Assembly (NCBI GenBank): GCA_044356325.1
Contig: JBIKWJ010000001.1
Location: forward strand, 56,305 to 120,304
Length of the DNA stretch: 64,000 bases
Source of the DNA: Minisyncoccia bacterium
GTDB lineage: Bacteria > Patescibacteriota > Minisyncoccia > SW-4-49-11
Reading direction: 5' to 3'
Below are positions 1-64,000 of this stretch, piece after piece. Both the position numbers and the translations under genes were made by a program. The notes under the pieces were generated by a model. It ran no database searches and was not told where the DNA came from. It saw nothing but the letters and a program-made list of their open reading frames with translations. Each line of letters starts with the position of its first letter. Positions within the stretch are counted from its first letter, which is position 1.

Positions 1-1128
1 ACGGTCATCCTCCATTGAGTCACCCAATTCACTACGTCGCCTTTCATACGGGGTATGATCAGCAATGTAGATCCCGTCTGCTCGATTCGGCTTAACTCGA
101 ATCACAAAACGATCTCGACATGATCCCCGATGGCCGGGAACTTCGAGCGAATCAATCGCTGTATCAGGAGACACATCTCCAATACCGCACCAGAGGAAGC
201 CCTCATATGCGATCTCAGGAACACTCCCATCATTGGGGGTATCAAGTGATATAAGTCGATAACCACTTCCTGATAGAGCGTAACGATTCGCTGCATCCAG
301 CGCATTCATATTCTTCTGCCCTTGTTTGATTCGAACCACATCGCTATTTTCAGCGAAGCAGAAAATCGAACCAATTGAATCAGGAAAAGGAATTATTGCT
401 GGTATAGCGAATGTACCCACTTTTTCCTCGGGGATTGGGTGGGACACAATAATCTTGAACACAACTTCTTCAAGATAGTGCTTGAACTCTTCCATCACCG
501 TAGCGGTGCGGAAGAGTGTGGGCTCATCTCCCTCGGGATCGTACTCGCGATTGAGGTCGTTCGTATGAACCAGAAGCGGCGGCCGACGACCCGAATGAAT
601 ATGAGTCATCTGGGACAACTTTTCGGAGTCGTCAGTAAGAGCGGCGGTCAAAAAACCGATCGCTTCAAACCATGCCCCTGCCGTTGTTTGGCAGTCACAG
701 CCACCCTTGTACTCGAGGTACAACTTCGGCTCACCGCTGAGTTTACTGTTGACCTTCGAAGCGTTCATAAAGAGATCGCGGTCCCGCTCATAGTCGTCAC
801 CGACATAGAGATAGAAGGTTGGGCCTGACTCGTCATCATGGACGAGAATCATCTTCTGTGGAATCACGATTTCGGTTACAGCAGCTGTGTCATTCCAATG
901 ACCATCTGGCATAGTACGCTGTACGCGGCAAAACCAGAGTTTGAAATCCTGACCCTCAATCCGTGAAACTTTACGAAACTTTTGTTCTCCACTCCCATAT
1001 TCATGAAATTCCACAGTGACACCGGGAACTTGCCAATGGCGTTTCTCAAGCTCGCGAACAATTTGCTCGCAAACAGAATCAAATGGGAATTGAAGAGTAT
1101 TGGGATAAAGAAATTGCATCGTTTGCAT
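1..1128 (-). CDS. Hypothetical protein, 5' part only (runs off the window start). GC content about 52% against about 30% for the rest of the window, so probably foreign DNA.
   Basis: I translated the minus strand by hand from the ATG at 1126-1128 (MQTMQFLYPNTLQFPFDSVCEQIVRELEKRHWQ...) and found more than 370 codons with no stop, continuing past position 1. The ORF track omits it only because there is no stop inside the window. The plus-strand ORF 439..828 is antisense to it. No family recognised. Confidence 0.5.
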   Translation of the reverse strand, partial: MQTMQFLYPNTLQFPFDSVCEQIVRELEKRHWQVPGVTVEFHEYGSGEQKFRKVSRIEGQDFKLWFCRVQRTMPDGHWNDTAAVTEIVIPQKMILVHDDESGPTFYLYVGDDYERDRDLFMNASKVNSKLSGEPKLYLEYKGGCDCQTTAGAWFEAIGFLTAALTDDSEKLSQMTHIHSGRRPPLLVHTNDLNREYDPEGDEPTLFRTATVMEEFKHYLEEVVFKIIVSHPIPEEKVGTFAIPAIIPFPDSIGSIFCFAENSDVVRIKQGQKNMNALDAANRYALSGSGYRLISLDTPNDGSVPEIAYEGFLWCGIGDVSPDTAIDSLEVPGHRGSCRDRFVIRVKPNRADGIYIADHTPYERRRSELGDSMEDDR

Positions 1129-1200
1129 GGGACTGCTCCTTTGTAATTGGTTTTGTGAAGGTGTAATCCTCAGGCAAAATAGCCTAAAGAATGCAGTACT

Positions 1201-1229
1201 TATATACCATATATTTCTATTTTTGTCAA
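1201..1229 (-). promoter_or_regulatory. Sigma70-like promoter for the GC-rich gene.
   Basis: On the minus strand: TTGACA (complement of plus tgtcaa at 1224-1229), a 17 nt spacer, then TATATA (plus 1201-1206). Shares the motif ctattgacaaa with two other promoters in the window. Confidence 0.4.
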
Positions 1230-1253
1230 TAGCTATTATCAAGTATTACTAAT

Positions 1254-1296
1254 TGCGGAGAGAAAGGGATTAGAACTCGTCGCAAATGGGATTTGC
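1254..1296 (-). repeat. Partial duplicate of the tRNA-Ser 3' end (about 25 nt) fused to the hairpin gcaaatgggatttgc. Looks like an att-site remnant.
   Basis: Plus-strand tgcggagagaaagggattagaactc is close to the 3' end of the intact tRNA-Ser at 1521-1545 (tgcggagagagagagatttgaactc). It is followed by gtc and then the perfect inverted repeat gcaaat-ggg-atttgc. Confidence 0.5.
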
Positions 1297-1520
1297 TCCT
1301 TGAAACCACCTCAGTTTCCTCAATACCCCTACAACCCCATCTCGGACACCCACGGTTTCCGACATTCGGAGCAAGCACCTCACTGCCTTCCTCTCTAGGG
1401 GTATTGATTACATCCTCCACGGGAAACTACCGTTTCCCGACCCCTTCCCTGACTTCAAATCTCTCCCAACTGCTACACATAATATAAAAAATTGGGGATA
1501 TACCCCATTTTCTATATTTG

Positions 1521-1609
1521 CGGAGAGAGAGAGATTTGAACTCTCGATAGGTTTGACCCTATACTGCGTTTCGAATGCAGCGCAATAAACCGGACTATGC
1601 GATCTCTCC
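1521..1609 (-). tRNA. tRNA-Ser (anticodon CGA), type II with a long variable arm.
   Basis: Reverse complement is GGAGAGATCGCATAGTCCGGTTTATTGCGCTGCATTCGAAACGCAG...GAGAGTTCAAATCTCTCTCTCTCCG. The 7 bp acceptor stem pairs GGAGAGA with TCTCTCC, the anticodon loop is TTCGAAA, and the T-loop is TTCAAAT. It is followed on the minus strand by the weak hairpin GGGGtatatCCCC and a T-run. Confidence 0.8.
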
Positions 1610-1689
1610 AATAGTATGTATTATGGTCTATTTTTGTGATTATTTCAAGATAATGATAAGATATACAGATAGTATAAACTCATATTTTT

Positions 1690-1899
1690 ATGTCATTCCA
1701 AGCCTATCTTGACAATATTTATACCAAAACAGGTAAAACTCCTGAAGATTTTCGTAAATTAGCCAAAACCAAGGGATTATTTACCCCAGAGACCAAGGCT
1801 ACGGCCATTATTAATTGGTTACATGAAGATTTTGATTTGGGGCGTGGTCATGCTATGGCTATTGTAGCTACTTTTAAACAATTTCATAAAGAACAATAA
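1690..1899 (+). CDS. DUF4287 family small protein.
   Basis: A 69 aa ORF, MSFQAYLDNIYTKTGKTPEDFRKLAKTKGL..., matching my recollection of the DUF4287 N-terminal signature. It sits in an AT-rich context with a -10-like tataaa upstream. Confidence 0.5.
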   Translation: MSFQAYLDNIYTKTGKTPEDFRKLAKTKGLFTPETKATAIINWLHEDFDLGRGHAMAIVATFKQFHKEQ

Positions 1900-1941
1900 A
1901 GAAACAAAGCCCTCCTTATTTGGAGGACTTTGTTGAGAGAT

Positions 1942-2268
1942 TTACCTCACAAAAATATATATCCATTTACAAAGCAGGATAATAAGCCCAACCACTTGGA
2001 CCACTTGGACAGTTGGATTGTACTGGTAACTACTCATTCCAGTATAAAGACTCCTCAATCTCTTCTCTAAACGATATAGAGTAGAATTGGCGAAGATAGC
2101 GAGAATATAAAGAAAAGTCAATGCTAATAACACTGCAAAAGATTCGTTAGCCTTGAAAAGGCTTGTTACTGCTGCTACCATGACTATTTGTCTAGTTAGC
2201 CTAATTTTCTGAGGCCGAGGACTCAGAACACGAAAGTCACTGATTTGTGTATTAGAAAGTGCTGTCAT
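1942..2268 (-). CDS. Hypothetical small membrane protein.
   Basis: A 108 aa ORF with hydrophobic segments and no recognisable family. Confidence 0.3.
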   Translation of the reverse strand: MTALSNTQISDFRVLSPRPQKIRLTRQIVMVAAVTSLFKANESFAVLLALTFLYILAIFANSTLYRLEKRLRSLYTGMSSYQYNPTVQVVQVVGLIILLCKWIYIFVR

Positions 2269-2394
2269 CTTTAGCAGATAACAAGGAACATTATGATAAT
2301 AATATATTTTTACAATAATTGCAAGTATTTTATGGAAAAATCTTGCCCTCTATAGCCTCTTATGATACTATAATATATATATATAATACTTATT

Positions 2395-4224
2395 ATGAGT
2401 GAAAAATTATCTCTAGATACCAAAAGACATACCGGTGCACATATTTTAGCAGCTGCAGTATATGAAATGTTCCCAGAAGCTCAATTTGGAGTAGGTCCTA
2501 CTACTGAGAATGGATTTTATTATGATATTCTCCTTCCTCGCACTCTTATCCCAGAGGATTTGCCTTTGCTTGAGGATAAGATGAAAGCTATTATTAAGGC
2601 AAATTTACCCGTTGAGAGAGAAGAAATGGCTATTGATGATGCTATTGATCATTTCCGACAGGCAGGGCAATTATTGAAGGGTGAATTATTACAAGATCTC
2701 AAAACTCATGGGACTACCAATTTCTCTGAAATATATGGAGAAGGTGAAGCTGTCCCTCACGAGAATGAAGTGGCGACAGTAAGTGTATATAAAATTGGGA
2801 ACTTTGTAGATTTATGTCGTGGCCCTCACATTGAGACTACGGGTCAATTAGATATTACGGCTTTTAGTCTAGATAGTATATCTGCTTCCTATTTCCGTGG
2901 AGATCAAAGTCGTGAGAGTATGCAGAGAATTTATGGAATATTATTCCATTCCAAAAAGGATTTAAAAGAATTTTTGCATAATAGAGAAGAAGCCAAAAAG
3001 CGAGATCATCGTGTATTAGGGAAAAGTTTAGGTTTATTTACTTTCTCAGAACTCGTAGGTTCAGGGCTTCCTCTTTATACTCCTGCTGGAACAACTCTCA
3101 AAAATAATATTGCAGGATTATTACGGCAAATTAGTAAAAAATATGGCGCTGAAGAAGTTTCTATTCCTCATATTGCTAAAAGAGAGCTTTATGAAATTAG
3201 TGGTCATGCTCAAAAGTTTTCAGAAGAACTCTTAACGGTACATAGTCATTATCAGCAAGATTTTGTATTAAAACCCGTAAATTGTCCTCATCATACACAA
3301 CTATTTGCTTCTGAGCCTCGTAGTTATCGCGATTTGCCTATTCGGTATATTGAATCCACTATGCAATATCGAGATGAAAAGCCAGGACAAATTGGAGGAC
3401 TTACTCGTACTCGAGGATTTACCGTAGATGATGGACATACTTTCTTAGCTGTCAGCCAGATTAAAGATGAGGTGAATTTACTTATCAAAACTATTTCAGA
3501 CTTCTATAACAGTTTTGGATTATGGGAGAATAAATGGGTTTCTCTTTCAGTAAGAGATTATAGTGATTTATCTAAATATACTGGAGTACCTGAGGATTGG
3601 GATAAGGCTGAGGAAATGCTAGAGTCTATTGCTGAGGAAAATGGTCTACAAGCCCAAAAATGCGAAGGAGAGGCTGCTATTTATGGACCAAAGCTCGATT
3701 TTATGTTCTATGATGCTCTTGGCAATGAGAGACAACTTGCGACAATACAATTAGACTTTGCAACTCCTAAACGATTTGAACTCGAATATATTGATGAGGA
3801 AGGAAATGCACAAACTCCGGTGATGATACATAGAGCTATTCTTGGTTCTTATGAACGATTCCTTGCTATTCTGATTGAGCATTATGCTGGGCGATTTCCG
3901 TATTGGCTAGCTCCAACTCAAGTGTCGGTATTAACCGTAAATGATTCAGATGAAGTCTCTGAATATACCAAGAATATTATTGAACAATTAGATGAAGTGG
4001 TATTATCTTCCCCTCTTAAATATAATGAGCTACGGTATATTGTAGATAATAGCTCTGAATCTCTTGGCAAAAAAATTCGTAATGCAGAATTACAAAAAAT
4101 CCCTGTGATTATTATTGTCGGTCCAAAAGATATAGAGGCGAGTCAAGTAAGTGTCCGCACTCATAGCGGTGAGAGCAAAATTGCTTTGTCTGAATTACAA
4201 AAATTCCTAGAAAATTTTGAATAA
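2395..4224 (+). CDS. thrS: Threonyl-tRNA synthetase.
   Basis: 609 aa. Contains the class II ThrRS motifs HRVLGKSLGLF and FELEYIDEEGN...PVMIHRAILGSYERF, plus a C-terminal anticodon-binding region. Confidence 0.9.
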   Translation: MSEKLSLDTKRHTGAHILAAAVYEMFPEAQFGVGPTTENGFYYDILLPRTLIPEDLPLLEDKMKAIIKANLPVEREEMAIDDAIDHFRQAGQLLKGELLQDLKTHGTTNFSEIYGEGEAVPHENEVATVSVYKIGNFVDLCRGPHIETTGQLDITAFSLDSISASYFRGDQSRESMQRIYGILFHSKKDLKEFLHNREEAKKRDHRVLGKSLGLFTFSELVGSGLPLYTPAGTTLKNNIAGLLRQISKKYGAEEVSIPHIAKRELYEISGHAQKFSEELLTVHSHYQQDFVLKPVNCPHHTQLFASEPRSYRDLPIRYIESTMQYRDEKPGQIGGLTRTRGFTVDDGHTFLAVSQIKDEVNLLIKTISDFYNSFGLWENKWVSLSVRDYSDLSKYTGVPEDWDKAEEMLESIAEENGLQAQKCEGEAAIYGPKLDFMFYDALGNERQLATIQLDFATPKRFELEYIDEEGNAQTPVMIHRAILGSYERFLAILIEHYAGRFPYWLAPTQVSVLTVNDSDEVSEYTKNIIEQLDEVVLSSPLKYNELRYIVDNSSESLGKKIRNAELQKIPVIIIVGPKDIEASQVSVRTHSGESKIALSELQKFLENFE

Positions 4225-4226
4225 TT

Positions 4227-4817
4227 TTAATATTGTAAGAATACTCCGATAAGAATCAAAACAAATCCCACACCCAAATTAACATAAGGTTGTTTGGTAT
4301 CAATTTTTGCACCTAATTGATGTAATTTATCTTTTATACTATTTATAATTTCATGTTTTTCGGTGATTGCAATGAGCCAGAATATAAGGATGGGAATATG
4401 AAAAGCAATATTGAGTCCGGTATTAGCTATCACTCTATAAATTGTCTTATCGAATAAAATATTAATTTGAATAGCTAAGAATACATATTCTACTAGAGCT
4501 GGAAAATCTATAAAAGGAGCTATAATTCCCATTAAAAAAGGTAATGTCCCATAATATTTGGGATAAGTTTTAACTTTATCTAATTTAGGTTTTTTAGGAA
4601 TTATGGAATACAATAGCAAGATAACTCCTATCAGTATCAAGACATAACTATTGATAAGCTTAATATGATTTTTTATAGCATCAACTTCCTCTTTCAAACC
4701 CCAAATAATAACTCCAGAAATTATAAAATGAATCAAGAATAACCCCACCAAAAACCAAAACATATTTTTGGCAGATTTAGAATGTGCCAAATAATATAAA
4801 CTTAATATAACTGTCAT
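4227..4817 (-). CDS. Polytopic membrane protein, unknown function.
   Basis: 196 aa with multiple hydrophobic helices. Confidence 0.4.
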   Translation of the reverse strand: MTVILSLYYLAHSKSAKNMFWFLVGLFLIHFIISGVIIWGLKEEVDAIKNHIKLINSYVLILIGVILLLYSIIPKKPKLDKVKTYPKYYGTLPFLMGIIAPFIDFPALVEYVFLAIQINILFDKTIYRVIANTGLNIAFHIPILIFWLIAITEKHEIINSIKDKLHQLGAKIDTKQPYVNLGVGFVLILIGVFLQY

Positions 4818-4830
4818 ATATTTTTATATA

Positions 4831-6213
4831 TTAGAATTCTCCAAAAGTTTCACTATTGAGATAGGCTCCAATATCCTCAATATCTATTCTCAGTTGTTCC
4901 ATAGTATCTCGATGTCTGATAGTAACAGTTCCCTCAGATAAGGTCTCATAATCTACTGTTACACACCAAGGAGTACCAATTTCATCTTGCCTTCGATATC
5001 TCTTTCCTATTGATCCGGCCATATCCATATCCGCAAGTATCCCCTTTTTACGAAGATTCATATAGATTTCTTTTGCATTTTCAGCGAGGCCATCTTTTTT
5101 CATCAATGGGAGTATAGCAATTTTATATGGAGCAATATGATAAGGGAATTTGAGTACAATACGAGACTCATCACTTCCTGTAACTTTCTCCTCATTATAA
5201 AATTCAAACAGAGAAGATAAGAGAAGTCTATTTACTCCTAGAGAAGTCTCAATCACATAAGGGAAATATTGCTCATTGGTCTCGGGATCGCGATATCTCA
5301 AATCCTTACCACTAAATTTACTATGTTGTCGGGTATCATAGTCAGTACGATTATGAAGACCTTCTAGTTCTTTGAATCCCACAGCTCCAAATTCATAATC
5401 TATATCCCAAGCATCTTTTGCATAAAATACGAGTTTTTCATGTTGGCGAAATTTGATATGCTCAGTATTATACCCCAGATACTCTGTATAGAATTTGTAG
5501 CGATAATCTTTCCAGAATTCATACCATTCATCTTCCTCTCCTGGTTTTACAAAAAATTGTAAATCTATTTGTTCAAATTCACGCGTACGGAAAATATATT
5601 GTTTTACGGTAATCTCATTACGAAAAGCCTTACCAAGTTGCGCAATACCAAATGGTAATTTGCGTCGGCTCGTCTCCTGTACTAATTTCCAATTAACATA
5701 AATATTCTGACAAGCCTCCCCTTTTAGATAAGCAACAGTAGAGTCATCGACAGTTGCTCCAAGATGCGTTTGTACAAGGAGATTGAATTGTTTTACTTTT
5801 GTGAGGGGATTACCATCGGGAGAGAGAATTTTATTGTCCTCAATAACCTTATCTGTCTCTTCTGGAGAAAGACTATCTGCATTATCCATAATACCAGCAT
5901 CCTCAATCAAGTGGTCAGCCCGATAGCGTTTATGAGTAACCGTATCCTCTACCAAAAGATCCGCAAATCCTCCAATATGACCACTTGCTTCCCAAACTTT
6001 AGGGTGAAGGAATATAGCTCCTTCAATTTCTACCACATCATCGCGATAAGTCACCATATAATCTCGCCAGGCTTGCACGAGATTGTCTTTTAATAATTTT
6101 CCAAGAGGTCCAAAATCATAAACCGAAGAATATCCCCCATAAATCTCAGATGAGGGGAATATAAATCCATTGCGATGAGCATATTTTACAATTGTATCCA
6201 GTTTTGTTGACAT
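4831..6213 (-). CDS. glyQS: Glycyl-tRNA synthetase (alpha2 dimeric type).
   Basis: 460 aa. The N-terminus ...GFIFPSSEIYGGYSSVYDFGPLG... is typical of class II GlyRS. Confidence 0.9.
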   Translation of the reverse strand: MSTKLDTIVKYAHRNGFIFPSSEIYGGYSSVYDFGPLGKLLKDNLVQAWRDYMVTYRDDVVEIEGAIFLHPKVWEASGHIGGFADLLVEDTVTHKRYRADHLIEDAGIMDNADSLSPEETDKVIEDNKILSPDGNPLTKVKQFNLLVQTHLGATVDDSTVAYLKGEACQNIYVNWKLVQETSRRKLPFGIAQLGKAFRNEITVKQYIFRTREFEQIDLQFFVKPGEEDEWYEFWKDYRYKFYTEYLGYNTEHIKFRQHEKLVFYAKDAWDIDYEFGAVGFKELEGLHNRTDYDTRQHSKFSGKDLRYRDPETNEQYFPYVIETSLGVNRLLLSSLFEFYNEEKVTGSDESRIVLKFPYHIAPYKIAILPLMKKDGLAENAKEIYMNLRKKGILADMDMAGSIGKRYRRQDEIGTPWCVTVDYETLSEGTVTIRHRDTMEQLRIDIEDIGAYLNSETFGEF

Positions 6214-6276
6214 AAAGCAATCTAAATTTGAATTATTGTATTTATTATAGCAAATAACTGTGTTCTTGTGAATAAA

Positions 6277-6843
6277 TTACCCCCAATTACCCTCTTCAAT
6301 ATTATCTTTATCTTCTAGGATATCTTCTATAGAACTGAGCAGTTCTTCTTTTTTCTTTTTGACTGCAAGTGCTATTAAGTCTCGCATACTATTAGCATCT
6401 TGTATAAGCATTGAACTTGCATGTTGCCTGTGATATACACCTCCCGCTCGGAGTACATCAGGATAGTCTTTGATACAAATGGTGGGTACAGATTCAAATT
6501 CCTCAATTTCAAGTATGAGAAGTCGTTTATTTTCATATTCTATAGTTTTGATAGTATATCGGGGCAATGGGTCAAGATAATTACTAATATATTGATCAAT
6601 CCAAGTTCTATCTACACTTTCTAAATCTTCAGTACTGAGTCCAGATATCTCTTTTTTATCTGATACTCCAAATATCAACATTCCCCCATTAGGCATATTA
6701 GATATAGCAGCTATATGCTTGGCAAGTTTCACCTTGCGATACTCATCAAAGGTATGCCAATTGAATTCTTGCTTGAAGTCTATATGATTGTCTTCATATC
6801 CTTCGGTGATAACTTTTTGTAATAATTCGGGGGTGTATTTCAT
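6277..6843 (-). CDS. AlbA_2 (Schlafen-like, putative nucleic-acid-binding) domain protein.
   Basis: 188 aa. The motifs IDFKQEF...KHIAAISNMPNGGMLIFGVSDKK match the AlbA_2/divergent AAA_4 signature. Confidence 0.55.
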   Translation of the reverse strand: MKYTPELLQKVITEGYEDNHIDFKQEFNWHTFDEYRKVKLAKHIAAISNMPNGGMLIFGVSDKKEISGLSTEDLESVDRTWIDQYISNYLDPLPRYTIKTIEYENKRLLILEIEEFESVPTICIKDYPDVLRAGGVYHRQHASSMLIQDANSMRDLIALAVKKKKEELLSSIEDILEDKDNIEEGNWG

Positions 6844-6915
6844 ATAATGTTATATTACATTATATATAGTATATCATATTGACCGTATTGATGATATATA
6901 AATATTTTTATACAA

Positions 6916-7602
6916 TTATTTTTTCACTTTCCCAAACTTTAACTTCAAAATTCCAAATAACAACTCAAAGCTAGTTAATACGTTAACATTACTTGTACCA
7001 TTTTTTCTCGCATCAAATTGTATTGGGATTTGGCTAATTTGATAACCCTGATTTTTGGCTTTATATAAAAACTCATAATCAAAACCCCATGGAGTTGGGT
7101 TTAATATTATATCATTCAGAATTTTTTTCTTAAAGACTTTCATTCCTGACTGAATATCATAAGGGAGTCCAAGCAATATTTTACCAAATACTTTTGCATA
7201 TATTCTACTCAGTAGTTTTCTATACCATTTTATATTCTGTACCACCCTATTAGCTACTACAATATCATAATCTTTCATTTTGAATAACATATCATAGAGT
7301 AATTCAGGGGGATATTGCAAATCGGCATCAATCATTGCTACTACCGAGTATTTAGCTTTGATAAAACCTTCTAATAATGACTGTGCCTTCCCCTTTTCCC
7401 CTTTTTTAAGTAATATCTTTAAAGGATATCTCCTATTTAACTTTCTTAATATATCTAATGTTCTATCTTTAGAAAAATCATCAATAATAATAATTTCATA
7501 TCTCACTTTATTTTGAGTCATATTAATATGAATTCTCTTTATTAATTCTTTTACATTTAACTCTTCATTATAGGTTGGAATAATAATAGATAAATACTTC
7601 AT
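6916..7602 (-). CDS. Family 2 glycosyltransferase (Dpm1-like).
   Basis: YLSIIIPTYNEELNV...EIIIIDDFSKDRT and ...AMIDADLQYPPE are DxD-type GT2 motifs. The start is more likely the internal Met MKYLSIIIP than the track start at 7671. Confidence 0.8.
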   Translation of the reverse strand: MKYLSIIIPTYNEELNVKELIKRIHINMTQNKVRYEIIIIDDFSKDRTLDILRKLNRRYPLKILLKKGEKGKAQSLLEGFIKAKYSVVAMIDADLQYPPELLYDMLFKMKDYDIVVANRVVQNIKWYRKLLSRIYAKVFGKILLGLPYDIQSGMKVFKKKILNDIILNPTPWGFDYEFLYKAKNQGYQISQIPIQFDARKNGTSNVNVLTSFELLFGILKLKFGKVKK

Positions 7603-7603
7603 A

Positions 7604-9091
7604 TTATAATTTAATCTTATACTGATATAGAGTGAGACCGGGAGAGAATTTTCTCTCAGCGACCTTTTCAAAATTATTATCTAAATATGTTTTAAATTCT
7701 TTTTCATAACCTTGATCATAAGATAAGATTACATACATATATTGATGACCTTCTTTAATCCTATCCACTTGTGTTGAAATGGTATTACTATTAAATTGAG
7801 GTATTGATGATATTTTACTTCTATCCCAAATTGGGAATGTCTCTACTTTAGTAATGCCCTGATAATAATACTCAAATGGATATATAATAAATGGTGCGGA
7901 CAACACAATTACATCTCTAGCAGTCGCTTTGGCTGTTAGATACATACTAATATCTTCAAAATTTTCTTTTACTGGAGTATTGGGGTTAGAAATCTGGAAG
8001 AACAAAGATAATCCTATTACAAGTATGATACCAATATACAAAATTTTCATTTGTCTTTTAAAATAAGTCGTAATTATATAGATAATGTATATATATAAGA
8101 ATAAAGAACTTACAATAAGATATCTAGATAAGAATATTGGTCTTAAATAACTTAATATAAAAGCCAATCCTACTGGAATTAACATTTGAAATAGAACGAA
8201 GGTATTAAAAACCGAATAATTTAATTTCCTTTGTAATGTAGTAAATATAATAATTACAATAACTGGCCAACTGGATAAAATAATACTATTAATAATATCC
8301 GGCTGAAAACCAAATATATATTGAGAAAATATATTGAATAAATCAACTGAACTAGGAGCATTCAAAATAGGTTTGGTATTAGCTGCTGAGCCTAGATTAA
8401 TAACATAATATATCCAAGGAGCAATAGCTAAAATTAGAATAATACCAACTATGATAAACTTTTGAAACAAATTTCTTGAAAATTGCTTATAATTTGTTAT
8501 ATAAAACAAAGCATTAGATAACAAGAATAGCCAATAAAAATAATGTGTATATATACCTAGTATTGCAGTTATTATAAAGCCAATCCAACTAATTCTCTTA
8601 TCTCTTTTTAATATATCTATAAAAAATATACTATTTAATACTGCTAATAGTAATAATAAACTATACATTCTCGCTTCATTAGCATGCCAGCTTATAAATG
8701 GAGATAATATAAATATAACAGTAGTCATTAATCCAATTTTTGTATTATATAGCTTACTAGCCAAAACATATACAAAAGGAATTGAAATGATAGATATAAA
8801 TAGAGATAAATACCTAGCAGATATAATAGTATTATCAAATATAGCTTGCCAAAAATGGAGAATTATATGATATAAGGGGACATGAACATCTCGTCCTACT
8901 ATATCTAATATTTCTGACACACTATGACTAACTTGCCAAATACTTTGAGCCTCATCAAGTCTAATACTATTGAAATATATAAAGGGAATAGAGATAATAA
9001 TACTAATGAGTATAAGGAATATTAACCATATGATAGTATTGAGACTCCATATTTTTTGATCTTGTGATACATTCATAAATAGTTTATACAT
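7604..9091 (-). CDS. GT-C superfamily membrane glycosyltransferase (ArnT/PMT GT39/GT83-like).
   Basis: 495 aa and highly hydrophobic, with more than 10 helices. It has the first-loop DE motif (NSIRLDEAQSIW) and is adjacent to and co-oriented with the GT2 genes. Confidence 0.55.
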   Translation of the reverse strand: MYKLFMNVSQDQKIWSLNTIIWLIFLILISIIISIPFIYFNSIRLDEAQSIWQVSHSVSEILDIVGRDVHVPLYHIILHFWQAIFDNTIISARYLSLFISIISIPFVYVLASKLYNTKIGLMTTVIFILSPFISWHANEARMYSLLLLLAVLNSIFFIDILKRDKRISWIGFIITAILGIYTHYFYWLFLLSNALFYITNYKQFSRNLFQKFIIVGIILILAIAPWIYYVINLGSAANTKPILNAPSSVDLFNIFSQYIFGFQPDIINSIILSSWPVIVIIIFTTLQRKLNYSVFNTFVLFQMLIPVGLAFILSYLRPIFLSRYLIVSSLFLYIYIIYIITTYFKRQMKILYIGIILVIGLSLFFQISNPNTPVKENFEDISMYLTAKATARDVIVLSAPFIIYPFEYYYQGITKVETFPIWDRSKISSIPQFNSNTISTQVDRIKEGHQYMYVILSYDQGYEKEFKTYLDNNFEKVAERKFSPGLTLYQYKIKL

Positions 9092-10662
9092 TACTGATCT
9101 ATAGTTAATTTGGATACTACTGCTGGAACTGCTTCAAAAGACTTTTCATTCTCAATTAATATATTTTTTTGTTTTAATGGTAATGAAGCTTGTAAAAATG
9201 GAATCATAATCATAATATTTAATACTATCCAGGTACCATTCGCAAATAATGATGCGGTGACACCACTATGAGAAAGATAATACGTTATTCCAATTAAAGA
9301 TATCAATATATATATAATATGTGGCCAATTAAGATGAATAAAATTACCAGAAACTTGAGTCTTAGAAGTGATACTAAATCCATTTTTTTGACCAGTCAAT
9401 ACTGCGATTAAAGCTTGAATATGAATCATAAAAGAACTCATTGAGAAAGCTAGCCCTTTAAAAGAATAGGTAAAATTACTACTTCTTTGTAATATATACA
9501 TAACTAGATAAATATATGGGATAAAGATTAGAGCAATAATCATACTAGAATTTATCAATGGGACATTCCCAGTGAATAAGAATATAAGTGGTAAAATCAT
9601 ATTCAAGAGGAATATGACACCAGATAAATAATAGCTAGCTGAGGATAAATATTGTAATTTTTGAGAGAAAGATAACCCCCTATTGAACAAGGGATTATAT
9701 TTGAATATTATTTCTAAACTACCTCTTGCCCATCTAAATTGCTGCTTATAATATGACATAAAATCTTCTGGAGCAAGTCCCTCTGCTAATACCTCTTGTA
9801 TATATACAGATTTCCAGCCCTTTGAGTGGACAAATAAGGAAGTGAGAAAATCTTCTGCAATATTAGTCTCACACATTCCACCAACCGCCATAATTGCCTC
9901 TCTTCTTAATACCATATTAGTACCACACATAAAAACCGAGTTAGTTTTATTCTTACCCTTACAGATAGCTCCAAAAAATAATTCTTGTTGTCTCCAAGCC
10001 CCTTCAGTGACAAGATTCTGATTATGATTCTTATAATATTGTGGTGTTTGCACAAAACCTACTTTCGAATCAATAAAATATCCCATAGTTTTCTGTAAGA
10101 ACTCTTGATCCGGTACATGATCTGCATCGAATACCACAAAGAATTCACTTTTTGTTTGCTGTAAAGCATTATTTATATTACCAGCCTTAGCTCCATGTGG
10201 AATTTTCCTTGTAATACAGTTGACACCCAAGTCTTTAGCTAATTTTTTAACTTCTCGCCAATTATCTTTTTTAGCTACAAAGCCATCATTTAATACATAA
10301 ATATTAAATTTTGGATATACCATATTCTTGGCCGCAATAGCGGTTTCCTTGATGATTTCAATTGGTTCTCCTGCCACTGTGATAAATATATCTACTTCTG
10401 GAGAAAAGTTTTCATCATATATATTATTACTTTGAGTGTCCCAAACTGTAATAATATACGTAATTATTTGCCATAAATGAAATATTTCTCCTACAATCAA
10501 AATAGCATATAACCAATAATTACTAGGTGCTATAAAAAATGTAATAAATATAAAGTAAATAAGCGATATTAATGCCACTCCTATGAGTAATATTTTAGAG
10601 GCTTGGGTATTTTGTAAAAATATTTTACGTGGATTATCATTCATAGACATATAATTATTCAT
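9091..10662 (-). CDS. Processive family 2 glycosyltransferase (cellulose-synthase-like, BcsA/PgaC-type).
   Basis: 523 aa. Contains the D, D, D motifs (VVFDADHVPD) and the hallmark QxxRW (QQFRWARG), with N- and C-terminal transmembrane helices. Confidence 0.8.
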   Translation of the reverse strand: MNNYMSMNDNPRKIFLQNTQASKILLIGVALISLIYFIFITFFIAPSNYWLYAILIVGEIFHLWQIITYIITVWDTQSNNIYDENFSPEVDIFITVAGEPIEIIKETAIAAKNMVYPKFNIYVLNDGFVAKKDNWREVKKLAKDLGVNCITRKIPHGAKAGNINNALQQTKSEFFVVFDADHVPDQEFLQKTMGYFIDSKVGFVQTPQYYKNHNQNLVTEGAWRQQELFFGAICKGKNKTNSVFMCGTNMVLRREAIMAVGGMCETNIAEDFLTSLFVHSKGWKSVYIQEVLAEGLAPEDFMSYYKQQFRWARGSLEIIFKYNPLFNRGLSFSQKLQYLSSASYYLSGVIFLLNMILPLIFLFTGNVPLINSSMIIALIFIPYIYLVMYILQRSSNFTYSFKGLAFSMSSFMIHIQALIAVLTGQKNGFSITSKTQVSGNFIHLNWPHIIYILISLIGITYYLSHSGVTASLFANGTWIVLNIMIMIPFLQASLPLKQKNILIENEKSFEAVPAVVSKLTIDQ

Positions 10663-11911
10663 AAGCTTCTTTTATATCTTGCTCAGATAAAGTAGCAAAA
10701 TAATTTGGAAGTAAATCATTATATGTAGCAAGTCCAAACCAAGCCCAGTTACTATCATAATAACCTAATGGATATCTCCATTTTTGAGTGTCTCTATTGT
10801 ATAAAGGTAATAGTTTTTGTTCATATATATCCTTTGCAATATCTGGATTAGCAATTACAAAATAACCGATATTAGCACCAATTACCGCTGGAGATGAACC
10901 CTTATCCAATATTCTCCCATCATGAGAGTAGGTATTATAAATATTTTTATCTGAATTCCAAATAGATAATAAGAAATTATTCTTTTCAAAATAACTTTTT
11001 GCCCTACTATCTTTATACCATGAATAATCTAGATATAGCCGCCACATAACCCTATGTGCATCAAAACTATAATTAGTTGTGATATCACCATTTTGAGATG
11101 CCGTCAGTAATCCCGTATTTCTATCTAGGAGCACCCAATCTGTTGGTATTCCAGCCGAATTTTGCTTGTCTAAAGGAAAAGCTGAGGATGTTATAATTAC
11201 CTCATAAGAAGTATTTATAACTCCTTGCCAATCATGAGATTTATCTATATTCGAGAACATTCTATATGCATAGGGAGCATAATAAGATGGGTTTAATAAC
11301 AGGGTATTTGAATTATATTTTTCGATATCATTAGCGGTAATATATGGCCTATTATCAACCATAACTACACTTTCATTCCAAATAGCTTTAATAATACTGT
11401 CAGCTTCCAAAAGATATGTAGAGTTACCCCAACGAGCATAAGCAAATAACAAAGCCATAGCTATATCTGTATCTCCATCTGTAGCAGAATTATCACCACC
11501 TATTTCATTAAGAACTCCATAACTACCATCTTCTTTTTTACCAAATACCCAAGCAAATAAATTATTACTCTTCCACAGATTATCTTTTGTCCATTGCCAA
11601 CTTTTATCAAAAGTTTCTTTATCATCTTGCCAAACTGCTCTCAGCATAGTATAACTTTGACCTTCGGAAGTAGTAATATCATTCCTCTGCCGGTCTAAAG
11701 TTCTAAAAGATGAATCCTCAATATAATCATCTTTATAATTCTCCCATAAAGATTCTAACATAGCTTTATTTGAAAATATATAATTATTTTGAATGGATTT
11801 TTCCTTAACAAAAGATGTATTGCTGAGACCCATGAATAAAATAATCATTAAAAAAGCAAATGCACCTATCCAAATTGTTTGATTGAGTATACTTAATATA
11901 TTGTTTATCAT
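10655..11911 (-). CDS. Glycoside hydrolase family 8 endoglucanase (BcsZ-like), membrane-anchored.
   Basis: ATDGDTDIAMALLFAYARW matches the GH8 active-site signature A-[ST]-D-[AG]-D-x2-[IM]-A-x-[SA]-[LIVM]-[LIVMG]-x-A-x3-[FW]. It has an N-terminal transmembrane helix, and its stop overlaps the start of the GT2 gene. Confidence 0.8.
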   Translation of the reverse strand: MINNILSILNQTIWIGAFAFLMIILFMGLSNTSFVKEKSIQNNYIFSNKAMLESLWENYKDDYIEDSSFRTLDRQRNDITTSEGQSYTMLRAVWQDDKETFDKSWQWTKDNLWKSNNLFAWVFGKKEDGSYGVLNEIGGDNSATDGDTDIAMALLFAYARWGNSTYLLEADSIIKAIWNESVVMVDNRPYITANDIEKYNSNTLLLNPSYYAPYAYRMFSNIDKSHDWQGVINTSYEVIITSSAFPLDKQNSAGIPTDWVLLDRNTGLLTASQNGDITTNYSFDAHRVMWRLYLDYSWYKDSRAKSYFEKNNFLLSIWNSDKNIYNTYSHDGRILDKGSSPAVIGANIGYFVIANPDIAKDIYEQKLLPLYNRDTQKWRYPLGYYDSNWAWFGLATYNDLLPNYFATLSEQDIKEAYE

Positions 11912-11968
11912 TGCTTATTTCTATAATAGATTACTGTTAATAAAGTTACATAGTCAAAACTAGCACAC

Positions 11969-12005
11969 TACTTAACTTTTGTCAAATGTTGACAAAAGTT
12001 AAGTA
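11969..12005. promoter_or_regulatory. Perfect inverted repeat with 17 bp arms, a candidate operator upstream of the GH8-GT2 operon.
   Basis: tacttaacttttgtcaa-atg-ttgacaaaagttaagta. It contains TTGACA in both orientations and lies about 60-100 bp upstream of the 11911 start codon. Confidence 0.45.
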
Positions 12006-12039
12006 GACATTATGACAATAATTTTATATATAATCTAAA

Positions 12040-12077
12040 ATAAAAAAAGCAATATTTTGATATCAAAATATTGCTTT
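12040..12077 (-). terminator. Rho-independent terminator for the 12174..13541 gene.
   Basis: A 15 bp perfect hairpin aaagcaatattttga-ta-tcaaaatattgcttt followed on the minus strand by a T-run. Confidence 0.5.
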
Positions 12078-12173
12078 AAAATACAAGATTTAAGTAATTA
12101 TATAGTGAAAATATCCTCTATAAATTTCAACCAAATATCTTCCTTTTTTCTCTGATAATGTATAAATTAAAAA

Positions 12174-13541
12174 TTAGTAAGCGACTGGTCTTGGCATTGG
12201 AACTGGTAAAATATTAGTAAATCCAGATTGAAAAAATAATAAATACAAAGCCAATATAATTACAAACCAAATAAATTGTAGAATGATAATTGACAATAAA
12301 TTACCCCAACCCTTTCTCAAACCAACCATAATAGCTGGTGCGAGGAGAATGAGAGCATATAATAGAGTTGTGATGACTGAAATCAGAGAGCTGAATGTGG
12401 GATCATAATATATATATTGCCATACATTATTATAATTCAAGACTCTTAATATAAGACTTATAATAATGACTACAATAACTGCTCCCAGACTAATTAAAAC
12501 ATTATTCAAATCAAATAAATGAATAGAATTTTTATTGGTAATATTCTGCTCCTTATTTTGTGTTTTGCGAGAGTCATCCGAACTTTTTTTAGGTTTAGAA
12601 TTGATATATTTTGAAATGAGATAAATCAATACAATAATCGCAGCAATCACGAGAATTGTATTGATAATTTCATTGAGATAAAGCCTCAACCAATTCTTGG
12701 CATATTCTCCTCTGACATTAAAACTCTCATTAGGAGCGAGACTTTTACCCTCTTTTATAATTGCTCCATAAGAGCCAATATTACTAACTACCCTGTCTAA
12801 TTCCCTACTAGATACAGCTGATGAATCTCCTAATTTAGCCATAGGCATAGTCCCAGCACTTTCATTATAATTGACCGATGATTGTTTGCCTTTGATAAAT
12901 AAATCACTATCTACATCTACTGCTACTTTCGTTGATTGTATTCTGGAATTTACTCGTATAGTCTCAAAATTGAATTTATATAAACCAAAAGTATTATCTA
13001 CATAACCCTTAGAAGCATAAGAGATAATAAGAGCAGTAGATTTGGAAGGCTCGACTGAATTAGGCAAAGTTAAATTATAAGTATTTCCCGTTTTCGTATA
13101 TTTGATTTTAGTATATTCAGCTGATTGTCCTGAGCCATAGTAATAATAATCTTGCCCATAATCTGGGTCACGATATTCCAAACACTTATTAGGTTGAGTA
13201 TTATAATCATATCTTACACATTCTGGAGGTAATTTCATCTGATACATTATCATCTCATAAGGATCAACTTTTGGAATTTCAAAACTAAAGTCGCTGAGAG
13301 CCTGTTCCTCTCGATTAGGGATAACTATTTTAGCATAGGTAATAGCCTCACCATTACCACGAAAAACCACACTATAGGAATGTTTTTGCCCAAATAAAAG
13401 TGAGTTGGAAGTATCAGAGGGTATAGGTGGAATAGGATACAGAGCAGGTCTTGATTCAGCAAAAACAACTCCCCCAAAATTAGTTAAAAAAAGACCCAGT
13501 ACTAGTACTAAAGCAATAGATTTCCTTATTATTTTATACAT
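12174..13541 (-). CDS. Secreted, membrane-anchored hypothetical protein.
   Basis: 455 aa. It has an N-terminal signal peptide (LVLVLGLFLTNFGGVVFA), a large extracytoplasmic domain and C-terminal transmembrane helices. Confidence 0.45.
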   Translation of the reverse strand: MYKIIRKSIALVLVLGLFLTNFGGVVFAESRPALYPIPPIPSDTSNSLLFGQKHSYSVVFRGNGEAITYAKIVIPNREEQALSDFSFEIPKVDPYEMIMYQMKLPPECVRYDYNTQPNKCLEYRDPDYGQDYYYYGSGQSAEYTKIKYTKTGNTYNLTLPNSVEPSKSTALIISYASKGYVDNTFGLYKFNFETIRVNSRIQSTKVAVDVDSDLFIKGKQSSVNYNESAGTMPMAKLGDSSAVSSRELDRVVSNIGSYGAIIKEGKSLAPNESFNVRGEYAKNWLRLYLNEIINTILVIAAIIVLIYLISKYINSKPKKSSDDSRKTQNKEQNITNKNSIHLFDLNNVLISLGAVIVVIIISLILRVLNYNNVWQYIYYDPTFSSLISVITTLLYALILLAPAIMVGLRKGWGNLLSIIILQFIWFVIILALYLLFFQSGFTNILPVPMPRPVAY

Positions 13542-13660
13542 ATTTTTATTTAGTAATTTAATACTGAATATATAATAACATAAATTTAAAAAATTATCTC
13601 AAATTTAGGAAAAGCAAATATTCTCAGAAAAAAACTTTTACAAATAATATAGTAGTGATT

Positions 13661-14005
13661 TTATTCGTTGTGATTTTGATTGACTTTAAAAGCAATAATT
13701 TTCTCAATCAACTCATAAGGAATGGGTTTATCGAGAGGAAATTGTACTGACCCCTTACCTTGTTTGTATTGGGATAAGTCTTGCGCAAATTCTGTATGAG
13801 CTCTAGGATTGGCATATAATCCAATATGATGTTCAAAGGCGGCAAAATATACCAAAGGTTTATGATTGAGTTTAAAAGCAGGCATTGCATAAGAAATACT
13901 CTCCTCAGCCTCTGGAGCTAAAGTCTTGACCAAATCATATAGCTTATTCAAGATGATTTGTGTTGATTCAGGGAATTGTGATATATATTCAGCTATAGAA
14001 TTCAT
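13661..14005 (-). CDS. DUF1801 (YdhG-like) domain protein.
   Basis: 114 aa with the YdhG-like pattern ...SYAMPAFKLNHKPLVYFAAFEHHIGLY.... Confidence 0.5.
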   Translation of the reverse strand: MNSIAEYISQFPESTQIILNKLYDLVKTLAPEAEESISYAMPAFKLNHKPLVYFAAFEHHIGLYANPRAHTEFAQDLSQYKQGKGSVQFPLDKPIPYELIEKIIAFKVNQNHNE

Positions 14006-14040
14006 ATATTGTTAATTTACATTATATATAGTATAGCATA

Positions 14041-14460
14041 TGAATAAGGTGAGAAAAATCCTAGGTAAACTAGGAGTTATGTAGGGGCGACCTTGTAGTC
14101 GCCTGCACTATTATGTCCTCCTTTCTACATACGGTAGACAAGTGGAGGGGGTGGCCGTCAGGCCAGAGGTGGACTAAGCTAAATTCCCCTCTTGAGGGGT
14201 ACCGTCGTTAGATGGTGGGGTGGAATATTTTTGTAACTTGAGTTTGTGCCCCCCTTCGCCTGCCTGCGGTAGGCAGGGAGGGGGAAGCCTGAAAGACGGG
14301 GGTGGATAGAATCAAAACTAAAGTATATTTGATAATCATATTGAATTTGAGAATATAGGTTTTTAATTATCCACACCCACCGCAAGCGGTTCCCCCTCTC
14401 CAAAGAGGGACATAAGACAGGCAACTGAAAGGTCACCCCTACGAAATGCATAATTTACAA
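14041..14460. repeat. GC-rich interspersed repeat, copy A (composite and degenerate MITE-like element).
   Basis: GC-rich insert in AT-rich DNA. It shares modules with the other copies: gtaggggcgacctt, ggtggccgtcaggccagaggtgga, cctgcctgcggtaggcaggga, ttcccctcttgaggggtaccgtcg and aaggtcacccctac. A hairpin ccccgtaatttacgggg plus T-run follows at 14476-14505. Confidence 0.6.
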
Positions 14461-14503
14461 TTGCCAACTACACCCCACCCCGTAATTTACGGGGTGTTTT
14501 TCT

Positions 14504-14920
14504 TTATATAGACTTGAGGAAGCGCTCAATATCAGGATATCTCTCGCTGAACATAAGATATACAGTTTCTGGCTTCTCTACCTCACCAATTAATATCAGT
14601 TTTTTATTAAGACCAAAAGCAACCCCAGCCTCCATATGAGCAGCAAGTCCACAAGGGAGTAACATTACAATAGTATCAGCATTCTTGAGTCCGGCCATAT
14701 CAGTTTCGAAATGATCAATATGAATGGGATCATTCCAAAAATTGGTATGAGATTCCAAAATATTCATTTGTTCCTCCCAAGGTAAATCAGGAGTGTCTGG
14801 AGTTGCTGGTATATCAAGAAAATTATAACAGCTATAGCCTTTGGATTCTATTCCATCTACAAGAAGCTGAATATTATCAGCATTCCGTGTGCGCCCTATT
14901 ACCATATAGTCTGTTTGCAT
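14504..14920 (-). CDS. Nucleoside 2-deoxyribosyltransferase-like (NDT/LOG/SLOG superfamily) small protein.
   Basis: 138 aa. ...IVMLLPCGLAAHMEAGVAFGLNKKLILIGE resembles the NDT motif, but the position corresponding to the usual catalytic E of the FE pair reads G. Confidence 0.35.
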   Translation of the reverse strand: MQTDYMVIGRTRNADNIQLLVDGIESKGYSCYNFLDIPATPDTPDLPWEEQMNILESHTNFWNDPIHIDHFETDMAGLKNADTIVMLLPCGLAAHMEAGVAFGLNKKLILIGEVEKPETVYLMFSERYPDIERFLKSI

Positions 14921-14957
14921 ATTATTTTTCTCTATCTTTTAGAAAAATTATTTAGGT

Positions 14958-15290
14958 CTATTTTCTAGAGCACCATGTATAACTATCAATACATCTCAAT
15001 GTATTGGGTTCAGAGTCATCAGGACAAATTTTTTCACTAAGAGGGGTGCCTTTTTCATAAATAAGTGAGTTGGCCTGCTCAGCATCATTGACTGAAGATA
15101 AGCAACAACCTGATTCTTTACATTTATTTCTAAAACTTTCATAATATGCTTTTGATTTGGGTTCTATTTTTGTCTGTTGATTAGAGAGATTATTTTCTAC
15201 AGTTTTTTGGTTAATATTAATATAGATAAACAAAATAATACCTATAATAGCTAAAAGAATCGATAATGATATTATATAAATTTTTTTCAT
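14958..15290 (-). CDS. Small Cys-rich secreted or membrane-anchored protein.
   Basis: 110 aa with an N-terminal hydrophobic anchor and 7 Cys in the C-terminal half. Confidence 0.35.
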   Translation of the reverse strand: MKKIYIISLSILLAIIGIILFIYININQKTVENNLSNQQTKIEPKSKAYYESFRNKCKESGCCLSSVNDAEQANSLIYEKGTPLSEKICPDDSEPNTLRCIDSYTWCSRK

Positions 15291-15342
15291 AGTTTTATTA
15301 TATAGATTTATCTTATATCATACAAGACTATATACTTATTTG

Positions 15343-15380
15343 TGCGCAGAAGAGAGACTTGAGTCGCAAATGGGATTTGC
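15343..15380 (-). repeat. Partial duplicate of the tRNA-Leu 3' end fused to the same hairpin gcaaatgggatttgc seen at 1282-1296.
   Basis: Plus-strand tgcgcagaagagagacttgagtc is close to the 3' end of tRNA-Leu at 16485-16507 (tgcgcagaagaggacttgaacctc). It is followed immediately by gcaaatgggatttgc. Confidence 0.5.
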
Positions 15381-15451
15381 TATATAGTGTCTAGAATAGC
15401 CTAAAATAGTATATAAAAAAAGGTTTTCCATATTAAATTACTAGCTTACAA

Positions 15452-16342
15452 CTAGTAACTATCCCTCGTATATACCCTTTTTCTAAGTTTAAAAATCATC
15501 CCCGGGAAATTGTATGTTACTGTACCATCTCTTTCTATTTTAAGCCTGAGTGACTCTTTAATCTCATTGGATAAACTATCTGTATATTCAACCCACATTG
15601 ATTTGCCTAAATCTGTCATTTCTTTAGTTCGCATATAGGTTATAGTACCTTCAAAATTATCTATTTCCTCAAAGCAAAACCCAGCTTCATAAAACCATTG
15701 CTTTAATTCTTTTAATTTGGCAAAATACCGAGGGTATTTTTCTGTATCAATACTTTGATATTGTCCTGAGGCTAAATCTTTGATATTTACAATATCATTG
15801 AGAGCATTATGAGTAATATCAGTGGTAATATATGTTTGTAGAATAAATGTACCATTAGAGACTAAAACCCTATTAATTTCTTTTAAAGCTTTTATCTGAA
15901 GTGTTTTAGGCAAATCATATATAGCTGATCTGAGAAAAATACGATCAAAACTTTCATTGGGAAATGGTATATCAACAACAGAAGCTTGGATTTTTTTTAA
16001 TTCTTTTGGCGACATATTTAGCATACCTTGGCTAAAATCAAGTACATAATTTTGACATCTTGGAAAAAGCACCTTTAACCGCTTTGATAATAATGCAGTC
16101 CCACACATTACTTCAAGTATCTTCTGCCCATCTTCAATTTCTGATATTTCAATAATTCTAGGTATTAAGTCATCTCGACGAGTACCTTCATAGGCTTTCC
16201 CATTCCATTGGGAAGCAATCCTATCATAGCGCTTTTGAAGCTGAATATTTATAATGGATGAAACTTCATCTTTGATATTACTTTTTCTTTTTTTGAGTTT
16301 TTCTGAAATTAGAATATTTGTAGAATTATTAAATTTACTCAT
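15452..16342 (-). CDS. Class I SAM-dependent methyltransferase.
   Basis: 296 aa. Motif I is ILEVMCGTALLS, and a post-I acidic residue and the motif ...DRIFLRSAIYDLP... are present. Confidence 0.7.
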   Translation of the reverse strand: MSKFNNSTNILISEKLKKRKSNIKDEVSSIINIQLQKRYDRIASQWNGKAYEGTRRDDLIPRIIEISEIEDGQKILEVMCGTALLSKRLKVLFPRCQNYVLDFSQGMLNMSPKELKKIQASVVDIPFPNESFDRIFLRSAIYDLPKTLQIKALKEINRVLVSNGTFILQTYITTDITHNALNDIVNIKDLASGQYQSIDTEKYPRYFAKLKELKQWFYEAGFCFEEIDNFEGTITYMRTKEMTDLGKSMWVEYTDSLSNEIKESLRLKIERDGTVTYNFPGMIFKLRKRVYTRDSY

Positions 16343-16484
16343 ACTACAAAATTAAACTACTAATTTAAAATAATTATTTATCATTATAAAGATTTTATCA
16401 TAATTTTAAAATTTTTATAAAATACTACGTCTAATAATAAAATATACCCTTAAGGATAAATCCTCAAGAGCATATTTTCTATAG

Positions 16485-16573
16485 TGCGCAGAAGAGGACT
16501 TGAACCTCCACGGTACTTTGTATTTTCCCACAAGCACCTCAAGCTTGCGTGTCTACCATTCCACCACCTGCGC
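16485..16573 (-). tRNA. tRNA-Leu (anticodon GAG), type II.
   Basis: Reverse complement is GCGCAGGTGGTGGAATGGTAGACACGCAAGCTTGAGGTGCTTG + a long variable arm + GGAGGTTCAAGTCCTCTTCTGCGCA. The anticodon loop is TTGAGGT. Confidence 0.8.
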
Positions 16574-16607
16574 ATTTGAGAGGTTTTAGACTCTCAGGAA
16601 GCTGATA

Positions 16608-17021
16608 TTATTCAGCTGAGGTAATTTGTTGTTCTGGAGTATCTTCTACTACTGGAGCTGATTTTGTTGACTCTGTAGTAATAATTTTCTTTGCTCGCTC
16701 TTTTAGACGATATTTCTTTCCTATTGCTTCTCTTAGATAAAAGAGTTTAGCTCGGCGAACTTTATTATGCTTAAGGATTTCAACTTTTGCAATATTAGGA
16801 GAATATATAGGGAAAATTCTCTCTACACCTATTCCGAGAGATACTTTTCTGACGGTGAAAGTAGCAGAAATACTCGTTTTAAGATGTTTTGCAATTACAA
16901 TACCTTCGAATATCTGAATTCGCTCTTTTGTTCCTTCAATAACTTTTTGATGTACTCGAACAGTATCCCCTATTTGTATAGGTTCAAATGGTAATTCTGT
17001 AGGTGTTGCTGCTGTACTCAT
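16608..17021 (-). CDS. rplS: 50S ribosomal protein L19.
   Basis: 137 aa. ...[33 protein letters not shown]... is conserved in L19. Confidence 0.85.
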
Positions 17022-17059
17022 ATCATTGTCTTATATAATCTCCCTATAATGTGTTGGGG

Positions 17060-17133
17060 TGGGCGATGTAGGATTCGAACCTACGACCCTCTCGGTGTAA
17101 ACGAGATGCTCTAACCAACTGAGCCAATCGCCC
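17060..17133 (-). tRNA. tRNA-Val (anticodon TAC).
   Basis: Reverse complement is GGGCGATTGGCTCAGTTGGTTAGAGCATCTCGTTTACACCGAGAGGGTCGTAGGTTCGAATCCTACATCGCCCA. The acceptor stem pairs GGGCGAT with ATCGCCC, and the anticodon loop is TTTACAC. Confidence 0.8.
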
Positions 17134-17172
17134 CAAGTATTAGAATGAATCTTCTTATAGCGAAGCTCATCT

Positions 17173-17249
17173 TGGTAGCGATAGGAGGGATCGAACCTCC
17201 GACCTCGGGCTTATGAGTCCCGCGCTCTAACCAGCTGAGCTATATCGCC
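17173..17249 (-). tRNA. tRNA-Met (anticodon CAT). It is the elongator type, or possibly the Ile2 lysidine type. CCA is encoded.
   Basis: Reverse complement is GGCGATATAGCTCAGCTGGTTAGAGCGCGGGACTCATAAGCCCGAGGTCGGAGGTTCGATCCCTCCTATCGCTACCA. Confidence 0.7.
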
Positions 17250-17273
17250 AATTAAGAGAAAGATACATCTTTG

Positions 17274-17345
<72 letters not shown>

Positions 17346-17496
17346 AATTTATATAACGCTTTAACATTATGACATATTCTTGAAAATAATGCAAGAGTTA
17401 GGGAAGGTGAATGATTAAAGCCAGTTAAACAATGTTAGTTTTCCAGATTGAAACAAAGACTAGATCGTAATACCCCATAACCTAATGCAAATATTT

Positions 17497-18045
17497 CTAG
17501 CAAGAAAGTTGTATCACTTGGGGGCTGATCCACAGGTGATTTCTTATACTAATAATAGCTTTGGATAATTTTTTTGATTCAATTTTTCTTATTTTTCCAT
17601 CATCTGGATCAATAATTTCATAAAAATCATCAATTTTTTTATTTACAATTATGAAATGTGGGTAATGATATTTGTAGTATAATCCCCAGTCCTGATTCCA
17701 GAGATGAAATCTATCAAGATAGAGTATTATAGGTTTTTCTAGAATTTTATCAATAAAGTTTAATTTTATTTTTTCTTGAGTTAAAGAAATTTGTTTGGGT
17801 AGATTCATCTTCTTAACAAAATCAAAAAATATTTGCGAATCCACATACCAATCAATTTTAACTTTGAAATCTTTAACAATTTTTTCCAGATGACCTCTCG
17901 CAATATTTTCTCGTTCGTACTTCAAGGAAAATATTAGTAGCTCAAGTTCATATTTGTCAGGTATTTTTTGATGTTTTTCTTTCTCTAAAAGAATCATCAA
18001 ACATTTGGCTAAACAAGTTTCGGGATGTTTTTGCTTAAAACTCAT
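17497..18045 (-). CDS. Stand-alone C39-like (papain-fold) cysteine peptidase domain protein.
   Basis: 182 aa. The Cys motif ETCLAKCLMIL fits the C39 pattern D-C-G-A-A-C-L-A-M-I. The His motif HFIIVNK and the downstream EIIDPDDGK (C39 DPA.G) are also present. Confidence 0.45.
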   Translation of the reverse strand: MSFKQKHPETCLAKCLMILLEKEKHQKIPDKYELELLIFSLKYERENIARGHLEKIVKDFKVKIDWYVDSQIFFDFVKKMNLPKQISLTQEKIKLNFIDKILEKPIILYLDRFHLWNQDWGLYYKYHYPHFIIVNKKIDDFYEIIDPDDGKIRKIESKKLSKAIISIRNHLWISPQVIQLSC

Positions 18046-18232
18046 AATACATAATTATAATAGCCTTATTAAATTATCACAGACACTAAAAATTCTACTT
18101 AATTTCATAAAATATCCTTATAAGAATATTATACCTTTTCTTTATTTTTCACAAGTACAATGATTTAATTTGTTTGGATAATATTAGCTATGTTATAATA
18201 AATTTAATCTTATTCATAATTACCTAAAATAT

Positions 18233-18667
18233 ATGTCTGAAAGATTTCTCCCCTATGCTGCAGTTTGGGTAATTGTTTACAATGAAAAGCAAGAAATATG
18301 TCTATTAAGAAGATTTAATACGGGGTATATTGATGGGACTTATACCGTACCTGCGGGACATTTGGAGGAAGGTGAGAGTTTACAACAAGGAGCTCATCGT
18401 GAAGCTCTCGAGGAGGCTGGAATTACTATTACAGATAGTAAACTTGTACATACTGCCTATCGTGAGAGAAGGAATGACAGAATTTATATTGATGCATTCT
18501 TTGAAGTGTTAGATTATCAGGGAGAAGTCTATAATGCTGAGCCCAATAAATGTGATGAGGTGATTTGGGTATCTAAAGATAATTTACCCTCTGCTATAGC
18601 TCCTAGCTTGAGATTTGCTCTGGAGGCTATATTCCGAGGGGAGATTTATTCGGAATATGTGGAGTAG
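18233..18667 (+). CDS. NUDIX hydrolase.
   Basis: Nudix box GHLEEGESLQQGAHREALEEAGI. Confidence 0.8.
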   Translation: MSERFLPYAAVWVIVYNEKQEICLLRRFNTGYIDGTYTVPAGHLEEGESLQQGAHREALEEAGITITDSKLVHTAYRERRNDRIYIDAFFEVLDYQGEVYNAEPNKCDEVIWVSKDNLPSAIAPSLRFALEAIFRGEIYSEYVE

Positions 18668-18675
18668 TTAGAAAA

Positions 18676-18806
18676 GCTCAGTCCACACCCGTCACTTCGT
18701 GCCACCCTCGCCAGCGAGGCCTGCCTGCGGTAGGCAGGGACAGTTATTTATGTCCTCCCTTGGGGGAGGTGTCCCTCCCATATTAATATGGGAGGGACGG
18801 AGGAGA
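18676..18806. repeat. GC-rich interspersed repeat, fragment B (inverted relative to copy D).
   Basis: gctcagtccacaccc...cgccagcgagg...cctgcctgcggtaggcagggacag...gggagggacggaggag is the reverse complement of the internal part of copy D (52650-52800). Confidence 0.55.
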
Positions 18807-18878
18807 ATAATGAAATTATTTACAATATACTCTTTTTGTGATATAAATTGGTAGTTGTCTACCCTTGAGGTGGTTTCA

Positions 18879-19115
18879 ATGTCTAAGATTATAGTCTTTA
18901 AGATCCTGTGTATTTCACCTTACCAGATTTATGTCTTTATCAAGAGTCTTACAGATACTGTTGATGAACCTTTAAAAATTGATATTGATCCAAGTGATGG
19001 AGAATTAAGATTTTTCACAGCCCTTCAAACAATTATTGACGATACAGATATTCCTCTAGATATACGACTACAGGCGGAAGCAATGTATGACTCTGAATTT
19101 CTCAGGCATTGCTAA
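18879..19115 (+). CDS. Hypothetical small protein.
   Basis: An ORF of about 79 aa from the ATG at 18879 (the track start at 18855 is a TTG start). No family recognised. A strong terminator follows it. Confidence 0.3.
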   Translation: MSKIIVFKILCISPYQIYVFIKSLTDTVDEPLKIDIDPSDGELRFFTALQTIIDDTDIPLDIRLQAEAMYDSEFLRHC

Positions 19116-19145
19116 CACCCCAATCACTTCCATCAAAAACAATCC

Positions 19146-19171
19146 CCAGCCCCTAAGGGCTGGTTTTTTTC
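19146..19171 (+). terminator. Rho-independent terminator.
   Basis: ccagcccctaagggctgg followed by ttttttt. Confidence 0.6.
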
Positions 19172-19199
19172 ACAGAGGAAACCTTCAGTTGCTTGTATA

Positions 19200-19802
19200 T
19201 TATTTCCTATTCTGAAAAGCAGCGATGAGGGTGTCTTGATCAACATATTCGAGCAAGGTGCCATTGGCAAGTCCCCTACCGAGGCTACTGATATTACCTT
19301 TGAATGATTTGAGTTGTTGGCGAATATATTGGGCGGTTCTATCTCCTTGTGCGGTGGGGCTAGTGGCGATAATAATATCTTGTATATCCTCTGTCTTCAT
19401 CCTCTTTAATAATTCTGGTATATGCAAATCTTCTGGTTGTGATCCTTTGAGTGGGTCTATTACTCCTCCGAGCACATGATAGCGTCCATGAAACACTTCT
19501 ATTCTCTCTATTTGCAATATATCTTCAGCATATTCTATAATACAAATACTGCCTATATCCCTTACACTATTGCTACAAATAGAGCATATATCCCCTTCTG
19601 AGGTATTAAAACAAATTTGGCATTGTTTGATTAATGACTTAATATTATGAATTTCTTTGGCCAATTTAGTAAGATATGTCTGCTCTTGATTAATAAGCCA
19701 ATAGGCATAGCGGGTAGCAGTTTTGCGACCTACTCCTGGTAATTGACGAATATCTTCTATTAACTCCTTGACTGATTCAGGAGGTGTTATTTTACGATTC
19801 AT
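19200..19802 (-). CDS. recR: Recombination protein RecR.
   Basis: 200 aa with a helix-hairpin-helix (LPGVGRKTATRYAYWL), a C4 zinc finger (CQIC...CSIC) and a Toprim domain. Confidence 0.9.
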   Translation of the reverse strand: MNRKITPPESVKELIEDIRQLPGVGRKTATRYAYWLINQEQTYLTKLAKEIHNIKSLIKQCQICFNTSEGDICSICSNSVRDIGSICIIEYAEDILQIERIEVFHGRYHVLGGVIDPLKGSQPEDLHIPELLKRMKTEDIQDIIIATSPTAQGDRTAQYIRQQLKSFKGNISSLGRGLANGTLLEYVDQDTLIAAFQNRK

Positions 19803-19804
19803 AT

Positions 19805-21202
19805 TTATTCATTGTTGTTGTTTTGCTGATGGCGATAGTCAAGATTAATAAAGGTTGCATATTCTTTTTTGAATCCTAAGGTTACTTTTCCAATAGGTCC
19901 ATTTCGCTGTTTGGCTATATGAATTTCAGCTATACCTTTACGCTCTGTATCAGGGTTTTCCCGCTCTTCACGATAAATGAATAATACCACATCGGCATCT
20001 TGCTCAATAGATCCTGATTCTCTAAGGTCAGATAATCTTGGGATTTGTGGAGAGCGGCTTTCTACCGAACGAGATAACTGGGACAGGGCTACAACGGGGA
20101 CATTGAATTCTCGGGCAAGAGACTTCAGGGATCGAGAAATTTCGGATACTTGCTGTACCATATTGTCATTCTTGACACTAGATTCCATCAATTGAAGATA
20201 ATCTACCACTACAAGTCCTAACTCATCTACTTCGGCGAGAATTCTTCGCAATATAGCTCTCATTTTCATAACACTACTTCCTGGGCTATCTTCTATGAAT
20301 AGCTGAGACTTTGATAGAGAGTCAAGAGCTGGAGCTAATTGTTCAAAATCTTGAGGATGAAGTTTTCCTGTTTTCATCTTGAATAAATCTACGCGAGCCT
20401 CGGAGCTAATAAGTCTATCCACTACTTCTTCTTTTGACATTTCAAGACTAAAGAATACCGCTCCTTTACCAGAAGTAATAGCTACATTTTTTATAATTTC
20501 TAGAGCAAGAGAGGTTTTTCCTACCGATGGTCGAGCAGCTAGAATAACAAGATTAGAAGGTTGTAATCCTCCAAGAGCATTATCGAGAGCATCAAAGCCT
20601 GTCTTGACTCCCTTCATCCCAATTCCATTATTATGGACATCATCAATACGGTCAAAAGCATCGTGAAGAGCATCACTCATTTTGACATATTCCTGCTTTA
20701 CCACTTTTTGAGCTACACTAAATACTGCCTGTTCTGCCTGATCAAGAACATGATCAATTTCTTGTGTTTCATCAAATCCGAGTTCTACAATTGAGGAACC
20801 AACCGCAATCAGACGTCTTAATGTTGATTTATGCTTTACGGTATAGGCATAATGTTCAATATGAGCTGAGGATGGTACTAAATCTACAAGATGAGCTAAG
20901 TATTCCTCACCCCCAACTTTATCTAATTCTCCAATTAATTCTAATTTATGGCTAACTGTTAATAAATCTATAGGTTCTTTGCGATTAAATAATTCAATCA
21001 TCATCTGATAGATAGTCCCATTTTTCTCATGATAAAAATCATCTTGAACAAGAATATCTACAATTTTAATCAAAGAATCTGATTCTATTAAAATTGCACC
21101 CAAAACTGATTCCTCCATATCCACTGCTTGCGGAGGAATTTTATTATGAAGTACTGGCTTTTTATCTTCATATTTCTTTGCTGATTTTTGTATAGCTGCC
21201 AT
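19805..21202 (-). CDS. dnaB: Replicative DNA helicase DnaB.
   Basis: 465 aa with Walker A ARPSVGKTSLALEI and RecA-like helicase motifs. Confidence 0.9.
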   Translation of the reverse strand: MAAIQKSAKKYEDKKPVLHNKIPPQAVDMEESVLGAILIESDSLIKIVDILVQDDFYHEKNGTIYQMMIELFNRKEPIDLLTVSHKLELIGELDKVGGEEYLAHLVDLVPSSAHIEHYAYTVKHKSTLRRLIAVGSSIVELGFDETQEIDHVLDQAEQAVFSVAQKVVKQEYVKMSDALHDAFDRIDDVHNNGIGMKGVKTGFDALDNALGGLQPSNLVILAARPSVGKTSLALEIIKNVAITSGKGAVFFSLEMSKEEVVDRLISSEARVDLFKMKTGKLHPQDFEQLAPALDSLSKSQLFIEDSPGSSVMKMRAILRRILAEVDELGLVVVDYLQLMESSVKNDNMVQQVSEISRSLKSLAREFNVPVVALSQLSRSVESRSPQIPRLSDLRESGSIEQDADVVLFIYREERENPDTERKGIAEIHIAKQRNGPIGKVTLGFKKEYATFINLDYRHQQNNNNE

Positions 21203-21207
21203 AATAT

Positions 21208-22893
21208 CTACATTTCATCTAAAGGCTCTATTGTCAAAAGATTTAATCCTTGTTTTAATATACCATTTACTCGCTCTAATAGATATAAGCGATTATTTTT
21301 TATTTTCTCATCGCTTTCTTTCAAAATAGGGGTCGAATGATAATAAGAATTCAATAATTCTGCTAATTCATACAAATAATGAGCAATATGAGATGGATCA
21401 TATTCTCGAGCTGAATAATCTCTGATTTCACTAAATTTAGCTAATTTGATAATGATTTGACCTTCAATATCATTAAACTGTACTCCTTCCTCATAATAAT
21501 ATGGGTTAGCTTTTTTTAATATGGAATTAATTCGAGCATACGCATACAGAATATAGGGCCCAGTTTTACCTGTTAGGCTAATGGAGGATGAAATATCAAA
21601 GACTATATCTTTTTTGGTAGAAATTGCTAAAATATAATAGATATAGCTAGCTCGAGCAATAAGCTCAATACGACGAGTTTGTTCTTCTTCTGATAATACA
21701 CTGTCTTTAAAATAGATTTCTCTTACATTATCTTCTATCTCAGCAATAAGCGGGTCTGCATTGACTATAGTCCCCTTTCTAGAACTCATTTTACCCTCTG
21801 GAAGCCTGAATAGTCCATATCCAATATGATATAGCCCTTCTTGTTTTATTCCAAGCTGTTTAGCTATTGCAAAATTTTGCTGGAATTGAAGATTTTGTGA
21901 GAAATCGGTAATATAAATAATCTTATCAGCCCCATAACATTTTGACTTCTCTGAAAGTCTATATTGTAATAAAAATAAATCTTGAGTAATATAAAGAGCA
22001 GTCCCCTGGGAACGTAAAACAATTTTATTCGGTAATCCAAATTCTTCTAAATCCGCATAAATATAACCATCTGTTGGATGTTTTTTGAATACACCTCGAG
22101 CAAGACCATCTTGAACAATATCTTTACCTTGTTTATAAATGTCTGATTCATATATGTCTTCGTCAAAAGAAGTTCCTAGTTTGCGATAGGTTATTTGCTG
22201 TCCTTCTATGACCCAGTTTCTCAGCTTAAGCCAAATATCATACCAATATGTATCTCCTGATTCCCATTTGCTTAATATTTCTTGTGCTTCATCGATAAAT
22301 TCAGGGTTTTCCTCTAGTTTATTCTCAAATTCAATATACAAATCTCCTGCATAATGATCAGATTTACCAGTTGGGATTTCATCCTTATGAAATTTATCAT
22401 AAATCAGCATCATTTTGGCAACCGCAATACCTCTATCATTAATGATTTCCGTTTTAATAACTTGATGCCCCTCGGAAGATAGAATTCTATATAATGATTC
22501 CCCTAAAGCAATATTACGAATATGTCCTAAATGAAGAGGTTTATTGGTATTAGGTGAGGCAAATTCAAGGGCAATTTTTTTCTTAGTAGTTGCTTGTGTA
22601 AGTAAGTTGTCCCCCACATGCCACACTAAATATTCTAATTTAATAGTGATATTGACATAGGCATTTACTATGGTAACAGATTTTATATACTCTATATCTT
22701 TGAGTTTTTCTTGTAACTCAATAGCTATATCTTGAGGTGATTTTTTGAGAATTTTGGCAAAAGCAAAACAAGGAATAGCTAAATGCCCAAATTGAGAATC
22801 AGGATATTCAAACTCAATTCTGATATCCTCATCTATTAGTAAAAATACTCGGATTTGCTTTTCTAAATCCTCTCTAATCTTCTGTAACTGCAT
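21208..22893 (-). CDS. argS: Arginyl-tRNA synthetase.
   Basis: 561 aa with the HIGH motif PLHLGHIRN and a KMSKS-like motif KMSSRKG. Confidence 0.9.
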   Translation of the reverse strand: MQLQKIREDLEKQIRVFLLIDEDIRIEFEYPDSQFGHLAIPCFAFAKILKKSPQDIAIELQEKLKDIEYIKSVTIVNAYVNITIKLEYLVWHVGDNLLTQATTKKKIALEFASPNTNKPLHLGHIRNIALGESLYRILSSEGHQVIKTEIINDRGIAVAKMMLIYDKFHKDEIPTGKSDHYAGDLYIEFENKLEENPEFIDEAQEILSKWESGDTYWYDIWLKLRNWVIEGQQITYRKLGTSFDEDIYESDIYKQGKDIVQDGLARGVFKKHPTDGYIYADLEEFGLPNKIVLRSQGTALYITQDLFLLQYRLSEKSKCYGADKIIYITDFSQNLQFQQNFAIAKQLGIKQEGLYHIGYGLFRLPEGKMSSRKGTIVNADPLIAEIEDNVREIYFKDSVLSEEEQTRRIELIARASYIYYILAISTKKDIVFDISSSISLTGKTGPYILYAYARINSILKKANPYYYEEGVQFNDIEGQIIIKLAKFSEIRDYSAREYDPSHIAHYLYELAELLNSYYHSTPILKESDEKIKNNRLYLLERVNGILKQGLNLLTIEPLDEM

Positions 22894-22896
22894 ATT

Positions 22897-23985
22897 TTAA
22901 AATAGCTTGATAATATCTTTGACTGTAACCAATAACATTAATAACAATAGAATACTATATCCGACTAGATGAAATCTATTCTCCACTGCTTGGCTCATAG
23001 GAGATTTTTTAATCCACTCTATAATTACAAATACGATTCTCCCTCCATCAAGAGCCGGTATAGGCAATATATTGAATAATGCTAAACTGGTACTAATAAG
23101 CCCTATAAAGGTAATTATATAAGTAAGTCCCAAATCTTGAAAATCTCCTACAACTTGTACGAGTCCCACTGGGCCCGTAACCTCTGCCCCTGGTGGAAGT
23201 GGGGCTCTCGTGAATATACTTGCTATCATTTGTCCAAGCATAGAAAGAGTGGTAATGACAATAACATAAATTCTTACAAAAGCTAATTTGAATGATTCAA
23301 AAAATGATAATTTTTGTAATCCAGTGAGTTCAATAGTAATACCGGTAGCACCCTCTCCTTTTGGAGGATTTTCTCGAGGGGTGATATTTTTGGTAATAGT
23401 CTCTGACCCACGACTTATAACAATATCTATAGATTTACCAGCATTGGCATTAATAATATCTGAAACTTCTGATTGAGTTACAACTTTAATACCATTTACG
23501 GATTGAATTTCATCTCCAAATCTCAAACCAGCTTTTTTTGCTGGGGAGTCTTCAGCTACACTAGTAATAAGTGTTGTGATATTACTATATTTGCCAGAAT
23601 TTATATCAGATTTATCAATTTGTACTTGAGTTCCGAGCATACCCACAATAGTAAAAGCAACTACTGCAATAATAATATTCATTATTACTCCCGCTGAGAG
23701 AATAGCAATTCTTTGCCATGGTTTTTTGGATGCAAATGACTGAGGATTATCTCTATTATCCCCCTCTTCTCCTAATAATTTTACATAACCGCCTATAGGA
23801 AGTGCATTAATATTGTATTCTGTGTCACTGTTCTTCGGCTTAAATCCCCAAATTTTAGGAGGCAGTCCAAATCCAAATTCTTCTACCTTAACTCCATTCC
23901 AGCGAGCTACAATAAAATGTCCAAATTCATGACCAATGATTACGATTACGAGTATTCCAAAAAATAATAAAAGTGTTATGAGCAT
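22897..23985 (-). CDS. rseP: Site-2 (M50) zinc metalloprotease RseP.
   Basis: 362 aa with HEFGHFIVA (HExxH), a PDZ domain, a C-terminal LDGG motif, and multiple transmembrane helices. Confidence 0.85.
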   Translation of the reverse strand: MLITLLLFFGILVIVIIGHEFGHFIVARWNGVKVEEFGFGLPPKIWGFKPKNSDTEYNINALPIGGYVKLLGEEGDNRDNPQSFASKKPWQRIAILSAGVIMNIIIAVVAFTIVGMLGTQVQIDKSDINSGKYSNITTLITSVAEDSPAKKAGLRFGDEIQSVNGIKVVTQSEVSDIINANAGKSIDIVISRGSETITKNITPRENPPKGEGATGITIELTGLQKLSFFESFKLAFVRIYVIVITTLSMLGQMIASIFTRAPLPPGAEVTGPVGLVQVVGDFQDLGLTYIITFIGLISTSLALFNILPIPALDGGRIVFVIIEWIKKSPMSQAVENRFHLVGYSILLLLMLLVTVKDIIKLF

Positions 23986-23986
23986 A

Positions 23987-24541
23987 TTAAATAGTTAAAA
24001 TTTGTTGTTCTTTTTTCTTAGATATTGTTTCTAATTCAGCTTGATACTCTTTGGTATATGTATCAATTTGTTCAAAGTCTTTATATTGTTCATCCTCAGA
24101 AATTTCTTTATTTTTCAGTTGATTTTTGACTGTATTGCGAGCTTCATCTCTTACTTGCCTTAAGGCTGTCTTGAATTCTTCTGCCTTATGATTTAATTCT
24201 TTGACAAGAGCAAGTCGTCGCTCTTCAGTGGGTACAGGAATTACAAGCCTAACTCCTGCACTCTCAGAAATAGGATTAAGTCCTAAATGAGTAGCTTGCT
24301 GTATAGCTTTTTCAATTCCTGCAATACTTGATTTATCCCATGGACTGATCAAAATAACTCTTGGCTCTGGTATACTGATTGAGGCAATTTGTTTGATAGG
24401 GGTAGGGGTTCCATAATAATCAACAGTAATACTATCAATCAAATCAATACTAGCTTCTCCCGTACGCAATGATTGTATATCTTTTTGAAATGCTTCAATG
24501 GTTTTTTGGAATTGTTGTTTAATCTCTGGAGTATTTAGCAT
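23987..24541 (-). CDS. frr: Ribosome recycling factor.
   Basis: 184 aa of typical RRF sequence (...RTGEASIDLIDSITVDYYGTPTPI...). Confidence 0.9.
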   Translation of the reverse strand: MLNTPEIKQQFQKTIEAFQKDIQSLRTGEASIDLIDSITVDYYGTPTPIKQIASISIPEPRVILISPWDKSSIAGIEKAIQQATHLGLNPISESAGVRLVIPVPTEERRLALVKELNHKAEEFKTALRQVRDEARNTVKNQLKNKEISEDEQYKDFEQIDTYTKEYQAELETISKKKEQQILTI

Positions 24542-24548
24542 ATATATC

Positions 24549-25628
24549 TTAATTAGTTCCTAAATATAGTATATCACTTTTTTCTTTATCTATTAAGAGA
24601 GTAGATATATTCTTGATAGTGGAGGACAAATCACTCGTATTCCAACTCTCTCCTCTATTAGAGGATGTATATAATACAGATCCCACAGTATAATATATCA
24701 CATTAGAGTTGGAGCTACTTATAGAAATATTATTTACTGGTAAAGATAGGTTTGGAGTAAGTATACGAATATTTTCCCATGTTTTTCCGAAATCTCGGGT
24801 TCTAATTAATTCTCCCGTACTACCAATATATATTTCTTTTGAGTCACTCGGGTTTATTGCAAATGAGGTGATTTGAGATCCTGTGACGGCTCTTTCTCTC
24901 AGTTTTGGAGTAGAAGCTTCAAAAGTAAATCCTCCATCTTGGCTTACAAATAATTGAGTAAGTCCAATAGCTGAGATAATATCTGGATTATTTTGATCTA
25001 GAGAAAGGCCTAATGTTGTATCCTTAAAATTATATGCCAAAACCCAATCTAATCCTTTATTATAAGACTTTAACAATACTCCACTTGATAATAATCCATA
25101 GACAATATTATCATTTTTAGGATTTACCCGAATTGACACAAAAGCTGTACCACTTTTAGGCTCAGTATATGCTTCTGGCCAACTGGCGTCTTTAGATCCA
25201 TTTGTAGTTCTATATAATCTCGCTCTTTTTGAAGTAATAGCTCCAATATATATATCATTACTATTATTAGGATTTACTGCAAATGTATTCCCAATAACTG
25301 GTGAATTAAATACAATATCCCAACTTTCTCCCCAATTAGAACTTTTAAATAGTCCTCCTGTATTAGTGAAGGCAAAAATATCATTTCCAGCACCATATTT
25401 GAGGTCTATAGCATTACGGCTAAGATTAATTTTATTATCTCCATTTACTTTCGATATCGGATCAAATGTACGACCTCCATCAATAGATTTCCATACTGCT
25501 CCTGTTACCCGAGCTTGTGAATTATTATTTGAGGAAGGAATAGAAATAGGAGAAGAATTATTCAAAATAATTCCTGCTACAATTAATATCCCGACAAGTA
25601 TAGTAAGTGGTATAATTAAAACCTTCAT
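24549..25628 (-). CDS. Secreted BNR/Asp-box repeat beta-propeller protein (Ycf48/sortilin-like).
   Basis: 359 aa with a signal-anchor and repeated S-x-D-x-G-x-T-W/F-like boxes: DGGRTF, NWGESW, NKGLDW, QDGGFTF, RDFGKTW, NRGESW. Confidence 0.5.
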   Translation of the reverse strand: MKVLIIPLTILVGILIVAGIILNNSSPISIPSSNNNSQARVTGAVWKSIDGGRTFDPISKVNGDNKINLSRNAIDLKYGAGNDIFAFTNTGGLFKSSNWGESWDIVFNSPVIGNTFAVNPNNSNDIYIGAITSKRARLYRTTNGSKDASWPEAYTEPKSGTAFVSIRVNPKNDNIVYGLLSSGVLLKSYNKGLDWVLAYNFKDTTLGLSLDQNNPDIISAIGLTQLFVSQDGGFTFEASTPKLRERAVTGSQITSFAINPSDSKEIYIGSTGELIRTRDFGKTWENIRILTPNLSLPVNNISISSSNSNVIYYTVGSVLYTSSNRGESWNTSDLSSTIKNISTLLIDKEKSDILYLGTN

Positions 25629-25631
25629 ATA

Positions 25632-26474
25632 TTAAGGGTGTATAGATAATAGAAATTGCTCAATTGCAAGGGTGTTTTTTCGATTACTAAATAATAATGT
25701 TTTTTTCAAAGTATCTAATTCTTTCAATGCAGTATAATGCCATTCTAGAGAGTTTATGGTAATAATTTTATCTAACAATTCTCTCAAAGATTCGGATAAT
25801 CTAATATTAGTATATCGTGTCTTATCCGTAGTTGCAAGTATACATAACCAATGAATACTTTCCCAGATGAATATTACTAATTCTATAGGATACTGATCAA
25901 TATCCTGAGTAAATGCAAATATTTCTAATGATTCTTTTTGAAGTATACCGATATAAGATATCCACAAATTATCTATAAGCTGTTTTAATTCGATATTTTG
26001 CTCTATTTCTAAGACTAAATCTCTATGCCCTAAATATATATCTTTTGCGATATCATTATCTATATATACCGATAAACATCGAGAATATATCGTTGGTAAT
26101 AATTGATGATATACACCTAAAAGAATAATAATACTATGTTCTCCTGGCTCTTCAATTAATTTTAATAATGCATTCTGTGCTTCTTTATTCAAAAAGTCAG
26201 CATCTTCAATAACACAAAAGCTATATTTACCGTATAAAGGTGAATTATAGATATTTTGCTTTATACTCTGTATATCCTTTAGACCTAAACTTGATGAAAC
26301 CGGAGATTTAGAAACCCAGGTAATATCGGGCGAGTTGAGAGGGATATAATGTTGTATAATATCTTGTGTAAGAGATTTTTGTCCAGATTTATAACCACCC
26401 TCAATCAAAAAGGTTTGACTATGATGATTATCAATATGTTCAAATATAAGGTTTTTTGCTTGATTATATATCAT
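25632..26474 (-). CDS. holB: DNA polymerase III delta-prime-like clamp-loader subunit.
   Basis: 280 aa. ...SFCVIEDADFLNKEAQNALLKLIEEPGEHSIIILL... matches the delta-prime box. Walker A is degenerate (GGYKSGQKS). Confidence 0.55.
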   Translation of the reverse strand: MIYNQAKNLIFEHIDNHHSQTFLIEGGYKSGQKSLTQDIIQHYIPLNSPDITWVSKSPVSSSLGLKDIQSIKQNIYNSPLYGKYSFCVIEDADFLNKEAQNALLKLIEEPGEHSIIILLGVYHQLLPTIYSRCLSVYIDNDIAKDIYLGHRDLVLEIEQNIELKQLIDNLWISYIGILQKESLEIFAFTQDIDQYPIELVIFIWESIHWLCILATTDKTRYTNIRLSESLRELLDKIITINSLEWHYTALKELDTLKKTLLFSNRKNTLAIEQFLLSIHP

Positions 26475-27585
26475 TGTTATGAGTAGTCGTAACGGTATTA
26501 ATATATGTTTTTATCTCTTCAATAAATCGTTTGGTGCTGAATTTCTCTGCATGACAACGAATAAAGGCTGTATCATAGGTTTTTTCTGTAACTCTTCGTA
26601 CTCCATCTGCTAATAACTCTACTATTGGAGCATCAAAAAATTCTCCTGTCTTACCCTCGATAATAGTCTCCAAAGCTCCCCCTTCTCGGAGGGCCAATAC
26701 GGGTTTTCCTGCTGCCATTGCTTCAACAGGAGCAATACCAAAATCATCGGATCCCGCAAAAATAAATCCTCGACAATTTTGATAATATTCTACCGTAGTC
26801 TCATCATCCAAAAATCCTTTTATCTCTACATTTGATTCGGCTAATTTTTCTAATCTTTGGCGTTCTGGACCATCCCCAATAATTATAAGCGGAATTTTTA
26901 ATTTGTTAAAAGCTTCTACTGCAATATCTATATTTTTGTAAGGAGTTAATTGGGAAACAATAAGAAAATAATCTTTATGTGATTTTGTGGCTTTAATTCT
27001 ATTCACATCTACCGGGGGATAAATTACTACTGAGTCTTTGCGATAGTACTTTTTGATACGCGATTGAGTGAGTTTAGAATTTGCAATAAAATAATCTACT
27101 CTGTCAGCCGCCTGTCTATCCCATTGACGTAAATAATGAGTTAAAAGGAGAATTAAAAAATTTCCCATATTTCCTTTTTCTTGTTGTTTACGATAAGAAT
27201 GAAAAGCATTCCAAATAAAGGTGGATGGTGCATGGCAATAGGAGATATGGATAGCCTGAGGCTTGGTAATTACTCCTTTTGCAAAAGAATTAGAACTTGA
27301 GATAATAAGATCATATTGACTTAAATCAAATGACTCCACAGCAGATGGCAAAAAAGGAGCCAAAAATTTCACTCTTGACGTTAACCAGTTAGGAAAATTA
27401 TTGACAAAACTGGTATACACCTTATCAGGTGGAAATACCTCCCCTACTTTAGCCTCATTATATAATAAGGTATATATATCTGCTTCAGGGTATATATCTG
27501 ATATATGTTTTAATACTCGCTCAGCTCCTCCAAGACGAGTTAGATATTCGTGAATTAAAACGATTTTATTTTTCTTTTTACTCAT
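26464..27585 (-). CDS. GT4 family (group 1) glycosyltransferase.
   Basis: 373 aa with the C-terminal ...FAGSDDFGIAPVEAMAAGKPVLALREGG... E-x7-E region. Confidence 0.75.
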   Translation of the reverse strand: MSKKKNKIVLIHEYLTRLGGAERVLKHISDIYPEADIYTLLYNEAKVGEVFPPDKVYTSFVNNFPNWLTSRVKFLAPFLPSAVESFDLSQYDLIISSSNSFAKGVITKPQAIHISYCHAPSTFIWNAFHSYRKQQEKGNMGNFLILLLTHYLRQWDRQAADRVDYFIANSKLTQSRIKKYYRKDSVVIYPPVDVNRIKATKSHKDYFLIVSQLTPYKNIDIAVEAFNKLKIPLIIIGDGPERQRLEKLAESNVEIKGFLDDETTVEYYQNCRGFIFAGSDDFGIAPVEAMAAGKPVLALREGGALETIIEGKTGEFFDAPIVELLADGVRRVTEKTYDTAFIRCHAEKFSTKRFIEEIKTYINTVTTTHNNDI

Positions 27586-27586
27586 A

Positions 27587-29062
27587 CTATTTTTCTCTCT
27601 TCATTAATGGGAAGGCGGTAGTTTCTCGAATTGGTTTTTGCATCAAGACACTAAATAATCTCTCAGAATAAGCAAATCCACAAGTTGGAGGAATTCCATA
27701 TTCTAAAGCCTCTACAAAATCTCTATCTATCATCATAGCTTCATCATCTCCCTGCTCTCTCAGATCTTGTTGTTCCTCAAATCGAGCCAATTGATCAACT
27801 GGATCATTGAGCTCTGCAAATCCATTGGTTAATTCAGAGCCATAGGCTATAAGTTGAGCTCTAAAAGTTTGATCTGTATTTTCATGTTTTCGTTTAGCTA
27901 GCGGAGACAATGCTACAGGGTGATCCGTAAGCCAAACAGGCTCTATACATTTTGGTCGAGCGGTTTTTTTATAAATCAAATCAACTAATCTTCCATATCC
28001 ATCTGTTTTATTATAATGTAATCCTAAATCATCAGCTAATGCTCGTAATTTTTCTACCGTATCATATTCTTGCAATGAGATATTAGCAAATTTCTCTACA
28101 AATGCATAATAGGATAAGCGTGGCCAATTACCACTCCAATCAATAATCTTATCTTTATATGTTAATTCTAAAGTATCAAAAGTATTTTGAATTACATATT
28201 TAATTAATTGTTCAGAAAATTGCAACATTTTCTCAAAATCTAAATAGGCCCAATAAAATTCAAATTGAGTATATTCTTGTAAATGCTCATCATCTATACC
28301 TTCATTACGATAATTTTTATCTATATCGAATACTCTCTCAAATCCTCCTGCAATATATCGTTTTAAGAATAATTCTGAACTAATTCTGAGATAAAAATCC
28401 TCATCTAAAGCATTATGATGAGTTGAGAATGGAGTCGCCTCAGCTCCGCCTGTAGTATGCTCAAGGGTTGGAGCTTGTAATTCCAAAAAATCATACCGCA
28501 ACATATATTCTCTTGTTGCTTGCCAGAATTTGCTTTTCTTTCTAAATATCTCTCTGACTTCAGGATGAAGTTTCATATCAATATATCTTTTACGATATTT
28601 TATTTCTATATCATCTAATTGCTCAGGAAGAGACCGTAAGGATTTAGTCAATATCCGATATTCAGACACAAAAACACTAGGCTCCCCTCTTTGAGATAAA
28701 TCTAATATTCCCGTAACTTGAATATAATCTCCTCTATCTACCAATTCCTTAAAATCCTCAAATATTAATGAGCTTGATTCTAATAAATCAGATTTAAAAA
28801 TAAATTGAAACCCCTCAGGTAAAGAATCATCCTCTACCGTAGTGAATCCAATTTTTCCTGATAACCGTAATGATTTGATATATCCTGCTACCGTCACACC
28901 TGTACCTTTGAGAGCTTCAAATTTTTCACTTAATTCTCGCAAAGTCATATCTCTTTTGACCTGTTCAGTATAAGGATTATTGCCCTTAATTTGCAATAAT
29001 TTAGATTTTTCTATACGATTATTACGCTCAACTTCAATAGCTGTAAGTGTAGAATTTACCAT
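27587..29062 (-). CDS. lysS: Lysyl-tRNA synthetase (class II).
   Basis: 491 aa with class II motifs (FLELQAPTLE, ...YRNEGIDDEHLQEYTQFEFYWAY...) and an N-terminal OB-fold anticodon-binding domain. Confidence 0.8.
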   Translation of the reverse strand: MVNSTLTAIEVERNNRIEKSKLLQIKGNNPYTEQVKRDMTLRELSEKFEALKGTGVTVAGYIKSLRLSGKIGFTTVEDDSLPEGFQFIFKSDLLESSSLIFEDFKELVDRGDYIQVTGILDLSQRGEPSVFVSEYRILTKSLRSLPEQLDDIEIKYRKRYIDMKLHPEVREIFRKKSKFWQATREYMLRYDFLELQAPTLEHTTGGAEATPFSTHHNALDEDFYLRISSELFLKRYIAGGFERVFDIDKNYRNEGIDDEHLQEYTQFEFYWAYLDFEKMLQFSEQLIKYVIQNTFDTLELTYKDKIIDWSGNWPRLSYYAFVEKFANISLQEYDTVEKLRALADDLGLHYNKTDGYGRLVDLIYKKTARPKCIEPVWLTDHPVALSPLAKRKHENTDQTFRAQLIAYGSELTNGFAELNDPVDQLARFEEQQDLREQGDDEAMMIDRDFVEALEYGIPPTCGFAYSERLFSVLMQKPIRETTAFPLMKREK

Positions 29063-29063
29063 A

Positions 29064-29825
29064 TTATAATTGTGTTAATATTTCGGCTCCATTATCTGTG
29101 ACCAAAACAGTATGCTCAAAGTGAGCGGACAGAGACCCATCATCAGTATATACCGTCCAACCATCATCAGCATCAGTAAACACATCATCCGACCCAATAT
29201 TAATCATTGGCTCAATTGCAATAGTAAGCCCTGATATTAATTTCACTCCTGTTCCTGGCCTTCCATAATTTGGAATATTAGGCTCTTCATGAAGACTATG
29301 CCCCACTCCATGTCCAGCATAATCTTTCACAAGACCATATCCAAATTGATTAATATATGACTCTACCGTATAACCAATATCTCCTGTTGTTGCTCCGGCC
29401 TTAACGGCTTTAATTGCTTTATGTAAAGATTTTTTGGTTCTTTCCAATAATAATCTTGACTTTTCTGGTAATTCTCCCATACCAAATGAAATAGCACTAT
29501 CTACCACAAGCCCCTGATACCTTAACCCACAATCTAAGGAAACAATATCCCCTTCTTGTACAATAGTATTAGTATTAGGAACTCCATGAATAACTGCATC
29601 ATTGAGAGAAACACAAATAACTCCAGTAAACCCATGATATCCTAAGAATACCGACTCTACTTTCTTTTTATCAAAAAATTCTCGTGTATATATATCAATT
29701 TCATGAGTACTAATACCTGGCTTTATTTTTTCTTCTTGTAGCCATATCAAAGTCTCAGCAAGGATTTTGCCTCCTTGCCTCATTGATTCTATTTCAATGG
29801 GAGTTTTAGAGTGTAACTGTGACAT
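29064..29825 (-). CDS. map: Methionine aminopeptidase type I.
   Basis: Metal ligands are in the conserved context (DIVSLDCG, GHGVGHSLHEEP, AIEPMIN, EHTVLVT). The start is probably the internal Met (MSQLHS...) abutting adk. Confidence 0.85.
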   Translation of the reverse strand: MSQLHSKTPIEIESMRQGGKILAETLIWLQEEKIKPGISTHEIDIYTREFFDKKKVESVFLGYHGFTGVICVSLNDAVIHGVPNTNTIVQEGDIVSLDCGLRYQGLVVDSAISFGMGELPEKSRLLLERTKKSLHKAIKAVKAGATTGDIGYTVESYINQFGYGLVKDYAGHGVGHSLHEEPNIPNYGRPGTGVKLISGLTIAIEPMINIGSDDVFTDADDGWTVYTDDGSLSAHFEHTVLVTDNGAEILTQL

Positions 29826-29826
29826 A

Positions 29827-30399
29827 TTATTGTAAAGCTTTGAGAATATCTGCTGAAACCAAGTCCATAGATTGATTTCCATCAACAACAATTAACTTTC
29901 CCTTTTCTTTAAAATATTCAATTGCAGGTACTACTAATTCATTATGAGTATCTAGGCGCTTTTGAATATGTTCTGGCTTATCATCTTCACGATGTAATAA
30001 ATCTAATCTTTCTGATAATCTAGCAATAGCAACATCGTCAGGAACATCAATATATACAACATAATATTCTCTTTCAAACCAAGTTAATACTTTATGTACT
30101 ACGATAGCTTCTTCACGAGAGCGAGCAGCTCCATCCAAAATAATTCCTTGACTGGGATTGGAGTCATTAATCATATAATCCACCAATACATAGCTTGGAA
30201 TCCAATAGGGTAAAAATTCTCCATTATCTATGAGTGAGCCTACTTTTTGAGATAAAAATCCCTCTTGATTTGCTATTCCACGAAAAAATTCTCCATAAGG
30301 AATAGCTTCCATACGAAGTTTTTGCTTCAAAATACCACTTTGAGTACCTTTCCCAGATCCCGGCTTACCGATCAAGATAAGAGCATCTACTTTTTTCAT
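29827..30399 (-). CDS. adk: Adenylate kinase.
   Basis: 190 aa with P-loop ILIGKPGSGKGTQ. Confidence 0.85.
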   Translation of the reverse strand: MKKVDALILIGKPGSGKGTQSGILKQKLRMEAIPYGEFFRGIANQEGFLSQKVGSLIDNGEFLPYWIPSYVLVDYMINDSNPSQGIILDGAARSREEAIVVHKVLTWFEREYYVVYIDVPDDVAIARLSERLDLLHREDDKPEHIQKRLDTHNELVVPAIEYFKEKGKLIVVDGNQSMDLVSADILKALQ

Positions 30400-30485
30400 A
30401 AGAGTAATATAAAACTATTTTCTTTCATATTATCATATTATTTCAATAATTTCTACTATTTTTGTCCTTATGCTATACTATCCCT

Positions 30486-30890
30486 ATGAAATATATTCGT
30501 TTTATACCAGCTATTATTATTCTAGGGTTTATTTGGCATTGGTCAAATCAGCCGGGACTTAAATCTGAATATATGCCTATTATTGATTTTTTCTTGCGTA
30601 AAGGAGCTCATACATTAGAATATTTTATTCTATATTTAGCGTTATTTTGGGGATTTTTATCTCAAAAATTTTCTTCTCTCTCATTATCTCGAATACATTT
30701 TATTCATATCAAAGCATTTATCCTAGCATTTCTTGCAACTCTTCTTGATGAATGGCATCAAACCTGGGTTTCAGGAAGAGAAGGTAAACCTCTTGATTTA
30801 CTATTTGATTCCATAGGGTTTTTGATTGCCTATATTCTCATTTGGGTAATATGGGTTTATATTGCAGATAAAAAACATATTCACAAATAA
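30486..30890 (+). CDS. VanZ-like family membrane protein.
   Basis: ...ATLLDEWHQTWVSGREGKPLDLLFDSIGF... is the VanZ-like signature, with 4 transmembrane helices. The ATG is at 30486; the track start is at 30462. Confidence 0.6.
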   Translation: MKYIRFIPAIIILGFIWHWSNQPGLKSEYMPIIDFFLRKGAHTLEYFILYLALFWGFLSQKFSSLSLSRIHFIHIKAFILAFLATLLDEWHQTWVSGREGKPLDLLFDSIGFLIAYILIWVIWVYIADKKHIHK

Positions 30891-30918
30891 AAAAGCCCCC
30901 AATATCGGGGGCTTTTTT
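30890..30918. terminator. Bidirectional rho-independent terminator between the vanZ-like gene and dnaK.
   Basis: aaaaa-gcccccaatatcgggggc-tttttt. Confidence 0.65.
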
Positions 30919-30935
30919 ATTTTGAGAAAAATAAT

Positions 30936-32870
30936 TTATTTCTTCTCTTCGAACTCAGCATCTTTTGGAGCTTCGGCATTAGATCCAGCTTCTTCTTGTT
31001 TTTCATCAGCTTGTCCATGATCATGACCTGAATGAGCATCAGCCTCTCCTTGTGGTTGAGCTGCTTGCTCTGCCTGATATAACTGAGCTCCTACTTTTTG
31101 AGAAATAGTTGATAACTTATCTAAAGCTTTCTGAATATCTTCTTTGGAATCTTTATCTTTGACTTCTTTTAGAGCATTTACTTTTTCAGTTAGAGTTGTG
31201 TCATCTTCTGGCTTAATCTTATCTTTGCTGTCTTTTTGCATTTTTTCAGTAGCATAAATCAAAGTATCGGCTTGATTACGAATTTCTATTAATTCTTTTG
31301 CCTTTTTATCTTCTTCTGCATGAATTTCAGCATCTTTAGTCATTTTCTCAATATCAGCATCAGACAACCCAGATGAGGCTTCAATTCGAATAGACTGTTC
31401 TTTATTGGTTGCTTTATCCTTAGCGGTAACTTTTAAGATTCCATTAGCATCAATATCAAAGGTAACTTCAATTTGAGGAATACCTCTTGGTGCTGGAGGA
31501 ATACCGTCTAGAATAAATCTTCCCAAAGGCTTATTATCTTTTGCAAATTCTCTCTCTCCTTGAACAATATTAATATCTACAGATGGTTGATTGTCGCTCG
31601 CTGTAGAGAATATTTGTGATTTTGAAACAGGTACGGTAGTATTTCGCTCAATAATTTTAGTTGAAACACCTCCCATAGTCTCAATCCCGAGAGAAAGTGG
31701 AGTAACATCTAAAAGAAGCACATCTTTAACATCCCCTTGTAAAATCCCTCCTTGAATACCAGCTCCAATAGCAACCACTTCATCGGGATTAATACTTTGA
31801 TTAGCATCTCTTCCAAAAATTTCTTTTACAAATTCTTGTATTGCAGGCATTCGAGTTTGTCCTCCTACTAGAATAACTTCATCAATATCAGCCTTAGTAA
31901 ATCCAGCATCAGCAAGGGCTTTCTCACAAGGAGCCTTGGTTCTCTCAATTAAATCTCTTACTAATTCTTCTAGTTTGGATCGGGTAAGAGTAATATTGAG
32001 ATGTTTTGGACCATTAACATCATTAGCAATAAATGGAATACTAATTTCAGTTTGTACTGAAGTAGATAATTCAATTTTTGCTTTTTCAGCAGATTCTTTT
32101 AATCTCTGTATAGCAAGACTATCTCCTGACAAATCAATTCCTTGATCTTTTTTGAATTCAGTTAAAAGATAATCCATTATTTGTTGATCCAAATCATCTC
32201 CTCCAAGATGAGTATCTCCATTGGTAGCTCTTACTTCTATGGTATCTTCTGAAACTTCAAGTACAGAAACATCAAATGTTCCTCCTCCAAAGTCATATAC
32301 CACAATTTGCTGATCTTTTTTCTTATCAAATCCATAAGCAAGAGCTGCTGCTGTAGGTTCATTGATAATTCTTTTTACATCAAGCCCTGCAATTTTTCCA
32401 GCATCTTTGGTAGCTTTTCTCTGAGCATCATCAAAATATGCCGGGACTGTGATTACCGCTTCTGTAACAGGAGCTCCTAGTTTTGCTTCAGCATCAGCCT
32501 TTAACTTTTGCAATACAATAGCTGCAATTTCGGCAGGTTGTTTCCAGTCTTCTCCAAGTTTAATTTCAACTCCTCCATTAGAAGCTTCTCTAATTTCATA
32601 AGGTAATAAAGCTTTATCTTTTTGAACTTCTTCATCAGAAAATTTACGTCCAATAAGTCTCTTGGCTGAGAAAATGGTGTTTTTAGGGTTAACAACACCT
32701 TGTCTTTTTGCTACAATTCCCACTAGTCGCTCTCCACTTTTAGAAACAGCAACTATAGAAGGAGTAGTACGACTTCCTTCAGCATTTTCTAAGATTTTAT
32801 GTGATCCTCCCTCAATAACTGCTATTGCAGAATTGGTGGTTCCAAGATCAATACCAATAATTTTACTCAT
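30936..32870 (-). CDS. dnaK: Chaperone DnaK (Hsp70).
   Basis: 644 aa with [14 protein letters not shown] and [10 protein letters not shown]. Confidence 0.95.
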
Positions 32871-32933
32871 ATATTCATATATTAATTTTTACTTTTTTAT
32901 TATACACCTATTAGCAGTCTATTGTCAAGAGTG

Positions 32934-33707
32934 CTAAATATCTATCGAAAAAGCTTTTTTTGCATTATAATCTAATATTTCTGTTAATTTTTGTATATCA
33001 ATTTGTCTTAGTTCAGCAACTTTATTTATGGTATACAGTACAAATACTGGGGTGTTTTGTATGCCTCTATGAGGAATGGGAGTTAGATAAGGAGCATCTG
33101 TTTCTACTAGCAATTGATTTTCTGGGACTATTTTTACAGCCTCTTGTATAGATACAGCATTATTAAAGGTAATAATACCTGAAAAAGAAAAATATATTCT
33201 ATGAGATAATGCGTTAAACTTATATACCCAATCACTTGTTCCCGTAAAACAATGTAATATAATAGTTAAATCCTTATATTCTGATAATACCTGAAAGGTT
33301 TCTTCAAATGAGTCTCTCGTATGAATAATGAGGGGTTTACTAAATTCCAATGCAAGCTCAATATGTAATCTGAATAATACTTCTTGCTGAACTCTTACTT
33401 CTTCAGATTTATGATAATAAAAGTCAAAGCCAGTCTCTCCTACTGCAATAATAGGATTTGTTTGTAAGAGCATATTCAAATCTTTTCGAATAGCATTAAT
33501 ATCTATTTGGTCATATTCATGCGGATGTACTCCAATTGCAGCATACAAAAAAGAATATTGAGAGGCTAATTGTATCGCTTTTTTACTATCCGCAATACTT
33601 GTACCCACTAATATGGCTTGTATTGAGTTTTTTTGTAATGACTGCAATAATTCCTCTCTATTTGCATCAAATTCTTGCGAATGAATATGACAGTGAGTAT
33701 CAAACAT
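32934..33707 (-). CDS. tatD: TatD-family metal-dependent DNase/hydrolase.
   Basis: 257 aa with MFDTHCHI, ...AIGVHPH... and ...ETDAPYL. Confidence 0.8.
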   Translation of the reverse strand: MFDTHCHIHSQEFDANREELLQSLQKNSIQAILVGTSIADSKKAIQLASQYSFLYAAIGVHPHEYDQIDINAIRKDLNMLLQTNPIIAVGETGFDFYYHKSEEVRVQQEVLFRLHIELALEFSKPLIIHTRDSFEETFQVLSEYKDLTIILHCFTGTSDWVYKFNALSHRIYFSFSGIITFNNAVSIQEAVKIVPENQLLVETDAPYLTPIPHRGIQNTPVFVLYTINKVAELRQIDIQKLTEILDYNAKKAFSIDI

Positions 33708-36487
33708 TATTTAGGAATTTTATTTGTAGTGGTAATATTCCCCGAAGTGTCTGTTGTTTTAATCCAAAAGTTAAATGGTCCTGCCCCAAGAGGTGGTTTA
33801 TAGGTGTATGAATAGGTTTTAGGTGCTATAGTTGGTTTTTTAATGAGATTTAGTTGACCAATTGTATCATCCCAAAATTCAACCTGAGCTACTCCCTGTA
33901 TATCAGTAATATTAGCAGATAATACAAATCCTGACACCCTATCTCCTGTAACACTAAAACTTTCAACAACTGGGCTAATAGAGTCTAATTTAATATTAAT
34001 TTTAACACTTGCCTCTGATTTATTGAGGTAAATGTCAAAAGCTCTGACTGTAAGAGTTTTCTCACCCCCAGATGGAGCAATTACAGTTTGATTAACAGTA
34101 CCTGACTGTGATGATAAAACAGCAACATCATCTAGATAAACATCTACTTGTTTTACTCCCTGAACAGCATTTACACGAATATCTAATGGAACACTATTAC
34201 CCGTAATAACAGTACCATTACTTGGACTATTGATAGTAATTTGTGGTTTATTGCTATCAGTATACACACTATCTTTATCATCTGGAATATTAGTAATATA
34301 TCCTTTTGACCTTGCCCAAGCAAGTACTGGCCCCTCCCAATTATTAAATTGAGGATCTTCTTGTGGTTTTTTTGGCCAAGCTCCAAGAATATCATCTAAT
34401 TTTACATAATATAATTCACTGTGTACTGTTTTAACTTCTTGCTCTTGTATAAGTTCTGGTGGGGTACTATCCGTTGCAATTTTTCCTGTTGCAGTATTAA
34501 TTTTAAATTTTTGATTATATTCAAATCCACCTGTATTTACCATAGGTTTATTTCCCTTTTTAATTTCTGGCTTCGTGAATTTACCTGGAGTTCTTCCAGC
34601 TGCAATAGCTTCTCTCATAAATCTATTCCATATTGGAGCTGCCACCACTGAACCATCAGCCCCATTTTTCATTGGCTTATTATCATTGCGACCGACCCAT
34701 ACCCCAGCAACTAAATTTGTTGTATACCCCACTGTCAAAGCATCTCTATATTCTTGACTAGTACCAGTTTTTGCAGCAATATCTATACCTGGAATACTAA
34801 GATTATTGGTAAATCCAAATACAGGAGACCTTGCATTATTATCTGATAAGATATCAGTAACTTGTCTTGCAACATTGGTATCTAATCCTTGCTTTTCTTT
34901 TTTCTCCCATGAATATAATGTATCTCCTTTATTATTAGTTACTTTCATTAATGGATTAATTGCATTAAACTTTCCATCATTAGCAAAGGCAGAATATGAT
35001 CCAAAATGTTCTATTAATTTAAGTTCCGCTCCACCAAGAGCCATCGCAAGTCCAGATTTTCGTGATGCCGAATAATCGGTGATACCAAGCTCCCCACCTA
35101 ATTTAAGAGTATCTTTAATTCCTGCCAAATAAAGGGCTTTTACCGCAGGGACATTCAAGGAAGTTGCTAATGCTCTTCGCATAGTAACTGGCCCATTAAA
35201 TTGTAAATTAAAATTTTTAGGCTCATATGCTGGAATACCTGGATTGGTTTCAAAATTAGTTAATAAATCAAATACATATGAATCTGGATTATATCCCTTT
35301 GTAAAAGCTTCTGAATATACCAAAGGTTTAATTGAGGACCCTGGTGATTGTGGAGTGGTTAATACATTCACATTACCGTCTGCTTTGGTATCAAAATAAT
35401 CTTTTGACCCTACCATTGCCAAAATATCTCCATTAGATGGGTCTATGGCTCCAAGGGCAGCATTTTGAGTATCATATCTACCACGAGTCTTTTCTATTTC
35501 TTCCTTTACTGTCTTCTCGGCAATTTGCTGCAAATTCCAATCAAGAGTAGTTTGAACTTTTAACCCACCCTGATCTAATACCTCTTCTCCAAATTGCTCA
35601 GCTAATTTTTCACGCACATAAAATACAAAATGAGGAGCTTTGATATTTTGTGCAAATGGTTGTATTTCTAATTTTTGATCTTTTTGATTATTATAAGTAT
35701 CTGCAGAAATATAATTCTGCTCTTTCATTTTTAATAATACTAATTGTTGACGAGATTCTAATTTATCAAAATTAGATCCATAAGGAGAATAATAAGTTGG
35801 TCGCTGAATAATAGCTGCGAGCACCGCAGCCTGATAAGCCTCTAATTCACTTGGTTTTTTACCAAAAAAAGTTTGTGAAGCGGCTTCCACCCCATAAATA
35901 TTACCGCCAAAGGGAATTTCATTTAGATAAAATGCAATAATTTCATCCTTTGAATATTTTTGCTCAATTTGAATAGCCAAAATAGCCTCTCGTACTTTTC
36001 GTATAAGAGATCTATCATTTGTTAATAAAGCATTTTTTACAAATTGTTGAGTAATTGTAGATCCTCCACCACCAACACCTTTTCCTGTAATATTCTGAAA
36101 AGCTGCTCGCATAATAGCTGTTGGCCTCACTCCATGATGTTTATAAAATTCTTGATCTTCAATTGATATAAAAGCTTGTTTTAGTATATCTGGAATTTGA
36201 TCAGCTGGAATAATAGTACGATTCTCATTACCTGAAACCTCATATAATAATTGCTCCCCCGTTCTATCATAAATTTGTGTAGATTGAAAAACTTTACGAT
36301 TATCAAGATTAACAACACTTGGTAAATCCTTAGCTACATACGCATAAATAATAATAAAACTGACTATAGCAAAAATCAGTAACCCTAATGAGATTCTATA
36401 TGTTATTTTTACCCATTTTTTACTCCAAAATGAAGGCTTTGTATGAATAGCTTTTTGAAGATGATGAGATTTGTGTTTTTTTTCCAT
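33707..36487 (-). CDS. mrcA: Class A penicillin-binding protein (bifunctional glycosyltransferase/transpeptidase) with a long C-terminal beta-rich extension.
   Basis: 926 aa. GT51 motifs are EDQEFYKHHGV and GGSTITQQ. Transpeptidase motifs are SPGSSIKP (SxxK) and KTGTS. The C-terminal roughly 250 aa is Ig-like and repeat-rich. Confidence 0.85.
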   Translation of the reverse strand: MEKKHKSHHLQKAIHTKPSFWSKKWVKITYRISLGLLIFAIVSFIIIYAYVAKDLPSVVNLDNRKVFQSTQIYDRTGEQLLYEVSGNENRTIIPADQIPDILKQAFISIEDQEFYKHHGVRPTAIMRAAFQNITGKGVGGGGSTITQQFVKNALLTNDRSLIRKVREAILAIQIEQKYSKDEIIAFYLNEIPFGGNIYGVEAASQTFFGKKPSELEAYQAAVLAAIIQRPTYYSPYGSNFDKLESRQQLVLLKMKEQNYISADTYNNQKDQKLEIQPFAQNIKAPHFVFYVREKLAEQFGEEVLDQGGLKVQTTLDWNLQQIAEKTVKEEIEKTRGRYDTQNAALGAIDPSNGDILAMVGSKDYFDTKADGNVNVLTTPQSPGSSIKPLVYSEAFTKGYNPDSYVFDLLTNFETNPGIPAYEPKNFNLQFNGPVTMRRALATSLNVPAVKALYLAGIKDTLKLGGELGITDYSASRKSGLAMALGGAELKLIEHFGSYSAFANDGKFNAINPLMKVTNNKGDTLYSWEKKEKQGLDTNVARQVTDILSDNNARSPVFGFTNNLSIPGIDIAAKTGTSQEYRDALTVGYTTNLVAGVWVGRNDNKPMKNGADGSVVAAPIWNRFMREAIAAGRTPGKFTKPEIKKGNKPMVNTGGFEYNQKFKINTATGKIATDSTPPELIQEQEVKTVHSELYYVKLDDILGAWPKKPQEDPQFNNWEGPVLAWARSKGYITNIPDDKDSVYTDSNKPQITINSPSNGTVITGNSVPLDIRVNAVQGVKQVDVYLDDVAVLSSQSGTVNQTVIAPSGGEKTLTVRAFDIYLNKSEASVKINIKLDSISPVVESFSVTGDRVSGFVLSANITDIQGVAQVEFWDDTIGQLNLIKKPTIAPKTYSYTYKPPLGAGPFNFWIKTTDTSGNITTTNKIPK

Positions 36488-36515
36488 AGCTATATGTTAA
36501 AAATATATAGACTTT

Positions 36516-36857
36516 TTATGATACAGCCTCTTCAGCTTCGGGCAATATATCTAATCTTCGCTCATCTATCTCTTCTCCCGTATGAATATCTCTTCCATAT
36601 GTTCCCGCTTCAATCCGAGCCAAAGCCTTATCAATTTTTACCAAAGTTTCCTCTAAAGTCCCCTCTATGAGAAGATCCCTCTCATAATTCACTTGTTCCT
36701 GGGCATTATCTTCTTCATCTTCACTGATATTATGATATTTAACCTCATAACCACTACCGACACTGTCTTTAACTGCAACAGAATCAAGCTCTGAGGTAAT
36801 TCTTTGTCTTTTTTCAAGAAGTCTATTACGATAGATTTCTAATTTTACTGAATCCAT
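36516..36857 (-). CDS. DksA/TraR-family protein lacking the Cys4 zinc finger.
   Basis: 113 aa. It has an N-terminal coiled coil and a C-terminal ...ALARIEAGTYGRDIHTGEEI... where the usual CxxC pairs are absent. Confidence 0.45.
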   Translation of the reverse strand: MDSVKLEIYRNRLLEKRQRITSELDSVAVKDSVGSGYEVKYHNISEDEEDNAQEQVNYERDLLIEGTLEETLVKIDKALARIEAGTYGRDIHTGEEIDERRLDILPEAEEAVS

Positions 36858-36895
36858 ATTATATATACTAATTTTATACTTACTATTATAGTATA

Positions 36896-37660
36896 TTATA
36901 CCAAAGAAGTAAATACAAGCAATCCCAATAATATACTAATTAATACTATTCTAGCTAATATTTTTTTAGTATTTAATGTTCTTAAATAAATATCTCGAAA
37001 TATGGATAGCGAGAATATCAAAAAAGTAGTTAATATAATTGATTGAGTAAGATGTGTTAATGGTAAAACTCTAAGACCAATAAACAACTCAACAATTATT
37101 ATAGCAAGCATAAGAGACATAATACGATAAAATTGACGATTAATTCCATACATCCATAAAATATATAATGAAATATTTAGTGTAGAAATAAAAGCAATAA
37201 TACTCAATAATATCGGTGATATTGTTCCAATAAATATAGACCCGAATAAAAAGGCATAGGTCGAAAAAGATACAAATATACTTCCAGATATAATAACTTG
37301 ACGCATAAATTCTGAATTTCGATACTCTTTATGAGAAATAATATCTTGTACAAAAAATAATCCTATTCCAAGAGCAATTACAATAACAGTAATAGGTACG
37401 GTGTCCCCTTTTATCACCTGCATAAATAGAATTGATGCAAGAATAAAATGCAAAGGAATTTGATAAGCTCTTATTCTATATCGATATAAAAACACTAAAT
37501 ATGCGACTAAGATACATAATCCTAATATTCCAAATAAACTCAATAGTGGCTGTATCTTTTGAATTGTATAAAGATAAGCGGGAAAAAATCCAATGAGCAA
37601 TATAATATTCCAGAAATTTTTCTGAAATATTATTTGTTGTAACCATTTCACATACTGCAT
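36896..37660 (-). CDS. Polytopic membrane protein, unknown function.
   Basis: 254 aa with about 8 hydrophobic helices. Confidence 0.4.
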   Translation of the reverse strand: MQYVKWLQQIIFQKNFWNIILLIGFFPAYLYTIQKIQPLLSLFGILGLCILVAYLVFLYRYRIRAYQIPLHFILASILFMQVIKGDTVPITVIVIALGIGLFFVQDIISHKEYRNSEFMRQVIISGSIFVSFSTYAFLFGSIFIGTISPILLSIIAFISTLNISLYILWMYGINRQFYRIMSLMLAIIIVELFIGLRVLPLTHLTQSIILTTFLIFSLSIFRDIYLRTLNTKKILARIVLISILLGLLVFTSLV

Positions 37661-37663
37661 ATA

Positions 37664-39577
37664 TTATCTCCGAAACTTGATTGATCTTCCTTGTGGCATA
37701 TTGTTTTTTGTAGGTTCTTTAGGTACCATGAGATTTGATTTTACTTCAGATAATAATTCATCTAAAAGTCCATTTACACTTAATTTTTCTTCTTGGCTTG
37801 AGACATGTAAATCTTTTAGGAATTTTTCTTTGATTAAATATTCTGATTCTCCATAAGCAGAAGTTGATCTACTAAATACCTCTTTTAATTTTTTTGCCAT
37901 TATGGGATTTACATATTCTACGGGCTCAGTAGTAGGGATATCTTGCTTCACTTCTGGAATAACTTCTTCTTTTTTCTCCTCTACTTGTGTGGCAGTATCA
38001 GCGAGTTGGGTGGATACAGGAGGAACAATCTCCTCCTTAGGTATAGGATGATTTTCTATTTTCTCATCTATTTTGGGAGTAGCATCTATAGACTGTAATG
38101 GTAGTATAGGAGCGCTATTAGTCGTATCTTTAGATATAGGATTTTCTTGCTCTGATTTTGGATAAACTATAGGATTAGGTTTATTTGATGCATTATATGA
38201 CTTTGATTTATCATTATAGGGTTTAGAATAAGCTCTAGATTTGTTATCTCTGTCTGATGAAACTTTTGCTTGGGTCTCTGAAGATTTTTTAGTATCTATA
38301 TTCTCAATATGAGCTCCTCTCAGTGAAGATTTAACATTTCCATATGTTTGACGAGAAAATTCAATGATTTTGTCCCTATTGGATATCAACTCTGGCTCTG
38401 GATCAGGTAATGTATCCGCACTAAAAGGCTGACTTGTAGCTCCATCTATCATAAGTTTCAAATATACTTTCCATTTTGGAAGATTAACCAAATCCTCAAT
38501 AGTAAGAACCGGGCTAAATTCTCTCTCCATAAATTCAGCATCAGCAGCCCCAATCCTAAATACAATAGTAGTTCCCACATTTCCAAATACGGCACCTCTT
38601 ACAATTTCAGATAATTGCTCTACATATTGATGAGCTAATATAAGACTTAATCGATATTTGCGAGCTTCTGATAATATTTCCGCAAAAGAATCCGTAGAGA
38701 AATTTTGAAACTCATCAATATAGGCATAAAAATCTTGTCGCTCTTCTTCTGGTATATCAACACGACTCATAGCTGCAAGTTGCATTTTGGTAATCATCAT
38801 CGCTCCGAGTAATTGAGCTCCCCCCTCACCCACAGCTCCTTTAGAAAGATTCATAATCAAAATTTTCTTTTGATCCATAATTTCACGCAAATTAAAAGAA
38901 GATTTAGCCTGTCCAACAATATTACGTATAAGAGGAGAAGAAGTAAATTGTCCTACTTTATTTTGAATTGGTGAAATAGCCTCAACCAATAATTTATCCG
39001 TATATCCATCAAATTCATTAAGCCAAAATTGCTTTAATACAGGATCATGCATTTTATACACAATATTAGCTCGGAAATTCTTATCTACGAGAATACGCAT
39101 AATATCAAGCAAAGTACTTTCTTCATTTTCAAGCAAAGTCAATATGGTATTACGAAGAATATATTCAAGTCTTGGCCCCCAAGAATCAGCCCAAATTTTC
39201 TTAAATACTCCTACCAAACCATCGGATACAATATGTCTTTGATTTTCTGGCACATCACCAAGCACATTAAAAGCAATAGGAAATTCTAAATCTTGTGGAT
39301 TAAAATACACCACATCTTTTATACGATGTTCTGGAATATAATCAAGCAAGGCATCTGCTATATCTCCATGGGGATCAACAAAAGCAAACCCTGAACCATT
39401 TCTAATATCAGACACCGCCATATTGAGAAGTAATGAGGTTTTACCCATACCTGTTTTTCCAATAATATGCATATGTCGACGCCTATCATCTCGCTTAATA
39501 CCAAAAAGTCTTCCCTGACCATGAAAATTAGTCTTGGCAATAATGGTGATATCTTTATTTGTTTGATTTTCACTCAT
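37664..39577 (-). CDS. Soluble VirD4/TraG/TraD-like coupling-protein ATPase with a long low-complexity C-terminal tail.
   Basis: 637 aa. Walker A is HMHIIGKTGMGKTSLL and Walker B is YAYIDEFQNF. It also has the TraG/VirD4-type RKYRLSLILAHQYVEQL motif. It has no N-terminal transmembrane helices. The C-terminal roughly 230 aa is Ser/Lys/Pro/Asn-rich. Confidence 0.6.
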   Translation of the reverse strand: MSENQTNKDITIIAKTNFHGQGRLFGIKRDDRRRHMHIIGKTGMGKTSLLLNMAVSDIRNGSGFAFVDPHGDIADALLDYIPEHRIKDVVYFNPQDLEFPIAFNVLGDVPENQRHIVSDGLVGVFKKIWADSWGPRLEYILRNTILTLLENEESTLLDIMRILVDKNFRANIVYKMHDPVLKQFWLNEFDGYTDKLLVEAISPIQNKVGQFTSSPLIRNIVGQAKSSFNLREIMDQKKILIMNLSKGAVGEGGAQLLGAMMITKMQLAAMSRVDIPEEERQDFYAYIDEFQNFSTDSFAEILSEARKYRLSLILAHQYVEQLSEIVRGAVFGNVGTTIVFRIGAADAEFMEREFSPVLTIEDLVNLPKWKVYLKLMIDGATSQPFSADTLPDPEPELISNRDKIIEFSRQTYGNVKSSLRGAHIENIDTKKSSETQAKVSSDRDNKSRAYSKPYNDKSKSYNASNKPNPIVYPKSEQENPISKDTTNSAPILPLQSIDATPKIDEKIENHPIPKEEIVPPVSTQLADTATQVEEKKEEVIPEVKQDIPTTEPVEYVNPIMAKKLKEVFSRSTSAYGESEYLIKEKFLKDLHVSSQEEKLSVNGLLDELLSEVKSNLMVPKEPTKNNMPQGRSIKFRR

Positions 39578-39586
39578 AATACTGAA

Positions 39587-40867
39587 TTACTCATTGATAA
39601 TAGGAAGTCCCATAGGGGGATTTGCTTTTTTAGCTTGTACTCTTTTAAGAGTTGATGTAGTAATTGCTCCTCCTGGAAAATGAAAGATAGTTGTTAATTC
39701 CTCCGTATTAAAAATAAATTTTGTACTTGCAATTTTGCGTTTAATATAACTATCTAACATTAATATTTTACGAAGACGTTCTTTGCCACGAATAGGTCTA
39801 TTAAAAAAATTACTTACTATAGTTATACTATCTTCATTAGGTTTAAAAGAATTAAGCGTAGAATCATTAAATTGCTTTAAACTACCAAGTAATGCTTTTG
39901 GTTGATTTGGGTTGAATCGAGCTTTTGGAGCTACATATACAACTCTTAAAGCTGTTTTAAATCCTGATTTTGTCATACTAAGTTCAATAGTTTCTATGAT
40001 TTTTTGTTTACCTGGGGTAAGATTTTGATTTACTCCAAATTTTTGTTCTTTTGGAGTAGGTGCTGATGGGGCTTTAACAATACCAAATGAAATAAATTCA
40101 ATGATAGGAGCTATATAGATATCTAAGAATGTTCTCTTATCTTCAAAATCTCGATCCAGTAGCTTATCTAATTCTTTTTTACTCACCTTATTCCAGGTAT
40201 CCTCAAGAGGCTCAATAGGTAATTGCATCCATAATTGCTCATCTGGCTCTATCCCAGCCATTACTTCTAATACCTGAGACAATGGATCATTGATATTAGC
40301 ATCAATACTCGGGTCAAGGAATTGTTGATAGGTACGAATTGGGTAAGCATCATTTTTTTCCATACCAAGATCTACCCCAAAAAGATCATATTCAACCTCT
40401 AATGTATCATTAGTAAATCCTTGGGTATAATCAGAGACCTCTATTATTTCTACCTCCGGAAAAGCCCCATATATGCTATTTTCTACCATTTTGCGATATT
40501 TGACATGAGTTCTGATGAGAAAGTGAATATCTCCTCCAATTGATACAATTTCAAGAGAAAACATATCTGGAAGAGCTCCTTCTATATTTTTTTCCCACCA
40601 AGAATAAGAAGTTTGCCCCCCATGTAGGGTAGTCAAAAATTGCTCCATTGATTTAGGCGTTTTTTCTTCTCCTTTTTCTAATACAATTTCAAGTAATACA
40701 AATTGCAAATTATTACGAATCCAATTCCCTCGAATAAAATCAAAATAAAATGTTCTCAGTATAGTCCACAATATTATTGGAAGCCAAATCCACCAAAAAG
40801 ATAGAATAAATTCAAAAATAAAAAATGCCTGATTTGTGTTTACATAAGATAAAGTATCACTAGGCAT
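39587..40867 (-). CDS. Membrane-anchored protein of unknown function, a likely partner of the ATPase.
   Basis: 426 aa. The N-terminal hydrophobic hairpin (FFIFEFILSFWWIWLPIILWTIL) is followed by a large soluble domain. It is separated from the ATPase by a 9 bp gap. Confidence 0.4.
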   Translation of the reverse strand: MPSDTLSYVNTNQAFFIFEFILSFWWIWLPIILWTILRTFYFDFIRGNWIRNNLQFVLLEIVLEKGEEKTPKSMEQFLTTLHGGQTSYSWWEKNIEGALPDMFSLEIVSIGGDIHFLIRTHVKYRKMVENSIYGAFPEVEIIEVSDYTQGFTNDTLEVEYDLFGVDLGMEKNDAYPIRTYQQFLDPSIDANINDPLSQVLEVMAGIEPDEQLWMQLPIEPLEDTWNKVSKKELDKLLDRDFEDKRTFLDIYIAPIIEFISFGIVKAPSAPTPKEQKFGVNQNLTPGKQKIIETIELSMTKSGFKTALRVVYVAPKARFNPNQPKALLGSLKQFNDSTLNSFKPNEDSITIVSNFFNRPIRGKERLRKILMLDSYIKRKIASTKFIFNTEELTTIFHFPGGAITTSTLKRVQAKKANPPMGLPIINE

Positions 40868-40922
40868 ACATTTGTGTCTATTATATGTATCAAGTATATC
40901 AGGAAATATTTTGTTCGTCTAC

Positions 40923-42065
40923 TTACAAAGTTGTCTTTTGTAACAAATCAATAAGCCTAGTATTAAGCTCTTTGCCAGCTGTATGTATATCCTTGTCTGA
41001 GGCATAACTATATACCAAGACTCCTTCATCATATTCACCATCCAAATCTGAAAGAAAATGAGCCATATCAAGTTTAGGGAAATCTAGATACCCTTGTTTG
41101 GTACTATTCCCATTATCAAGGAGAATATGAAGTCCCAAATTATCACTCGGTAAATAAGATAGTATTGTTCGGTATATCAGAGGTATATCCTTAGCCTTAG
41201 TATGAGTTTTAGAAAAATCATGGGGAAAAAGCTTAGAATACGCGTAGCGATGTTTTACTCCCTGAATAGTGATTTCCATCCACTCTAAATGAGCTAGAAT
41301 ACGGCCAATAAGTAATCTCTGACTATCTGTAATAAGACTATTAAGAGCATTATCAATAGCGGTATAATTAGCTCCTAATTCTCTCATCTCAATAATTGCT
41401 TTATCTACTGCTAATGTACGAGATGATAATAATAAAGAGAATAACAGGGCATTACAAATATTTTCATTCCAAGCATTGGGATAATACGTTTTAATATAGT
41501 CAATAATAATCTCAGCATTAGAATTATAGGCTGAATTATATATTGTTTTTTCAGAATAAGGATGCTTTATATCAAAAGCTGATATAGCAAGAGAAGGTGT
41601 ATCAATCAATATATGGGGATAATCTGTAAAATATTGCCCTAATTGAGTCCAGTTTTGTGTATCTAATGTTACTACCAAATCATAAGAATATTTGCCAGGA
41701 GTAATAGTAACTAATTCTGATTGGAATTTTTCTGAAGGTGAATTGAGATAAATTCTAATCTCAGAATCCGTTCTATCATATTTGAGAGATTCAATAGGAT
41801 ATTTGGTAGTATCAATAGAAATTACTGACTCTACAGAACCTTGTAATATTGAGGTTATCATACTAGTATCAATCATAGTCAATACTTGCTGTATATGAGT
41901 ATATGAGGATATAATACTCACTTGTTTTCCCTCAGATTGTAATAAAGAAGCTAAGGCTAGGGCTGAGCCCAATATATGTATTCCATGAATTTCTGGAATC
42001 GGAATTACAATTGACTGAGCATTTTGTAATGTCTCATGCATTAATGTCAAATCTGATACAGCCAT
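40923..42065 (-). CDS. DHH-phosphoesterase-superfamily-like protein (degenerate, probably non-catalytic).
   Basis: 380 aa. The N-terminal ...GIHILGSALALASLLQSEGKQVSII... resembles the NrnA/DHH motif I region, but the canonical DHH and GGGH motifs are not evident. Confidence 0.3.
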   Translation of the reverse strand: MAVSDLTLMHETLQNAQSIVIPIPEIHGIHILGSALALASLLQSEGKQVSIISSYTHIQQVLTMIDTSMITSILQGSVESVISIDTTKYPIESLKYDRTDSEIRIYLNSPSEKFQSELVTITPGKYSYDLVVTLDTQNWTQLGQYFTDYPHILIDTPSLAISAFDIKHPYSEKTIYNSAYNSNAEIIIDYIKTYYPNAWNENICNALLFSLLLSSRTLAVDKAIIEMRELGANYTAIDNALNSLITDSQRLLIGRILAHLEWMEITIQGVKHRYAYSKLFPHDFSKTHTKAKDIPLIYRTILSYLPSDNLGLHILLDNGNSTKQGYLDFPKLDMAHFLSDLDGEYDEGVLVYSYASDKDIHTAGKELNTRLIDLLQKTTL

Positions 42066-42123
42066 ATAATATCCCTATATAAAGACTTATTATACCAAAA
42101 TACTTATATATAGTCAAAAATAT

Positions 42124-42417
42124 TTGTGAGATGGGGAGATAGTAGACCAAACAGATTACTATACATTGCTAGCCTAAGGACCCTAGCTTGTCACAAAAAT
42201 TGTCCTCCTTTGCCTGCCTGCGGTAGGCAGGGAGGAGGTGGCCGTCAGGCCGGAGGTGGATAGAGTTCAAGTTTGTATATTATCCACCCCCGCCTTTCAG
42301 ACTCCCCCCTCCAAAGGGGGATAAAAGTAATAATTCTTTTGTTACGACAACATATGCTACCTTAAGGTCGCCCCTACACAAATCTCATTTTGTCTATGAT
42401 GTATCTCATCTTATTCA
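42124..42417. repeat. GC-rich MITE-like element, copy C.
   Basis: Nearly identical to copy E at 57708-58003. The right TIR is ...gtaggggcgacctt...tgtctatgatgtatctcatcttattca and the left TIR is tttgtgagatggggagatagtagacc. The core contains ttgcctgcctgcggtaggcagggaggaggtggccgtcaggccggaggtgga. Confidence 0.7.
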
Positions 42418-42427
42418 AGACAATCTC

Positions 42428-42745
42428 CTAAGCTTGCCTTAATAAATCTCTTATTCCCTGTATAAATTCAGATAATTCTTTATCTAAATTTACATTTTGT
42501 ATAGTGTTCTCTGAATCCAATGCAATTTGTATTATGGATTGATTATTAATAGTAATATATATATATCGTTCTCTTACAAATAATGCCCGAGGATATGATA
42601 TCAGAACAGGAATATAATTGTTTTCTGTATTTACAAAATTAATGATAAAAGATCCATATTGCAATAATTCTTGTGCAATAAATTCATAGCTATCTATATG
42701 ATTATAGGCTTCTCCATAATGTGGTGAGAGATTTGCTGAATTCAT
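42428..42745 (-). CDS. Hypothetical protein.
   Basis: 105 aa with no recognisable family. It is the last gene of a three-gene minus-strand cluster. Confidence 0.4.
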   Translation of the reverse strand: MNSANLSPHYGEAYNHIDSYEFIAQELLQYGSFIINFVNTENNYIPVLISYPRALFVRERYIYITINNQSIIQIALDSENTIQNVNLDKELSEFIQGIRDLLRQA

Positions 42746-42748
42746 AGT

Positions 42749-43372
42749 TTAGAATTTACTAATAAGGAAATAATATAAGGCTGGTTGATAGTTTTCCGCC
42801 CATTTACGAGCTTGAGATTCACCATCACTATCCGCGGGAAAACAATTCCCCATCAAGCGATAGCAATAATCTTGTAAACTTTTGCTATAGGTATATAAAA
42901 CAGGTATTGCAGATTGTTGAAATAATGGCATTGCATAATAACGGTCCCCTATTTTGATATTATGAATAAAAGGAGTTTTGATGGCAAGTAAAATCATTTT
43001 AATAATTCTTGTTGCCATACCTACATCTCGAGTTTTGGTTTTACCCATAAAATAATTCCCATTTTGTAGTAATTTTTCTTCTCCGTTAGAATGGGCATAA
43101 CTCCGAATATTGGGCTCAATTCTAGAGTCCATATAGGCATAATGATCTAACATTGAAGGCTGAGTATATTCATTCTCTTCATGGGGAGGTAATAATTCAA
43201 ACACTTCTGTATGTTTTTTGACTACAGAAGCTGGAATTTGAACCATTCCATATGGCTTAACTTTTACATAAGAATCCAAATCTCGCATATATTCAATAAT
43301 ATCTCCACGGCGTAAATATGTCATGGTATGAATATATTCGAAATCTTGATTGAGTTTATACCTATCAGCCAT
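42749..43372 (-). CDS. Hypothetical protein.
   Basis: 207 aa, soluble, with no recognisable family. Confidence 0.4.
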   Translation of the reverse strand: MADRYKLNQDFEYIHTMTYLRRGDIIEYMRDLDSYVKVKPYGMVQIPASVVKKHTEVFELLPPHEENEYTQPSMLDHYAYMDSRIEPNIRSYAHSNGEEKLLQNGNYFMGKTKTRDVGMATRIIKMILLAIKTPFIHNIKIGDRYYAMPLFQQSAIPVLYTYSKSLQDYCYRLMGNCFPADSDGESQARKWAENYQPALYYFLISKF

Positions 43373-43373
43373 A

Positions 43374-43592
43374 TTATGTTAACAAAAGTATAACTTGAGT
43401 AAGTACAAGAGATGCCCCAATACTCCATATACCCATCACAATAAAAGAAAAACTTCTCAGCTCACCTTTTTCATTTGGAGACATTTGTTGAATAAATCCA
43501 GTACTTACCAATACAAACATAGTAGCTATCGTACTGGTAACTGCTATTGATATCAGGGACAATGCCCATACTTGTATAAATTCTGTCGCCAT
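43374..43592 (-). CDS. Small membrane protein with two transmembrane helices.
   Basis: 72 aa with two hydrophobic helices. It is the first gene of the cluster and sits downstream of a consensus promoter. Confidence 0.4.
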   Translation of the reverse strand: MATEFIQVWALSLISIAVTSTIATMFVLVSTGFIQQMSPNEKGELRSFSFIVMGIWSIGASLVLTQVILLLT

Positions 43593-43648
43593 AGTCTCAA
43601 GAGCTGATTATTAAGCGTCCTCCTGCCATATGGCTTTGAGAACTATTA

Positions 43649-43677
43649 AATATATCATATCCATATTATTTTGTCAA
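43649..43677 (-). promoter_or_regulatory. Sigma70-like promoter.
   Basis: On the minus strand: cta-TTGACA, a 17 nt spacer, then TATATT. It shares the ctattgacaaa motif. Confidence 0.45.
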
Positions 43678-43744
43678 TAGAAAATTACAAGTAAAATGAC
43701 AAAAGTTGTCAAATAAAAAAGATGTTGTATGGTACAACATCTTC

Positions 43745-43990
43745 AAAGGTGAGCAGAGATTTAGGCAGCTTGCATTTCTTCAGATGGAATACAAACTTCC
43801 TCGATATTCTTAATAATATTTTCATTGTCAAAGTCTCTAGGGCTAAATAACGTATAAACCTTATTTCTCAAAGAGTCCCTAGATAAAATCTGAGGAAGAG
43901 GGAAATGCCTATTAATAACATCGTGAATATCTGTATCTCATAATATTTTTTTAGTATTGAAATGAGCGATAATTTCTTCTGAACTAGGGA
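43745..43990 (-). pseudogene. Small ORF interrupted by an in-frame TGA, a paralog of the gene at 44136-44339.
   Basis: The minus strand reads ATG ACA CTA CTC AAA ATC CCT AGT TCA GAA GAA ATT ATC GCT CAT TTC AAT ACT AAA AAA ATA TTA TGA GAT ACA ..., and the same frame then continues for 58 more codons to TAA. The N-terminus MTLLKIPSSEEI resembles MDNKIIVPSEEI of the neighbouring gene. Confidence 0.35.
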
Positions 43991-44031
43991 TTTTGAGTAG
44001 TGTCATTTGAATTAATGAGTACCACATCAAA

Positions 44032-44060
44032 ATTATATCTATACAGTATATATTTGTCAA
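44032..44060 (-). promoter_or_regulatory. Consensus sigma70 promoter (TTGACA, 17 nt, TATAAT).
   Basis: On the minus strand: ctaTTGACAaatatatactgtatagaTATAATtttga. The ATG of the interrupted ORF lies about 40 nt downstream. Confidence 0.5.
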
Positions 44061-44085
44061 TAGACTACATCTATTTATTATTAAA

Positions 44086-44119
44086 AGAAAAATCGGCTCC
44101 CGGAGAAGCCGATTTTTTA
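44086..44119. terminator. Bidirectional rho-independent terminator.
   Basis: aaaaa-tcggctcccggagaagccga-tttttt. Confidence 0.55.
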
Positions 44120-44135
44120 ATAGTATAAATAAGGA

Positions 44136-44339
44136 TTAATCCTCTGGAACAAGTTGTAATATTCTTTCCAAAATGAGATCTACCTGATCAGGAAACTGGG
44201 TTTTTAGTTGATCTGATAGCCTAGAAACAGACAACTGTAACCCAGCATATTCAAGGAGATGATTCAGATCTTTAGACTCAAGAAAACCGAAATTCGTCCA
44301 CAGGATCTCTTCAGAAGGAACAATGATCTTGTTATCCAT
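44136..44339 (-). CDS. Hypothetical small protein, paralog of the interrupted ORF upstream.
   Basis: 67 aa, MDNKIIVPSEEILWTNFGFLESKDLNHLLEY.... Confidence 0.4.
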   Translation of the reverse strand: MDNKIIVPSEEILWTNFGFLESKDLNHLLEYAGLQLSVSRLSDQLKTQFPDQVDLILERILQLVPED

Positions 44340-44390
44340 TAAAAATCAGGCAATACAACTCTAATATATTATGTATAAAACTGTATTTTG

Positions 44391-45311
44391 TCAAGCTTTT
44401 TTATACCAAGCTCTATATATAATTACCAGTAATGGGGAGGCGATGAATATAGATGAATAGGCTCCAAAGAAAGTCCCGAGGAATAAAGCTAAAGCAAAAT
44501 ATTTGACTGTTGCTCCTCCAAAAAAGAATATAGCTCCCAATACTACCAATAATGATACCGAGGTATTAATGGATCTTGTAAAGGTTTGATCTATACTTTT
44601 ACCTACTGTCTCTTCAAAATTATCTCCTCCATAGCGCCGAATATTTTCTCGAATTCTATCAAAAACAACAATAGTATCATTAATGGAAGATCCTAATATT
44701 GATAATAAAGCGATCACAAATAATACATCAATTTGTAATATTCCACGATAGGAAAGATAGGCAAATACTCCTGTTGGTATTGCAATATCATGAATAAGAG
44801 CAATAATAGCGGTAAGTCCATAATAGCGAGAAGGCACTGGATAGGAAACCCCACGGAATACATAGGTTATAAAAATAATAATCGCAACTAATACAATAGC
44901 AATAGCAATTAAAGCTCGGTTTTTTAGCTCTGATCCAATACTAGAACTAATCAGAGAATTAGATTGTTCTTTTATAATATCAGCTTTTGCAATTTCTTCA
45001 GTATCATATTTTAGTGCAATATCTTGCTTTAATGTAGTATATTGCTCATCATTAATAGGTTCTAATTCAATACGAAATACTGCATTGTCTTGTTTTGTCA
45101 CAATTCTGGGTTTTTGTCCTTTTTCGCTAAGAGCTTTTGTTAATTCCTCAGTTGATAAATTAGGTTGACTCGTAATTTTCCATTCTACTGTTCTCCCTCC
45201 AATAAAATCAGGTCCTAGCCTCAGACCAAATACTACAAGACTAATAATAGAGGCAATTATTAATACCAATCCTATTATTAACCATATTCTTGTATGTCGT
45301 ATAATCCACAT
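44391..45311 (-). CDS. secF: Protein-export membrane protein SecF.
   Basis: Typical SecF transmembrane topology and sequence. The start is probably an internal Met overlapping the secD stop. Confidence 0.85.
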   Translation of the reverse strand: MWIIRHTRIWLIIGLVLIIASIISLVVFGLRLGPDFIGGRTVEWKITSQPNLSTEELTKALSEKGQKPRIVTKQDNAVFRIELEPINDEQYTTLKQDIALKYDTEEIAKADIIKEQSNSLISSSIGSELKNRALIAIAIVLVAIIIFITYVFRGVSYPVPSRYYGLTAIIALIHDIAIPTGVFAYLSYRGILQIDVLFVIALLSILGSSINDTIVVFDRIRENIRRYGGDNFEETVGKSIDQTFTRSINTSVSLLVVLGAIFFFGGATVKYFALALFLGTFFGAYSSIFIASPLLVIIYRAWYKKA

Positions 45312-45313
45312 AA

Positions 45314-46864
45314 TTATTTCTGTAAGGTAATAAAGCGACCAAATTTTGTCTTTAATAACCATTCTTGATATCCAAGTAAAATGATTAATAGCCTACTGAC
45401 GGTAATAGCGGTAAACAAGCTAACACCTATTCCAATAGTAAGTGTTACTCCAAATCCTCTCACTACTCCAGAAGCTAAATAAAACAAGATAAGAGCAGAT
45501 ATTAAGGTAGATATATGAGAATCTCGAATTGATTCCCAAGCTCGCTTAAATCCTTCTTTTGCGCTTGCCTCAAAATCCCTCCCATTAGCAAGTTCCTCCT
45601 TCATACGCTCGAATATCAAAATATTACCGTCCACTGCAATTCCAATACTTACAATAAATCCGGTAATTCCTGCTATTGTCAAAGTAAATCCTAGTATATT
45701 AAATATAGCGAGCACCAATATTGCATATACTCCTAAAGCAATTACTGCAATCAACCCCAAACCTCGATAAAAGAGTATCATAAAAATAGCAACAAATAAT
45801 AATCCAAATCCTCCAGCTCGAATACTTTGATATAATGATTCAGTACCGAGGCTTGCTTGTATAATTTGTTGTGAAGCAATGGTAATTGGTACAGGCAAGG
45901 CTCCTGAATTCAAATAATCAACCAATTCCTTAGCACCTTGAGCAGTAAAGTCTCCAGATATTGTTGCCTGTCCATTAGGTATTTCTTGATTAATTCGAGG
46001 AGCACTCACAACTTGACCATCTAGGACAATATAAAGAATTTTTCCAATATTATCTCGGGTAAATTCAGCAAATTTTTTCTTCCCCTCATCATCAAATTTA
46101 ATACCTACTTGTGGCTGCGCAGTTTGTGGATCAAAAATAACTTGAGCATTATCAAGATTTTGTCCTGTTAATACTGGAGATCCGATAAAATCAAGATTTG
46201 CTAGATTTTCTAGATTTTCTAGATTACCGCTTTGTATCTGCTCTATAATTTTTTGCCTTTCTTCTGGGGGTCTTACTTTATCAAAAAACTCTAAAGTTGG
46301 AGTTTGTCCAATTTGCTTAATTGCTTGCTCTGGATCTTTAATCCCCGCAAGCTCTACTACTAATCGAGTTGTGTCCCCTTGCTCTAAATAAATATGAGGC
46401 TCACTAACTCCAAAAGAATCTACTCTTTGGGTTACAACTTTTTGTAAACTCTCCAAGGCTTGTTTTTGATCAGGCCCTGCTATCCCTTTTAAATCAACAT
46501 CATATACCACTCTTACTCCCCCCTGTAAGTCGAGACCTAATATAAAGGTATTATTTGGTAATGGTGGAATATCTCTTTGAGATAGCCATTGATCAAATCC
46601 TCGAGACTTAAATGGTAAGTTTCCCCATTGAGATAAATTGTCTGAACCTCTATTAATCCCATCAATAAGCTTATTAATTGGCTGTGGATAAATATAAAAT
46701 AATGCAAATAATGTTAGTACAAGAACTCCAATTGATTGTCTTATGATATTTCCTTTTTTGGTTTTCCCTTTAATACAATACCAAATAAATAGTCCTATTT
46801 TATCAAATGGATACCAAATTATTTTCAATATATTTCCCGGTAATCGTTTCAGCCAATTCAGCAT
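45314..46864 (-). CDS. secD: Protein-export membrane protein SecD.
   Basis: 516 aa with a periplasmic domain and a C-terminal 6-TM region. The coding sequence contains a 9 bp x3 tandem repeat encoding NLENLENLANL. Confidence 0.85.
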   Translation of the reverse strand: MLNWLKRLPGNILKIIWYPFDKIGLFIWYCIKGKTKKGNIIRQSIGVLVLTLFALFYIYPQPINKLIDGINRGSDNLSQWGNLPFKSRGFDQWLSQRDIPPLPNNTFILGLDLQGGVRVVYDVDLKGIAGPDQKQALESLQKVVTQRVDSFGVSEPHIYLEQGDTTRLVVELAGIKDPEQAIKQIGQTPTLEFFDKVRPPEERQKIIEQIQSGNLENLENLANLDFIGSPVLTGQNLDNAQVIFDPQTAQPQVGIKFDDEGKKKFAEFTRDNIGKILYIVLDGQVVSAPRINQEIPNGQATISGDFTAQGAKELVDYLNSGALPVPITIASQQIIQASLGTESLYQSIRAGGFGLLFVAIFMILFYRGLGLIAVIALGVYAILVLAIFNILGFTLTIAGITGFIVSIGIAVDGNILIFERMKEELANGRDFEASAKEGFKRAWESIRDSHISTLISALILFYLASGVVRGFGVTLTIGIGVSLFTAITVSRLLIILLGYQEWLLKTKFGRFITLQK

Positions 46865-46888
46865 AGTAATATCAATTTTTATAGGGAT

Positions 46889-47167
46889 TTATGCACCCAT
46901 ACCCATTTCTGCAGCTACTTCTTTTTGTAAATCTTTTTTTGCTAATTCAATAACCTCAACAATAGTTTTTTCTAATTTTGACTTATCTTGTAATAATTCA
47001 TCACTAATTTTTAATTCTTTAATTGCTTGTGTTCCATCAAGAGTAATAGTAATTCCTTTTTCTTCTTTAGTAATTCTCTTTTTTGCTAATTTCTTTTGTA
47101 ATTTTTGCATTTCTGAGAATTGAGAGAACATTTCTTTTGCTTGATTGAAACCATCGAACATACCCAT
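46889..47167 (-). CDS. ybaB: Nucleoid-associated protein YbaB/EbfC.
   Basis: 92 aa, MGMFDGFNQAKEM...ITITLDGTQAIKELKISDELL.... Confidence 0.85.
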   Translation of the reverse strand: MGMFDGFNQAKEMFSQFSEMQKLQKKLAKKRITKEEKGITITLDGTQAIKELKISDELLQDKSKLEKTIVEVIELAKKDLQKEVAAEMGMGA

Positions 47168-47230
47168 ATTGATATATTTTAAATCTTATTATAATATCTA
47201 GTATATCAGATAATTAAATATTTGAGAATA

Positions 47231-48361
47231 CTATTGTTCTAATAATAGTTTTTTATACAAATCATAGGTTTGACTTGCCATTTTCTCCCAAGTAAACATT
47301 TTCGCGCGCTCTAGCCCCTTATCTTTATATTCTTTTGAGAATAAAGGATTATGTACAAAAAATGTAATCGCCTTAGTTATTGCCTCAATATCATAGGGCC
47401 CAACTAAAACCCCGGCATCTCCTACAATTTCTGGAAGACAAGATGTATTGGAACTAATCACGGGAGTATTCAAACTCATAGCTTCAATAATAGGTATTCC
47501 AAACCCTTCATAAAGACTTAAGAATATAAAAGCTTTTGCTTGTTTTAATAAAATAATTTTCTCATCATTGGTAATAAATCCAACAAAAATAACTTTGTCT
47601 GCAATTTCATATTCTGCTATTACAGCATCAATTTGAGTATCATAATTATATCCTTTACCTCCTGCAATGACAAAATACAAATTACTCTCAGGATGAGTTG
47701 TGAGATACTCGGCAAAAGCTTTGAGAGCTGTTGGGATATTTTTACGTGGCTGCAAACTCCCAAGATACAAAATATAATCTTGTTTTAAGGCTTCTCTTAC
47801 CCCTGAGGAAGTATTAATAACCGGTGGAATACTTTGAATATTCCCTCCATTATAAATACTTACTATTTTACTTGCATCTGTTCCAAAAATATTCTGAATT
47901 GCATAGCGAGAATGTTGAGAAACAGTAATAATAGCATCAGCTTTTTTGATTGAAGGAGGAATGAGTATATTCAATAATAAACTATCCTTGAACTGAATAT
48001 GTTCAGGTACAAATTTCCAAGAAATATCATGAATTGTACTAATTAACTTGGTATATTTAGGTAAAAAGAATAATGGGGCAATATATTGTATATGTAATAA
48101 ATCAATATGATATTTTTCACAAGCTTTAGGTAGTAAATATTCTGTCCATAATAATTTCGATTTAGGGAGTAATGGAATAACTTTCCAATTTGATGATAAA
48201 TTTCGTAAATTCCCTACTTGATACCAATCCTCCGTATCAGTGAATAAATAAAAATTATGCCCTGTATCTAATTTCATTAATCCTTTAATCAGCTCAAGAG
48301 TATACACCTCATCTCCCGTTCTATTTTTACCAATTGCCCGTATGTCTATCGCGATATTCAT
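47231..48361 (-). CDS. GT4 family glycosyltransferase.
   Basis: 376 aa with ...FLSLYEGFGIPIIEAMSLNTPVISSNTSCLPEIVGDAG.... Confidence 0.75.
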   Translation of the reverse strand: MNIAIDIRAIGKNRTGDEVYTLELIKGLMKLDTGHNFYLFTDTEDWYQVGNLRNLSSNWKVIPLLPKSKLLWTEYLLPKACEKYHIDLLHIQYIAPLFFLPKYTKLISTIHDISWKFVPEHIQFKDSLLLNILIPPSIKKADAIITVSQHSRYAIQNIFGTDASKIVSIYNGGNIQSIPPVINTSSGVREALKQDYILYLGSLQPRKNIPTALKAFAEYLTTHPESNLYFVIAGGKGYNYDTQIDAVIAEYEIADKVIFVGFITNDEKIILLKQAKAFIFLSLYEGFGIPIIEAMSLNTPVISSNTSCLPEIVGDAGVLVGPYDIEAITKAITFFVHNPLFSKEYKDKGLERAKMFTWEKMASQTYDLYKKLLLEQ

Positions 48362-48363
48362 AT

Positions 48364-50277
48364 CTATTCTTTAAAATCTCTATTCTGATAATACCATTCA
48401 TATACTTTTTTAGTAATAGGTATGGTGGTTTGAAAACTTTCATCTCCCTCTTCTACGAGTACAATCATTGAAATTTTAGGATTTTCCACCGGACCATAGG
48501 ACACAAACCAAGAATTATTTTTCTCTTTACCCGTTTGAGCTGTTCCTGTTTTGCCAGCTGTCGTGAAAGGTAATGTTTGTAATGGATATCCTGTTCCATC
48601 AGTAATGGTTTGCCTCATACCTTCTTTTACTATAGCATAGTTTTCGGGAGAGATGGGTATATTTTGTAATAATTCTTTTGTTTTCATATTTTTTTCACCC
48701 CCATCTTCTCCTTTAATACCACTATATATATAGGGCTTATACAAATTTCCTCCATTAGCTACGGCATTAATTCCATTCAAAATTTGTAAGGGGGTTGCTG
48801 ACATACCTCCTTGCCCAATTGATGTATTATATGTGTCTCCCAAAAGCCAAGATTCATTTTTCGCTTGTTTTTTCCAAGCAGGATCAGCCACATTTCCATT
48901 AGATTCTCCAGTTAAATCTATTTGTGTTCGAGAACCAAATCCATAATAACGATAATACTCAGCTAATTTATCGATACCAAGCCCCTTTTGTTTATTGGGA
49001 ACTCCCCCTACAAAAGTATAATAAAATACATTTACAGAATCTGAAATTGACTTATATACATTAGTAATACCATGAATTTTCCAGTCTGGATAAATATAAG
49101 GTTTATTTGCATCATAAGGATTTTCTACAATTAATTTTCCTAAGGGGTCATTGATTGTAGTATTCGTATTAACAATACCCTCTTGTAATAAACCTGAAGC
49201 TATTATCGGTTTAATTGTTGAGGCCGGCGCATATTCTCCTCCAATACATCGATTCAATAATGGTTTATCTTTATCCTGAATCAATGCAGTATAGTCTTGC
49301 TGACTAATACCCTTACTAAATAAATTATTATCAAAGCTAGGCAAACTAACCATGGCAAGTACTTCTCCATTTTGTGGGTTCATAATAATACCAGCCCCCC
49401 GTGTTAATTGTTTTTGATTCAGTATTTCTTGTATGGAATCCTGTAAAACTTTTTGTAATTCGCTATCAATAGTCAATTGTATAGACTCTCCATTACGAGG
49501 CGATTTCAAAGGAATATCACTATTGCGTGGGTTTTTGAGTCCATATTCCCCTTTCAAAGGGGCCTCATATACTTTTTCTAATCCTAATTTTCCAATACTA
49601 TCATCCCTTACATAACGAGGATTAGCTTCAATATCAGCCTCAGATAATCTTCCCGTATATCCCATTAAATGAGAAAAATAAAAGGAATCTTTATATGTTC
49701 GGGTACTCGACTGTTTAAGCTCAAATCCAGGATATTTTTCTTGACTTACTTCAAAAGTAATTGCTTGTTCTTGTGTTATATTGTCAATTAACATTATTTC
49801 TTTGTCTGAACTCTCTAAAGCTTTCTCTACCAGTACATTATCGAGAGAAAAGAAAGCCTTCATATCGGCAATAATTTGATTTTTTTTCTCTATATCTGTT
49901 GGTAAAGCCTCTCGGTTTAATATTAAAGAGAATACTACCTGATTATAAGCTAAAATGATCCCATTTCTATCATATATATTCCCTCTTAAGGGTTTAATAT
50001 AACTTTGACTTACAATACGCTCTTGTGTTTTTTGTTGATTAGCTGAAGCTAAAAATTGCAATTGAAAAACTCTTGCCCATAATATACCTATGGCAACCAA
50101 AATAAGAATTGCTAAACCTATTAAATAGCGCGAATTATCGAGCCCCGAAATATACAAAGCAGAATTGCCATCTCGATCAAGATATAAGTCTTCTGGAGTA
50201 ATATCACTATCAATTAAATTCTTCATATATTTTATATTTATCAGCAATATACAAGAATATCGTAATAGTGACACCAT
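48364..50277 (-). CDS. mrdA: Class B penicillin-binding protein (PBP2-type transpeptidase).
   Basis: 637 aa with STIK (SxxK), SDS-like and KTGTAQ motifs. It is the last gene of the mreBCD cluster. Confidence 0.8.
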   Translation of the reverse strand: MVSLLRYSCILLINIKYMKNLIDSDITPEDLYLDRDGNSALYISGLDNSRYLIGLAILILVAIGILWARVFQLQFLASANQQKTQERIVSQSYIKPLRGNIYDRNGIILAYNQVVFSLILNREALPTDIEKKNQIIADMKAFFSLDNVLVEKALESSDKEIMLIDNITQEQAITFEVSQEKYPGFELKQSSTRTYKDSFYFSHLMGYTGRLSEADIEANPRYVRDDSIGKLGLEKVYEAPLKGEYGLKNPRNSDIPLKSPRNGESIQLTIDSELQKVLQDSIQEILNQKQLTRGAGIIMNPQNGEVLAMVSLPSFDNNLFSKGISQQDYTALIQDKDKPLLNRCIGGEYAPASTIKPIIASGLLQEGIVNTNTTINDPLGKLIVENPYDANKPYIYPDWKIHGITNVYKSISDSVNVFYYTFVGGVPNKQKGLGIDKLAEYYRYYGFGSRTQIDLTGESNGNVADPAWKKQAKNESWLLGDTYNTSIGQGGMSATPLQILNGINAVANGGNLYKPYIYSGIKGEDGGEKNMKTKELLQNIPISPENYAIVKEGMRQTITDGTGYPLQTLPFTTAGKTGTAQTGKEKNNSWFVSYGPVENPKISMIVLVEEGDESFQTTIPITKKVYEWYYQNRDFKE

Positions 50278-50638
50278 TAATAACTGTATATATAAGTAAA
50301 TTCCAATAATCTTTTGGGATACCGATAATGATCATTTTACTTGTAATTAAAAATACTGTAGCTAATATTCCTTGTACCGCCCAACCTCTATCGAGGAATA
50401 TACTTGCAATATAAACTCCTAATAACCATATTCCATAATACAAAGCATTATGCCACCACAAAGTAATACTGGTTTGTTGCAAGACTAACACAATAATAAT
50501 CAGCCATATCATCACTGTCCAATATTGTTTAGCCAATATATAGATTATTAATGGTCCTAAATATAAAATAGGAACCCATATAAGAGGGACATATATATGT
50601 AAACATAACCCTAATAATATGATAGTTCCAAGGAACAT
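50210..50638 (-). CDS. mreD: Rod shape-determining protein MreD-like.
   Basis: 142 aa with 4-5 hydrophobic helices, positioned between mreC and PBP2. Confidence 0.5.
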   Translation of the reverse strand: MFLGTIILLGLCLHIYVPLIWVPILYLGPLIIYILAKQYWTVMIWLIIIVLVLQQTSITLWWHNALYYGIWLLGVYIASIFLDRGWAVQGILATVFLITSKMIIIGIPKDYWNLLIYTVINGVTITIFLYIADKYKIYEEFN

Positions 50639-50640
50639 AT

Positions 50641-51366
50641 TTATGTCTTTAGAATAAATACTTCTGTCAATTGATAAAAATTAATAGGATAATCAACAAT
50701 AATGCGATGGAATAAATCACCTTCTGAAATATCTTTAATTTTGCCCGCTAATATTCCTGCGGGTATTGTCTCAGTTGGAGTAGTAATAATATTTTGATCT
50801 TTTACAATAGAATCTAATTTAGGTATAGAATCAACCTCTAAAACATTACCATATTCTGATTTCAAAATTCCTTGAGAGGGGCTATCTTTTTGTATTTGAA
50901 TTGCAATTTTACTATTTGCATCATTTAGGAATTGAATTTTACTGGAAAACTCAGATACTTCTTTCACTTGCCCCACCAAATACCCGAGATAAATAGCTGG
51001 TTGATTTACTCGAACTCCTTCTTTAGATCCCACCGCAACAGTGGCGGAGCTACGAGTAAAATCATTATCAAATGTTACAATTTTCGCCTGTATGGGAGTA
51101 ATTCCTGTATCATTCTTGGTTATAATAGCACTTTTTAATAATTCATTTTCAGATTTTAAATATAATAAACTTGCCACTTCTGATTCAAGAGAAGTAATTT
51201 TTGCTTGTAATTGTTCTGGAGATTCATTGAACTGATTTTGTGCAAAAACAGGTTTAATGAGAGGTAATCTTTGCACAATTTTAGGAATAGAGCCTGTTAA
51301 TACAAGAGCTCCTAGTATTAGGAGTATAATCCCCGCTAATATGAGTGATATAGGCTGTTTTCTCAT
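50641..51366 (-). CDS. mreC: Rod shape-determining protein MreC.
   Basis: 241 aa with an N-terminal transmembrane helix, a coiled coil and then a beta domain (...GSKEGVRVNQPAIYLGYLVGQVKEV...). Confidence 0.75.
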   Translation of the reverse strand: MRKQPISLILAGIILLILGALVLTGSIPKIVQRLPLIKPVFAQNQFNESPEQLQAKITSLESEVASLLYLKSENELLKSAIITKNDTGITPIQAKIVTFDNDFTRSSATVAVGSKEGVRVNQPAIYLGYLVGQVKEVSEFSSKIQFLNDANSKIAIQIQKDSPSQGILKSEYGNVLEVDSIPKLDSIVKDQNIITTPTETIPAGILAGKIKDISEGDLFHRIIVDYPINFYQLTEVFILKT

Positions 51367-52466
51367 ATATAACTTTTACCTTTACGCTCAATATCCAATG
51401 GTATTAATAACTCTTTGAGAGAATCTATATCCTCTAATACCATACCAGTACCCCTTACTACTACAGTGAGTGGGTCTGAGGCAATCAAAGTTGGTACTCG
51501 AGTAATATTAGTAATCAAAATATCTAATCCTTTGAGTAATGCCCCCCCTCCAGCGAGAATAATTCCTCTTTCCATAATATCTCCGATAAGTTCCGGAGGT
51601 GTTTCTTCAATAGAGGTTTTGACGGTATTTGCAATTTGCATAATAGAATTTGCCATAGCTTTTCTAATATCAGTATCATTAACAATAATTTCTTTTGGAA
51701 GTCCAGATATAATATCTCTTCCTTTAATTCCCATTTCGAGGGGCTCACTAAGAGTATAGGCAGATCCAATATTCATTTTGACATTCTCAGCTGTACGCTC
51801 TCCAATAGCCAATTTATAATGTGTTCGAATATACCGAATAATATCACTATTCAATTTATCTCCCGCCACTCTCAAACTTTTGGATATAACCACGCCCCCA
51901 AGAGACATAACAGCAATTTCGGTAGTACCTCCTCCAATATCTACAATAATACTTCCTGTAGCTTCTTGAATAGGAAGACGAGCCCCAATAGCAGCCGCAA
52001 TTGGCTCTTCAATCAAATATACTTCTCGTACTCCTGCATTACGGGTCGCATCATATACCGCTCGCTTTTCCACTTCAGTAACCCCTGATGGAATACCCAC
52101 TACCACTCGAGTTTTCCACTGATGAAAAAACCCCCTCTGTGTAACTTTATTAATAAAGTATTTCAGCATTTGCTCTGTTACTTCAAAGTCTGATACCACT
52201 CCATTAACGAGTGGGCGTGTAGCTACGATATGAGCTGGGGTTCTCCCCACCATAGTCTTGGCATCTTGTCCAATAGCAAGCACTTGCCCACTTTTTTGAT
52301 TAATAGCCACAACTGATGGTTCATTGATGACAATACCTCGATTTTTGACATAAACCAAGGTATTAGCTGTCCCCAAGTCAATACCAATATCTTGTCCAAA
52401 TGAGCTCCATATACCCGACAATACTTTCAATTGAGATTTTGATTCAGTCTTTCTCTTCATATACAT
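51363..52466 (-). CDS. mreB: Rod shape-determining protein MreB (actin homolog).
   Basis: 367 aa with GIDLGTANTLVYV and actin-fold phosphate motifs. Confidence 0.9.
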   Translation of the reverse strand: MYMKRKTESKSQLKVLSGIWSSFGQDIGIDLGTANTLVYVKNRGIVINEPSVVAINQKSGQVLAIGQDAKTMVGRTPAHIVATRPLVNGVVSDFEVTEQMLKYFINKVTQRGFFHQWKTRVVVGIPSGVTEVEKRAVYDATRNAGVREVYLIEEPIAAAIGARLPIQEATGSIIVDIGGGTTEIAVMSLGGVVISKSLRVAGDKLNSDIIRYIRTHYKLAIGERTAENVKMNIGSAYTLSEPLEMGIKGRDIISGLPKEIIVNDTDIRKAMANSIMQIANTVKTSIEETPPELIGDIMERGIILAGGGALLKGLDILITNITRVPTLIASDPLTVVVRGTGMVLEDIDSLKELLIPLDIERKGKSYI

Positions 52467-52597
52467 TATATTGTATATGATATTGAGTATTATGTAAACC
52501 TATATATTTTATACTATGGGAAACACTATATTTTGTTCTTATTTATATTATAATTAAAGTTCTAATATATTGATTTTATGATGAAACAGAGTTTGAA

Positions 52598-53009
52598 TAA
52601 GATGAGATACATCGTAGACAAAATGAGATTTGTGTAGGGGTGACCTTACAGTCGCCCGCAAGTCCTCCTCCGTCCCCTCCTATACTTTAGTTTGGGAGGG
52701 GACACCTCCCCCAAGGGAGGACAATAAAACTGTCCCTCGCTGGGCGAGGGTGTCGACGAAGTCGACGGGTGTGGACTGAGCTAATTCCCCTCATTGAGGG
52801 GTGTATCATTAAAAGGCCTATATTCTAAAATATAAATTTATTTTGAACCTATCCACCCTCCCCCTACGGGTACTCCCTCCTAAGGGAGACAAAAGCTCAA
52901 GCTCAAATATATCACAGGCGACTGATAGGGTGCCCCTACATAAGAACAATAGTGGAGGGATAAACCCTCCGCTACGAAAGTATAATTTGTCTACGATCTC
53001 CTCATCTTA
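52598..53009. repeat. GC-rich MITE-like element, copy D (the best-preserved copy, with roughly 27 bp TIRs).
   Basis: Left end tgaataagatgagatacatcgtagacaaaatgagatttgtgtaggggtgacctt. The right end, reverse-complemented, is tgtataagatgaggagatcgtagacaaattatac. The element is about 55% GC in a roughly 30% GC genome. Confidence 0.7.
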
Positions 53010-53086
53010 TACAGAGTTTTGACAAATAAAAAAAGCCCCACACGAATGCAGGGTTCAAAGAGCTTTAGCTGTGAATAGCAGGCAGC

Positions 53087-53488
53087 TTATGGAGTTTGTG
53101 GGAAATATCTATACTCATATCTTAGGTCAACTACATATACTGCATAATACTGATTCACTTTTGAATCAGAAATTTGCAGAATTCTAGCTAAATTAGAAGG
53201 TTCCTTGAGTTCTGCGGATATTGTACTAGAACCCGCCTTAAGATAGTGTACCCACACATAACAAACTTGTTCTCCGCAAAACTTTCTTAGCTCTGTTATA
53301 GTCATAGGCTTAGTATATGCCCATCCCTCAGGTGGTTCAAGATATCCTTCTTCCCATCCCTGAACAAAGAAGCTATCTTCCTGGGATGGTAAGAACGTAG
53401 GTTCTTGAAAGAGAAGGCTACATCCACCCAAGAGAAGTAGGCCAGCTACTAAGGCAGCCCGAACAAGACTAGAAAGTGAAGTTCTCAA
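53087..53488 (-). CDS. Small lipoprotein with elevated GC content (about 42%).
   Basis: 133 aa with a signal peptide plus lipobox (LLLLGGCS). Confidence 0.45.
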   Translation of the reverse strand: MRTSLSSLVRAALVAGLLLLGGCSLLFQEPTFLPSQEDSFFVQGWEEGYLEPPEGWAYTKPMTITELRKFCGEQVCYVWVHYLKAGSSTISAELKEPSNLARILQISDSKVNQYYAVYVVDLRYEYRYFPQTP

Positions 53489-53571
53489 AGGACTACCTCT
53501 GAAGTTTACAAAAAAACTATATCATATTTTTACAACTTTACCAAGCTTAAATAGCAAATATTTTATATGTT

Positions 53572-55878
53572 TTAGTGAATAGCCTCTCTATATCTCATTA
53601 TCCCAAGATATCCCCACCAAATAATATTTAAGATTATAGCAATACTAAACCATATATTTTCGCGGGACCACTCAGCAAGGATTTTATACCACTCAGTTCT
53701 CTCAACTCCCTCAATAAGCTGCGCTTCTCCTTTTAGTTTAAAACTATTTAAGTCCTGATATTCGGATTTTGTTGTATTATTATTCTCAATATTTGAAGCT
53801 ATACTTATATCCTTTTTGATATCTGATACTTTGGCTATTTTGACAGCTGGTATTACGCGAATTTGTGAGCTATTCCATGGAATAACACGTATTTCTCCAT
53901 CATATATTTCAGTAAATCCTGTAATCGCAATAGTATCCCCTTTTTTCATCTTGGGCTTAATTATGGTATCAGAATATAATTTAATAGGAGCTGTATATTT
54001 ATTATTAGATAGCACTAATTTAGTTTTAGTATTCGTATCCAATATCCCATTTACTTTGACTAGTTTACCCCAATCATCAGTATTCATAGTTTTGATATTT
54101 TCTGGCTTTATAGTAATTTTTTGAGTATCTATAATACTAATATCCTCTCTGGATACGGTTTTCAGATATTGTTGCGTATCAGTATTATGCCATTCTGATT
54201 TTATTCTCACGATATCCCCTTCTTTCAGACTTGGAAAACGCTTTTGTCTATCATATATTTTGATAATTCTATTATTATTCTGTATATAAAAACTGCTATC
54301 ATTAAGCGTGCTCGGTGGAATAATAATTTGCCCCTGTAATTCTAATAATTCTCCATCTTCAATTGATATGATATCCTCAATACTATCAATAAATCGATAA
54401 TTTTTACTTATGTCATCCATTGCTTCAGTAAATATATTGGGGGCACTCGGAGTAAGGGTATTAGTCCAACCCCAATTTTGTAATAGCGGTATATATGATA
54501 AACCTTTTTTCGCCTTGGTATAGGAGGTTGTAGATTGGATTTGATTATAATTATCGATTAGAGTAATAGTCTCACCTGTATTATTGAGAGATATTTTAGT
54601 CTCATCTTGATTCCAGACTCTATATCCTTTGGCAGGGATAATACCTGACAATATATAGCTTTTCGCTAAATCAGATAATTTCCAATCCGTTATATCTATG
54701 TCCTTATCTGTGGTATTATTAAGCTCAATAAATTCAACTCCCTCTAAGGGATAGGGATAAATTTCTGATAGAATAATGCTCCCTATACTATACTTGGGTA
54801 ATGAAGGCTTAATTGGTGTAGGTGCGGGTATTACTATGGGTGTGGGAGTTGGTGGAATAATAATTGGAGCAATATTAGGCGCATTAGGTGAGGGAATAGT
54901 ATTCCAAATCCAATTATTGTCAATTAACATATAACTTGAGCCTTTTTGAGAATCTTTCATACTATAATCTACTTGTGACTGTATAGTATTATTGGGGTCA
55001 GATAAAATAACTGAATCACTATCATTATTAAGAATAATACTAAGCCCATTCCCATCTTCTAATAACAGAAACCCTTTAGCTGGAATAATTCCTGATAATG
55101 TCTGTATTGCTGATCCACTATTTGGGATATCATCTAATTTCCACCCACTAATATCTATATCTTTATCGGTGATATTAGTGAGTTCTACAAATTCATTTTT
55201 CCCCTCAGCAGGATTTGGGTAAATTTCAGATATAATCACACCCCCATATACAATGGGAGGAGATGGAGGTGTTACGGGAATGATATTAAGAGGAGATAAA
55301 GGTTTTATTTCCCAAGAAAAATTACTAACTTTATGCAGAGACTCTCCCTGGTTTGTTGTCGCTGGCCATTTCCCAGAAAAATTGACCGAGTCTATGGTAA
55401 TACCCTTATCATTACGAAGCTCTATATAAGCTCCCGCCGTATTACTAAGAGATCCAAAATTAGTACTTGTTACATTAATAACTTTGTTGAGTGGCGTGAG
55501 GCTAGTTTGGGTAGTTACAATTTTGCGAATCACAATATAATCTGAGATATTACCAGTAAGGGGAATAATTTTATCACCCGCTCCAGATACTATTCTCAGA
55601 GACCAGCCTGTTAATGTGATTGGAGTATTACTAGTATTCTTGAGCTCAATAAACTCATCATTAGGGTCAGTCACAGTATCATCAGACCATATGGTATAAC
55701 CGGTATAATTAATTTCATTAATTTCCACCTCCTGAAAAGCAAAAGAAACTTGGGGGGAGAACAAAAATAGCCCCAATAAAAGGGCTATTTGATTAATTCT
55801 GAGGAGATTTGTTTGTATTGTCCGGGTCATTACTATCTTTGTTTGGATCTTGTTTATTGGGATCATAAGTATATGCAT
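53572..55878 (-). CDS. Surface protein with three lamin-tail-domain (LTD) repeats and a C-terminal membrane anchor.
   Basis: 768 aa with a repeated signature: INEINYTG...DEFIELKNTSNTPITLTGWSL, ISEIYPNP...EFVELTNITDKDIDISGWKL and LSEIYPYP...EFIELNNTTDKDIDITDWKL. A C-terminal transmembrane helix is present. Confidence 0.6.
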   Translation of the reverse strand: MHILMIPINKIQTKIVMTRTIQTNLLRINQIALLLGLFLFSPQVSFAFQEVEINEINYTGYTIWSDDTVTDPNDEFIELKNTSNTPITLTGWSLRIVSGAGDKIIPLTGNISDYIVIRKIVTTQTSLTPLNKVINVTSTNFGSLSNTAGAYIELRNDKGITIDSVNFSGKWPATTNQGESLHKVSNFSWEIKPLSPLNIIPVTPPSPPIVYGGVIISEIYPNPAEGKNEFVELTNITDKDIDISGWKLDDIPNSGSAIQTLSGIIPAKGFLLLEDGNGLSIILNNDSDSVILSDPNNTIQSQVDYSMKDSQKGSSYMLIDNNWIWNTIPSPNAPNIAPIIIPPTPTPIVIPAPTPIKPSLPKYSIGSIILSEIYPYPLEGVEFIELNNTTDKDIDITDWKLSDLAKSYILSGIIPAKGYRVWNQDETKISLNNTGETITLIDNYNQIQSTTSYTKAKKGLSYIPLLQNWGWTNTLTPSAPNIFTEAMDDISKNYRFIDSIEDIISIEDGELLELQGQIIIPPSTLNDSSFYIQNNNRIIKIYDRQKRFPSLKEGDIVRIKSEWHNTDTQQYLKTVSREDISIIDTQKITIKPENIKTMNTDDWGKLVKVNGILDTNTKTKLVLSNNKYTAPIKLYSDTIIKPKMKKGDTIAITGFTEIYDGEIRVIPWNSSQIRVIPAVKIAKVSDIKKDISIASNIENNNTTKSEYQDLNSFKLKGEAQLIEGVERTEWYKILAEWSRENIWFSIAIILNIIWWGYLGIMRYREAIH

Positions 55879-56431
55879 TATGTAATTCTACAGTTCTATT
55901 AGCTTCTGCAAATTTGAGAATAATGTCTTTGGCCTTATATGGGTACGGCACATCATCAAAGAATAAAATTTTCTGATCCGCGCCTGCAGTTTGTACCCGC
56001 ACATCACCAAAATTCAAAATACTTGCAAAAAATCCATTTACAATAACTTCTATATCTTGTACATTACCAATATCCGCCTCGGATAGCTTACGATGAAAAA
56101 AATCAATTTGATCAATAGTAAGAACTCTTTGATTCGTCACAATATAAGCATCCAGATAATAATGTGTCCAGGTCAAAAATGCGGTATAAAAGATAAATAG
56201 AATAATAAGCATAATTACAAAATCAAATACAGTAGCTAAAAATGGCTCTTGTAATACTGGGATAGTATTAGGTAAGTATATAGATAATACAAATGTTACC
56301 AATAATAATATAGCACTGAATATATAAGGAGCAATAAGCAAAAATATAGATCTTCTAAAGACAATTTTTACAATTTCCCCTTGATGCTGACCTTTGAAAT
56401 GAAGATTTTTCCCCGTAACTCTATCAAACAT
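55793..56431 (-). CDS. Membrane protein with a bacterial PH (YdbT/bPH_2-like) domain.
   Basis: 212 aa with two N-terminal transmembrane helices followed by a PH-like domain. A C-terminal Asp/Asn/Lys-rich tail overlaps the LTD gene. Confidence 0.45.
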   Translation of the reverse strand: MFDRVTGKNLHFKGQHQGEIVKIVFRRSIFLLIAPYIFSAILLLVTFVLSIYLPNTIPVLQEPFLATVFDFVIMLIILFIFYTAFLTWTHYYLDAYIVTNQRVLTIDQIDFFHRKLSEADIGNVQDIEVIVNGFFASILNFGDVRVQTAGADQKILFFDDVPYPYKAKDIILKFAEANRTVELHNAYTYDPNKQDPNKDSNDPDNTNKSPQN

Positions 56432-56435
56432 ATAC

Positions 56436-56639
56436 TTAATTTATATTAATAATGGCTTGAAGATTTCCATATAATAGCCCTAATAGTATAATACTTCCTA
56501 TACTATAAGCTATGGTTGTAATAATAGCAGTTCTCGTATTGAGTCCAAAAGCAAAAATATGATATAACATCACAATACTCCCTATAATATAAGCTATTAA
56601 TATGGCAAGATAAGCTAGGATAAATAATTGTGCTGACAT
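56436..56639 (-). CDS. Small membrane protein with two transmembrane helices.
   Basis: 67 aa, hydrophobic. Confidence 0.35.
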   Translation of the reverse strand: MSAQLFILAYLAILIAYIIGSIVMLYHIFAFGLNTRTAIITTIAYSIGSIILLGLLYGNLQAIININ

Positions 56640-56643
56640 ATAA

Positions 56644-57651
56644 TTATGTTAAAGTTTGAGTTGTGGGAGGGATTTTACCAAAATATTCATAACAAAGTTT
56701 CGTCACCATACGACCTTTTGGAGTTCTTTGTAATAATCCCTGTCTCATAAGGAATGGCTCATAAATCTCCTCTATGGTCACAGTCTCCTCAGCGGTTGAA
56801 GCCGCCAAAGTCGAGAGCCCCACTGGTCCCCCATTAAATATATTCATAATAGTCTCTAAGATTTTACGGTCTCCTGACTCTAGCCCTTGCGCATCCACAT
56901 CTAAGAGCTCAAAAGTCTCATCTATCACTGACCTATTGATAATTCCATTATTATGTACTTCTGCATAATCTCTCACTCGTTTGAGGAGGCGATTTGCGAC
57001 ACGCGGAGTATGACGACTTCTAATTGCAATATGGCGATATACTTCTGGTGAATCTGCTTTTACAGATAGAATATTACTAGAACGCTTTAAGATATCAATA
57101 ATATGATCTTGCGTATAAAAATCAAAACTATAAATATTACCAAAACGACTACGGAATGGTCCCGATAGAGACCCAAATTTGGTTGTGGCACCAATCAGAG
57201 TAAATTTCGGCAAATCTAGTCTTAGAGTTCGAGCAGAAGGTCCCTTACCGACAATAATATCCAAGACAAAATCCTCCATAGCCGAATATAATATTTCCTC
57301 TAATGTCTTAGACAAACGATGAATTTCATCAATAAACAGAATATCTCCCGCCTCTATATTGGTAAGAATTGAGGCTAAGTCCCCAGCCTTCTCGAGAGCA
57401 GGCCCAGAGGTAACTTTTAAATTAGACCCCAGATACTTGGAAATAAGATAAGCCAAACTCGTCTTACCAAGTCCAGGAGGACCATAGAATAAAAGATGAT
57501 CCAAGGGCTCTCCTCGCTTCTGAGCTGCCTGAATAGAAATGGAAAGGTTTTTTTTAATTTGATCTTGCCCAATATACTCTTCAAAAGTCTGTGGTCGCAA
57601 ACTCTGATCTATACTACTATCTTCCTGTATTTCTTTTGATGATGTAATCAT
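56644..57651 (-). CDS. ruvB: Holliday junction branch-migration helicase RuvB.
   Basis: 335 aa with ...FEEYIGQDQIKKNL...LLFYGPPGLGKTSLA.... Confidence 0.9.
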   Translation of the reverse strand: MITSSKEIQEDSSIDQSLRPQTFEEYIGQDQIKKNLSISIQAAQKRGEPLDHLLFYGPPGLGKTSLAYLISKYLGSNLKVTSGPALEKAGDLASILTNIEAGDILFIDEIHRLSKTLEEILYSAMEDFVLDIIVGKGPSARTLRLDLPKFTLIGATTKFGSLSGPFRSRFGNIYSFDFYTQDHIIDILKRSSNILSVKADSPEVYRHIAIRSRHTPRVANRLLKRVRDYAEVHNNGIINRSVIDETFELLDVDAQGLESGDRKILETIMNIFNGGPVGLSTLAASTAEETVTIEEIYEPFLMRQGLLQRTPKGRMVTKLCYEYFGKIPPTTQTLT

Positions 57652-57707
57652 AGATTACGATACTTATATACTATTATTATAGTATATTTTTAGAGTTTTG
57701 TATAGAT

Positions 57708-58003
57708 CTGTATGAGATGAGGAGATGGTAGACACAACAGATTACTATACATTACTAGCCTAGGGTCCCTAGCTTGTCACAAAAATTGTCCTCCTTTGCC
57801 TGCCTGCGGTAGGCAGGGAGGAGGTGGCCGTCAGGCCGAAGGTGGATAGAGTTCAAGTCTTTATCTTATCCACCCCTGCCTTTCAGGCTTCCCCCTCCTA
57901 AGGGGGACAAAAGTAATAATTCTTTTGTTACGACAATATATGCAACTGTAAGGTCACCCCTACACAAATCTAATCTTGTCTACGATGTATCTCATCTTAT
58001 TCA
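57708..58003. repeat. GC-rich MITE-like element, copy E.
   Basis: Left TIR ctgtatgagatgaggagatggtagaca. The right end ...tgtctacgatgtatctcatcttattca is the reverse complement of the copy D left TIR. The internal sequence is almost identical to copy C. It begins 4 nt after the stop of the 58007 gene and ends 57 nt upstream of the ruvB start. Confidence 0.7.
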
Positions 58004-58006
58004 TAT

Positions 58007-58834
58007 CTATTCTTTTAATTGTATCTCGTATATTTGTGGCCAGAGTTTACCAGTTATGAATACGGTATTGGTACTGGCTTTATAGGCGATACCATTTAAC
58101 TGAGCTATATTGGGGTCTTTCTCTCGTATTTGTGAGACGATATCGGACAAATCTAACACCCCTATTATTTCACCATTATCAGGATTAATTTTGACAATTT
58201 GATTAGTCTGACAAATATTGGCGTAGATAAATCCTTTGATATACTCAAGCTCATTGAGAGAATACTGAGCTATATCTCCTCTTTTTACTTCGAGAGTTTT
58301 CACTACTTGGAAATTCTCGGGGCTTAAATAGGTCAATTTATTAGTCCCATCGCTCATAATGAGATTAATCCCATCATTCGTCAATCCCCAACCTTCAGCA
58401 CTGGAGTAAGTAAAAGTATTGATCTCTTTAAATGTCTTCGTATCATAGACAAATCCTTTTTGATTCTTATAGGTGAGCTGATATATTTTATTATTGAGTA
58501 TAGTACTTCCCTCTCCAAAATAGATGTTACGGTCAAGTTCAGCTTTGATATCGATATTACCTGTCTGTAAATCTAATGGACCTAATACGGATTGCGTTTG
58601 AGGCAAATAATCTGGAGAGCCAGTACTTTCATACAGAGTGTCTCCATCAAAAAATAATCCCTGAGTATATGAGTTAATATTATGAGAATATTGCTTAATT
58701 ATAGTATAAGATAATGTCTTTCTTGTAGGTATTTGATACTCTAAATATCCTCTATAGCTAATAATACCCCAAAGTGTACAAATAAAAAATATAGCAAGAA
58801 GAATAGCTATTCTTTTGCGATACCAATATGTCAT
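58007..58834 (-). CDS. Glutaminyl-peptide cyclotransferase (plant/bacterial-type beta-propeller QC), membrane-anchored.
   Basis: 275 aa with ...YTQGLFFDGDTLYESTG... and ...FGEGSTILNNKIYQLTYKNQKGFVYD... motifs of the Glu_cyclase_2 family. Confidence 0.6.
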   Translation of the reverse strand: MTYWYRKRIAILLAIFFICTLWGIISYRGYLEYQIPTRKTLSYTIIKQYSHNINSYTQGLFFDGDTLYESTGSPDYLPQTQSVLGPLDLQTGNIDIKAELDRNIYFGEGSTILNNKIYQLTYKNQKGFVYDTKTFKEINTFTYSSAEGWGLTNDGINLIMSDGTNKLTYLSPENFQVVKTLEVKRGDIAQYSLNELEYIKGFIYANICQTNQIVKINPDNGEIIGVLDLSDIVSQIREKDPNIAQLNGIAYKASTNTVFITGKLWPQIYEIQLKE

Positions 58835-58838
58835 ATTC

Positions 58839-59387
58839 TTATTTCTTATCTAATTTCTTGAGAATAGTTTGTAATAATTCTAATTGTTGAGTCTGAATAG
58901 TGTAGAGACTCTTAATTTGCTCATCAAATAATAAATCAATTTTTTGGTGAAGTCCCCTCACCTCAATTTCTGCTTTGAGATTAACAAGATAATCATTTTC
59001 TGCTCTTTTCCTATCTTTTTCTTCTTTACGATTTTGACTCATCATAATAATTGGAGCTTGCAGAGCTGCAATACAAGACAATACCAGATTCATCAGGATA
59101 AATGGATAAGGGTCAAATCTGAATACTCCCGTCATCACAATATTAAATATAATCCAAATAGCAAGAAGAGTGAGAAAACTCATAATAAATTTCCAACTAC
59201 CTCCAAATTGAGCTACTTTATCAGATAAAGATTGCCCACGGGTAAGTGTCTCCATAGGTGGATGGAGAAGATGTTTAAGAATAAGCCTCTCTTCTTTAAT
59301 ACTATCTTCTACAATAGTATTAAGATCTTGTAAATATTTTTTTTGCTCTTCTACAATTGCATTGATTTGTTTTTGATCTGGGCTCAT
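58839..59387 (-). CDS. DUF1003 domain membrane protein.
   Basis: 182 aa with ...GGSWKFIMSF...FRFDPYPFILMNLVLSCIAALQAPIIMMSQNRKEEKDR...NLKAEIE.... Confidence 0.65.
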   Translation of the reverse strand: MSPDQKQINAIVEEQKKYLQDLNTIVEDSIKEERLILKHLLHPPMETLTRGQSLSDKVAQFGGSWKFIMSFLTLLAIWIIFNIVMTGVFRFDPYPFILMNLVLSCIAALQAPIIMMSQNRKEEKDRKRAENDYLVNLKAEIEVRGLHQKIDLLFDEQIKSLYTIQTQQLELLQTILKKLDKK

Positions 59388-59404
59388 ATAATTTGTTATT
59401 AGTT

Positions 59405-59732
59405 GGCTTTATCATTCTCTAAATGCTTTGTTCGAATGCAGGGACTCGGTCACAAGTAATTTACCTGACGGTAAATTCTCGCTACCCCGTCTCGCCGTGT
59501 TCGCCTTGCGCATAGCACAAACTCACACATGGCTCCGACTTTCTCGCCCTGACTAAAGCCAATAAATTGGCTTTATCATTCTCTCGCTTCGCTGTTCGAA
59601 TGCAGGGACTCGGTCACAAGTAATTTACCTGACGGTAAATTCTCGCTACCCCGTCTCGCCGTGTTCGCCTTGCGCATAGCACAAACTCACACATGGCTCC
59701 GACTTTCTCGCCCTGACTAAAGCCAATAAATT
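59405..59732 (-). repeat. Two tandem copies of a 164 bp unit. Each unit contains an 18 nt duplicate of the tRNA-Gln 3' end plus a 9 bp-stem hairpin.
   Basis: Unit 1 (59405-59568) and unit 2 (59569-59732) are identical except for the 10 nt aaatgctttg versus cgcttcgctg. Each contains ttcgaatgcagggactcg, which is the tRNA-Gln 3' end. A third partial unit merges into the real tRNA. Confidence 0.7.
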
Positions 59733-59758
59733 GGCTTTATCATTCTCTCGCTTCGCTG

Positions 59759-59829
59759 TTCGAATGCAGGGACTCGAACCCCAATTGCTGGTGCCAGAAA
59801 CCAGTGTCCTACCGTTAGACGACATTCGA
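59759..59829 (-). tRNA. tRNA-Gln (anticodon CTG).
   Basis: Reverse complement is TCGAATGTCGTCTAACGGTAGGACACTGGTTTCTGGCACCAGCAATTGGGGTTCGAGTCCCTGCATTCGAA. It has the U1:A72 pair typical of tRNA-Gln, and the anticodon loop is TTCTGGC. Confidence 0.75.
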
Positions 59830-59882
59830 TTTACAACTGTTAGTATACCTTATTTAGGCATAGTATTCAAGAATACTAAATA

Positions 59883-60701
59883 CTATTGAGCTTTTTTACT
59901 CGTTTTTGTTTTGGACTTAGTCTGAGATTTTTTGGGTTTTATTAATGTTTGCCCAATGGTAAGAGTATAGGGAGCATCTATATCATTTGATTTAGCAAGT
60001 TCTTTCCAACTTATATCAAAAAATTCAGCTATTGTTTCTATAGTATCTCCAACCTGCACAATATAATCATTTTCCGTACTTTCTTGATCTGGAATATGTA
60101 ATATTTGTCCCTCTATGAGACTATAGGGAGCAGTTATATTATTAACTTTAGCAAGAGTTTTCCAATCCAATCCGAATTGCTTTGCAATGCTATCAATAGT
60201 ATCCCCTATTGATACTATGTGTTCAGACTTAGATATAATATGAGTACTATTATCTAAATTCAGATGTAAATCAAGGGCAATAGATTCAATAGATGATTCT
60301 GAAATAGTAGTTACTGATATTTCATTTGACTGTGTCTGATCTATTAATTTTGTAGAATTTTGTGTATGAGTCAATGGAGCTGGAATAATAGTAATTCTTG
60401 GCTCTACTAGTGAATCCGGATGAGCAAGATGTCCTGGGAATACTTTTATTTTTTGCCCAGATTCCACTGAATATGGAGCTTTTATTTTATTCACTCGAGC
60501 CATAATTTTCCATGGAAGCCCTAATTTCTCAGATATACTTTCTAAATCCTCATCCTCACCTACAATATATTCCTCAGTCCATAGACGACGATATCTATAT
60601 CTCAATAATACTCGTAAAAATACAAATAACCCGAAAACAATCAAAAGGGCAATAAGAATGACTAGCTGTATATTGGTATCTATATCTGTATAATATATCA
60701 T
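59883..60701 (-). CDS. Membrane-anchored protein with three LysM peptidoglycan-binding repeats.
   Basis: 272 aa with an N-terminal transmembrane helix and three roughly 45 aa LysM units (YIVGEDEDLESIS..., HIVSIGDTIDSIA..., YIVQVGDTIETIA...). Confidence 0.75.
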   Translation of the reverse strand: MIYYTDIDTNIQLVILIALLIVFGLFVFLRVLLRYRYRRLWTEEYIVGEDEDLESISEKLGLPWKIMARVNKIKAPYSVESGQKIKVFPGHLAHPDSLVEPRITIIPAPLTHTQNSTKLIDQTQSNEISVTTISESSIESIALDLHLNLDNSTHIISKSEHIVSIGDTIDSIAKQFGLDWKTLAKVNNITAPYSLIEGQILHIPDQESTENDYIVQVGDTIETIAEFFDISWKELAKSNDIDAPYTLTIGQTLIKPKKSQTKSKTKTSKKAQ

Positions 60702-60790
60702 ATGTTATTTTTATTCATTATATCATATTTCAACCTACTCTATATAAGTTATCCACAATTATACTGTTTATTGGTTCAAAAATTTTTTAT

Positions 60791-61405
60791 CTATACTTCT
60801 CTTTGAATATAATCATAGACTACACTTGCTAATTCCTCTGGATTATGAACAATAGCCATTGGAGATTGGCTCTCTAGCCACTCTTTATCATGAAATCCCC
60901 AAGAAACTGCAATGGAGGGTATTCCTTTATTAAAAGCCTCTATCAAATCTCCCACGGTATCAGTGATAAATAAACATTCCTCTGGCAGAATAGTATACTC
61001 ATCTAATATCATTTGGAATTTTTTTTCTTTTGAAAAATGGGTATTACAGCCTAGTATTTTATCAAAGCACCCATTATATCCTCCAAGCTCTAAAAAATGC
61101 ATAATATTTTCATCCGAATTACTAGAAATAATATGCAAGTCATATTGTTGACTCAAATTATGTATGATATCTTTTAATTCAAAAAAATGTCCTATATGAA
61201 ATTCTTCTTTTTGAATACGGAAAAACTCTAATTGCATTGATTTATCAAGAACTAAAGCACTACTTCCATCAAATACATTCCCTCTAAAATGATCTTGGAA
61301 TTGTTTCTCTGTAATAGAATCATTTAATCGTTGAAAAATACTCACTGTCATCTCATATGTATCCGCTATTACTCCATCAAAATCAAAAATTATTGCCTTC
61401 AACAT
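60791..61405 (-). CDS. HAD-superfamily hydrolase (beta-phosphoglucomutase-like subfamily IA).
   Basis: 204 aa with motif I AIIFDFDGVIADT. Confidence 0.7.
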   Translation of the reverse strand: MLKAIIFDFDGVIADTYEMTVSIFQRLNDSITEKQFQDHFRGNVFDGSSALVLDKSMQLEFFRIQKEEFHIGHFFELKDIIHNLSQQYDLHIISSNSDENIMHFLELGGYNGCFDKILGCNTHFSKEKKFQMILDEYTILPEECLFITDTVGDLIEAFNKGIPSIAVSWGFHDKEWLESQSPMAIVHNPEELASVVYDYIQREV

Positions 61406-61461
61406 ATCATATTCTTAAAATATACGAGAATAGTATAGCATAGTTCTATTTAAAATTCACC

Positions 61462-61540
61462 TTCTCCCTATGGGTTACCTACCGCAGGCAGGTCGATAAA
61501 TTGAGTGGTGAACTGTGTAGTAGGATGAGGTGGAAAAACT
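61462..61540. repeat. Short fragment F of the GC-rich repeat family.
   Basis: Contains cctaccgcaggcagg, the reverse complement of the shared cctgcctgcggtagg core, embedded in GC-rich sequence. Confidence 0.35.
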
Positions 61541-62038
61541 TTATCTCACCAAACTCTCTATATAATTCTCTCTATTTTGTATGGACAAAATAACCTGCCC
61601 AACTACTCCGTCCATTGCTTTTTTGATTGCTATATCCTCAAAATGCACTATTTCTAAATGTAAACTTTTCAGGAAATTTTCTCTTATTAGATCATATTCC
61701 CCTTTATCATTATGACTATCTCCATCTATTTCGAATACTAAACCTAATTCAGGGATCAAAAAGTCTACAATATAATTTCCTATTATAACTTGTCTATCTA
61801 TATCATAGCCTAATAGTTTTTTGTCCTTAAACGCAAGCCAAAATAATACTTCTGACAATACACCTGCTTGCCTTAATTCTTTTGCTTTAGTTTTAAGTCT
61901 GGGATTCTTTGGTAATTTAGAGTAATTATATTTCCACCCCGTCTTTGTTTCACAAAGCCACCCCTCAAGAGGGGAATTTTTTAATTTCATAATTTTATTA
62001 TATCTCAAATAAAGTATATCATAAGTTTTATTATACAT
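61541..62038 (-). CDS. DUF559 (Vsr-like endonuclease fold) domain protein.
   Basis: 165 aa. ...LRQAGVLSEVLFWLAFKDKKLLGYDIDRQVIIGNYIVDFLIPELGLVFEIDGDSHNDKGEYDLIRENFLKSLHLEIVHFEDIAI... matches the DUF559 pattern. Confidence 0.6.
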   Translation of the reverse strand: MYNKTYDILYLRYNKIMKLKNSPLEGWLCETKTGWKYNYSKLPKNPRLKTKAKELRQAGVLSEVLFWLAFKDKKLLGYDIDRQVIIGNYIVDFLIPELGLVFEIDGDSHNDKGEYDLIRENFLKSLHLEIVHFEDIAIKKAMDGVVGQVILSIQNRENYIESLVR

Positions 62039-62059
62039 TATATAAAACTATGTTTAAAG

Positions 62060-62325
62060 GTGGAATTTTGGTCTTGCAACATTCCCCTCTTGAGGGGTAC
62101 CGTCGGTAGACGGTGGGGTGGAGTATTTTGCAACTTGAATTTCTGTCTCCCTTCCTGCCTACCGCAGGCAGGTGGAGGGAGTACCCGCAAGGGGGAGGGT
62201 GGATAAAGTTTAATCTACAAATCTTATGTAAGAATTTTAATCTAATTATATTGTGCTAGCAATCCACCTCCGGCACGTTGTGCCACCTCCTCCCTGCCTA
62301 CCGCAGGCAGGCAAAGGAGGACAAA
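62060..62325. repeat. GC-rich interspersed repeat, copy G (rearranged, no TIRs).
   Basis: Carries the ttcccctcttgaggggtaccgtcg...ggtggggtggagtatttt module shared with copy A. It has two copies of cctgcctaccgcaggcagg. Its terminal section is the reverse complement of the copy C/E core (ttgtcctcctttgcctgcctgcggtaggcagggaggaggtgg). Confidence 0.55.
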
Positions 62326-62392
62326 ATAAGTATCATTAAAATATCTCCCTTTTGAAAGAATGGCCAGAGGGGGATTTTTTAGCCCCATAATT

Positions 62393-62905
62393 TTATACTT
62401 TTGACCTAATTTGATCTAAATAGGTATTCAATGCTTTATAAAACTTGCCATTGATTGTTAAGTCTTCCAAAAATGCTTCCTCATAATTATCAAAATTCAT
62501 TATATCTGCACTGGCACTGACATCTAATATTTCAATCGATTTTACAGCTGGTTTAGTATCTGAGATTCCATCCCAAGAATTTATACTGAATATTCTAGTA
62601 AGCCCAATATCCCAAGTAGGATCTAAGATAATCCATTTATTATTTATCAAGACCTCTAGCCAAACATGTTCTCCACTATCATTATGTTCAGCTTTCATTA
62701 CCTCCTCTGGAATATTTAACTGACTCCACAAAAATGTACATATTCTATATCTACATTCTAAACATTCTGCTTCTAATAACTTTTTTAATAATTCAACTTT
62801 ATACAAACAACTCCCGCCATGCTCCCCCCCCTTTGTCTCATCCAAGGCTAAGGGTATTCTATAAGGTATATCTCGAACTTGATTAAAAATTTCTATTAAA
62901 GTCAT
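62393..62905 (-). CDS. Transglutaminase-like cysteine peptidase domain protein.
   Basis: 170 aa with the putative triad context GGSCLYK ... GEHVWLEV ... ILDPTWD (Cys, His, Asp). It overlaps the upstream gene by 4 bp. Confidence 0.5.
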   Translation of the reverse strand: MTLIEIFNQVRDIPYRIPLALDETKGGEHGGSCLYKVELLKKLLEAECLECRYRICTFLWSQLNIPEEVMKAEHNDSGEHVWLEVLINNKWIILDPTWDIGLTRIFSINSWDGISDTKPAVKSIEILDVSASADIMNFDNYEEAFLEDLTINGKFYKALNTYLDQIRSKV

Positions 62906-63471
62906 AATGTGATTTTCTTTATTATAATATCATCGGGGTCAAGATATAATCTGCCTATTCTATAATCAGCATAACCTTCTGGTCTGTTATTATTCACGGC
63001 ATATTTACCTTCTGGAGGATTTGGTATATTATGCACAGTTTTGAATTGGTTATATAACATTACACTTCTATCTAAGTTATAATGTTCATGATAATAACTA
63101 GCTGGACCTTTTATCTGATGATGTACAAAGACTTCCCAATTAATTTGGTCTGGTATAAATTCTATATATGGACCATGGTCTCCATAAACCACTCTCTCAT
63201 AGCCTATAGCTAAAATTTTTCCATTTTTATCATAAAATATAAATTCATTTGACCCTTTTTCTGGTAAATTATATTCTTTTTCTATCCTCTGACGGTCTCG
63301 CTCACGATTAGGAGTATCTACTGTAGACTTCCATTTTGTAGATTTTGGCAACATTTCGGGTAAATCCATCCCAACCGCCTGCCAAGACTGAGATAATAAT
63401 TTATCAAATTCCTCTTTAGATGTATTTTCTAGCTCAATGTAGAATTTGTGTGGATTTGGAGTATTTTCCAT
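62902..63471 (-). CDS. Hypothetical protein, translationally coupled to the transglutaminase-like gene.
   Basis: 189 aa with no recognisable family. Confidence 0.4.
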   Translation of the reverse strand: MENTPNPHKFYIELENTSKEEFDKLLSQSWQAVGMDLPEMLPKSTKWKSTVDTPNRERDRQRIEKEYNLPEKGSNEFIFYDKNGKILAIGYERVVYGDHGPYIEFIPDQINWEVFVHHQIKGPASYYHEHYNLDRSVMLYNQFKTVHNIPNPPEGKYAVNNNRPEGYADYRIGRLYLDPDDIIIKKITL

Positions 63472-63601
63472 AACAATATTACAATATAATTATTTCATAT
63501 AATATAGCATATTTTAGACAACATAATAAATGGTTATTATATTTTGTAATATCATATCGTTTTATAGACCCCATAATAATACATAAGTTTGTAAGTGTAT
63601 A

Positions 63602-63630
63602 TTGACATTTTTAATAATTTATGATATAAT
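63602..63630 (+). promoter_or_regulatory. Consensus sigma70 promoter.
   Basis: TTGACA (63602-07), a 17 nt spacer, then TATAAT (63625-30). Confidence 0.5.
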
Positions 63631-63645
63631 TGTTTTCGTAAAGTT

Positions 63646-63978
63646 TTGAGGCACTTCAAGATGTATTCAAAAGAGCCCATCGGTAATTTGGACGGTATGT
63701 CCGAAGAACCATTGGGGAACCTTGATCACAGACCAAGCCAACATGAAACTCTGAGGGAGGTGCTCAGCGAAGGGCCATGCACACCTTATGAGTTAGCCCA
63801 GAAATTGTGCTTTAAACCTGGATTCCCCGATTTTAAGATGACCCAAACATGGTTGTCACAATTTCTGGAAATTGAGATCCCAAACGAGTATACAGGTATT
63901 GTCGTTCTCATAGGAGATTGGGTCCGAGTAGCTACAGTTACTCGGGCTATTCTCCTTCAGGATCGTCCACAGGATTAG
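63646..63978 (+). CDS. Hypothetical protein encoded in a GC-elevated segment (about 47%), with an internal duplicated motif.
   Basis: 110 aa by the track, or 105 aa from the ATG at 63661. It contains EPIGNLDG and EPLGNLDH repeats and is driven by the consensus promoter above. Confidence 0.35.
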   Translation: MRHFKMYSKEPIGNLDGMSEEPLGNLDHRPSQHETLREVLSEGPCTPYELAQKLCFKPGFPDFKMTQTWLSQFLEIEIPNEYTGIVVLIGDWVRVATVTRAILLQDRPQD

Positions 63979-64000
63979 CCATATGATGAGTAGAAATAGT

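Follow-up and report, generated by a model that had tools for sequence, protein, structure and literature searches.

A unit belonging to a widespread and previously undescribed family in Patescibacteria adjoins a tRNA-Ser gene in the 64,000-nt stretch of Minisyncoccia DNA analysed here (the window). We interpret positions 1264–1528 as a miniature, ORF-less, non-autonomous unit that integrates site-specifically at the 3′ end of tRNA-Ser and lies within a tRNA-seeded cassette array, a reading to which we assign a probability of about 0.6. The unit has a definite anatomy, its distal end recurs at a tRNA-Leu gene of the same window, related strains differ by whole units, and the family is spread within Patescibacteria. 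New here are the family itself, the cassette arrays at two tRNA genes of the window, and an inverted copy of the target that closes a conserved fold. Literature searches on the hairpin sequence, on integrons and cassettes of Patescibacteria and on miniature integrative elements gave no description of the module.

All features of the unit are read on the minus strand. It adjoins an intact tRNA-Ser(CGA) gene at 1521–1609 (Rfam RF00005, 47.7 bits; ARAGORN, 1520–1609), whose 3′ end is the attachment site on the attL side; both programs find five further tRNA genes in the window. Directly after the tRNA, an intrinsic-terminator-like hairpin, TGGGGTATATCCCCA, is followed by a T-run (1507–1493) and makes up the tRNA-proximal arm of the unit; L002, L033, L042, L061 and L065 have an equivalent hairpin. 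The next element is a 5′ segment, GCAGUUGGGAGAGAUUUGAAGUC (1451–1475), that repeats the tRNA-Ser T-loop, T-stem and acceptor 3′ end in inverted orientation; it pairs with 1250–1278 and closes the module. The conserved core starts with AGGGAAGGGGUC and hairpin C (CGGGAAAC GGUA GUUUCCCG) at 1420–1450, as seen in the alignment of modules (alignment A1) and in a covariance-model match at 1388–1452. It continues with an 88-nt nested stem-loop at 1320–1407 (inverted repeat I17; a split covariance-model match), in which 1320–1331 and 1396–1407 form a perfect 12-bp stem and the interior is similar to the GGAAGG...GGAAACC part of other modules. Hairpin D (GAAAC...GUUUC) occupies 1302–1318, and the terminal hairpin E, GCAAAUCCCAUUUGC, with GAC occupies 1279–1296 (hairpin at 1296–1282); on the plus strand these read GTC at 1279–1281 and then GCAAATGGGATTTGC at 1282–1296. 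Hairpin E with GAC is the conserved distal end of every family unit.

Beyond GAC lies a partial copy of the tRNA-Ser 3′ end (1250–1278, attR side). Its left part, GAGUUCUAAUCCCUU, is an element-type variant that also occurs in L002, L025 and L042, and its right part is identical to the tRNA end and flank. The direct repeat formed by 1250–1278 and 1515–1543 has 25 identities over 29 positions and takes in 5 nt that follow the tRNA; the runner-up match to the 29-mer anywhere in the window reaches 19/29, and none of 2000 dinucleotide shuffles of the 500-nt flank reaches 25. Within the repeat, an 11-nt block, UCUCUCCGCAA, comprising the acceptor 3′ strand, the discriminator and then CAA (1518–1528), is identical to 1253–1263. 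By the spacing of the repeat, the unit spans 1264–1528, is 265 bp long and contains no ORF.

The window is AT-rich except for its first 1.5 kb. GC content is 0.49 for 1297–1500 and 0.52 for 1279–1475, compared with 0.33 from 1610 onward, and plus-strand GC skew falls to −0.43 in 1475–1279, where the minus strand is G-rich. The segment folds more stably than its shuffled counterparts as RNA (minus strand, z = −4.2; plus strand, z = −5.8) and as single-stranded DNA of the minus strand (z = −5.35). These results agree with a preliminary description of the locus, made from the letters of this DNA, in its claims of an intact minus-strand tRNA-Ser, of a weak terminator hairpin behind it, and of a hairpin with GAC fused to a near-copy of the tRNA-Ser 3′ end, and the stems that it names are present. 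Two of its details need correction: the spacer is indeed GC-rich against the 0.33 background, at 49–52% rather than 55%, and the 8-bp perfect stem is present at 1420–1439, as CGGGAAAC-TACC-GTTTCCCG, with a loop of 4 nt rather than 3.

The 5′ segment is a general feature of the tRNA-linked units. In each of them, a segment of 12–25 nt just before the core is the reverse complement of the sequence that follows GAC, and it differs with the target. In class Ser-A, the 5′ segment is GAGAUUUGAAGUC and the sequence after GAC is GAGUUCUAAUC; in classes Ser-B and Ser-C, (A)GAUUCGAAC/UC is matched with GAGUUCGGAAUC or GGGUUCGUAAUC; and in class Leu, AGGACUUGA or GGCCUUGA is matched with UCAAGUC. Duplex energies are best within a class, with Leu segments reaching −14 to −15 kcal/mol with Leu flanks and −4 to −9 kcal/mol with Ser flanks, save for one low-complexity exception, in which the GA-rich segment of the window is paired with the CU-rich Leu flank. 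Complementary to the start of the fragment, the 5′ segment varies with the target class, which links the fold to the attachment site.

In the window, the segment at 1451–1475 mirrors the whole target, including the CAA that follows the tRNA. In direct reading, it is nearer to the genuine tRNA (14/16) than to the unit's own fragment (11/16), and an inverted repeat (I12) joins 1451–1465 with 1529–1543 over 15 nt at 93% complementarity. Minimum-free-energy folds of the window unit, of L002 E1 and of the Leu unit of L065 contain a closing helix of 15–20 bp with one or two bulges; in L002 E2, too, such a helix joins the two site ends into an imperfect hairpin. The inverted copy on the left lies inside the unit, 45–55 nt from the insertion boundary. 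A second and unrelated module type at the same tRNA (L002 9451–9649; z = −6.5) has the same layout, with terminator-like hairpins, a 5′ segment that pairs with the tRNA fragment, and a highly structured interior. As modelled, one strand of the unit can present a tRNA-like site as a duplex.

The window unit is best explained as the tRNA-proximal member of a small array, whose next unit carries a 431-aa ORF. That unit occupies 1–1249 on the minus strand and consists of an AT-rich leader and an ORF (1–1128) that is cut by the window edge and encodes 431 aa in the full contig; its GC content is 0.48 compared with 0.33, and a TTGACA-17-TATATA arrangement was spotted by eye in its leader at 1229–1201. 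It is closed by half of hairpin E, GAC and a further tRNA-Ser fragment (8040–8089 of L001, the contig of the window), 240 bp left of the window, and this outermost fragment is the same as in the sister strain L002.

In L002, five consecutive tRNA-Ser fragments bound four units. Nearest the tRNA is a 135-bp version of the window unit (L002 9695–9829) that lacks the nested stem-loop of 1320–1407. Outward from it follow a 179-bp unit of unrelated sequence, a unit that has a 434-aa ORF and is closed by half of hairpin E, and a unit that has a 169-aa ORF and ends, like the window unit, in the nested stem-loop, hairpin D and hairpin E. The two strains thus differ in the unit content of the array at tRNA-Ser.

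A second array in the window has tRNA-Leu(GAG) (16485–16573, minus strand) as its attachment site. Adjacent to it on the same strand is a methyltransferase cassette (15381–16484) with an ORF for a class I SAM methyltransferase (15452–16342), followed by hairpin E (15366–15380), GAC (15363–15365) and a copy of the tRNA-Leu 3′ end (15343–15362), in which 19 positions match the tRNA, with one indel, over 20 columns. The tRNA gene stands 1.1 kb upstream of the hairpin E copy with a single gene between them. Exact copies of the 15-nt hairpin E number two in the window, against 0.09 expected. Since the same 18 nt end units at two class II tRNAs, they are not ancestral tRNA sequence and represent a shared element end.

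Comparison with related loci reveals a smaller unit at the same tRNA. The contigs L065 and L068, from other strains, have a 154-nt ORF-less unit exactly at the tRNA-Leu end, and it is absent from L063 (this genome) and L064; the difference between L065 and L064 may be either a gain or a precise loss of the unit. Of the two repeats that bound the unit, the one next to the tRNA, UCAAGUCCUCUUCUGCGCACUAUAU, keeps the tRNA sequence, and the distal one, UCAAGUCUCCCUUCUGCGCACUAUAU, keeps an element-type variant of the CUCCC type. The distal variant also occurs in L062, in L091 and in the window, and it is element-borne because it recurs in this way.

To survey the family, we searched for the exact 18-mer formed by hairpin E and GAC in one genome per species (596 Gb). 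The search returned 52 loci, about half of which are single matches in unrelated phyla, roughly at chance level. The remaining loci belong to at least 11 species-level genomes of Patescibacteria, with up to eight copies each, from Paceibacteria, Parcubacteria, Minisyncoccia and two genomes labelled Saccharibacteria, and a metagenome scan added about 30 further contigs with the module. Altogether 85 loci were fetched, with hairpin E and GAC present in the CPR-type loci among them; because exact-match seeds were used, this sample is biased to recent copies. The conserved module reads ...(A)GGGAA(A)GGGGUC, hairpin C (GGGAAAAC GGGA GUUUUCCC), GUGGAGGAAGG, hairpin D (GGGAAACC GUGA GGUUUC), AGGA, hairpin E and GAC, with optional insertions between these parts and a mean identity of 90% in alignment A1. 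The structured spacer is the conserved part of the element and not passive cargo.

At least six further genomes or contigs have copies adjoining tRNA-Ser, and three have copies adjoining tRNA-Leu. Most copies have GGnGGAGGnGGAC next instead of a tRNA fragment and are sited between co-oriented small genes; the orientation of the module relative to its neighbouring genes varies. Whole-cassette differences at module borders are seen between related contigs, in L052 versus L081 and L022. For the GGnGGAGGnGGAC-flanked modules, which are the largest class, we found no consistent target duplication, and the tRNA model therefore does not cover the whole family.

The enzyme that would move the units was sought at several levels. 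There is no annotated integrase, resolvase or transposase in the window, and none was found in about 8 kb beyond its left end; a scan of all fetched loci for tyrosine and serine recombinase motifs gave none near modules. Pfam searches of 119 ORFs within 4.5 kb of modules gave no recombinase family among the families matched by at least two ORFs. Recurrent neighbours are glycosyltransferases, sugar epimerases, Dus and RhuM, and no protein family is common to the module neighbourhoods. A Y1_Tnp gene is present in one unrelated Patescibacteria locus. An origin from phages or plasmids was rejected, as a viral-contig scan gave chance matches only and BLAST against phage and plasmid collections gave nothing.

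These findings bear on the wider claims of the preliminary description. Both insertion at the tRNA gene and the proposal of a tiny, non-autonomous, tRNA-targeting element gain support from the fusion of hairpin and GAC to a tRNA-Leu fragment as well, from whole-unit differences between sister strains at both tRNAs, and from fragment variants that recur in other genomes and are hence element-borne. The further hairpin copies that it proposed to look for exist, as the second copy in the window (15366–15380) and as the family in at least 11 Patescibacteria genomes. Its reading of the locus as a signature of integrase-mediated insertion is supported for the insertion itself; no recombinase gene was found in the window, in the roughly 8 kb to its left or recurrently near the copies.

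Under the preferred reading of a miniature integrative unit, the parts are, in order, a terminator hairpin that would now end the tRNA transcript, an inverted target copy running from the T-loop through the acceptor 3′ end, the conserved set of G-rich hairpins, GCAAAUCCCAUUUGC with GAC, and an imperfect direct copy of the tRNA 3′ end. Insertion would probably occur by conservative recombination between the tRNA-like site of the element and the tRNA gene, with a putative crossover in the shared acceptor/3′-end block, UCUCUCCGCAA for Ser and UUCUGCGCACUAUAU for Leu; the placement of the Ser crossover in 1518–1528 draws on the tRNA-Leu polymorphism. Since no unit encodes the enzyme, it would presumably act in trans. 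The inverted and direct copies could pair within one strand, so that the attachment site may be shown as a hairpin. The model predicts an empty site in which the tRNA-Ser 3′ end is joined to AAUUAGUAAUACUUG and a circular junction that reads ...GCAAAUCCCAUUUGCGAC-GAGUUCUAAUCCCUUUCUCUCCGCAA-AUAUAGAAAAUGGGG; neither an empty tRNA-Ser site nor an excised circular junction was seen. At the junction of the 431-aa unit, where L001 and L002 are compared, the crossover model needs an extra deletion between identical hairpin E-GAC-GAGUUC segments.

The preliminary description had offered a structured small RNA as its alternative, and the strong fold of the segment speaks for this rival, a non-coding RNA gene, possibly with a tRNA-like end and merely located beside the attachment site. 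A GC-rich island within an AT-rich genome classically points to structured RNA, the loops on the G-rich strand are GNRA-like (GGGA, GAAA and GUGA), and each of the 12 one-sided changes in helices C and D leaves a G.U or U.G pair on the G-rich strand, which would be an A.C mismatch on the other. Folded single-stranded DNA tolerates G.T pairs equally, and covariation in the core hairpins amounts to one compensatory pair, which is not significant because the copies, at about 90% identity, are too similar. Several features disagree with an RNA gene. A terminator lies directly upstream, a promoter scan gave no promoter-like site on the strand of the module, and no Rfam family other than tRNA matches the window at gathering thresholds, 1130–1700 at E ≤ 10, or six related loci at E ≤ 0.1, further hits being at chance level. 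Furthermore, the closing helix changes together with the target of integration, so that the fold is linked to the attachment site and not to a separate RNA function; the orientation to neighbouring genes is inconstant; and the modules are cut down to hairpin E alone in the two ORF-bearing units of the window. A free-standing small RNA is thus disfavoured, and we regard such a gene as quite improbable. By analogy with integron attC sites and the CTXphi hairpin, folded single-stranded DNA would fit all of these points.

Two other kinds of structured RNA were rejected. For a tmRNA or another tRNA-like RNA, ARAGORN gives no match, the fragment has a broken T-stem, and the helix that closes the Leu unit is a duplex of 18 bp and not an acceptor/T-arm. 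For a TnpB/IscB omega-RNA or an IS110 bridge RNA, no such protein and no conserved neighbouring protein is present nearby, and those systems make no target duplication of 20–29 nt.

The absence of any ORF from the segment would also be explained if it were an inert scar, the remnant left by internal deletion of a conventional, integrase-bearing tRNA-Ser island and itself immobile. The modules of the neighbouring units are truncated, with only half of hairpin E in the 431-aa unit, and degenerate elements and partial tRNAs are known to build up in tRNA-seeded islands (bioRxiv 10.1101/2020.12.28.424599). However, the same ORF-less architecture is present at tRNA-Ser in several species and at tRNA-Leu, and independent decay is not expected to yield the same product each time. 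In addition, strains differ by whole units, and an integrase-bearing relative was found in 0 of about 60 loci. We therefore consider a scar unlikely. Less probable still is that the modules are hairpin elements like REP/REPIN or IS200/IS605, mobilised in single-stranded form by an HUH (Y1) transposase encoded once in the genome: the modules are indeed multi-copy, intergenic and hairpin-rich, the subterminal hairpin stands 3 nt from a constant end (GAC), no transposase is nearby, and one Patescibacteria locus does have a Y1_Tnp gene. HUH transposition, however, creates neither a 20–27 nt target duplication nor an element-type variant in one of the copies, the left inverted copy is internal (45–55 nt from the insertion boundary), and the tRNA-side end has no constant adjoining target tetranucleotide. 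A transposon with terminal inverted repeats, or a MITE, was rejected on related grounds: the left inverted copy lies 45–55 nt inside the inserted DNA, and the repeats are 20–29 nt long and differ element-specifically.

We also entertain, tentatively and as a minority view, a broader account in which Patescibacteria possess a cassette system of their own, composed of folded single-stranded DNA modules with an inverted target copy, a recombinase acting in trans and possibly supplied by the host, tRNA 3′ ends as targets, and cassettes that may or may not carry cargo. To change the target from Ser to Leu or to GGnGGAGGnGGAC, it would then be enough to swap the two target-derived arms. The logic of such a system would be like that of integrons or CTXphi, with a target that can be programmed and without an integrase gene dedicated to it. 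If the enzyme sees the hairpin form, the units would provide a third example of recombination on a folded single strand, after integrons and CTXphi-type phages, and the first whose target is apparently determined by two exchangeable arms.

Although the genomes of Patescibacteria are tiny and few mobile elements have been recognised in them, gene content varies between strains. The family offers a concrete route for this variation, with cassettes and gene-less units stacked at tRNA-Ser and tRNA-Leu. In practical terms, module repeats break metagenome assemblies at tRNA genes, and the tRNA fragments are prone to mis-annotation.

Among the marks of a tRNA-targeting element, a tRNA with a partial direct repeat is present at Ser (25/29) and at Leu, and presence and absence at the repeat borders is seen for Leu (L065 and L068 versus L063 and L064); no integrase gene lies inside the ORF-less unit. 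The tycheposons of Prochlorococcus are site-specific integrative elements that encode tyrosine recombinases and build tRNA-seeded islands (bioRxiv 10.1101/2020.12.28.424599). The arrays described here resemble such islands in the proximal intact tRNA, the partial tRNA copies that bound the units, the strain-variable arrays and the degenerate units, but differ in that the units have no recombinase, are as small as 135–265 bp and contain a conserved folded module with an inverted target copy. Cis-mobilizable elements (CIMEs) and other non-autonomous derivatives of integrative elements likewise have attL and attR without an integrase and are presumed to be moved in trans; CIMEs are deletion derivatives of a known parent, whereas the units here have no known parent and a conserved structure of their own.

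Group I introns are common in the tRNA genes of Patescibacteria, where they split the anticodon loop at position 35/36 and are recognised by Rfam Intron_gpI (PMC13011429). They share with the present units the phylum and the association of structured, GC-rich, RNA-like segments with tRNA genes. Here, in contrast, the segment lies outside a tRNA that is intact, the core of only about 105 nt is too short and there is no RF00028 match, and we rejected a group I intron on these grounds. We take GGGAAAGGGGUC to be reminiscent of the P4–P5 motif of such introns.

The closest parallels are found in two systems whose mobile units contain no recombinase of their own. As in integrons, the cassettes are co-oriented and each ends, like a cassette with its attC site, in an imperfect palindrome with paired ends that tolerates bulged bases, and one strand looks functional. 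In contrast to integrons, the array is anchored at its head by a tRNA, neither an IntI gene nor an attI/Pc platform was found nearby, and the cassettes have their own promoter-like leaders. The site itself differs from attC in having no GTTRRRY core, in its target-specific, tRNA-derived ends and constant end GCGAC, and in being longer (100–220 nt) and strongly conserved in sequence. CTXphi-type IMEX elements use the host XerCD recombinase and integrate at the chromosomal dif site. In these elements, as here, no recombinase is encoded, two inverted target-like sites fold into a target-mimicking hairpin in one strand, and tandem arrays build up at the target, which is restored at one end. The target of the present units is, however, a tRNA 3′ end (or GGnGGAGGnGGAC) and not dif, and they have no phage genome and no replication gene. 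In their way of working, the units would be closest to integron cassettes or to CTXphi-type elements, which rely on recombinases of the host, and they belong to neither group.

The 88-nt stem-loop at positions 1320-1407 of the window has an interior (GGAAGGCAGUGAGG...CCGAAUGUCGGAAACCGUGGGUGUCC) similar to the part of other modules that runs from GGAAGG to hairpin D. It has the look of one module's fragment lying inside another module. The position of this insert is not fixed, and in other genomes it is placed before hairpin C. At the tRNA-Leu locus of one strain (L065), a remnant at positions 2208-2235, GAAGAGGACUUGAUGGGAAG, is composed of an inverted tRNA-Leu copy and the first bases of the core, and opens the cassette that follows the methyltransferase cassette. 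This arrangement suggests that the module can take up cargo internally, with the 5′ segment on one side and hairpin E on the other.

The majority of module copies lie away from tRNA genes (L052, L046, L022, L081 and about 40 other loci). In these copies, the module is followed by GGnGGAGGnGGAC and preceded by additional G-rich pieces, CCCCUCUUGAGGGGUGGCAGGCUUUGCCUGACGGGGUGGA and GUCCUCCCUUGGGGGAGGUGGCAC, and small cassettes with promoters separate one copy from another. These loci often contain short scars, for example AUUUGCGAC|GGGUGUGGAC.

In the sister strain (L002), the array at tRNA-Ser contains, at positions 9451-9649, a second type of GC-rich, ORF-less unit, unrelated in sequence to the first. 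Its terminus reads ...GUGACCG|AAUCCCUUUCUCUCCG and hairpin E is absent. It is built like the module unit, with terminator-like hairpins and a helix that closes onto the tRNA fragment (z = -6.5). Immediately outside the left edge of the window (positions 5906-8003 of L001, the window's own contig), the outermost tRNA-Ser fragment is followed on its own strand by genes for an NgoFVII-like restriction enzyme and a cytosine-5 DNA methylase. Beyond these lie further small genes, including one with a beta-lactamase fold. The tRNA-Ser island may be longer than the span marked by tRNA-Ser fragments. Several metagenome contigs of the source population end within the module or tRNA-Ser (L003, L004, L008 and L010), which is what a locus that is repetitive, or that varies within the community, would be expected to produce.

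The tRNA-Leu locus differs among strains. In two of them, the methyltransferase gene is separated from the tRNA-Leu-proximal arm by an inserted IS1595-family DDE transposase remnant of 105 aa (L065, 784-1101; L068, 1319-1636). Past the tRNA-Leu cassette on its downstream side, at window positions 12174-15290, where no additional tRNA-Leu fragments were detected, lies a series of small genes on the same strand that varies among strains (L063 to L066) and includes a 110-aa ORF, a 138-aa ORF matching a nucleoside deoxyribosyltransferase-like PHROG, a DUF1801 gene and a 455-aa ORF.

Elsewhere in the window, positions 37664-40867 encode a 637-aa homologue of TraG/TrwB-like coupling proteins, with weak Pfam matches, adjoined by a DUF8128 protein, and the same pair occurs in a second Patescibacteria locus (L107).

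Follow-up and report, generated by a model that had tools for sequence, protein, structure and literature searches.

The tRNA-Ser, tRNA-Leu and tRNA-Gln loci

The stretch of DNA analysed here (the window, 64,000 nucleotides) shows three tRNA genes, for Ser, Leu and Gln, each of which is followed by small modular units. These carry duplicates of the tRNA end and vary by strain. The relevant features are as follows.

1..1128, minus strand: 5' part of a 431-aa ORF, 49% GC (host about 33%)
1254..1278, minus strand: partial tRNA-Ser 3' end, with the T-loop TTCTAAT, not TTCAAAT
1279..1449, minus strand: complete module A, long form, with an optional domain of ~95 nt at roughly 1318-1410
1451..1467, minus strand: T-arm of tRNA-Ser in antisense copy (GGGAGAGATTTGAAGTC), forming the 5' arm of a foldback
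1468..1519, minus strand: tRNA-Ser trailer with a terminator-like hairpin at 1493-1507 (terminator scan; sequence)
1520..1609, minus strand: intact tRNA-Ser(CGA) (ARAGORN; Rfam)
15343..15362, minus strand: 3' part of tRNA-Leu, from the T-loop to the discriminator and with one additional base
15363..15380, minus strand: last 18 nt of module A (the GCAAATCCCATTTGC hairpin followed by GAC; exact match, same end in 8 strain contigs)
15452..16342, minus strand: cargo, a 296-aa class I SAM-dependent methyltransferase, Methyltransf_11/UbiE-like (Pfam, NCBIfam)
16427..16483 (approximate limits), minus strand: tRNA-Leu trailer with hairpin (sequence; BLAST against strain contigs; alignment)
16484..16573, minus strand: intact tRNA-Leu(GAG), anchor of the unit (ARAGORN; Rfam tRNA, 50.4 bits)
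59398..59829, minus strand: tRNA-Gln(CTG) and two 164-nt tandem units (ARAGORN; sequence)

The first-pass annotation had placed the same hairpin motif at 1279-1296 and 15363-15380, fused to the 3' fragments of different tRNAs. This was confirmed: GTCGCAAATGGGATTTGC has two exact plus-strand copies in the window at these positions, and the tRNAs were called by ARAGORN and Rfam. No additional match was present in the window even at 3 mismatches, and none of the 100 shuffled controls yielded two matches to the 18-mer. The motif reads GCAAATCCCATTTGCGAC in the tRNA sense, and both copies adjoin a partial 3' end of the tRNA that lies upstream on the minus strand (Ser-CGA and Leu-GAG). At the Leu site it is followed by TCAAGTCTCTCTTCTGCGCA (15362->15343), which matches the 3' end of the resident tRNA, beginning at the T-loop and with a single additional base; at the Ser site it is followed by GAGTTCTAATCCCTTTCTCTCCGCA (1278->1254), identical to the resident tRNA-Ser 3' end at 22/25 positions. 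An intact tRNA and a direct repeat of its 3' part were observed at both loci (1520-1609 with 1254-1278, and 16484-16573 with 15343-15362). Apart from the 18 nt and the fragment, the Ser and Leu sites have no common sequence. These 18 nt belong to a larger GC-rich folded module of 82-171 nt, which we refer to as module A, and form the end of it that faces the junction. The tRNA-Ser locus has 171 nt of the module (1279-1449), with the 18-mer as its tail, while at tRNA-Leu this tail is all that remains.

At tRNA-Ser, the trailer and the antisense arm form an imperfect palindrome with the tRNA 3' end, and the antisense arm contains a 12-nt exact reverse match to that end (1454-1465). The arm duplex has a predicted energy of -19.3 kcal/mol, compared to a mean of -12.5 for shuffled sequences, and was equalled in 15 of the 500 shuffles. 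The minimum free energy fold of the unit closes on the antisense and sense arms (z = -4.1, as RNA). In the source contig the cassette with the 431-aa ORF, for which no Pfam family was found, ends with cTAAATCCCATTTGCGAC and a further Ser fragment; a restriction-modification system lies beyond this ORF in the array. Four tandem Ser fragments with cassettes in between are present in contig L002.

A degenerate derivative with cargo is present at tRNA-Leu, where the methyltransferase gene and its promoter region stand in place of the antisense arm and of module A except its last 18 nt. In strain contigs L009 and L012 the same trailer follows a tRNA fragment and is part of a long palindrome, of which it makes up the apex and the left arm; the right arm is replaced in the window by the methyltransferase insert. 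The partial tRNA-Leu of the window is the boundary to a strain-variable gene region, and homology with L008, L010 and L013 ends at 15353. L009 and L012 have a perfect copy of this partial 3' end. This unit was identical in 16/16 contigs carrying the gene and is invariant across the contigs of this species. With its antisense arm missing, it looks immobile, that is, fixed rather than demonstrably mobile.

The tRNA-Gln units show the same principle with a different module. Each 164-nt unit consists of a tRNA-Gln 3' fragment, the trailer and a 'module B', and strains have one or two copies.

Near-identical strains differ in the presence or absence of units. L009 and L012 have an additional 178-nt cargo-less unit at tRNA-Leu that is absent from the window and is cleanly bounded by the tRNA-end repeat. 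Related genomes also differ in the number of Gln units, and in the relative P_PACE2 the methyltransferase is absent at tRNA-Leu.

The cargo of the tRNA-Leu unit

The ORF at 15452-16342 (minus strand), earlier proposed to encode a SAM-methyltransferase, does so according to Pfam and NCBIfam. It matches only Methyltransf_11/25/23/31 and UbiE-type models (in Pfam, Methyltransf_11 with E = 2.6e-12 and Ubie_methyltran with 4.6e-8). All NCBIfam matches are far under the family cut-offs, and hence its function stays at a generic level. No match was obtained to the DNA-methylase families DNA_methylase, N6_N4_Mtase, N6_Mtase and MethyltransfD12. The idea of an orphan modification methylase was therefore abandoned, as only generic small-molecule-type models match; judged by these models, the cargo appears to be an ordinary small-molecule-type methyltransferase. 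Genuine DNA methylases of the neighbourhood sit elsewhere (e.g. L001 7032-8003), and the label "DNA methylase" should be avoided for this gene in annotations.

The cargo is similar to UbiE/COQ5- and BioC-like class I SAM methyltransferases in its Rossmann-fold SAM-binding domain. It differs from them in lying below every NCBIfam cut-off and in being part of a Patescibacteria-specific family, which it forms with 64 homologues from Patescibacteria at 36-75% identity. A sequence search of the PDB gave no match at E <= 0.001. The homologues elsewhere are in other genomic contexts, none of them tRNA-linked. The GC content of the region is 29-32%, which is host-like. That the gene is an inserted cargo, as suggested earlier, is supported by a relative (83-88% protein identity) whose tRNA-Leu unit is without it.

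Module A and the tRNA-linked units

We found module A 130-330 nt behind Ser and Leu tRNAs in at least six Paceibacteria/Parcubacteria assemblies. The module and the fragment recur behind Ser-CGA, Ser-GGA, Ser-GCT and Leu-GAG; one element end beside the 3' fragments of different tRNAs, as first claimed, is therefore a real family. The module also occurs, and is commoner, away from tRNAs (5/8 copies in P_PACE2). These off-tRNA copies lie within GC-rich mosaic repeats and are without complementary arms.

The tRNA-linked copies have an antisense copy of the tRNA T-arm before the module and a sense fragment after it. In the tRNA sense, the order of a full unit is as follows: the tRNA 3' portion from the T-loop on; the trailer with a terminator-like hairpin; the antisense copy; module A, which is folded, conserved and GC-rich, measures 82-171 nt and ends in GCAAATCCCATTTGC-GAC; and a second sense copy with a 1-nt change at the T-loop centre. 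Most units carry no cargo. They are stacked in tandem outward from the tRNA, and genes can lie within or between them. The smallest units measure 164-180 nt and are found in intact form across genomes. The larger module, its off-tRNA copies, the antisense tRNA arm and the mostly cargo-less nature of the units were not part of the first-pass annotation.

The complementarity of the arms was -15 to -23.5 kcal/mol in 8 of the 10 tRNA-linked units and weak (-8.8) in the other two, and just 0-15 of 500 shuffles matched it. The arm sequence varies with the tRNA. For each of the four non-Ser-CGA units, the best partner of the 3' arm was its own 5' arm; for the Ser-CGA 5' arm, the pairing with the 3' arms of the Leu units (-26.4 and -27.6) is stronger than that with the 3' arm of its own unit. 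As a predicted single-stranded DNA fold, a minimal unit had z = -8.1. Compensatory changes were observed in 8/26 predicted pairs of the optional domain. In the short module only 1/22 pairs was informative for covariation, because the sequences are too conserved. RNAalifold proposed a different pairing for the end of the module, in which the 18-nt "hairpin" may instead pair with the module's 5' GGGAAAGGGG.

Three independent cargo cassettes, namely those of the methyltransferase, the 431/434-aa ORF and a 169-aa ORF, end in (GC)AAATCCCATTTGCGAC and the fragment, and two of them retain just 16-18 nt of module A.

Searches for an enzyme, a free form and a precedent

We looked for genes that could move the units. 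No recombinase of any kind was present among the annotated neighbours across 1-58 kb of the window, and none adjoins tRNA-Ser, tRNA-Leu or tRNA-Gln. The Leu unit itself holds the methyltransferase only, and no integrase. Near other copies, no recombinase was found among the recurrent Pfam families of 101 ORFs from around 28 CPR loci, nor among 17 further ORFs next to tRNA-linked copies. An integrase of matching att specificity, anticipated by the first-pass annotation, was thus not encountered in window 1-58 kb or near the copies inspected. The associated claim of a family of tRNA-targeting integrative elements gains from the recurrence and the strain presence/absence, but its integrase part found no counterpart within this scope.

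No excised or circular form of the units was seen. Modules A and B and the hairpin patterns were absent from the IMG/VR viral contigs, where the one match, in a GC-rich phage gene, was due to chance; a phage or plasmid origin was rejected. The literature searched on CPR repeats, folded att sites at tRNA genes and whalefall-1 contained no description of this family.

Several other candidates were also discarded. In the case of a Cas12/TnpB-type handle, for which the tRNA fragment would be the guide, no nuclease gene was found near any copy, and the fragment is explained as flank. A tmRNA, a two-piece tmRNA, a viral-type tRNA-like structure and a T-box were negative by ARAGORN and Rfam; in addition, the 5' arm has its pairing partner in the T-loop and T-stem and forms no acceptor stem, and the T-stem of the fragment is broken. 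The hairpin as a mimic of the class II tRNA variable arm was set aside, as module B plays the same role at tRNA-Gln, a class I tRNA.

Discussion

The aforementioned data lead us to lean towards the view that these are non-autonomous tRNA-3'-end insertion units of Paceibacteria, moved in trans by site-specific recombination. The anatomy, the recurrence at four tRNA species, the strain polymorphism, the conserved fold and the nature of the cargo are shown by the data, while we infer the enzyme, its recombination chemistry and a possible single-stranded intermediate. A recombinase encoded elsewhere would act at or near the tRNA T-loop, in the manner of T-loop-targeting tyrosine integrases, for which Williams reportedly defined a T-loop sublocation class in 2002. 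The element-side site would be the conserved 16-18 nt. As the arms are complementary, an excised single strand could fold into a dumbbell, the stem of which would mimic the double-stranded end of the tRNA gene, and the substrate may therefore be folded single-stranded DNA (cf. integron attC and CTX-phage attP). An excised circle would join ...CCCATTTGCGAC directly to the tRNA 3' end and trailer.

Homologous recombination between the 20-45-nt direct repeats could be an alternative source of all the unit polymorphisms. The 1-nt T-loop difference between the fragment and the resident tRNA would not easily be tolerated by a classical crossover. Also counting against the favoured view are the lack of a recombinase or free form in our searches, the many off-tRNA copies, the seemingly immobile Leu unit, the host-like GC of the cargo and the stronger mismatched pairing of the Ser-CGA arm.

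The units share with tRNA-targeting elements, tycheposons and CIMEs the proximal intact tRNA, whose 3' portion is directly repeated starting in the T-loop, the successive outward pushing of units and the greatest strain heterogeneity beside the tRNA. CIMEs are cis-mobilizable elements that accrete in tandem, and att-repeat-flanked units without an integrase are common to them, to tRNA-targeting elements and to the present case. Unlike in tRNA-targeting elements, an integrase was found in none of the units, one element end serves four tRNA species, the units are as small as 164-180 nt, and a tRNA-matched antisense arm and a folded module stand at the junction.

A likeness to integron and CTX systems was also apparent. 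The integrated order of CTX-phage attP(+), namely target/att hybrid, cargo, inverted att, spacer and att/target hybrid, is the order seen here, with agreement in the antisense arm, spacer and sense/target hybrid. As in integron attC and CTX attP, the two arms pair imperfectly and leave a central base unpaired, and as in integron arrays the units are cassette-like with one site at the distal end of each. However, the units target a tRNA gene and not attI or dif, and we only infer the involvement of single strands. They are without the RYYYAAC/GTTRRRY core boxes of attC, the complementary arms of the cargo-less units are tRNA-derived, the cargo-bearing units lack the inverted arm, and neither an IntI (no intI beside tRNA-Ser, tRNA-Leu or tRNA-Gln) nor a linked Xer gene was identified. 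An integron- or CTX-like cassette system at Paceibacteria tRNA genes, with folded dumbbell units, module A as the recombinase handle and retargeting by a change of both arms, is a bolder reading that we regard as possible but rather doubtful.

It is unlikely that the loci are decayed classical islands or prophages, with attR scars, leftover cargo and a shared hairpin that is a conserved piece of one element's attP arm. An intact tRNA with a direct 3'-end repeat and a junction in the T-loop is the textbook signature of such islands, arrays of partial tRNAs with degenerate elements are known from the Prochlorococcus tycheposon islands, and the Ser array holds the 49% GC ORF with a restriction-modification system beyond. 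However, classical integrases are tRNA-specific (tycheposon paper), whereas one module end is found at four tRNA species. The intact recurrence of minimal units across genomes differs from what random deletion would leave, the tRNA-matched antisense arm is unexplained by decay, and no integrase remnant was seen near the copies searched.

A dispersed repeat of the REP/BIME, ERIC or MITE kind appears comparably improbable. It would have been spread by recombination or by a transposase, of the HUH/RAYT type or another, and would tend to land in hairpin-forming DNA including tRNA trailers; the tRNA fragments would then be by-products of duplication. Like REP/BIME, ERIC, Correia/MITE and whalefall-1 repeats, the modules are GC-rich, hairpin-forming and multi-copy, occur in intergenic mosaics and show structure-preserving substitutions. 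Most copies in relatives lie in mosaics of short hairpin units, some of which begin with GTAG in the manner of REPs, and the mosaic repeats are weakly similar to whalefall-1 (21.7 bits, below the Rfam gathering threshold of 37). One mosaic repeat unit is itself bordered by tRNA-Gln fragments in L074 and L079, and L009 has a gene in place of the mosaic repeat at 14041-14475. A subterminal hairpin near the element end is a feature of IS200/IS605 and IS91 ends, and the right end of the unit has a hairpin 3 nt from the junction. On the other hand, the units are tied to tRNA 3' ends with 20-45-nt direct repeats of the tRNA end, while HUH transposition makes no target duplication. The bases preceding module A vary (TCA, GAG, CTC, CCA and TCT), with no conserved 4-5-nt target, and no Y1/Y2 transposase was seen near any copy, which sets the units apart from IS200/IS605, PATE and REP-RAYT elements. 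The antisense arm is restricted to tRNA-linked copies, no Rfam threshold was reached, and the searched literature contained no such family for the CPR, the lineage of the host.

The least probable reading is a functional structured RNA, in which module A with its tRNA-derived closing stem would be a small or guide-like RNA and the arms would serve in pairing or targeting at the RNA level. The compensatory changes in the optional domain and the strong predicted fold of the Ser unit are consistent with it. TnpB/IscB guide RNAs and IS110 bridge RNAs have a conserved scaffold followed by locus-specific sequence, which the units superficially resemble. However, TnpB, IscB, IS110 and Cas genes were absent beside all of more than 35 copies, and module A matched no Rfam family at threshold. 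A terminator-like hairpin stands between the tRNA and the module, before which no convincing promoter was found; the 16-18 nt retained in cargo cassettes are too little for a functional RNA, and single-stranded DNA would form the fold equally well.

For annotation, the partial tRNAs should not be taken as pseudogenes from decay of the resident genes. In CPR/Patescibacteria, whose tiny genomes contain few recognisable mobile elements, strains nevertheless differ in gene content beside tRNA genes; a restriction-modification system and a high-GC foreign ORF are among the variable genes bracketed by units. If a trans-acting recombinase moves these insertion units, they would be a compact, retargetable integration module that explains island building in these bacteria. 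A cassette system of the integron or CTX kind, if true, would be a route of gene gain for ultra-small bacteria that depend on DNA uptake and are without conventional mobile elements.

An identical motif abuts fragments of two different tRNAs

The 18-mer GTCGCAAATGGGATTTGC occurs exactly twice in the window, and no further copy was found there even when three mismatches were allowed. Two matches were obtained in 0 of 100 shuffles. In tRNA sense it reads GCAAATCCCATTTGC-GAC, and at both sites it is directly abutted by a piece of the upstream tRNA extending from the T-loop to the 3' end. The Leu fragment is TCAAGTCTCTCTTCTGCGCA (resident tRNA-Leu, TCAAGTCCTCTTCTGCGCA) and the Ser fragment is GAGTTCTAATCCCTTTCTCTCCGCA (resident tRNA-Ser, GAGTTCAAATCTCTCTCTCTCCGCA). 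Comparison of the two sites revealed no relatedness beyond these ∼40 nt. The first-pass annotation had described one hairpin motif, identical at two sites and fused at each to a different tRNA fragment; this finding is real.

tRNA-linked features at the two sites
1279-1296, 18-mer at tRNA-Ser
1520-1609, minus strand, tRNA-Ser(CGA) (ARAGORN and Rfam)
15363-15380, 18-mer at tRNA-Leu
16484-16573, minus strand, tRNA-Leu(GAG) (ARAGORN and Rfam)

At tRNA-Ser, the 18-mer is the end of a 171-nt GC-rich segment (1279-1449), module A. The short form of this module is GGGAAGGGGTCGGGAAACGGnAGTTTCCCGTGGnGGAnGTATTGAAACCGAGnGGTTTCAAGGA-GCAAATCCCATTTGC-GAC (82 nt), and longer forms have an extra domain of 20 nt or roughly 95 nt. 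The predicted fold of the 95-nt domain is conserved: among ten sequences, 8 of its 26 pairs show compensatory changes. In the short core 1 of 22 pairs is informative, conservation being too high for covariation testing. Module A matched no Rfam family. In contig L046 (4400-4560), the ∼95-nt optional domain is also present inverted, directly behind tRNA-Ser(GGA), so that sub-domains of the module can be rearranged independently.

Anatomy of the tRNA-linked units

In every complete unit, an antisense copy of the tRNA T-arm, often with more of the 3' end, precedes module A (the 5' arm), and a sense tRNA fragment follows it (the 3' arm). Examples of the antisense arm are GAAGAGGACTTGA (Leu in strain L009), GAGAGATTTGAA (Ser-CGA, window 1454-1465) and AGAGAAATTCGAACTC (Ser-GGA). 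Of ten tRNA-linked units, eight have 5' and 3' arms predicted to pair at -15 to -23.5 kcal/mol, whereas pairing is weak (-8.8 kcal/mol) in L030 and L047; in the six units tested, only 0-15 of 500 shuffles matched the pairing of the real arms. For Ser-GGA, Ser-GCT and Leu, the best partner of each 3' arm is the 5' arm of its own unit; for the Ser-CGA 5' arm, by contrast, pairing with the Leu 3' arms (-26.4, -27.6) is stronger than pairing within its own unit (-19.3, -23.0).

The trailer that separates the antisense arm from the tRNA is palindromic; with the tRNA 3' end on one side and the antisense arm on the other, it makes up a single long imperfect hairpin with a terminator-like stem at its apex. 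The predicted single-stranded DNA fold of a minimal unit (L012:603-800) has z = -8.1. At the T-loop centre, the module-adjacent fragment (TTCtAAT, TTCGtAAT or TTCGgAAT) is never identical to the resident tRNA, and the stretch common to both begins at about position 58.

Distribution of module A

When one genome per species was scanned for exact matches, 52 stretches were found. About 20 of these are chance matches to GC-rich coding sequence in unrelated phyla; the others come from assemblies of Paceibacteria, Parcubacteria and Saccharibacteria, each of which has at most eight copies. An additional metagenome scan contributed about 25 copies. Module A occurs in two contexts. The tRNA-linked copies lie 130-330 nt behind an intact tRNA of the same orientation, a fragment of which follows them.

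tRNA-linked copies of module A
Ser-CGA: window, L002, L047
Ser-GGA: L019, L046
Ser-GCT: L066, L092, L118; also L038, with the tRNA end but cut by the contig end
Leu-GAG: window, L012, L067

The mosaic-linked copies, which predominate in relatives (5 of 8 in the P_PACE2 assembly), lie inside mosaics of short GC-rich hairpins and are followed by GGnGGAGGnGGAy; they have no complementary arms of the kind described above. Six such mosaics are present in the window, all without module A, and the equivalent mosaics of relatives contain it. They are assembled from short hairpin units such as GCCTGCCTGCGGTAGGCAGGGA, GTAGGGGCGACCnnnnAGTCGCC and TTCCCCTCTTGAGGGG, and resemble the Rfam whalefall-1 motif weakly (21.7 bits; threshold 37).

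GC-rich mosaic repeats in the window
14040-14500
18700-18780
42120-42417
52590-53015
57706-58003
61960-62330

In strain L009, a 218-aa gene takes the place of the mosaic copy at 14041-14475. The objection that the motif might simply be frequent, with no preference for tRNA fragments, is half right: the motif is a component of a repeat family, but its association with tRNA fragments is far beyond chance.

Signs of gain and loss of units between strains

The window is AT-rich (about 33% GC), and its genes include aminoacyl-tRNA synthetases, ribosomal protein L19 and cell-wall genes. At 37664-39577, a protein of 637 aa has weak TrwB/TraG coupling-protein domains; a further ORF of the same length (48364-50277) was annotated as a PBP_dimer/Transpeptidase protein of 620 aa. 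The window's proteins are also encoded on a 252-kb JGI contig and many strain-level contigs, which made comparative genomics possible; related DNA was found in Candidatus Paceibacteria/Parcubacteria assemblies.

In strains L009 and L012, a further, cargo-less unit of 178 nt separates tRNA-Leu from the methyltransferase unit. This extra unit is not present in the window, and its borders fall within the repeated tRNA end. Between the tRNA-Leu trailer and the methyltransferase, the same strains have an IS1595-family DDE transposase fragment (L009 784-1101; L012 1319-1636), also absent in the window. The gene set immediately past the Leu fragment varies among strains in three ways, and in L008, L010 and L013 the breakpoint lies within this fragment, at window position 15353. 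At tRNA-Ser, the window strain has two fragments and L002 four in tandem, with the short form of module A, module B (a different module), a 434-aa cassette and a 169-aa cassette.

tRNA-Gln locus
59398-59829, tRNA-Gln(CTG) and two 164-nt tandem units, each a tRNA-Gln 3' fragment plus module B

The copy number of the Gln unit is 1 or 2 among strains: two in the window (59398-59725) and one in the otherwise matching JGI contig Ga0453946_0000001 (L075), so that the window must stem from another strain or assembly. In L074 and L079 the second Gln unit consists of a GC mosaic repeat with the same Gln fragment on its flanks. Module B is also found at tRNA-Ser in L002 and L047. As an alternative to mobilization of the units, homologous recombination between the direct repeats could produce every polymorphism seen.

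Cargo of the units

The tRNA-Leu unit consists of tRNA-Leu, a trailer, an AT-rich promoter region, the methyltransferase gene, 71 nt, the last 18 nt of module A and the fragment; it has neither the antisense arm nor 64 nt of module A. The methyltransferase is missing from this locus in a close relative, P_PACE2, whose flanking proteins (DUF1801 and a 455-aa protein) are 83-88% identical to those of the window: behind its tRNA-Leu there is a cargo-less unit and then the same downstream genes. Homologues in three other genomes lie in unrelated contexts with no tRNA. The gene is thus cargo, in the sense of having been inserted into the unit. No difference in the methyltransferase unit was seen among the contigs of this species (16/16 identical), and its GC content is host-like.

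The methyltransferase is a class I SAM enzyme (Methyltransf_11, 2.6e-12; Ubie_methyltran, 4.6e-8) of a Patescibacteria family with at least 64 members at 36-75% identity. The suggestion that it might be an orphan modification methylase was not borne out: only generic class I SAM models matched, all NCBIfam matches were far under the family cut-offs, and no DNA-methylase model in Pfam or NCBIfam matched. A 71%-identical homologue in another metagenome (L072) has a ∼22-nt inverted repeat on both sides (ATTTGGGGGCAATTTTATTTTTT / AAAAATAAAATTGCCCCCAAAT; 980-1040 and 1905-1960), which suggests that the gene may also move in another kind of small element.

Second cassette
1-1128, continuing in L001 8144-9439, minus strand, 431-aa ORF flanked by tRNA-Ser fragments, 49% GC (genome, 33%)

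This 431/434-aa ORF cassette terminates in cTAAATCCCATTTGCGAC and a Ser fragment, and its ORF matched no Pfam or NCBIfam model. Just outside the window, past the ORF, are a cytosine DNA methylase and an NgoFVII-like restriction gene; the relative L030 has a different restriction-modification system at the corresponding place. The 169-aa cassette retains the 3' two-thirds of module A. The junction-proximal 16-18 nt are thus retained in three independent cargo cassettes, an argument that it is this end, and not module A in its entirety, that would count at the junction.

Possible modes of integration

Recombinases were sought in window 1-58 kb, around 28 related loci (recurrent Pfam families of 101 ORFs) and in 17 ORFs adjoining tRNA-linked copies, and none was found; the modules are also absent from IMG/VR. 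Therefore, any mobilization must act in trans.

CTX phage and integron attC sites integrate as a folded single-stranded site, and the units show the same arrangement that such a site leaves behind: tRNA/att hybrid, trailer or cargo, inverted arm, structured spacer, att/tRNA hybrid. Once excised, the strand would adopt a dumbbell shape, with a stem that mimics the tRNA gene. Integration of the units in this manner is attractive but unproven, and we consider it rather unlikely. The known T-loop class of tyrosine integrases shares with the units the junction in the T-loop and the restored tRNA end; however, a classical integrase fits poorly with one element end common to four tRNA species, the very small size of the units, an antisense arm matched to each tRNA and a conserved fold in the junction-adjacent segment.

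The proposal of one family of tRNA-associated recombination modules with a common end is supported and extended. In the literature searched, we found no description of tRNA-anchored integrative modules for this lineage. The units would be a variant of tRNA-anchored integrative modules that is new relative to known systems.

Follow-up and report, generated by a model that had tools for sequence, protein, structure and literature searches.

A conserved pair of a VirD4-type ATPase and a DUF8128 membrane protein with a predicted VirB4-like fold in Patescibacteria

Results

Five co-directional genes in a housekeeping region

The window, that is, the whole 64-kb stretch of DNA that was analysed, contains five open reading frames on the minus strand, from 36516-36857 to 40923-42065, exactly where the original prediction had placed them. 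These genes, the promoter match in front of them and the secDF genes further upstream are as follows.

36516..36857, minus strand: DksA/YteA-like protein without cysteines, 113 aa (NCBIfam matches below cut-off)
36896..37660, minus strand: polytopic membrane protein, 254 aa, about seven hydrophobic segments
37664-39577, minus strand: soluble ATPase, 637 aa
39587..40867, minus strand: DUF8128 (PF26449) protein, 426 aa, proposed half for anchoring and docking
40923..42065, minus strand: degenerate DHH-superfamily (NrnA/TM1595-like) protein, 380 aa, from profile matches
42089..42117, minus strand: sigma-70-like promoter match, TTGACT-17-TATAAT with extended TG, 11/12 consensus
44391-45362, minus strand: secF, upstream synteny partner of the module
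45314-46864, minus strand: secD, upstream synteny partner of the module

The genes are tightly spaced (3-55 nt), no strong terminator match was found inside the run, and the promoter match stands 24 nt ahead of the DHH-like gene. It may be the start of a transcription unit through the DUF8128-ATPase pair, which is only suggestive since promoter-like sites in the window were overall not above the shuffled expectation. Nearly all genes of the window lie on one and the same strand, and the 20 large open reading frames checked were all housekeeping. Genes for VirB4, VirB6 or a relaxase were not found in the window, either among these 20 reading frames or by tblastn, and tblastn with VirB4, VirB6, TrsD and relaxase-like queries returned nothing in the flanks of 89 Patescibacteria loci. 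The lack of a nearby VirB4 or relaxase gene, part of the original prediction, therefore holds throughout the window, and VirB6 is likewise absent.

A soluble ATPase of the VirD4/TrwB type

The following features were located in the ATPase.

39437-39460, minus strand: Walker A, GKTGMGKT, aa 40-47
38699-38719, minus strand: Walker B, IDEFQNF, aa 287-293
38612-38662, minus strand: RKYRLSLILAHQYVEQL signature, aa 306-322
38318..39577, minus strand: ATPase core, aa 1-420: RecA-like nucleotide-binding domain into which an all-helical segment is inserted (about aa 111-235)
37664..38317, minus strand: C-terminal tail, aa 421-637 (217 aa), disordered and rich in K/E/S/P

All three motifs expected in this protein (Walker A, Walker B and RKYRLSLILAHQYVEQL) were thus recovered, with both Walker motifs intact. 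A Kyte-Doolittle scan detected no hydrophobic segment above threshold, in agreement with the predicted lack of transmembrane helices. The low-complexity tail, announced as roughly 230 aa long, is real and slightly shorter; its pLDDT in the model is <50 for aa 422-581, i.e. for most of its length. It ends in the short motif GRSIKF, which is common to distant relatives (alignment A2). In the same alignment, most relatives from other lineages carry in their tail a CxxC-x17-CxxC treble-clef zinc finger, a zinc ribbon for which PF23477 was confirmed on one relative (P0176). This ribbon is absent from the window ATPase, the tail of which has no cysteine.

The protein scored above the gathering cut-offs of PF10412 (TrwB_AAD_bind, 32.5 bits for a cut-off of 20.5) and PF12696 (TraG-D_C, 26.5 bits for a cut-off of 22). 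Searches of the PDB with the single sequence and with a profile gave TrwB (2.9e-6) and DotL (5.6e-5), and no other significant relative. As for the predicted fold, the C-terminal domain of VirB4 and TrwB were matched about equally. The ATPase would therefore be classed as VirD4/TrwB-type by sequence and, equally well, as VirB4-type by modelled fold. Across the phylum, the cores share about 60% identity, and more than 100 alignment columns are invariant. An identity as HerA or FtsK was rejected: DUF87 stayed below its gathering cut-off, profile searches remained with TrwB_AAD_bind and TraG-D_C, and neither the HerA combination of a central domain above cut-off, a HAS-barrel and a NurA partner nor the FtsK alpha/beta/gamma domains were found. 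The assignment to VirD4/TraG-like ATPases thus withstood the profile searches.

A single-pass membrane protein with a predicted VirB4-like domain

The DUF8128 gene precedes the ATPase start by 9 bp, a spacing that had been correctly noted. PF26449 is annotated on 120/120 of the homologs listed, and on the identical gene in another locus (L087). One membrane segment was assigned.

40754..40828, minus strand: single transmembrane helix, aa 14-38 of the DUF8128 protein, from hydropathy and model

This stretch of 25 residues is the sole N-terminal segment above the hydropathy threshold, it falls within one long helix in the predicted model, and a hydrophobic stretch is kept in 41/41 aligned homologs. 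Hydropathy and model hence argue for a single-pass anchor, where a transmembrane hairpin had been proposed. Nor does the remainder correspond to a "large unknown domain": the predicted fold of the cytoplasmic domain matches the N-terminal domain of VirB4/TrwK, a match that, like the other fold matches, rests on AlphaFold predictions that used 30-41 sequences as input. A profile search of the PDB with DUF8128 found no sequence relatives. With such a domain, the pair would resemble a split VirB4, rather than a coupling protein that has lost its two-helix anchor.

Only the DUF8128 and ATPase genes form a conserved unit

A set of 80 Patescibacteria loci, at species level, served to examine the conservation of gene order. 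In 66 of the 73 evaluable ones the ATPase gene is directly downstream of DUF8128, and in the other 7/73 it is away from it. Wherever the two are adjacent (n = 72) they are separate genes (72/72), set apart by a median of about 17 nt. Colinear DUF8128-ATPase fusions, which make up at least 25 protein clusters, occur in other lineages as well as Bacillus phages; one of them, P0399, has its DUF8128 part at aa 32-457 and its ATPase part at aa 463-873. The phage family phrog_5156 also spans both halves. Adjacency and fusions support the view that the two proteins are one functional unit, with the membrane anchor provided in trans. This part of the earlier proposal of a split coupling protein stands; what does not is the classical coupling protein, a VirB4-like fold being predicted instead.

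L006, the nearest relative, is the one locus where the pair is joined by the genes for the DHH-like, polytopic membrane and DksA-like proteins; in other loci unrelated genes occupy their places. Context comparison thus dissolves the proposed five-gene cluster: of the five genes, only DUF8128 and the ATPase form a conserved unit, and the three others are bystanders of a narrow clade.

The characters announced for these bystanders were otherwise borne out. The DHH-like gene adjoins DUF8128 only in L006, and its product shows no similarity to that of the sigma-like gene holding the same position elsewhere. A profile built from 46 relatives matched TM1595 (5.9e-39) and NrnA (2.9e-31), within an overall range of 1e-39 to 1e-28, and PF01368 was matched by 32/46 relatives. 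The catalytic motifs DxD, DHH, motif IV Asp and GGGH are all missing from the window protein, and GGGH is missing from 46/46 aligned relatives. The polytopic membrane protein, whose gene follows that of the ATPase in L006 alone, had no significant family match in Pfam, NCBIfam, PHROG or PADLOC. The DksA-like protein, also adjacent only in L006, matched the NCBIfam models yteA (7.8e-14; 52.1 bits for a cut-off of 134.4) and DksA_like (2.1e-10; 40.9 bits for a cut-off of 105); the matches to yteA and DksA models ranged overall from 8e-14 to 2e-9, with the alignment covering aa 1-112. It keeps the coiled-coil tip DxxDxA as DEEDNA (aa 47-52) and contains no cysteine, so that the four-cysteine zinc finger is missing.

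Synteny partners in Patescibacteria and homologs in phages

Directly upstream of the pair, 66/72 loci have a gene encoding a protein with sigma-region-4 and HARE-HTH domains, which is also found upstream of one fused form. It was not found anywhere in the present window. The secF gene lies at most 2.5 kb upstream of DUF8128 in 34/54 evaluable loci, and the called genes of four loci (L001, L003, L004 and L087) agree with an upstream secDF synteny. The pair is conserved across Patescibacteria, among housekeeping genes and away from secretion or conjugation genes.

The phage proteins of phrog_5156 are homologous to the pair over both halves, the profile matching DUF8128 at 77-368 and the ATPase at 407-807, and share about 22% identity with the fused protein of Patescibacteria. 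Members are gp156 of phage G, the 907-911-aa proteins of the SPO1-like phages SPO1L1, CP-51, JL and Shanette, and ORF23 of D6E. Alignment of the DUF8128 profile with gp156 by hhalign gave a probability of 98.4%. The phage proteins are fused, and the two checked, gp156 and the SPO1L1 protein, have no N-terminal transmembrane helix. In Bacillus phage G, gp156 comes directly after TrbL/VirB6-like and VirB4-like genes. The neighbours of the fused homolog in SPO1-like phages (Herelleviridae) and CP-51 are, on one side, an actin-like partition gene and, on the other, a gene for a Replic_Relax nicking protein.

Length, domain position and synteny make SEML1_0293 of Southlakia epibionticum a probable ortholog of the module, in fused instead of split form. 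Its domain position matches that of fused forms such as P0409, and SEML1_0294, the sigma-region-4/HARE-HTH gene, is directly upstream, as in other loci. SEML1_0293 is counted among the core families enriched in Patescibacteria, and is non-essential in Tn-seq with a mild fitness cost (Wang et al. 2023). Reads of its mutants went from 5817 to 2940 and 1372, an about fourfold drop. Those of comEC mutants were 12586, 11147 and 12301, and reads for the comEC and dprA mutants stayed flat or rose.

Discussion

Likeness to known systems

The window motor belongs to the same ATPase sequence family as the coupling proteins VirD4, TrwB, TraD, TraG and DotL, and both have a RecA-like domain with an inserted all-alpha domain and a long variable C-terminal tail. 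However, coupling proteins bear a two-helix N-terminal domain on the same polypeptide, whereas the motor has none and would receive one helix from DUF8128, a separate or fused protein that, unlike the anchor of coupling proteins, carries a VirB4-like domain. The linkage of coupling proteins to relaxase or mating-pair genes was seen neither in the window nor in the flanks of the 89 loci, and scores for the NCBIfam coupling equivalogs (conju_CD1115 and TraD families) were below cut-off (43.1 bits for 250, and 31.8 for 366). Compared to plasmid coupling proteins, the module is chromosomal, phylum-wide and far more conserved.

The models of the pair match both the N-terminal domain and the C-terminal RecA-like ATPase of VirB4, the family of TrwK of R388. 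In contrast, a VirB4 sequence signal is missing in both halves (13.6 bits with TIGR00929 for a cut-off of 643, no Pfam CagE match), and so is the linkage to VirB3, VirB6 or VirB8 in the window and related Patescibacteria loci; the phage G homolog alone has it. Plasmid pGO1, where TrsD is directly followed by TrsE, provides a precedent for a split VirB4, although hhalign detected no similarity between DUF8128 and TrsD. The pair shows a weak fold similarity to EccE-EccC of type VII secretion. EccC, an FtsK-type ATPase, has several domains and brings its own membrane anchor, and other ESX genes are absent here.

A putative motor for DNA or nucleoprotein

The most likely role of the pair is that of a membrane-anchored motor handling DNA or nucleoprotein. 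More precisely, we think it probable that the two proteins together make up one membrane-anchored ATPase, a member of the type IV secretion family to which each provides one half, and that it moves DNA or nucleoprotein independently of a relaxase. The link to DNA comes from gene neighbourhood and family precedent. The motor would be a hexamer, as TrwB and VirB4, held by DUF8128 at the cytoplasmic face of the membrane, and would spend ATP to hand over or pull its substrate. A DNA-binding protein, that of the sigma-region-4/HARE-HTH gene found directly upstream in most lineages, would probably cooperate with it, and the motor would probably also act through the zinc ribbon of most orthologs. DNA handling is suggested by that upstream gene, by the zinc finger of most orthologs and by the phage neighbours, VirB4/VirB6-like or nickase and partition genes. 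Points against this reading are the missing zinc ribbon of the window ATPase, the sigma-like gene not found in the window and the 7/73 loci where the ATPase gene lies apart from DUF8128. Activity would be independent of relaxase-based conjugation, because no such genes were found in the window or the 89 flanks, and because of the orphan VirD4-type genes of a 2025 survey. Among the 3,035 Patescibacteria genomes of this survey, 2,918 (96%) had VirD4-type homologs and 2,417 had virB4; only 148 of the 5,713 VirD4-type genes were near virB4, and their role was left open (PMC12102498).

A bolder version, which we hold to be unlikely, sees in the pair a third, hitherto unrecognised architecture of type IV secretion ATPases, with a VirB4-type N-terminal domain and a VirD4-type motor. 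It would move host-derived or own nucleic acid across the epibiont membrane, the essential sigma-region-4/HARE-HTH protein acting as DNA- or RNA-binding adaptor.

Alternative functions

The pair might instead bring protein effectors or pilus-related substrates to a VirB4/VirB6 channel, its VirB4-like domain docking at the inner-membrane sites of VirB4. Such a role, unlikely in our view, would suit the place of the ATPase in the VirD4/TrwB group by sequence, the usual lack of a nearby coupling protein at Patescibacterial secretion loci (PMC12102498; PMC10633639) and the position of the phage G homolog. Yet the secretion genes of S. epibionticum are essential and SEML1_0293 is not, while SEML1_0142, another ATPase with a TraM-recognition domain, is essential; VirD4-type homologs occur in some 500 more genomes than virB4, and an identity of about 60% phylum-wide would be unusual for the recognition of variable effectors. 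If the pair acted as VirB4 itself, as an assembly or extraction ATPase pulling pilins or small membrane proteins from the bilayer, its conserved place next to secDF would find an explanation. VirB4 is the best fold match of both halves (about equal with TrwB for the motor), and TrsD-TrsE shows that it can be split. This is nevertheless quite unlikely given the missing VirB4 sequence signal, the negative comparison with TrsD, the lack of pilin, VirB3 or VirB6 genes nearby, and the canonical VirB4 that most Patescibacteria already have.

A role in competence, raised by the original prediction, found no support, and we regard as very unlikely that the pair drives natural transformation as its cytoplasmic motor, pulling incoming DNA through ComEC as ComFA does in Firmicutes. 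Patescibacteria are naturally competent and dependent on scavenged nucleotides (PMC10633639), the module and comEC are both dispensable in co-culture, and a zinc ribbon is present in most orthologs. But SEML1_0293 mutants fall and those of comEC do not, so the module does something beyond ComEC-dependent uptake; no linked competence genes were seen in the Patescibacteria loci with called genes that were read. It is most improbable that all five genes build one novel envelope translocation apparatus: their tight spacing, the good upstream promoter match and the absence of a strong internal terminator match would fit, but nearly all window genes share the strand, and synteny contradicts it, the three extra genes being replaced by unrelated ones outside L006. 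A defence-system motor of the HerA, DptH or MADS mad8 type is scarcely credible, with a DUF87 score below cut-off, no methyltransferase, nuclease, Sir2 or NurA among the neighbour genes examined, and a fixed chromosomal position and phylum-wide conservation at about 60% identity where defence islands are patchy.

Significance

The orphan VirD4-type genes of Patescibacteria gain an anatomy: an obligatory DUF8128 partner, which would serve as membrane anchor and VirB4-like docking domain. They are fused with this partner in some lineages and Bacillus phages, and travel with an essential sigma-region-4/HARE-HTH gene. A fold can now be proposed, from the models, for DUF8128, a Pfam domain of unknown function, and the module is a possible intermediate form for the divergence of VirB4 and VirD4. 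It is also accessible to experiment, since its probable ortholog SEML1_0293 tolerates transposon insertion in the genetically tractable S. epibionticum. If the third architecture proved true, about 5,700 orphan coupling-protein genes would be tied to the nucleotide-scavenging lifestyle of the phylum.

A predicted membrane-anchored module encoded by two adjacent genes

The five open reading frames, all on the minus strand, lie exactly where the original prediction had placed them.

40923–42065, minus strand: DHH-like protein
39587–40867, minus strand: DUF8128 protein (PF26449), 426 aa
37664–39577, minus strand: ATPase, 637 aa
36896–37660, minus strand: polytopic membrane protein
36516–36857, minus strand: DksA/YteA-like protein, 113 aa

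The ATPase carries the Walker A motif GKTGMGKT (aa 40–47), the Walker B motif IDEFQNF (aa 287–293) and the coupling-protein signature RKYRLSLILAHQYVEQL (aa 306–322). It has no hydrophobic segment, consistent with the proposed absence of transmembrane helices. Its low-complexity tail is present as well; it is 217 aa long, K/E/S/P-rich, contains no cysteine and is modelled as disordered. As described, 9 bp separate the end of the DUF8128 gene from the ATPase gene downstream. An N-terminal transmembrane hairpin had been proposed for DUF8128, and this did not hold: a single hydrophobic segment of 25 residues (aa 14–38) was found instead. In the model this segment belongs to one long helix, so DUF8128 is predicted to cross the membrane once, with its body in the cytoplasm, rather than as a hairpin.

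Synteny was compared in a set of 80 species-level loci. The ATPase gene was immediately 3′ of the DUF8128 gene in 66 of 73 evaluable loci, and in all adjacent cases (72/72) the two were separate genes; many of them overlap, and the median gap is about 17 nt. Joining the two window proteins end to end and using them as a query retrieved at least 25 single proteins of 860–1160 aa that contain both PF26449 and PF10412 and span 90–98% of the joined query. In one of these fused homologs, P0399, aa 32–457 match DUF8128 and aa 463–873 match the ATPase at 60% identity, so that the join falls in a short linker between the halves. The same arrangement is found in phages: the PHROG family phrog_5156 (824 positions, unknown function) aligns with DUF8128 at positions 77–368 and with the ATPase at 407–807, and its members include gp156 of Bacillus phage G and 907–911-aa proteins of SPO1-like phages. 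Alignment of the DUF8128 profile to gp156 with hhalign gave a probability of 98.4%. The two genes form one unit. Adjacency, fusions and a phage family spanning both halves define its complete predicted architecture as a transmembrane helix, a VirB4-like N-terminal domain and a VirD4-type motor. A natural precedent for the two-gene arrangement exists in pGO1, where TrsD is directly followed by the VirB4-like TrsE.

The neighbouring genes are not part of the module

The five genes had been read as one apparatus. Outside the window, however, the genes for the DHH-like, polytopic membrane and DksA-like proteins were next to the pair in L006 alone, the locus of the closest relative (78% DUF8128 identity). 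Elsewhere, the genes downstream of the pair vary, and the gene upstream of it encodes an unrelated, roughly 350-aa protein. The window is a low-GC chromosome stretch (about 33% GC) composed of housekeeping genes (among them aminoacyl-tRNA synthetases, DnaB, RseP, DnaK, TatD, PBP1a, SecDF, PBP2, MreBC and RuvB); nearly all are on the same strand, and co-directionality alone is therefore no evidence on operons. A 455-aa open reading frame without Pfam match lies amid them (12174–13541).

The description of two of the neighbours was borne out. The DHH-like protein is a genuine DHH-superfamily homolog without any catalytic motif. In its Patescibacterial family of about 380-aa proteins (608 representatives found by phmmer at E up to 0.001), the DHHA1 GGGH motif is missing family-wide (alignment A3), and many members retain only 'NIDH'; the sequences suggest that the family as a whole is a pseudoenzyme or has been repurposed for binding. 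The DksA-like protein lacks the zinc-finger cysteines and retains the DxxDxA coiled-coil tip (DEEDNA). Because this tip is kept, the protein may still be an RNA-polymerase factor, and its sequence suggests that it still binds the secondary channel. No family assignment was found for the polytopic membrane protein.

Between secF and the DHH-like gene lie about 2.3 kb (42066–44390) that L006 lacks; there, only 17 nt separate these two genes. This segment, which may be a small inserted island, carries four open reading frames without family hits (67, 72, 207 and 105 aa), the 72-aa one having two hydrophobic segments. A promoter scan of the window gave sites overall no better than in shuffled sequence. 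As an individual strong match, a perfect sigma-70-like promoter (TTGACA-17-TATAAT) was seen at 44060–44032, minus strand, with a strong terminator-like hairpin about 290 nt further on (43744–43718, minus strand). The stretch in between has no open reading frame above 40 aa, and an Rfam scan at gathering threshold gave no match in 43718–44060. This interval could be a candidate small RNA on the minus strand.

Conserved genomic context of the module

In 66 of 72 Patescibacteria loci, the gene immediately upstream of DUF8128 encodes a protein with sigma-70 region 4 and a HARE-HTH domain; such a gene also precedes a fused form. The protein is about 350 aa long, with sigma-70 region 4 N-terminal and HARE-HTH near the C-terminus. 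Examples in four homologous Patescibacteria loci are:

L001, 6790–7890: sigma-region-4/HARE-HTH gene
L003, 5834–6982: sigma-region-4/HARE-HTH gene
L004, 6863–7903: sigma-region-4/HARE-HTH gene
L090, 6901–8001: sigma-region-4/HARE-HTH gene

This gene is not adjacent to the pair in the clade of the window, and a search of the whole window did not reveal it. The DHH-like protein was considered as a diverged form of it, and BLASTP against the sigma-like proteins at the same position showed no homology. The secF gene lies at most 2.5 kb upstream of DUF8128 in 34 of 54 loci. Several titles of metagenome-assembled genomes among the homologs that name taxa other than Patescibacteria (e.g. Gammaproteobacteria, Bathyarchaeia) were not relied on.

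As anticipated, low-sensitivity pairwise searches detected no VirB4, VirB6, TrsD or relaxase-like gene in the window, nor in the related Patescibacteria loci: when VirB4, VirB6, TrsD, TrsK and Replic_Relax sequences were compared by tblastn with the window and with every Patescibacteria locus, the sole match was the ATPase's own P-loop. This agrees with the survey of Quiñonero-Coronel et al. 2025 (PMC12102498), in which VirD4-type homologs were present in 2,918 of 3,035 genomes and virB4 in 2,417, with only 148 of 5,713 VirD4-type homologs near virB4; a different role for the orphan VirD4-type genes was left open.

Tn-seq data from Southlakia epibionticum

SEML1_0293 of S. epibionticum (921 aa, TrwB_AAD_bind from about aa 402) follows SEML1_0294, a sigma-region-4/HARE-HTH gene, and resembles P0409 and other fused forms in its layout; we infer that it is orthologous to the module. 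In the Tn-seq study of Wang et al. 2023, it belongs to a core, Patescibacteria-enriched family and was called non-essential, but its normalised reads dropped from 5817 to 2940 and then 1372 over three time points. SEML1_0294, also Patescibacteria-enriched, was essential, as were the canonical FtsK, the secretion-system genes and SEML1_0142, a second ATPase with a TraM-recognition domain; comEC and dprA mutants had flat or rising read counts. A role of the pair as a substitute for FtsK was rejected, an essential canonical one being present, and the data also argue against the module being the motor of the essential secretion-system function, as well as against a purely ComEC-dependent role.

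Proposed function

The module resembles coupling proteins in its putative working, but it has neither their transmembrane domain nor a relaxase linkage. Likewise, it resembles VirB4 in predicted shape, but without the VirB4 sequence signature or linkage to VirB3, VirB6 or VirB8. It lacks defining features of both families. For DUF8128, the VirB4-like assignment is by fold only, from predicted structures: its profile had no match among PDB sequences, and no homology to TrsD is claimed, hhalign against pGO1 TrsD giving no signal. In hhalign, the ATPase profile matched single TrsE and TrsK sequences in the motif regions only, which was uninformative. A defence system of the mad8, DptH or HerA kind was considered and rejected on the grounds of the distribution of the module and its fixed context.

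Orphan VirD4-type genes in Patescibacteria have been reported before, and DUF8128 is a catalogued domain. In the searchable literature, no description was found of its fold, of the obligatory pairing with its fusions, of the phage relatives or of the sigma-like partner, and a full-text search returned no relevant paper on DUF8128, TrwB_AAD_bind, or HARE-HTH in Candidate Phyla Radiation.

The best functional hints come from the phage homologs. In SPO1L1 and CP-51, the fused gene has an actin-like partition gene on one side and the gene of a Replic_Relax nicking protein on the other, and in D6E it comes after a partition gene. In the jumbo phage G, it comes after the genes of a TrbL/VirB6-like protein, a small protein and a VirB4-like protein in a compact type-IV-secretion-like cluster:

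L092 (Bacillus phage G), 1521–7085: gp153–gp156, encoding a TrbL/VirB6-like polytopic protein, the small gp154, a VirB4-like ATPase and the fused DUF8128-ATPase

These phage contexts, the HTH partner and the zinc ribbon that most orthologs carry would be explained most economically by a membrane-anchored hexameric motor, with hexamer formation, substrate and channel all putative, that may couple or translocate DNA or nucleoprotein.

Follow-up and report, generated by a model that had tools for sequence, protein, structure and literature searches.

GC-rich islands in a Patescibacteria genome: a probable targeted MITE with nested palindromic units, including a 19-nt hairpin found in several phyla

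The closest described systems to the repeats analyzed here are the bacterial MITEs, namely, Correia/NEMIS in Neisseria, RUP in Streptococcus, and Nezha in cyanobacteria, which the repeats resemble in being short and non-coding, in having terminal inverted repeats of about 26 to 28 bp and target-site duplications (TSDs), in occurring as many intergenic copies mobilized in trans, and in being able to place structure or promoter elements by genes. The duplication made by IS630/Tc1 elements is TA, and IS200/IS605 elements have no terminal inverted repeats and make no target duplication. The combination of 5'-TG...CA-3' termini with a 5-bp duplication is found in Mu, Tn7, Tn402, and the IS2 group. 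Oriented targeted insertion is known for Tn7 at attTn7 and for Tn402 at res sites, and IS911 provides a precedent for insertion beside sequences resembling an element's own ends. Smaller units are known as well. The GC clusters of yeast mitochondrial DNA and the double-hairpin elements of fungal mitochondrial DNA are small GC-rich palindromes that spread in AT-rich intergenic DNA and insert into each other. Elhai and colleagues reportedly described, in Genome Research in 2008, mobile SDR units of 21 to 27 nt in Nostoc punctiforme that lie at defined places in MITE-like hairpins, giving nested repeats. REP, REPIN, and BIME sequences are GC-rich GTAG-tagged palindromes of 20 to 40 nt that occur as inverted doublets (PMC3116915, PMC3733652), and the Whalefall-1 RNA motif (Rfam RF01762) is known only from uncultured bacteria (PMC2864571).

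The present analysis concerns GC-rich islands in a 64,000-nt stretch of DNA, referred to here as the window. These islands are probably two layers of selfish DNA, a targeted MITE and GC-rich palindromic units nested in and beside it. The window has a GC content of 33.7% and is bacterial and gene-dense, with nearly all genes on the minus strand; its gene content includes thrS, glyS, argS, dnaK, secDF, mreBC, PBP1A/PBP2, and ruvB as well as six tRNAs. A 252,788-bp JGI metagenome contig encodes a DnaK identical to that of the window and carries, just past the window, a 3,293-nt 23S rRNA and a 5S rRNA. Among the matches listed, the only named genomes with the repeat family were "Candidatus Parcubacteria" (L114; L numbers denote loci from other sequences) and one MAG (L022, L054, L095, L098), which suggests a Patescibacteria/CPR host. 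Assemblies carrying the family include Ga0453946, Ga0492768, Ga0214923, Ga0247832, CALMJI01, and JBEAQD01. No paper joining MITEs and CPR was found in the literature searched.

The original prediction, made from the sequence of the window, had listed seven islands as copies or fragments of a single GC-rich repeat. All seven exist and align to one another by self-comparison, and an eighth island had been overlooked (Table 1). The repeats are real and lie far beyond chance. The 19-nt hairpin termed hp19 was found in six exact copies and one degenerate copy, with none expected from shuffled sequences; the end motif gave 4 matches against 0.13 expected, and GTAGGGGYGACC gave 5 against 0.09, in the same kind of control. 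The islands make up 1,942 nt (3% of the window) and hold 37 of its 86 GC-rich perfect hairpins.

Mutual similarity differed considerably between islands. Elements C and E were 91 to 92% identical over 291 to 298 nt, ungapped, rather than about 95% as had been estimated. Element D is inverted relative to C and E, has a 62-nt end (95%) and a 28-nt end (93%) in common with them, and differs in its interior, while the ends of element A are about 80% alike to those of the other elements and several modules are also held in common. Island B was 76% identical to the D interior in inverted orientation, and island G was 80% identical to A and 92% identical to C and E over 63 nt; island F has nothing but a degenerate hairpin in common with the others. 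The eighth island carries modules that are common to the MITE interiors of L013, L017, L009, and L007. Since B, F, and G are built only of palindromic units and have no terminal repeats, they are not MITE copies. It was concluded that a non-autonomous transposon is represented only by A, C, D, and E and that B, F, and G are clusters of smaller palindromic modules. The prediction of MITE-type elements with terminal inverted repeats was thus borne out for C, D, and E, to which the decayed copy A can be added; the idea of one element in seven islands had to be given up, as B, F, and G are mosaics of the modules that also fill the MITE interiors. The GC content of whole elements was 45 to 50% (B, 60%; F, 42%), and the figure of 55 to 60% proposed for them was not reproduced. 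The elements were expected to be non-coding, and no open frame in any island exceeded 91 codons, the longest being without conservation.

Table 1. Positions of the islands and associated features in the window
Feature	Position	Strand	Remarks
Element D, complete 420-nt MITE	52594-53013	+	t2 end TGAATAAGATGAGATACATCGTAGACAA at 52594; t1 end ...CGATCTCCTCATCTTATACA at 53013; missing at the orthologous site of L154
Left TSD copy of D, 5-bp GAGTT	52589-52593	+	single copy in the L154 empty site
Right TSD copy of D, 5-bp GAGTT	53014-53018	+	
Target motif TTGACAAA	53019-53026	+	5 nt past the t1 tip of D; also in the empty site
Element E, 295-nt MITE	57709-58003	-	t2 tip at 58003, 3 nt after the stop codon of 58007-58834; t1 tip at 57709
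Promoter-like site TATACA-17-TATAAT of ruvB	57676-57704	-	directly follows the t1 tip of E
Element C, MITE	42123-42417	-	92% identical to E; t2 tip at 42417; t1 tip at 42123 degenerate (TTTGTGAG replacing TGTATGAG)
Promoter-like site TTGACT-17-TATAAT, TG before it	42089-42117	-	5 nt past the t1 tip of C; predicted to drive gene 40923-42065
Element A, old decayed MITE copy	14041-14466	+	t2-like end 14041-14067 with 3 mismatches; degenerate t1-like end near 14446-14466; interior of hairpin modules
Island B, without terminal repeats	18676-18806	-	homologous to the D interior frame; extra 19-nt hairpin insertion
Island F, remnant	61440-61540		degenerate 19-nt hairpin copy at 61474-61492
Island G, without terminal repeats	62060-62330		large imperfect palindrome GTCTCCC..GGAGGGTGGAT-loop-ATCCACCTCC..GGAGGAC; two 19-nt hairpin copies
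Eighth island, GC-rich, non-coding	1250-1480	-	directly 3' of tRNA-Ser; ends in a 22/25 copy of the tRNA-Ser 3' end
hp19, CCTGCCTGCGGTAGGCAGG	14259-14277	+	exact
hp19, other exact copies	18720-18738; 42213-42231; 57799-57817	+	exact
hp19, other exact copies	62154-62172; 62293-62311	-	exact
GTAG-tagged REP-like palindrome GTAGGGGTGACC-TTACA-GTCGCC	52634-52656	+	inverted partner at 52915-52939
Similar GTAG-tagged unit	14081-14103		
Similar GTAG-tagged units	14421-14442; 42356-42377; 57942-57963	-	

The major evidence for mobility was the comparison of D with an empty site. A contig from another sample (L154) encodes an mreB protein identical to the one beside D, and on it the upstream ORF and mreB are separated by about 440 nt less than in the window. 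The empty site on this contig holds a single AACTC within TTTGTCAAAACTCTGTTTC (longer stretch, GGGGCTTTTTTTATTTGTCAAAACTCTGTTTCATCATAAAATC). The filled site of the window, read on the minus strand, has AACTC on either side of 420 nt, as TTTGTCAAAACTC-420 nt-AACTCTGTTTC; it runs from TTTGTCAAAACTC through the element, TGTATAAGATGAG...CTCATCTTATTCA, and into AACTCTGTTTCATC. When D and one AACTC were taken out, the alignment with L154 was colinear through the junction. D is a precise insertion with a 5-bp TSD, and its transposition is demonstrated. Among the strain contigs retrieved, D alone was polymorphic; no presence/absence difference was observed for the other six islands (A, B, C, E, F, and G), which were identical in every such contig and are deduced to be fixed. 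The recent mobility that had been argued from the identity of C and E is therefore upheld for D, by its empty site and duplication, and the argument from C and E itself fell away.

The duplication could be replicated by aligning copies, as had been recommended, and was again 5 bp. It was exact in 4 of 13 full copies (D, L013, L017, and L022) and matched at four of five positions in two more (L005 and L009), with a permutation p of about 5e-4 over the 13 copies. The duplicated sequences were variable (GAGTT, TATTT, TATAT, and TCAAC). A recognizable duplication was missing in the other 7 of the 13, and such copies may be old or recombined.

The limits of the element were defined from a metagenome scan with one end motif, which returned 14 further loci that were read in register. 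The element begins with TGAATAAGATGAGATACATCGTAGACAA (t2) and ends with ...TTGTCGACGATTACCTCATCTCATACA (t1, which is TGTATGAGATGAGGnnATCGTnGACAA when written as its own end), so that imperfect terminal inverted repeats of 27 to 28 bp carry 5'-TG...CA-3' tips (TGAAT.../TGTAT...). In the 14 metagenome loci and in the window, similarity stopped exactly at the tips and the flanks were unrelated; the flanking genes of the copies also vary between genomes. Thirteen full copies had both ends. Their lengths were approximately 230 to 505 nt, with a 52-nt mini form in L012, and the interior ranged from 4 nt (L012) up to about 450 nt (L013). Solo ends were observed in L010, L014, L015, and L016 and at position 4186 of L145, and in these, TAGACA lies exactly in the place of a -35 box, 17 nt ahead of a -10 box. 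The solo ends would be most simply explained by a deletion joining TAGACAAA of the end to TTGACAAA of the target. The t2 end contains TAGACA-N17-GATACT, a candidate promoter.

The data for the flanks suggest that insertion is targeted. In the 13 full copies, which come from several genomes, positions +6 to +13 past the t1 tip, after 5 nt, read TTGACAAA, with T in 12 of 13 at +6 and +7, G in 10 of 13 at +8, and A in 10 to 11 of 13 at +11 to +13. Outside the t2 tip of the same copies, no conserved positions were found. A -10 box lies 16 to 18 nt on in 10 of the 13, followed by a gene or tRNA in the same direction, and TTGACAAA thus usually appears to be the -35 box of the downstream gene's promoter, so that copies come to lie after a stop codon and ahead of the promoter that follows. 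D is an exception, with a motif that has no promoter role and overlaps a T-run after the upstream gene, which implies that recognition depends on sequence. Since TTGACAAA is already present in the empty site of L154, it is part of the target site rather than of the element, and the interpretation of the family as a mobile promoter, with TTGACA as a part of the element, was rejected for this reason. The pattern itself is evident in the copies, and we infer as its cause an insertion targeted in one orientation with the t1 tip 5 bp from TTGACAAA; selection could contribute, besides targeting, to the fixed place by -35 boxes. The resemblance of TTGACAAA to the inner part of the element's repeats (TAGACAAA/TCGACAAA) makes surrogate-end recognition possible, and the transposase may read TTGACAAA as such an end.

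As had been predicted, the transposase is not encoded in the window, none being found among its proteins with Pfam/NCBIfam. A transposase with matching ends was likewise not found in the window, the annotated flanking contig, or the 14 metagenome loci; the ORFs beside the solo or full copies in L010, L014, and L015 included no transposase, scans of viral contigs with both ends gave 0 matches, and BLASTN of D against plasmid and phage records gave no match. From the TG...CA ends and the 5-bp duplication alone, the enzyme would be of the retroviral-integrase DDE type, as in Mu, Tn7, Tn402, and IS3/IS481. These two features do not match the IS630/Tc1 or IS200/IS605 source that had been suggested. 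A MITE derived from IS630/Tc1-mariner does not fit, because the duplications are 5 bp of variable sequence and not TA. For D, an IS200/IS605-derived element (PATE) or a REPIN is argued against by the terminal inverted repeats and the 5-bp duplication, and the window is without Y1_Tnp. The first layer is accordingly proposed as a non-autonomous cut-or-copy transposon with ends t2 (TGAATAAGATGAGATACATCGTAGACAA) and t1 (TGTATGAGATGAGGnnATCGTnGACAA) that would be moved by a DDE-type transposase encoded elsewhere, whose staggered 5-bp cuts would give rise to the 5-bp duplication that was observed.

The GC-rich content of the islands is due to smaller palindromic units and not to the transposon frame itself. 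Three modules were distinguished. The first is the GTAG-tagged GTAGGGGYGACC-loop-GTCGCC, with a GGCGAC/GTCGCC stem; in A and D it forms inverted pairs located immediately interior to the ends, and L016 has it as a doublet. A GTAG-tagged palindrome in such inverted pairs has the layout of REP sequences of the GTAG superfamily. The second is a large imperfect palindrome, GTCYCCC-TTAG-GGGRGAC...GGAGGGTGGAT-loop-ATCCACCTCC...CCTCCAAAGGAGGAC, whose arms carry small capped hairpins that differ by copy at the same positions (GTCGACGAAGTCGAC, GGCACGGAGTGCC, and ACCGCGTTAGCGGT). The third is hp19. Modules other than hp19 occur only in relatives of this genome. It is proposed that units of these kinds, namely, GTAG-tagged REP/REPIN-like hairpins, CCTCC/GGAGG arms with small hairpin caps, and hp19, colonized the MITE interiors and some other intergenic sites, inserting into or beside existing hairpins and so building nests. 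The leading guess for the mobilizer would be a single-strand mechanism of the HUH/RAYT type, and the nests would, as a by-product, furnish upstream genes with very stable hairpins in their 3' untranslated regions.

Insertion into existing hairpins was observed for hp19 as exact 19-nt differences between filled and empty sites. In alignment A1, island B carries exactly CCTGCCTACCGCAGGCAGG within GTC^CCTCGC, and seven frames are empty at this point (D, L004, L010, L014, L098, L114, and L095). In G and L114, hp19 fills CCTCCTC^CAAAGGAGG (also read as CCTCCTC^CAAAGGAGGAC), which is empty in L005, L007, L009, L013, and L017, and in L095 it fills CTCCCC^CAAGGGAGG, which is empty in D and B. None of these insertions was accompanied by a target duplication. 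The hairpin behaves as a discrete insertion.

The distribution of hp19 extends well past the relatives of this genome. In a scan of one genome per species, for which all counts are lower bounds, the matches listed comprised more than 120 genome loci with exact hp19, spread over about nine phyla; by our own estimate, the chance expectation for a 19-mer in the 596 Gb is a handful. The hosts among the matches listed include isolates of Bacteroidota (Algoriphagus, Pedobacter, Daejeonella, Sphingobacterium, Galbibacter, and Mangrovibacterium), about a dozen lineages of Patescibacteria, and Thermodesulfobacteriota, Acidobacteriota, Omnitrophota, Planctomycetota, WOR-3, Thermodesulfovibrionia, and Proteobacteria. 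Seven viral contigs also carried the sequence, compared to 0 and 0 for two composition-matched shuffled controls. The flanks were unrelated between loci. They paired with each other in 25 of 133 cases versus 2.3% in controls, which places hp19 in the loop of a host hairpin, and they showed a direct repeat of at least 7 nt in 14 cases against 2.8 expected. The hairpin was depleted from open frames, with 29% of copies in long frames compared to a baseline of 84%. A literature search found the hp19 sequence in no paper.

A protein that might move hp19 was sought in its surroundings. Of about 125 loci, 5 had open reading frames of the Y1_Tnp family (RAYT-like), or fragments of them, at a distance of 0.1 to 3 kb from hp19. 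In one of these loci (L120, with a RAYT-like protein at 1343-1936), hp19 abuts the inverted repeat flanking a RAYT gene; in another (L031), the RAYT gene is bordered by different palindromes of its own. The hp19-RAYT link is weak and is offered as a lead only. When 2,175 ORF segments lying within 2.5 kb of hp19 were clustered all against all, no protein family travelling with hp19 emerged. An apparent cluster of eight loci near hp19 was deemed not to be one family, as BLASTP with its largest member, a UvrA-like ATPase, retrieved just one other, weakly similar ORF. We tentatively consider, as a possibility on the doubtful side, that hp19 is a mobile DNA unit, among the smallest known, that has crossed phyla as an exact 19-nt block entering into or beside hairpins with no duplication, mobilized in trans by HUH/RAYT-like enzymes; the CPR MITEs would then serve as landing pads, with their transposase homing on -35-like TTGACAAA boxes.

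The islands could theoretically be functional structured RNAs in the main, either a non-coding RNA family related to Whalefall-1 or modules that act as 3'-untranslated-region stabilizers or terminators, maintained by selection on RNA structure with mobility as an incidental property. The folding energy is very low relative to shuffled sequences (z = -10.3 for D and -4.7 for E), many small hairpins have GNRA-, UUCG-, and CUUG-type loops, and differing hairpins are found at the same frame positions. Elements C and E begin 10 nt and 3 nt, respectively, after stop codons, which places them in 3' untranslated regions co-transcribed with the upstream gene. The hairpin layout of the second module also matches that of Whalefall-1 and accounts for hits to this family, which, apart from tRNAs and rRNAs, was the only one seen in the searches that included permissive E-values for D, the eighth island, and one flanking region; these hits scored 23.8 and 21.4 bits, below the gathering score of 37. 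The Rfam search, which had been advised as a check for a known class of structured RNA, gave only tRNAs and rRNAs at gathering score for the window and 14 related loci, and no island in the window or in 12 related loci reached that score for any family. Moreover, D has a target duplication on its two sides and is dispensable, as a sister strain that is colinear in other respects does without it; module content varies freely between copies, and copies in different genomes have different neighbouring genes. The two strands folded about equally well, and across 13 copies neither was consistently preferred; for lack of such a bias, the strand-folding test cannot separate RNA function from DNA function. 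Selection on RNA is therefore considered an unlikely origin of the islands, and RNA effects such as 3'-end stabilization or termination are likely to be a consequence of the elements rather than the reason for their existence.

Alternatively, everything including C, D, and E could be a REP/BIME/REPIN system that is moved by a RAYT-type tyrosine (HUH) transposase on single-stranded hairpins, with no DDE enzyme involved. The inverted pairs of GTAG-tagged palindromes inside the ends of A and D and the doublet in L016 would be expected for such a system, and Y1_Tnp ORFs do occur near hp19 in other phyla. In addition, GGGGTGAC fits the GGGGWSAS motif of repeats that flank RAYT-like genes (PMC3733652), and clusters grow by insertion into existing repeats, as is the case for REPINs (PMC3116915). 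However, transposition of the HUH/IS200 type leaves the target unduplicated and can do without terminal inverted repeats, whereas D has a duplication and such repeats. A search for Y1_Tnp genes in the window and about 30 kb of the adjoining annotated contig found none, and a RAYT gene was absent from the roughly 95 kb of the genome that was covered. An IS200 element in L007 was evaluated as the source of the hairpin modules and rejected, as its end hairpins are unrelated. It is accordingly improbable that a REPIN-type system accounts for the MITE frame. Least credible of all, and close to being dismissed, is the view that the islands are what is left, after decay, of GC-rich DNA gained by horizontal transfer, such as integrated elements or prophage scars, and not a family spreading within the genome: the GC contrast with the host genome and the islands that border on tRNA genes and terminate, as integration scars do, in a copied tRNA 3' end (the eighth island and those in L022, L014, and L114), would suit it, whereas the ends and modules common to the islands and to unlinked sites in other genomes, the sharp boundaries with the 5-bp duplication, and the lack of similarity to plasmid and phage records do not.

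The reading preferred here, a targeted MITE colonized by smaller palindromes, has several implications. It provides an active transposon, with both empty and filled sites, in an apparently reduced Patescibacteria genome, a group whose mobile DNA has been little described. The strict place and orientation 5 bp from TTGACAAA would make it a compact natural case of sequence-targeted, oriented DDE transposition by promoters; targeted insertion of this type bears on the rewiring of expression and could inform targeting tools. The nests show the stepwise colonization of hairpins by smaller hairpins, and an hp19 that is identical over about nine phyla raises the question of its mobilizer and of its route between phyla. 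On the practical side, such islands break assemblies and can pass for non-coding RNA genes.

Compared to Correia/NEMIS, RUP, and Nezha, the MITE of the window differs in its duplication of 5 bp rather than TA, in its TG...CA ends, and in its oriented position 5 bp from TTGACAAA; its interiors are mosaics of secondary hairpin insertions, and its host appears to belong to the Patescibacteria/CPR. The TG...CA tips, the 5-bp duplication, and the targeted, oriented insertion by a recognized sequence are instead features of the Mu, Tn7, Tn402, and IS3-IS481 elements. It differs from these in that the target lies 5 bp from the insertion point and no transposase or target-selector gene was seen, and each of its ends has a single short repeat, in contrast to the binding-site arrays of Tn7.

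The nested modules are like REP, REPIN, and BIME sequences in being GTAG palindromes, in forming doublets and clusters by insertion into or next to repeats, and in their location behind genes where the neighbouring ORFs are co-directional. A duplication is made by the MITE frame and not by RAYT/IS200 chemistry. In hp19, GTAG is inside the loop and the 3' arm and not 5' of the stem as in REP, and the sequence is identical across phyla, whereas REP families are normally species or genus specific. The SDR of Nostoc punctiforme is unrelated in sequence to hp19, which is 19 nt and is not limited to one lineage. The CUCCC-UUGG-GGGAG hairpin, the second hairpin, and the GGAGGAC that follows are held in common with Whalefall-1; the unit here is part of a larger palindromic DNA repeat, and its scores fall below that family's threshold. 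The mitochondrial GC clusters and double-hairpin elements are organellar and unrelated in sequence, and they have no terminal-repeat frame. The elements described here are a variant of kinds that are already known, a MITE and REP-like nesting.

Non-coding, GC-rich sequence was also found beside tRNA-Ser, forming an eighth island in the window. At the start of this island the T-arm of tRNA-Ser appears in reverse complement (GAGAGATTTGAA), and its far end is a copy of the tRNA-Ser 3' end, with 22/25 positions matching. Within it, a segment of ~77 nt (GGAAGGCAGTGAGG...GTCGGAAACCGTGGGTGTCCGAGA...GGGGTTGTAGGGG) recurs with 85-90% conservation in three loci that share the repeat family, L022, L013 and L014. 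Comparable islands also come after tRNA genes in L022, L014 and L114, and modules of the island recur within the MITE interiors of L013, L017, L009 and L007. The island may represent the scar of an integration event or, alternatively, an element linked to tRNA genes. The neighboring region at the window start looks horizontally acquired; an opposite-strand ORF within it (439-828) gave no Pfam match.

Features of the window and of retrieved loci
Feature	Location	Strand	Remarks
Gene running off window start	window 1-1130	minus	48-50% GC vs 34% GC genome
Eighth GC-rich island, non-coding	window 1250-1480	minus	adjoins tRNA-Ser 1520-1609
Tandem repeat, 164-nt unit x 2.3	window 59398-59776	minus	downstream of tRNA-Gln 59758-59829
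DUF559 gene (PF04480, Vsr-like endonuclease fold)	window 61541-62038	minus	between islands F and G
IS200-type element, intact	L007 3220-3790		Y1_Tnp E = 1.4e-39; related genome
RAYT-like gene	L120 1300-2100 (Paludibacter MAG)		17-nt inverted repeat CTCCTGCTTTCCATATT on both sides
GC-rich stretch, ~400 nt, no ORF	L145 3700-4160		just past window end
23S rRNA gene	L145 5892-9184		3,293 nt vs model of 2,925 positions

The 5' end of the DUF559 gene contains the hairpin CCCCTCAAGAGGGG, an inverted copy of which lies 69 nt upstream, and the start of the gene differs between gene callers (149 vs 165 aa). The end hairpins of the IS200-type element, CCCCGCCC-TTTTAA-GGGCGGGG, bear no relation to the island modules. 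At the RAYT-like gene, one of the inverted repeats is directly abutted by hp19, the 19-nt hairpin also found in the window islands, while the other has a GTAGGCTAGAGCCTAC hairpin alongside. In six further loci (L036, L029, L062, L044, L056 and L123) hp19 was nested within or adjoined near-copies of itself, as in CCTGCCTGCG[hp19]GCAGGCAGG, and related variants such as CCTGCCTGCCGGCAGGCAGG were also present. Taken together, this nesting and these variants suggest a broader hairpin family based on CCTG/CAGG repeats.

On L145, the strain contig running past the window end, the GC-rich stretch is preceded by a strong promoter-like site (TTTACA-17-TATATA) abutting a solo t1, an isolated MITE end. 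The stretch had no Rfam match and is possibly an unknown non-coding RNA. The 23S rRNA gene of the same contig probably contains an insertion or intron because its span exceeds the length of the model.

The 164-nt units following tRNA-Gln are 95% identical to one another, and the last 20 nt of the tRNA are duplicated at the end of every unit. Unit number varies among strain contigs, L145 having one fewer than the window. In E. coli, 178-bp repeats are located after tyrT, and the arrangement after tRNA-Gln resembles these.
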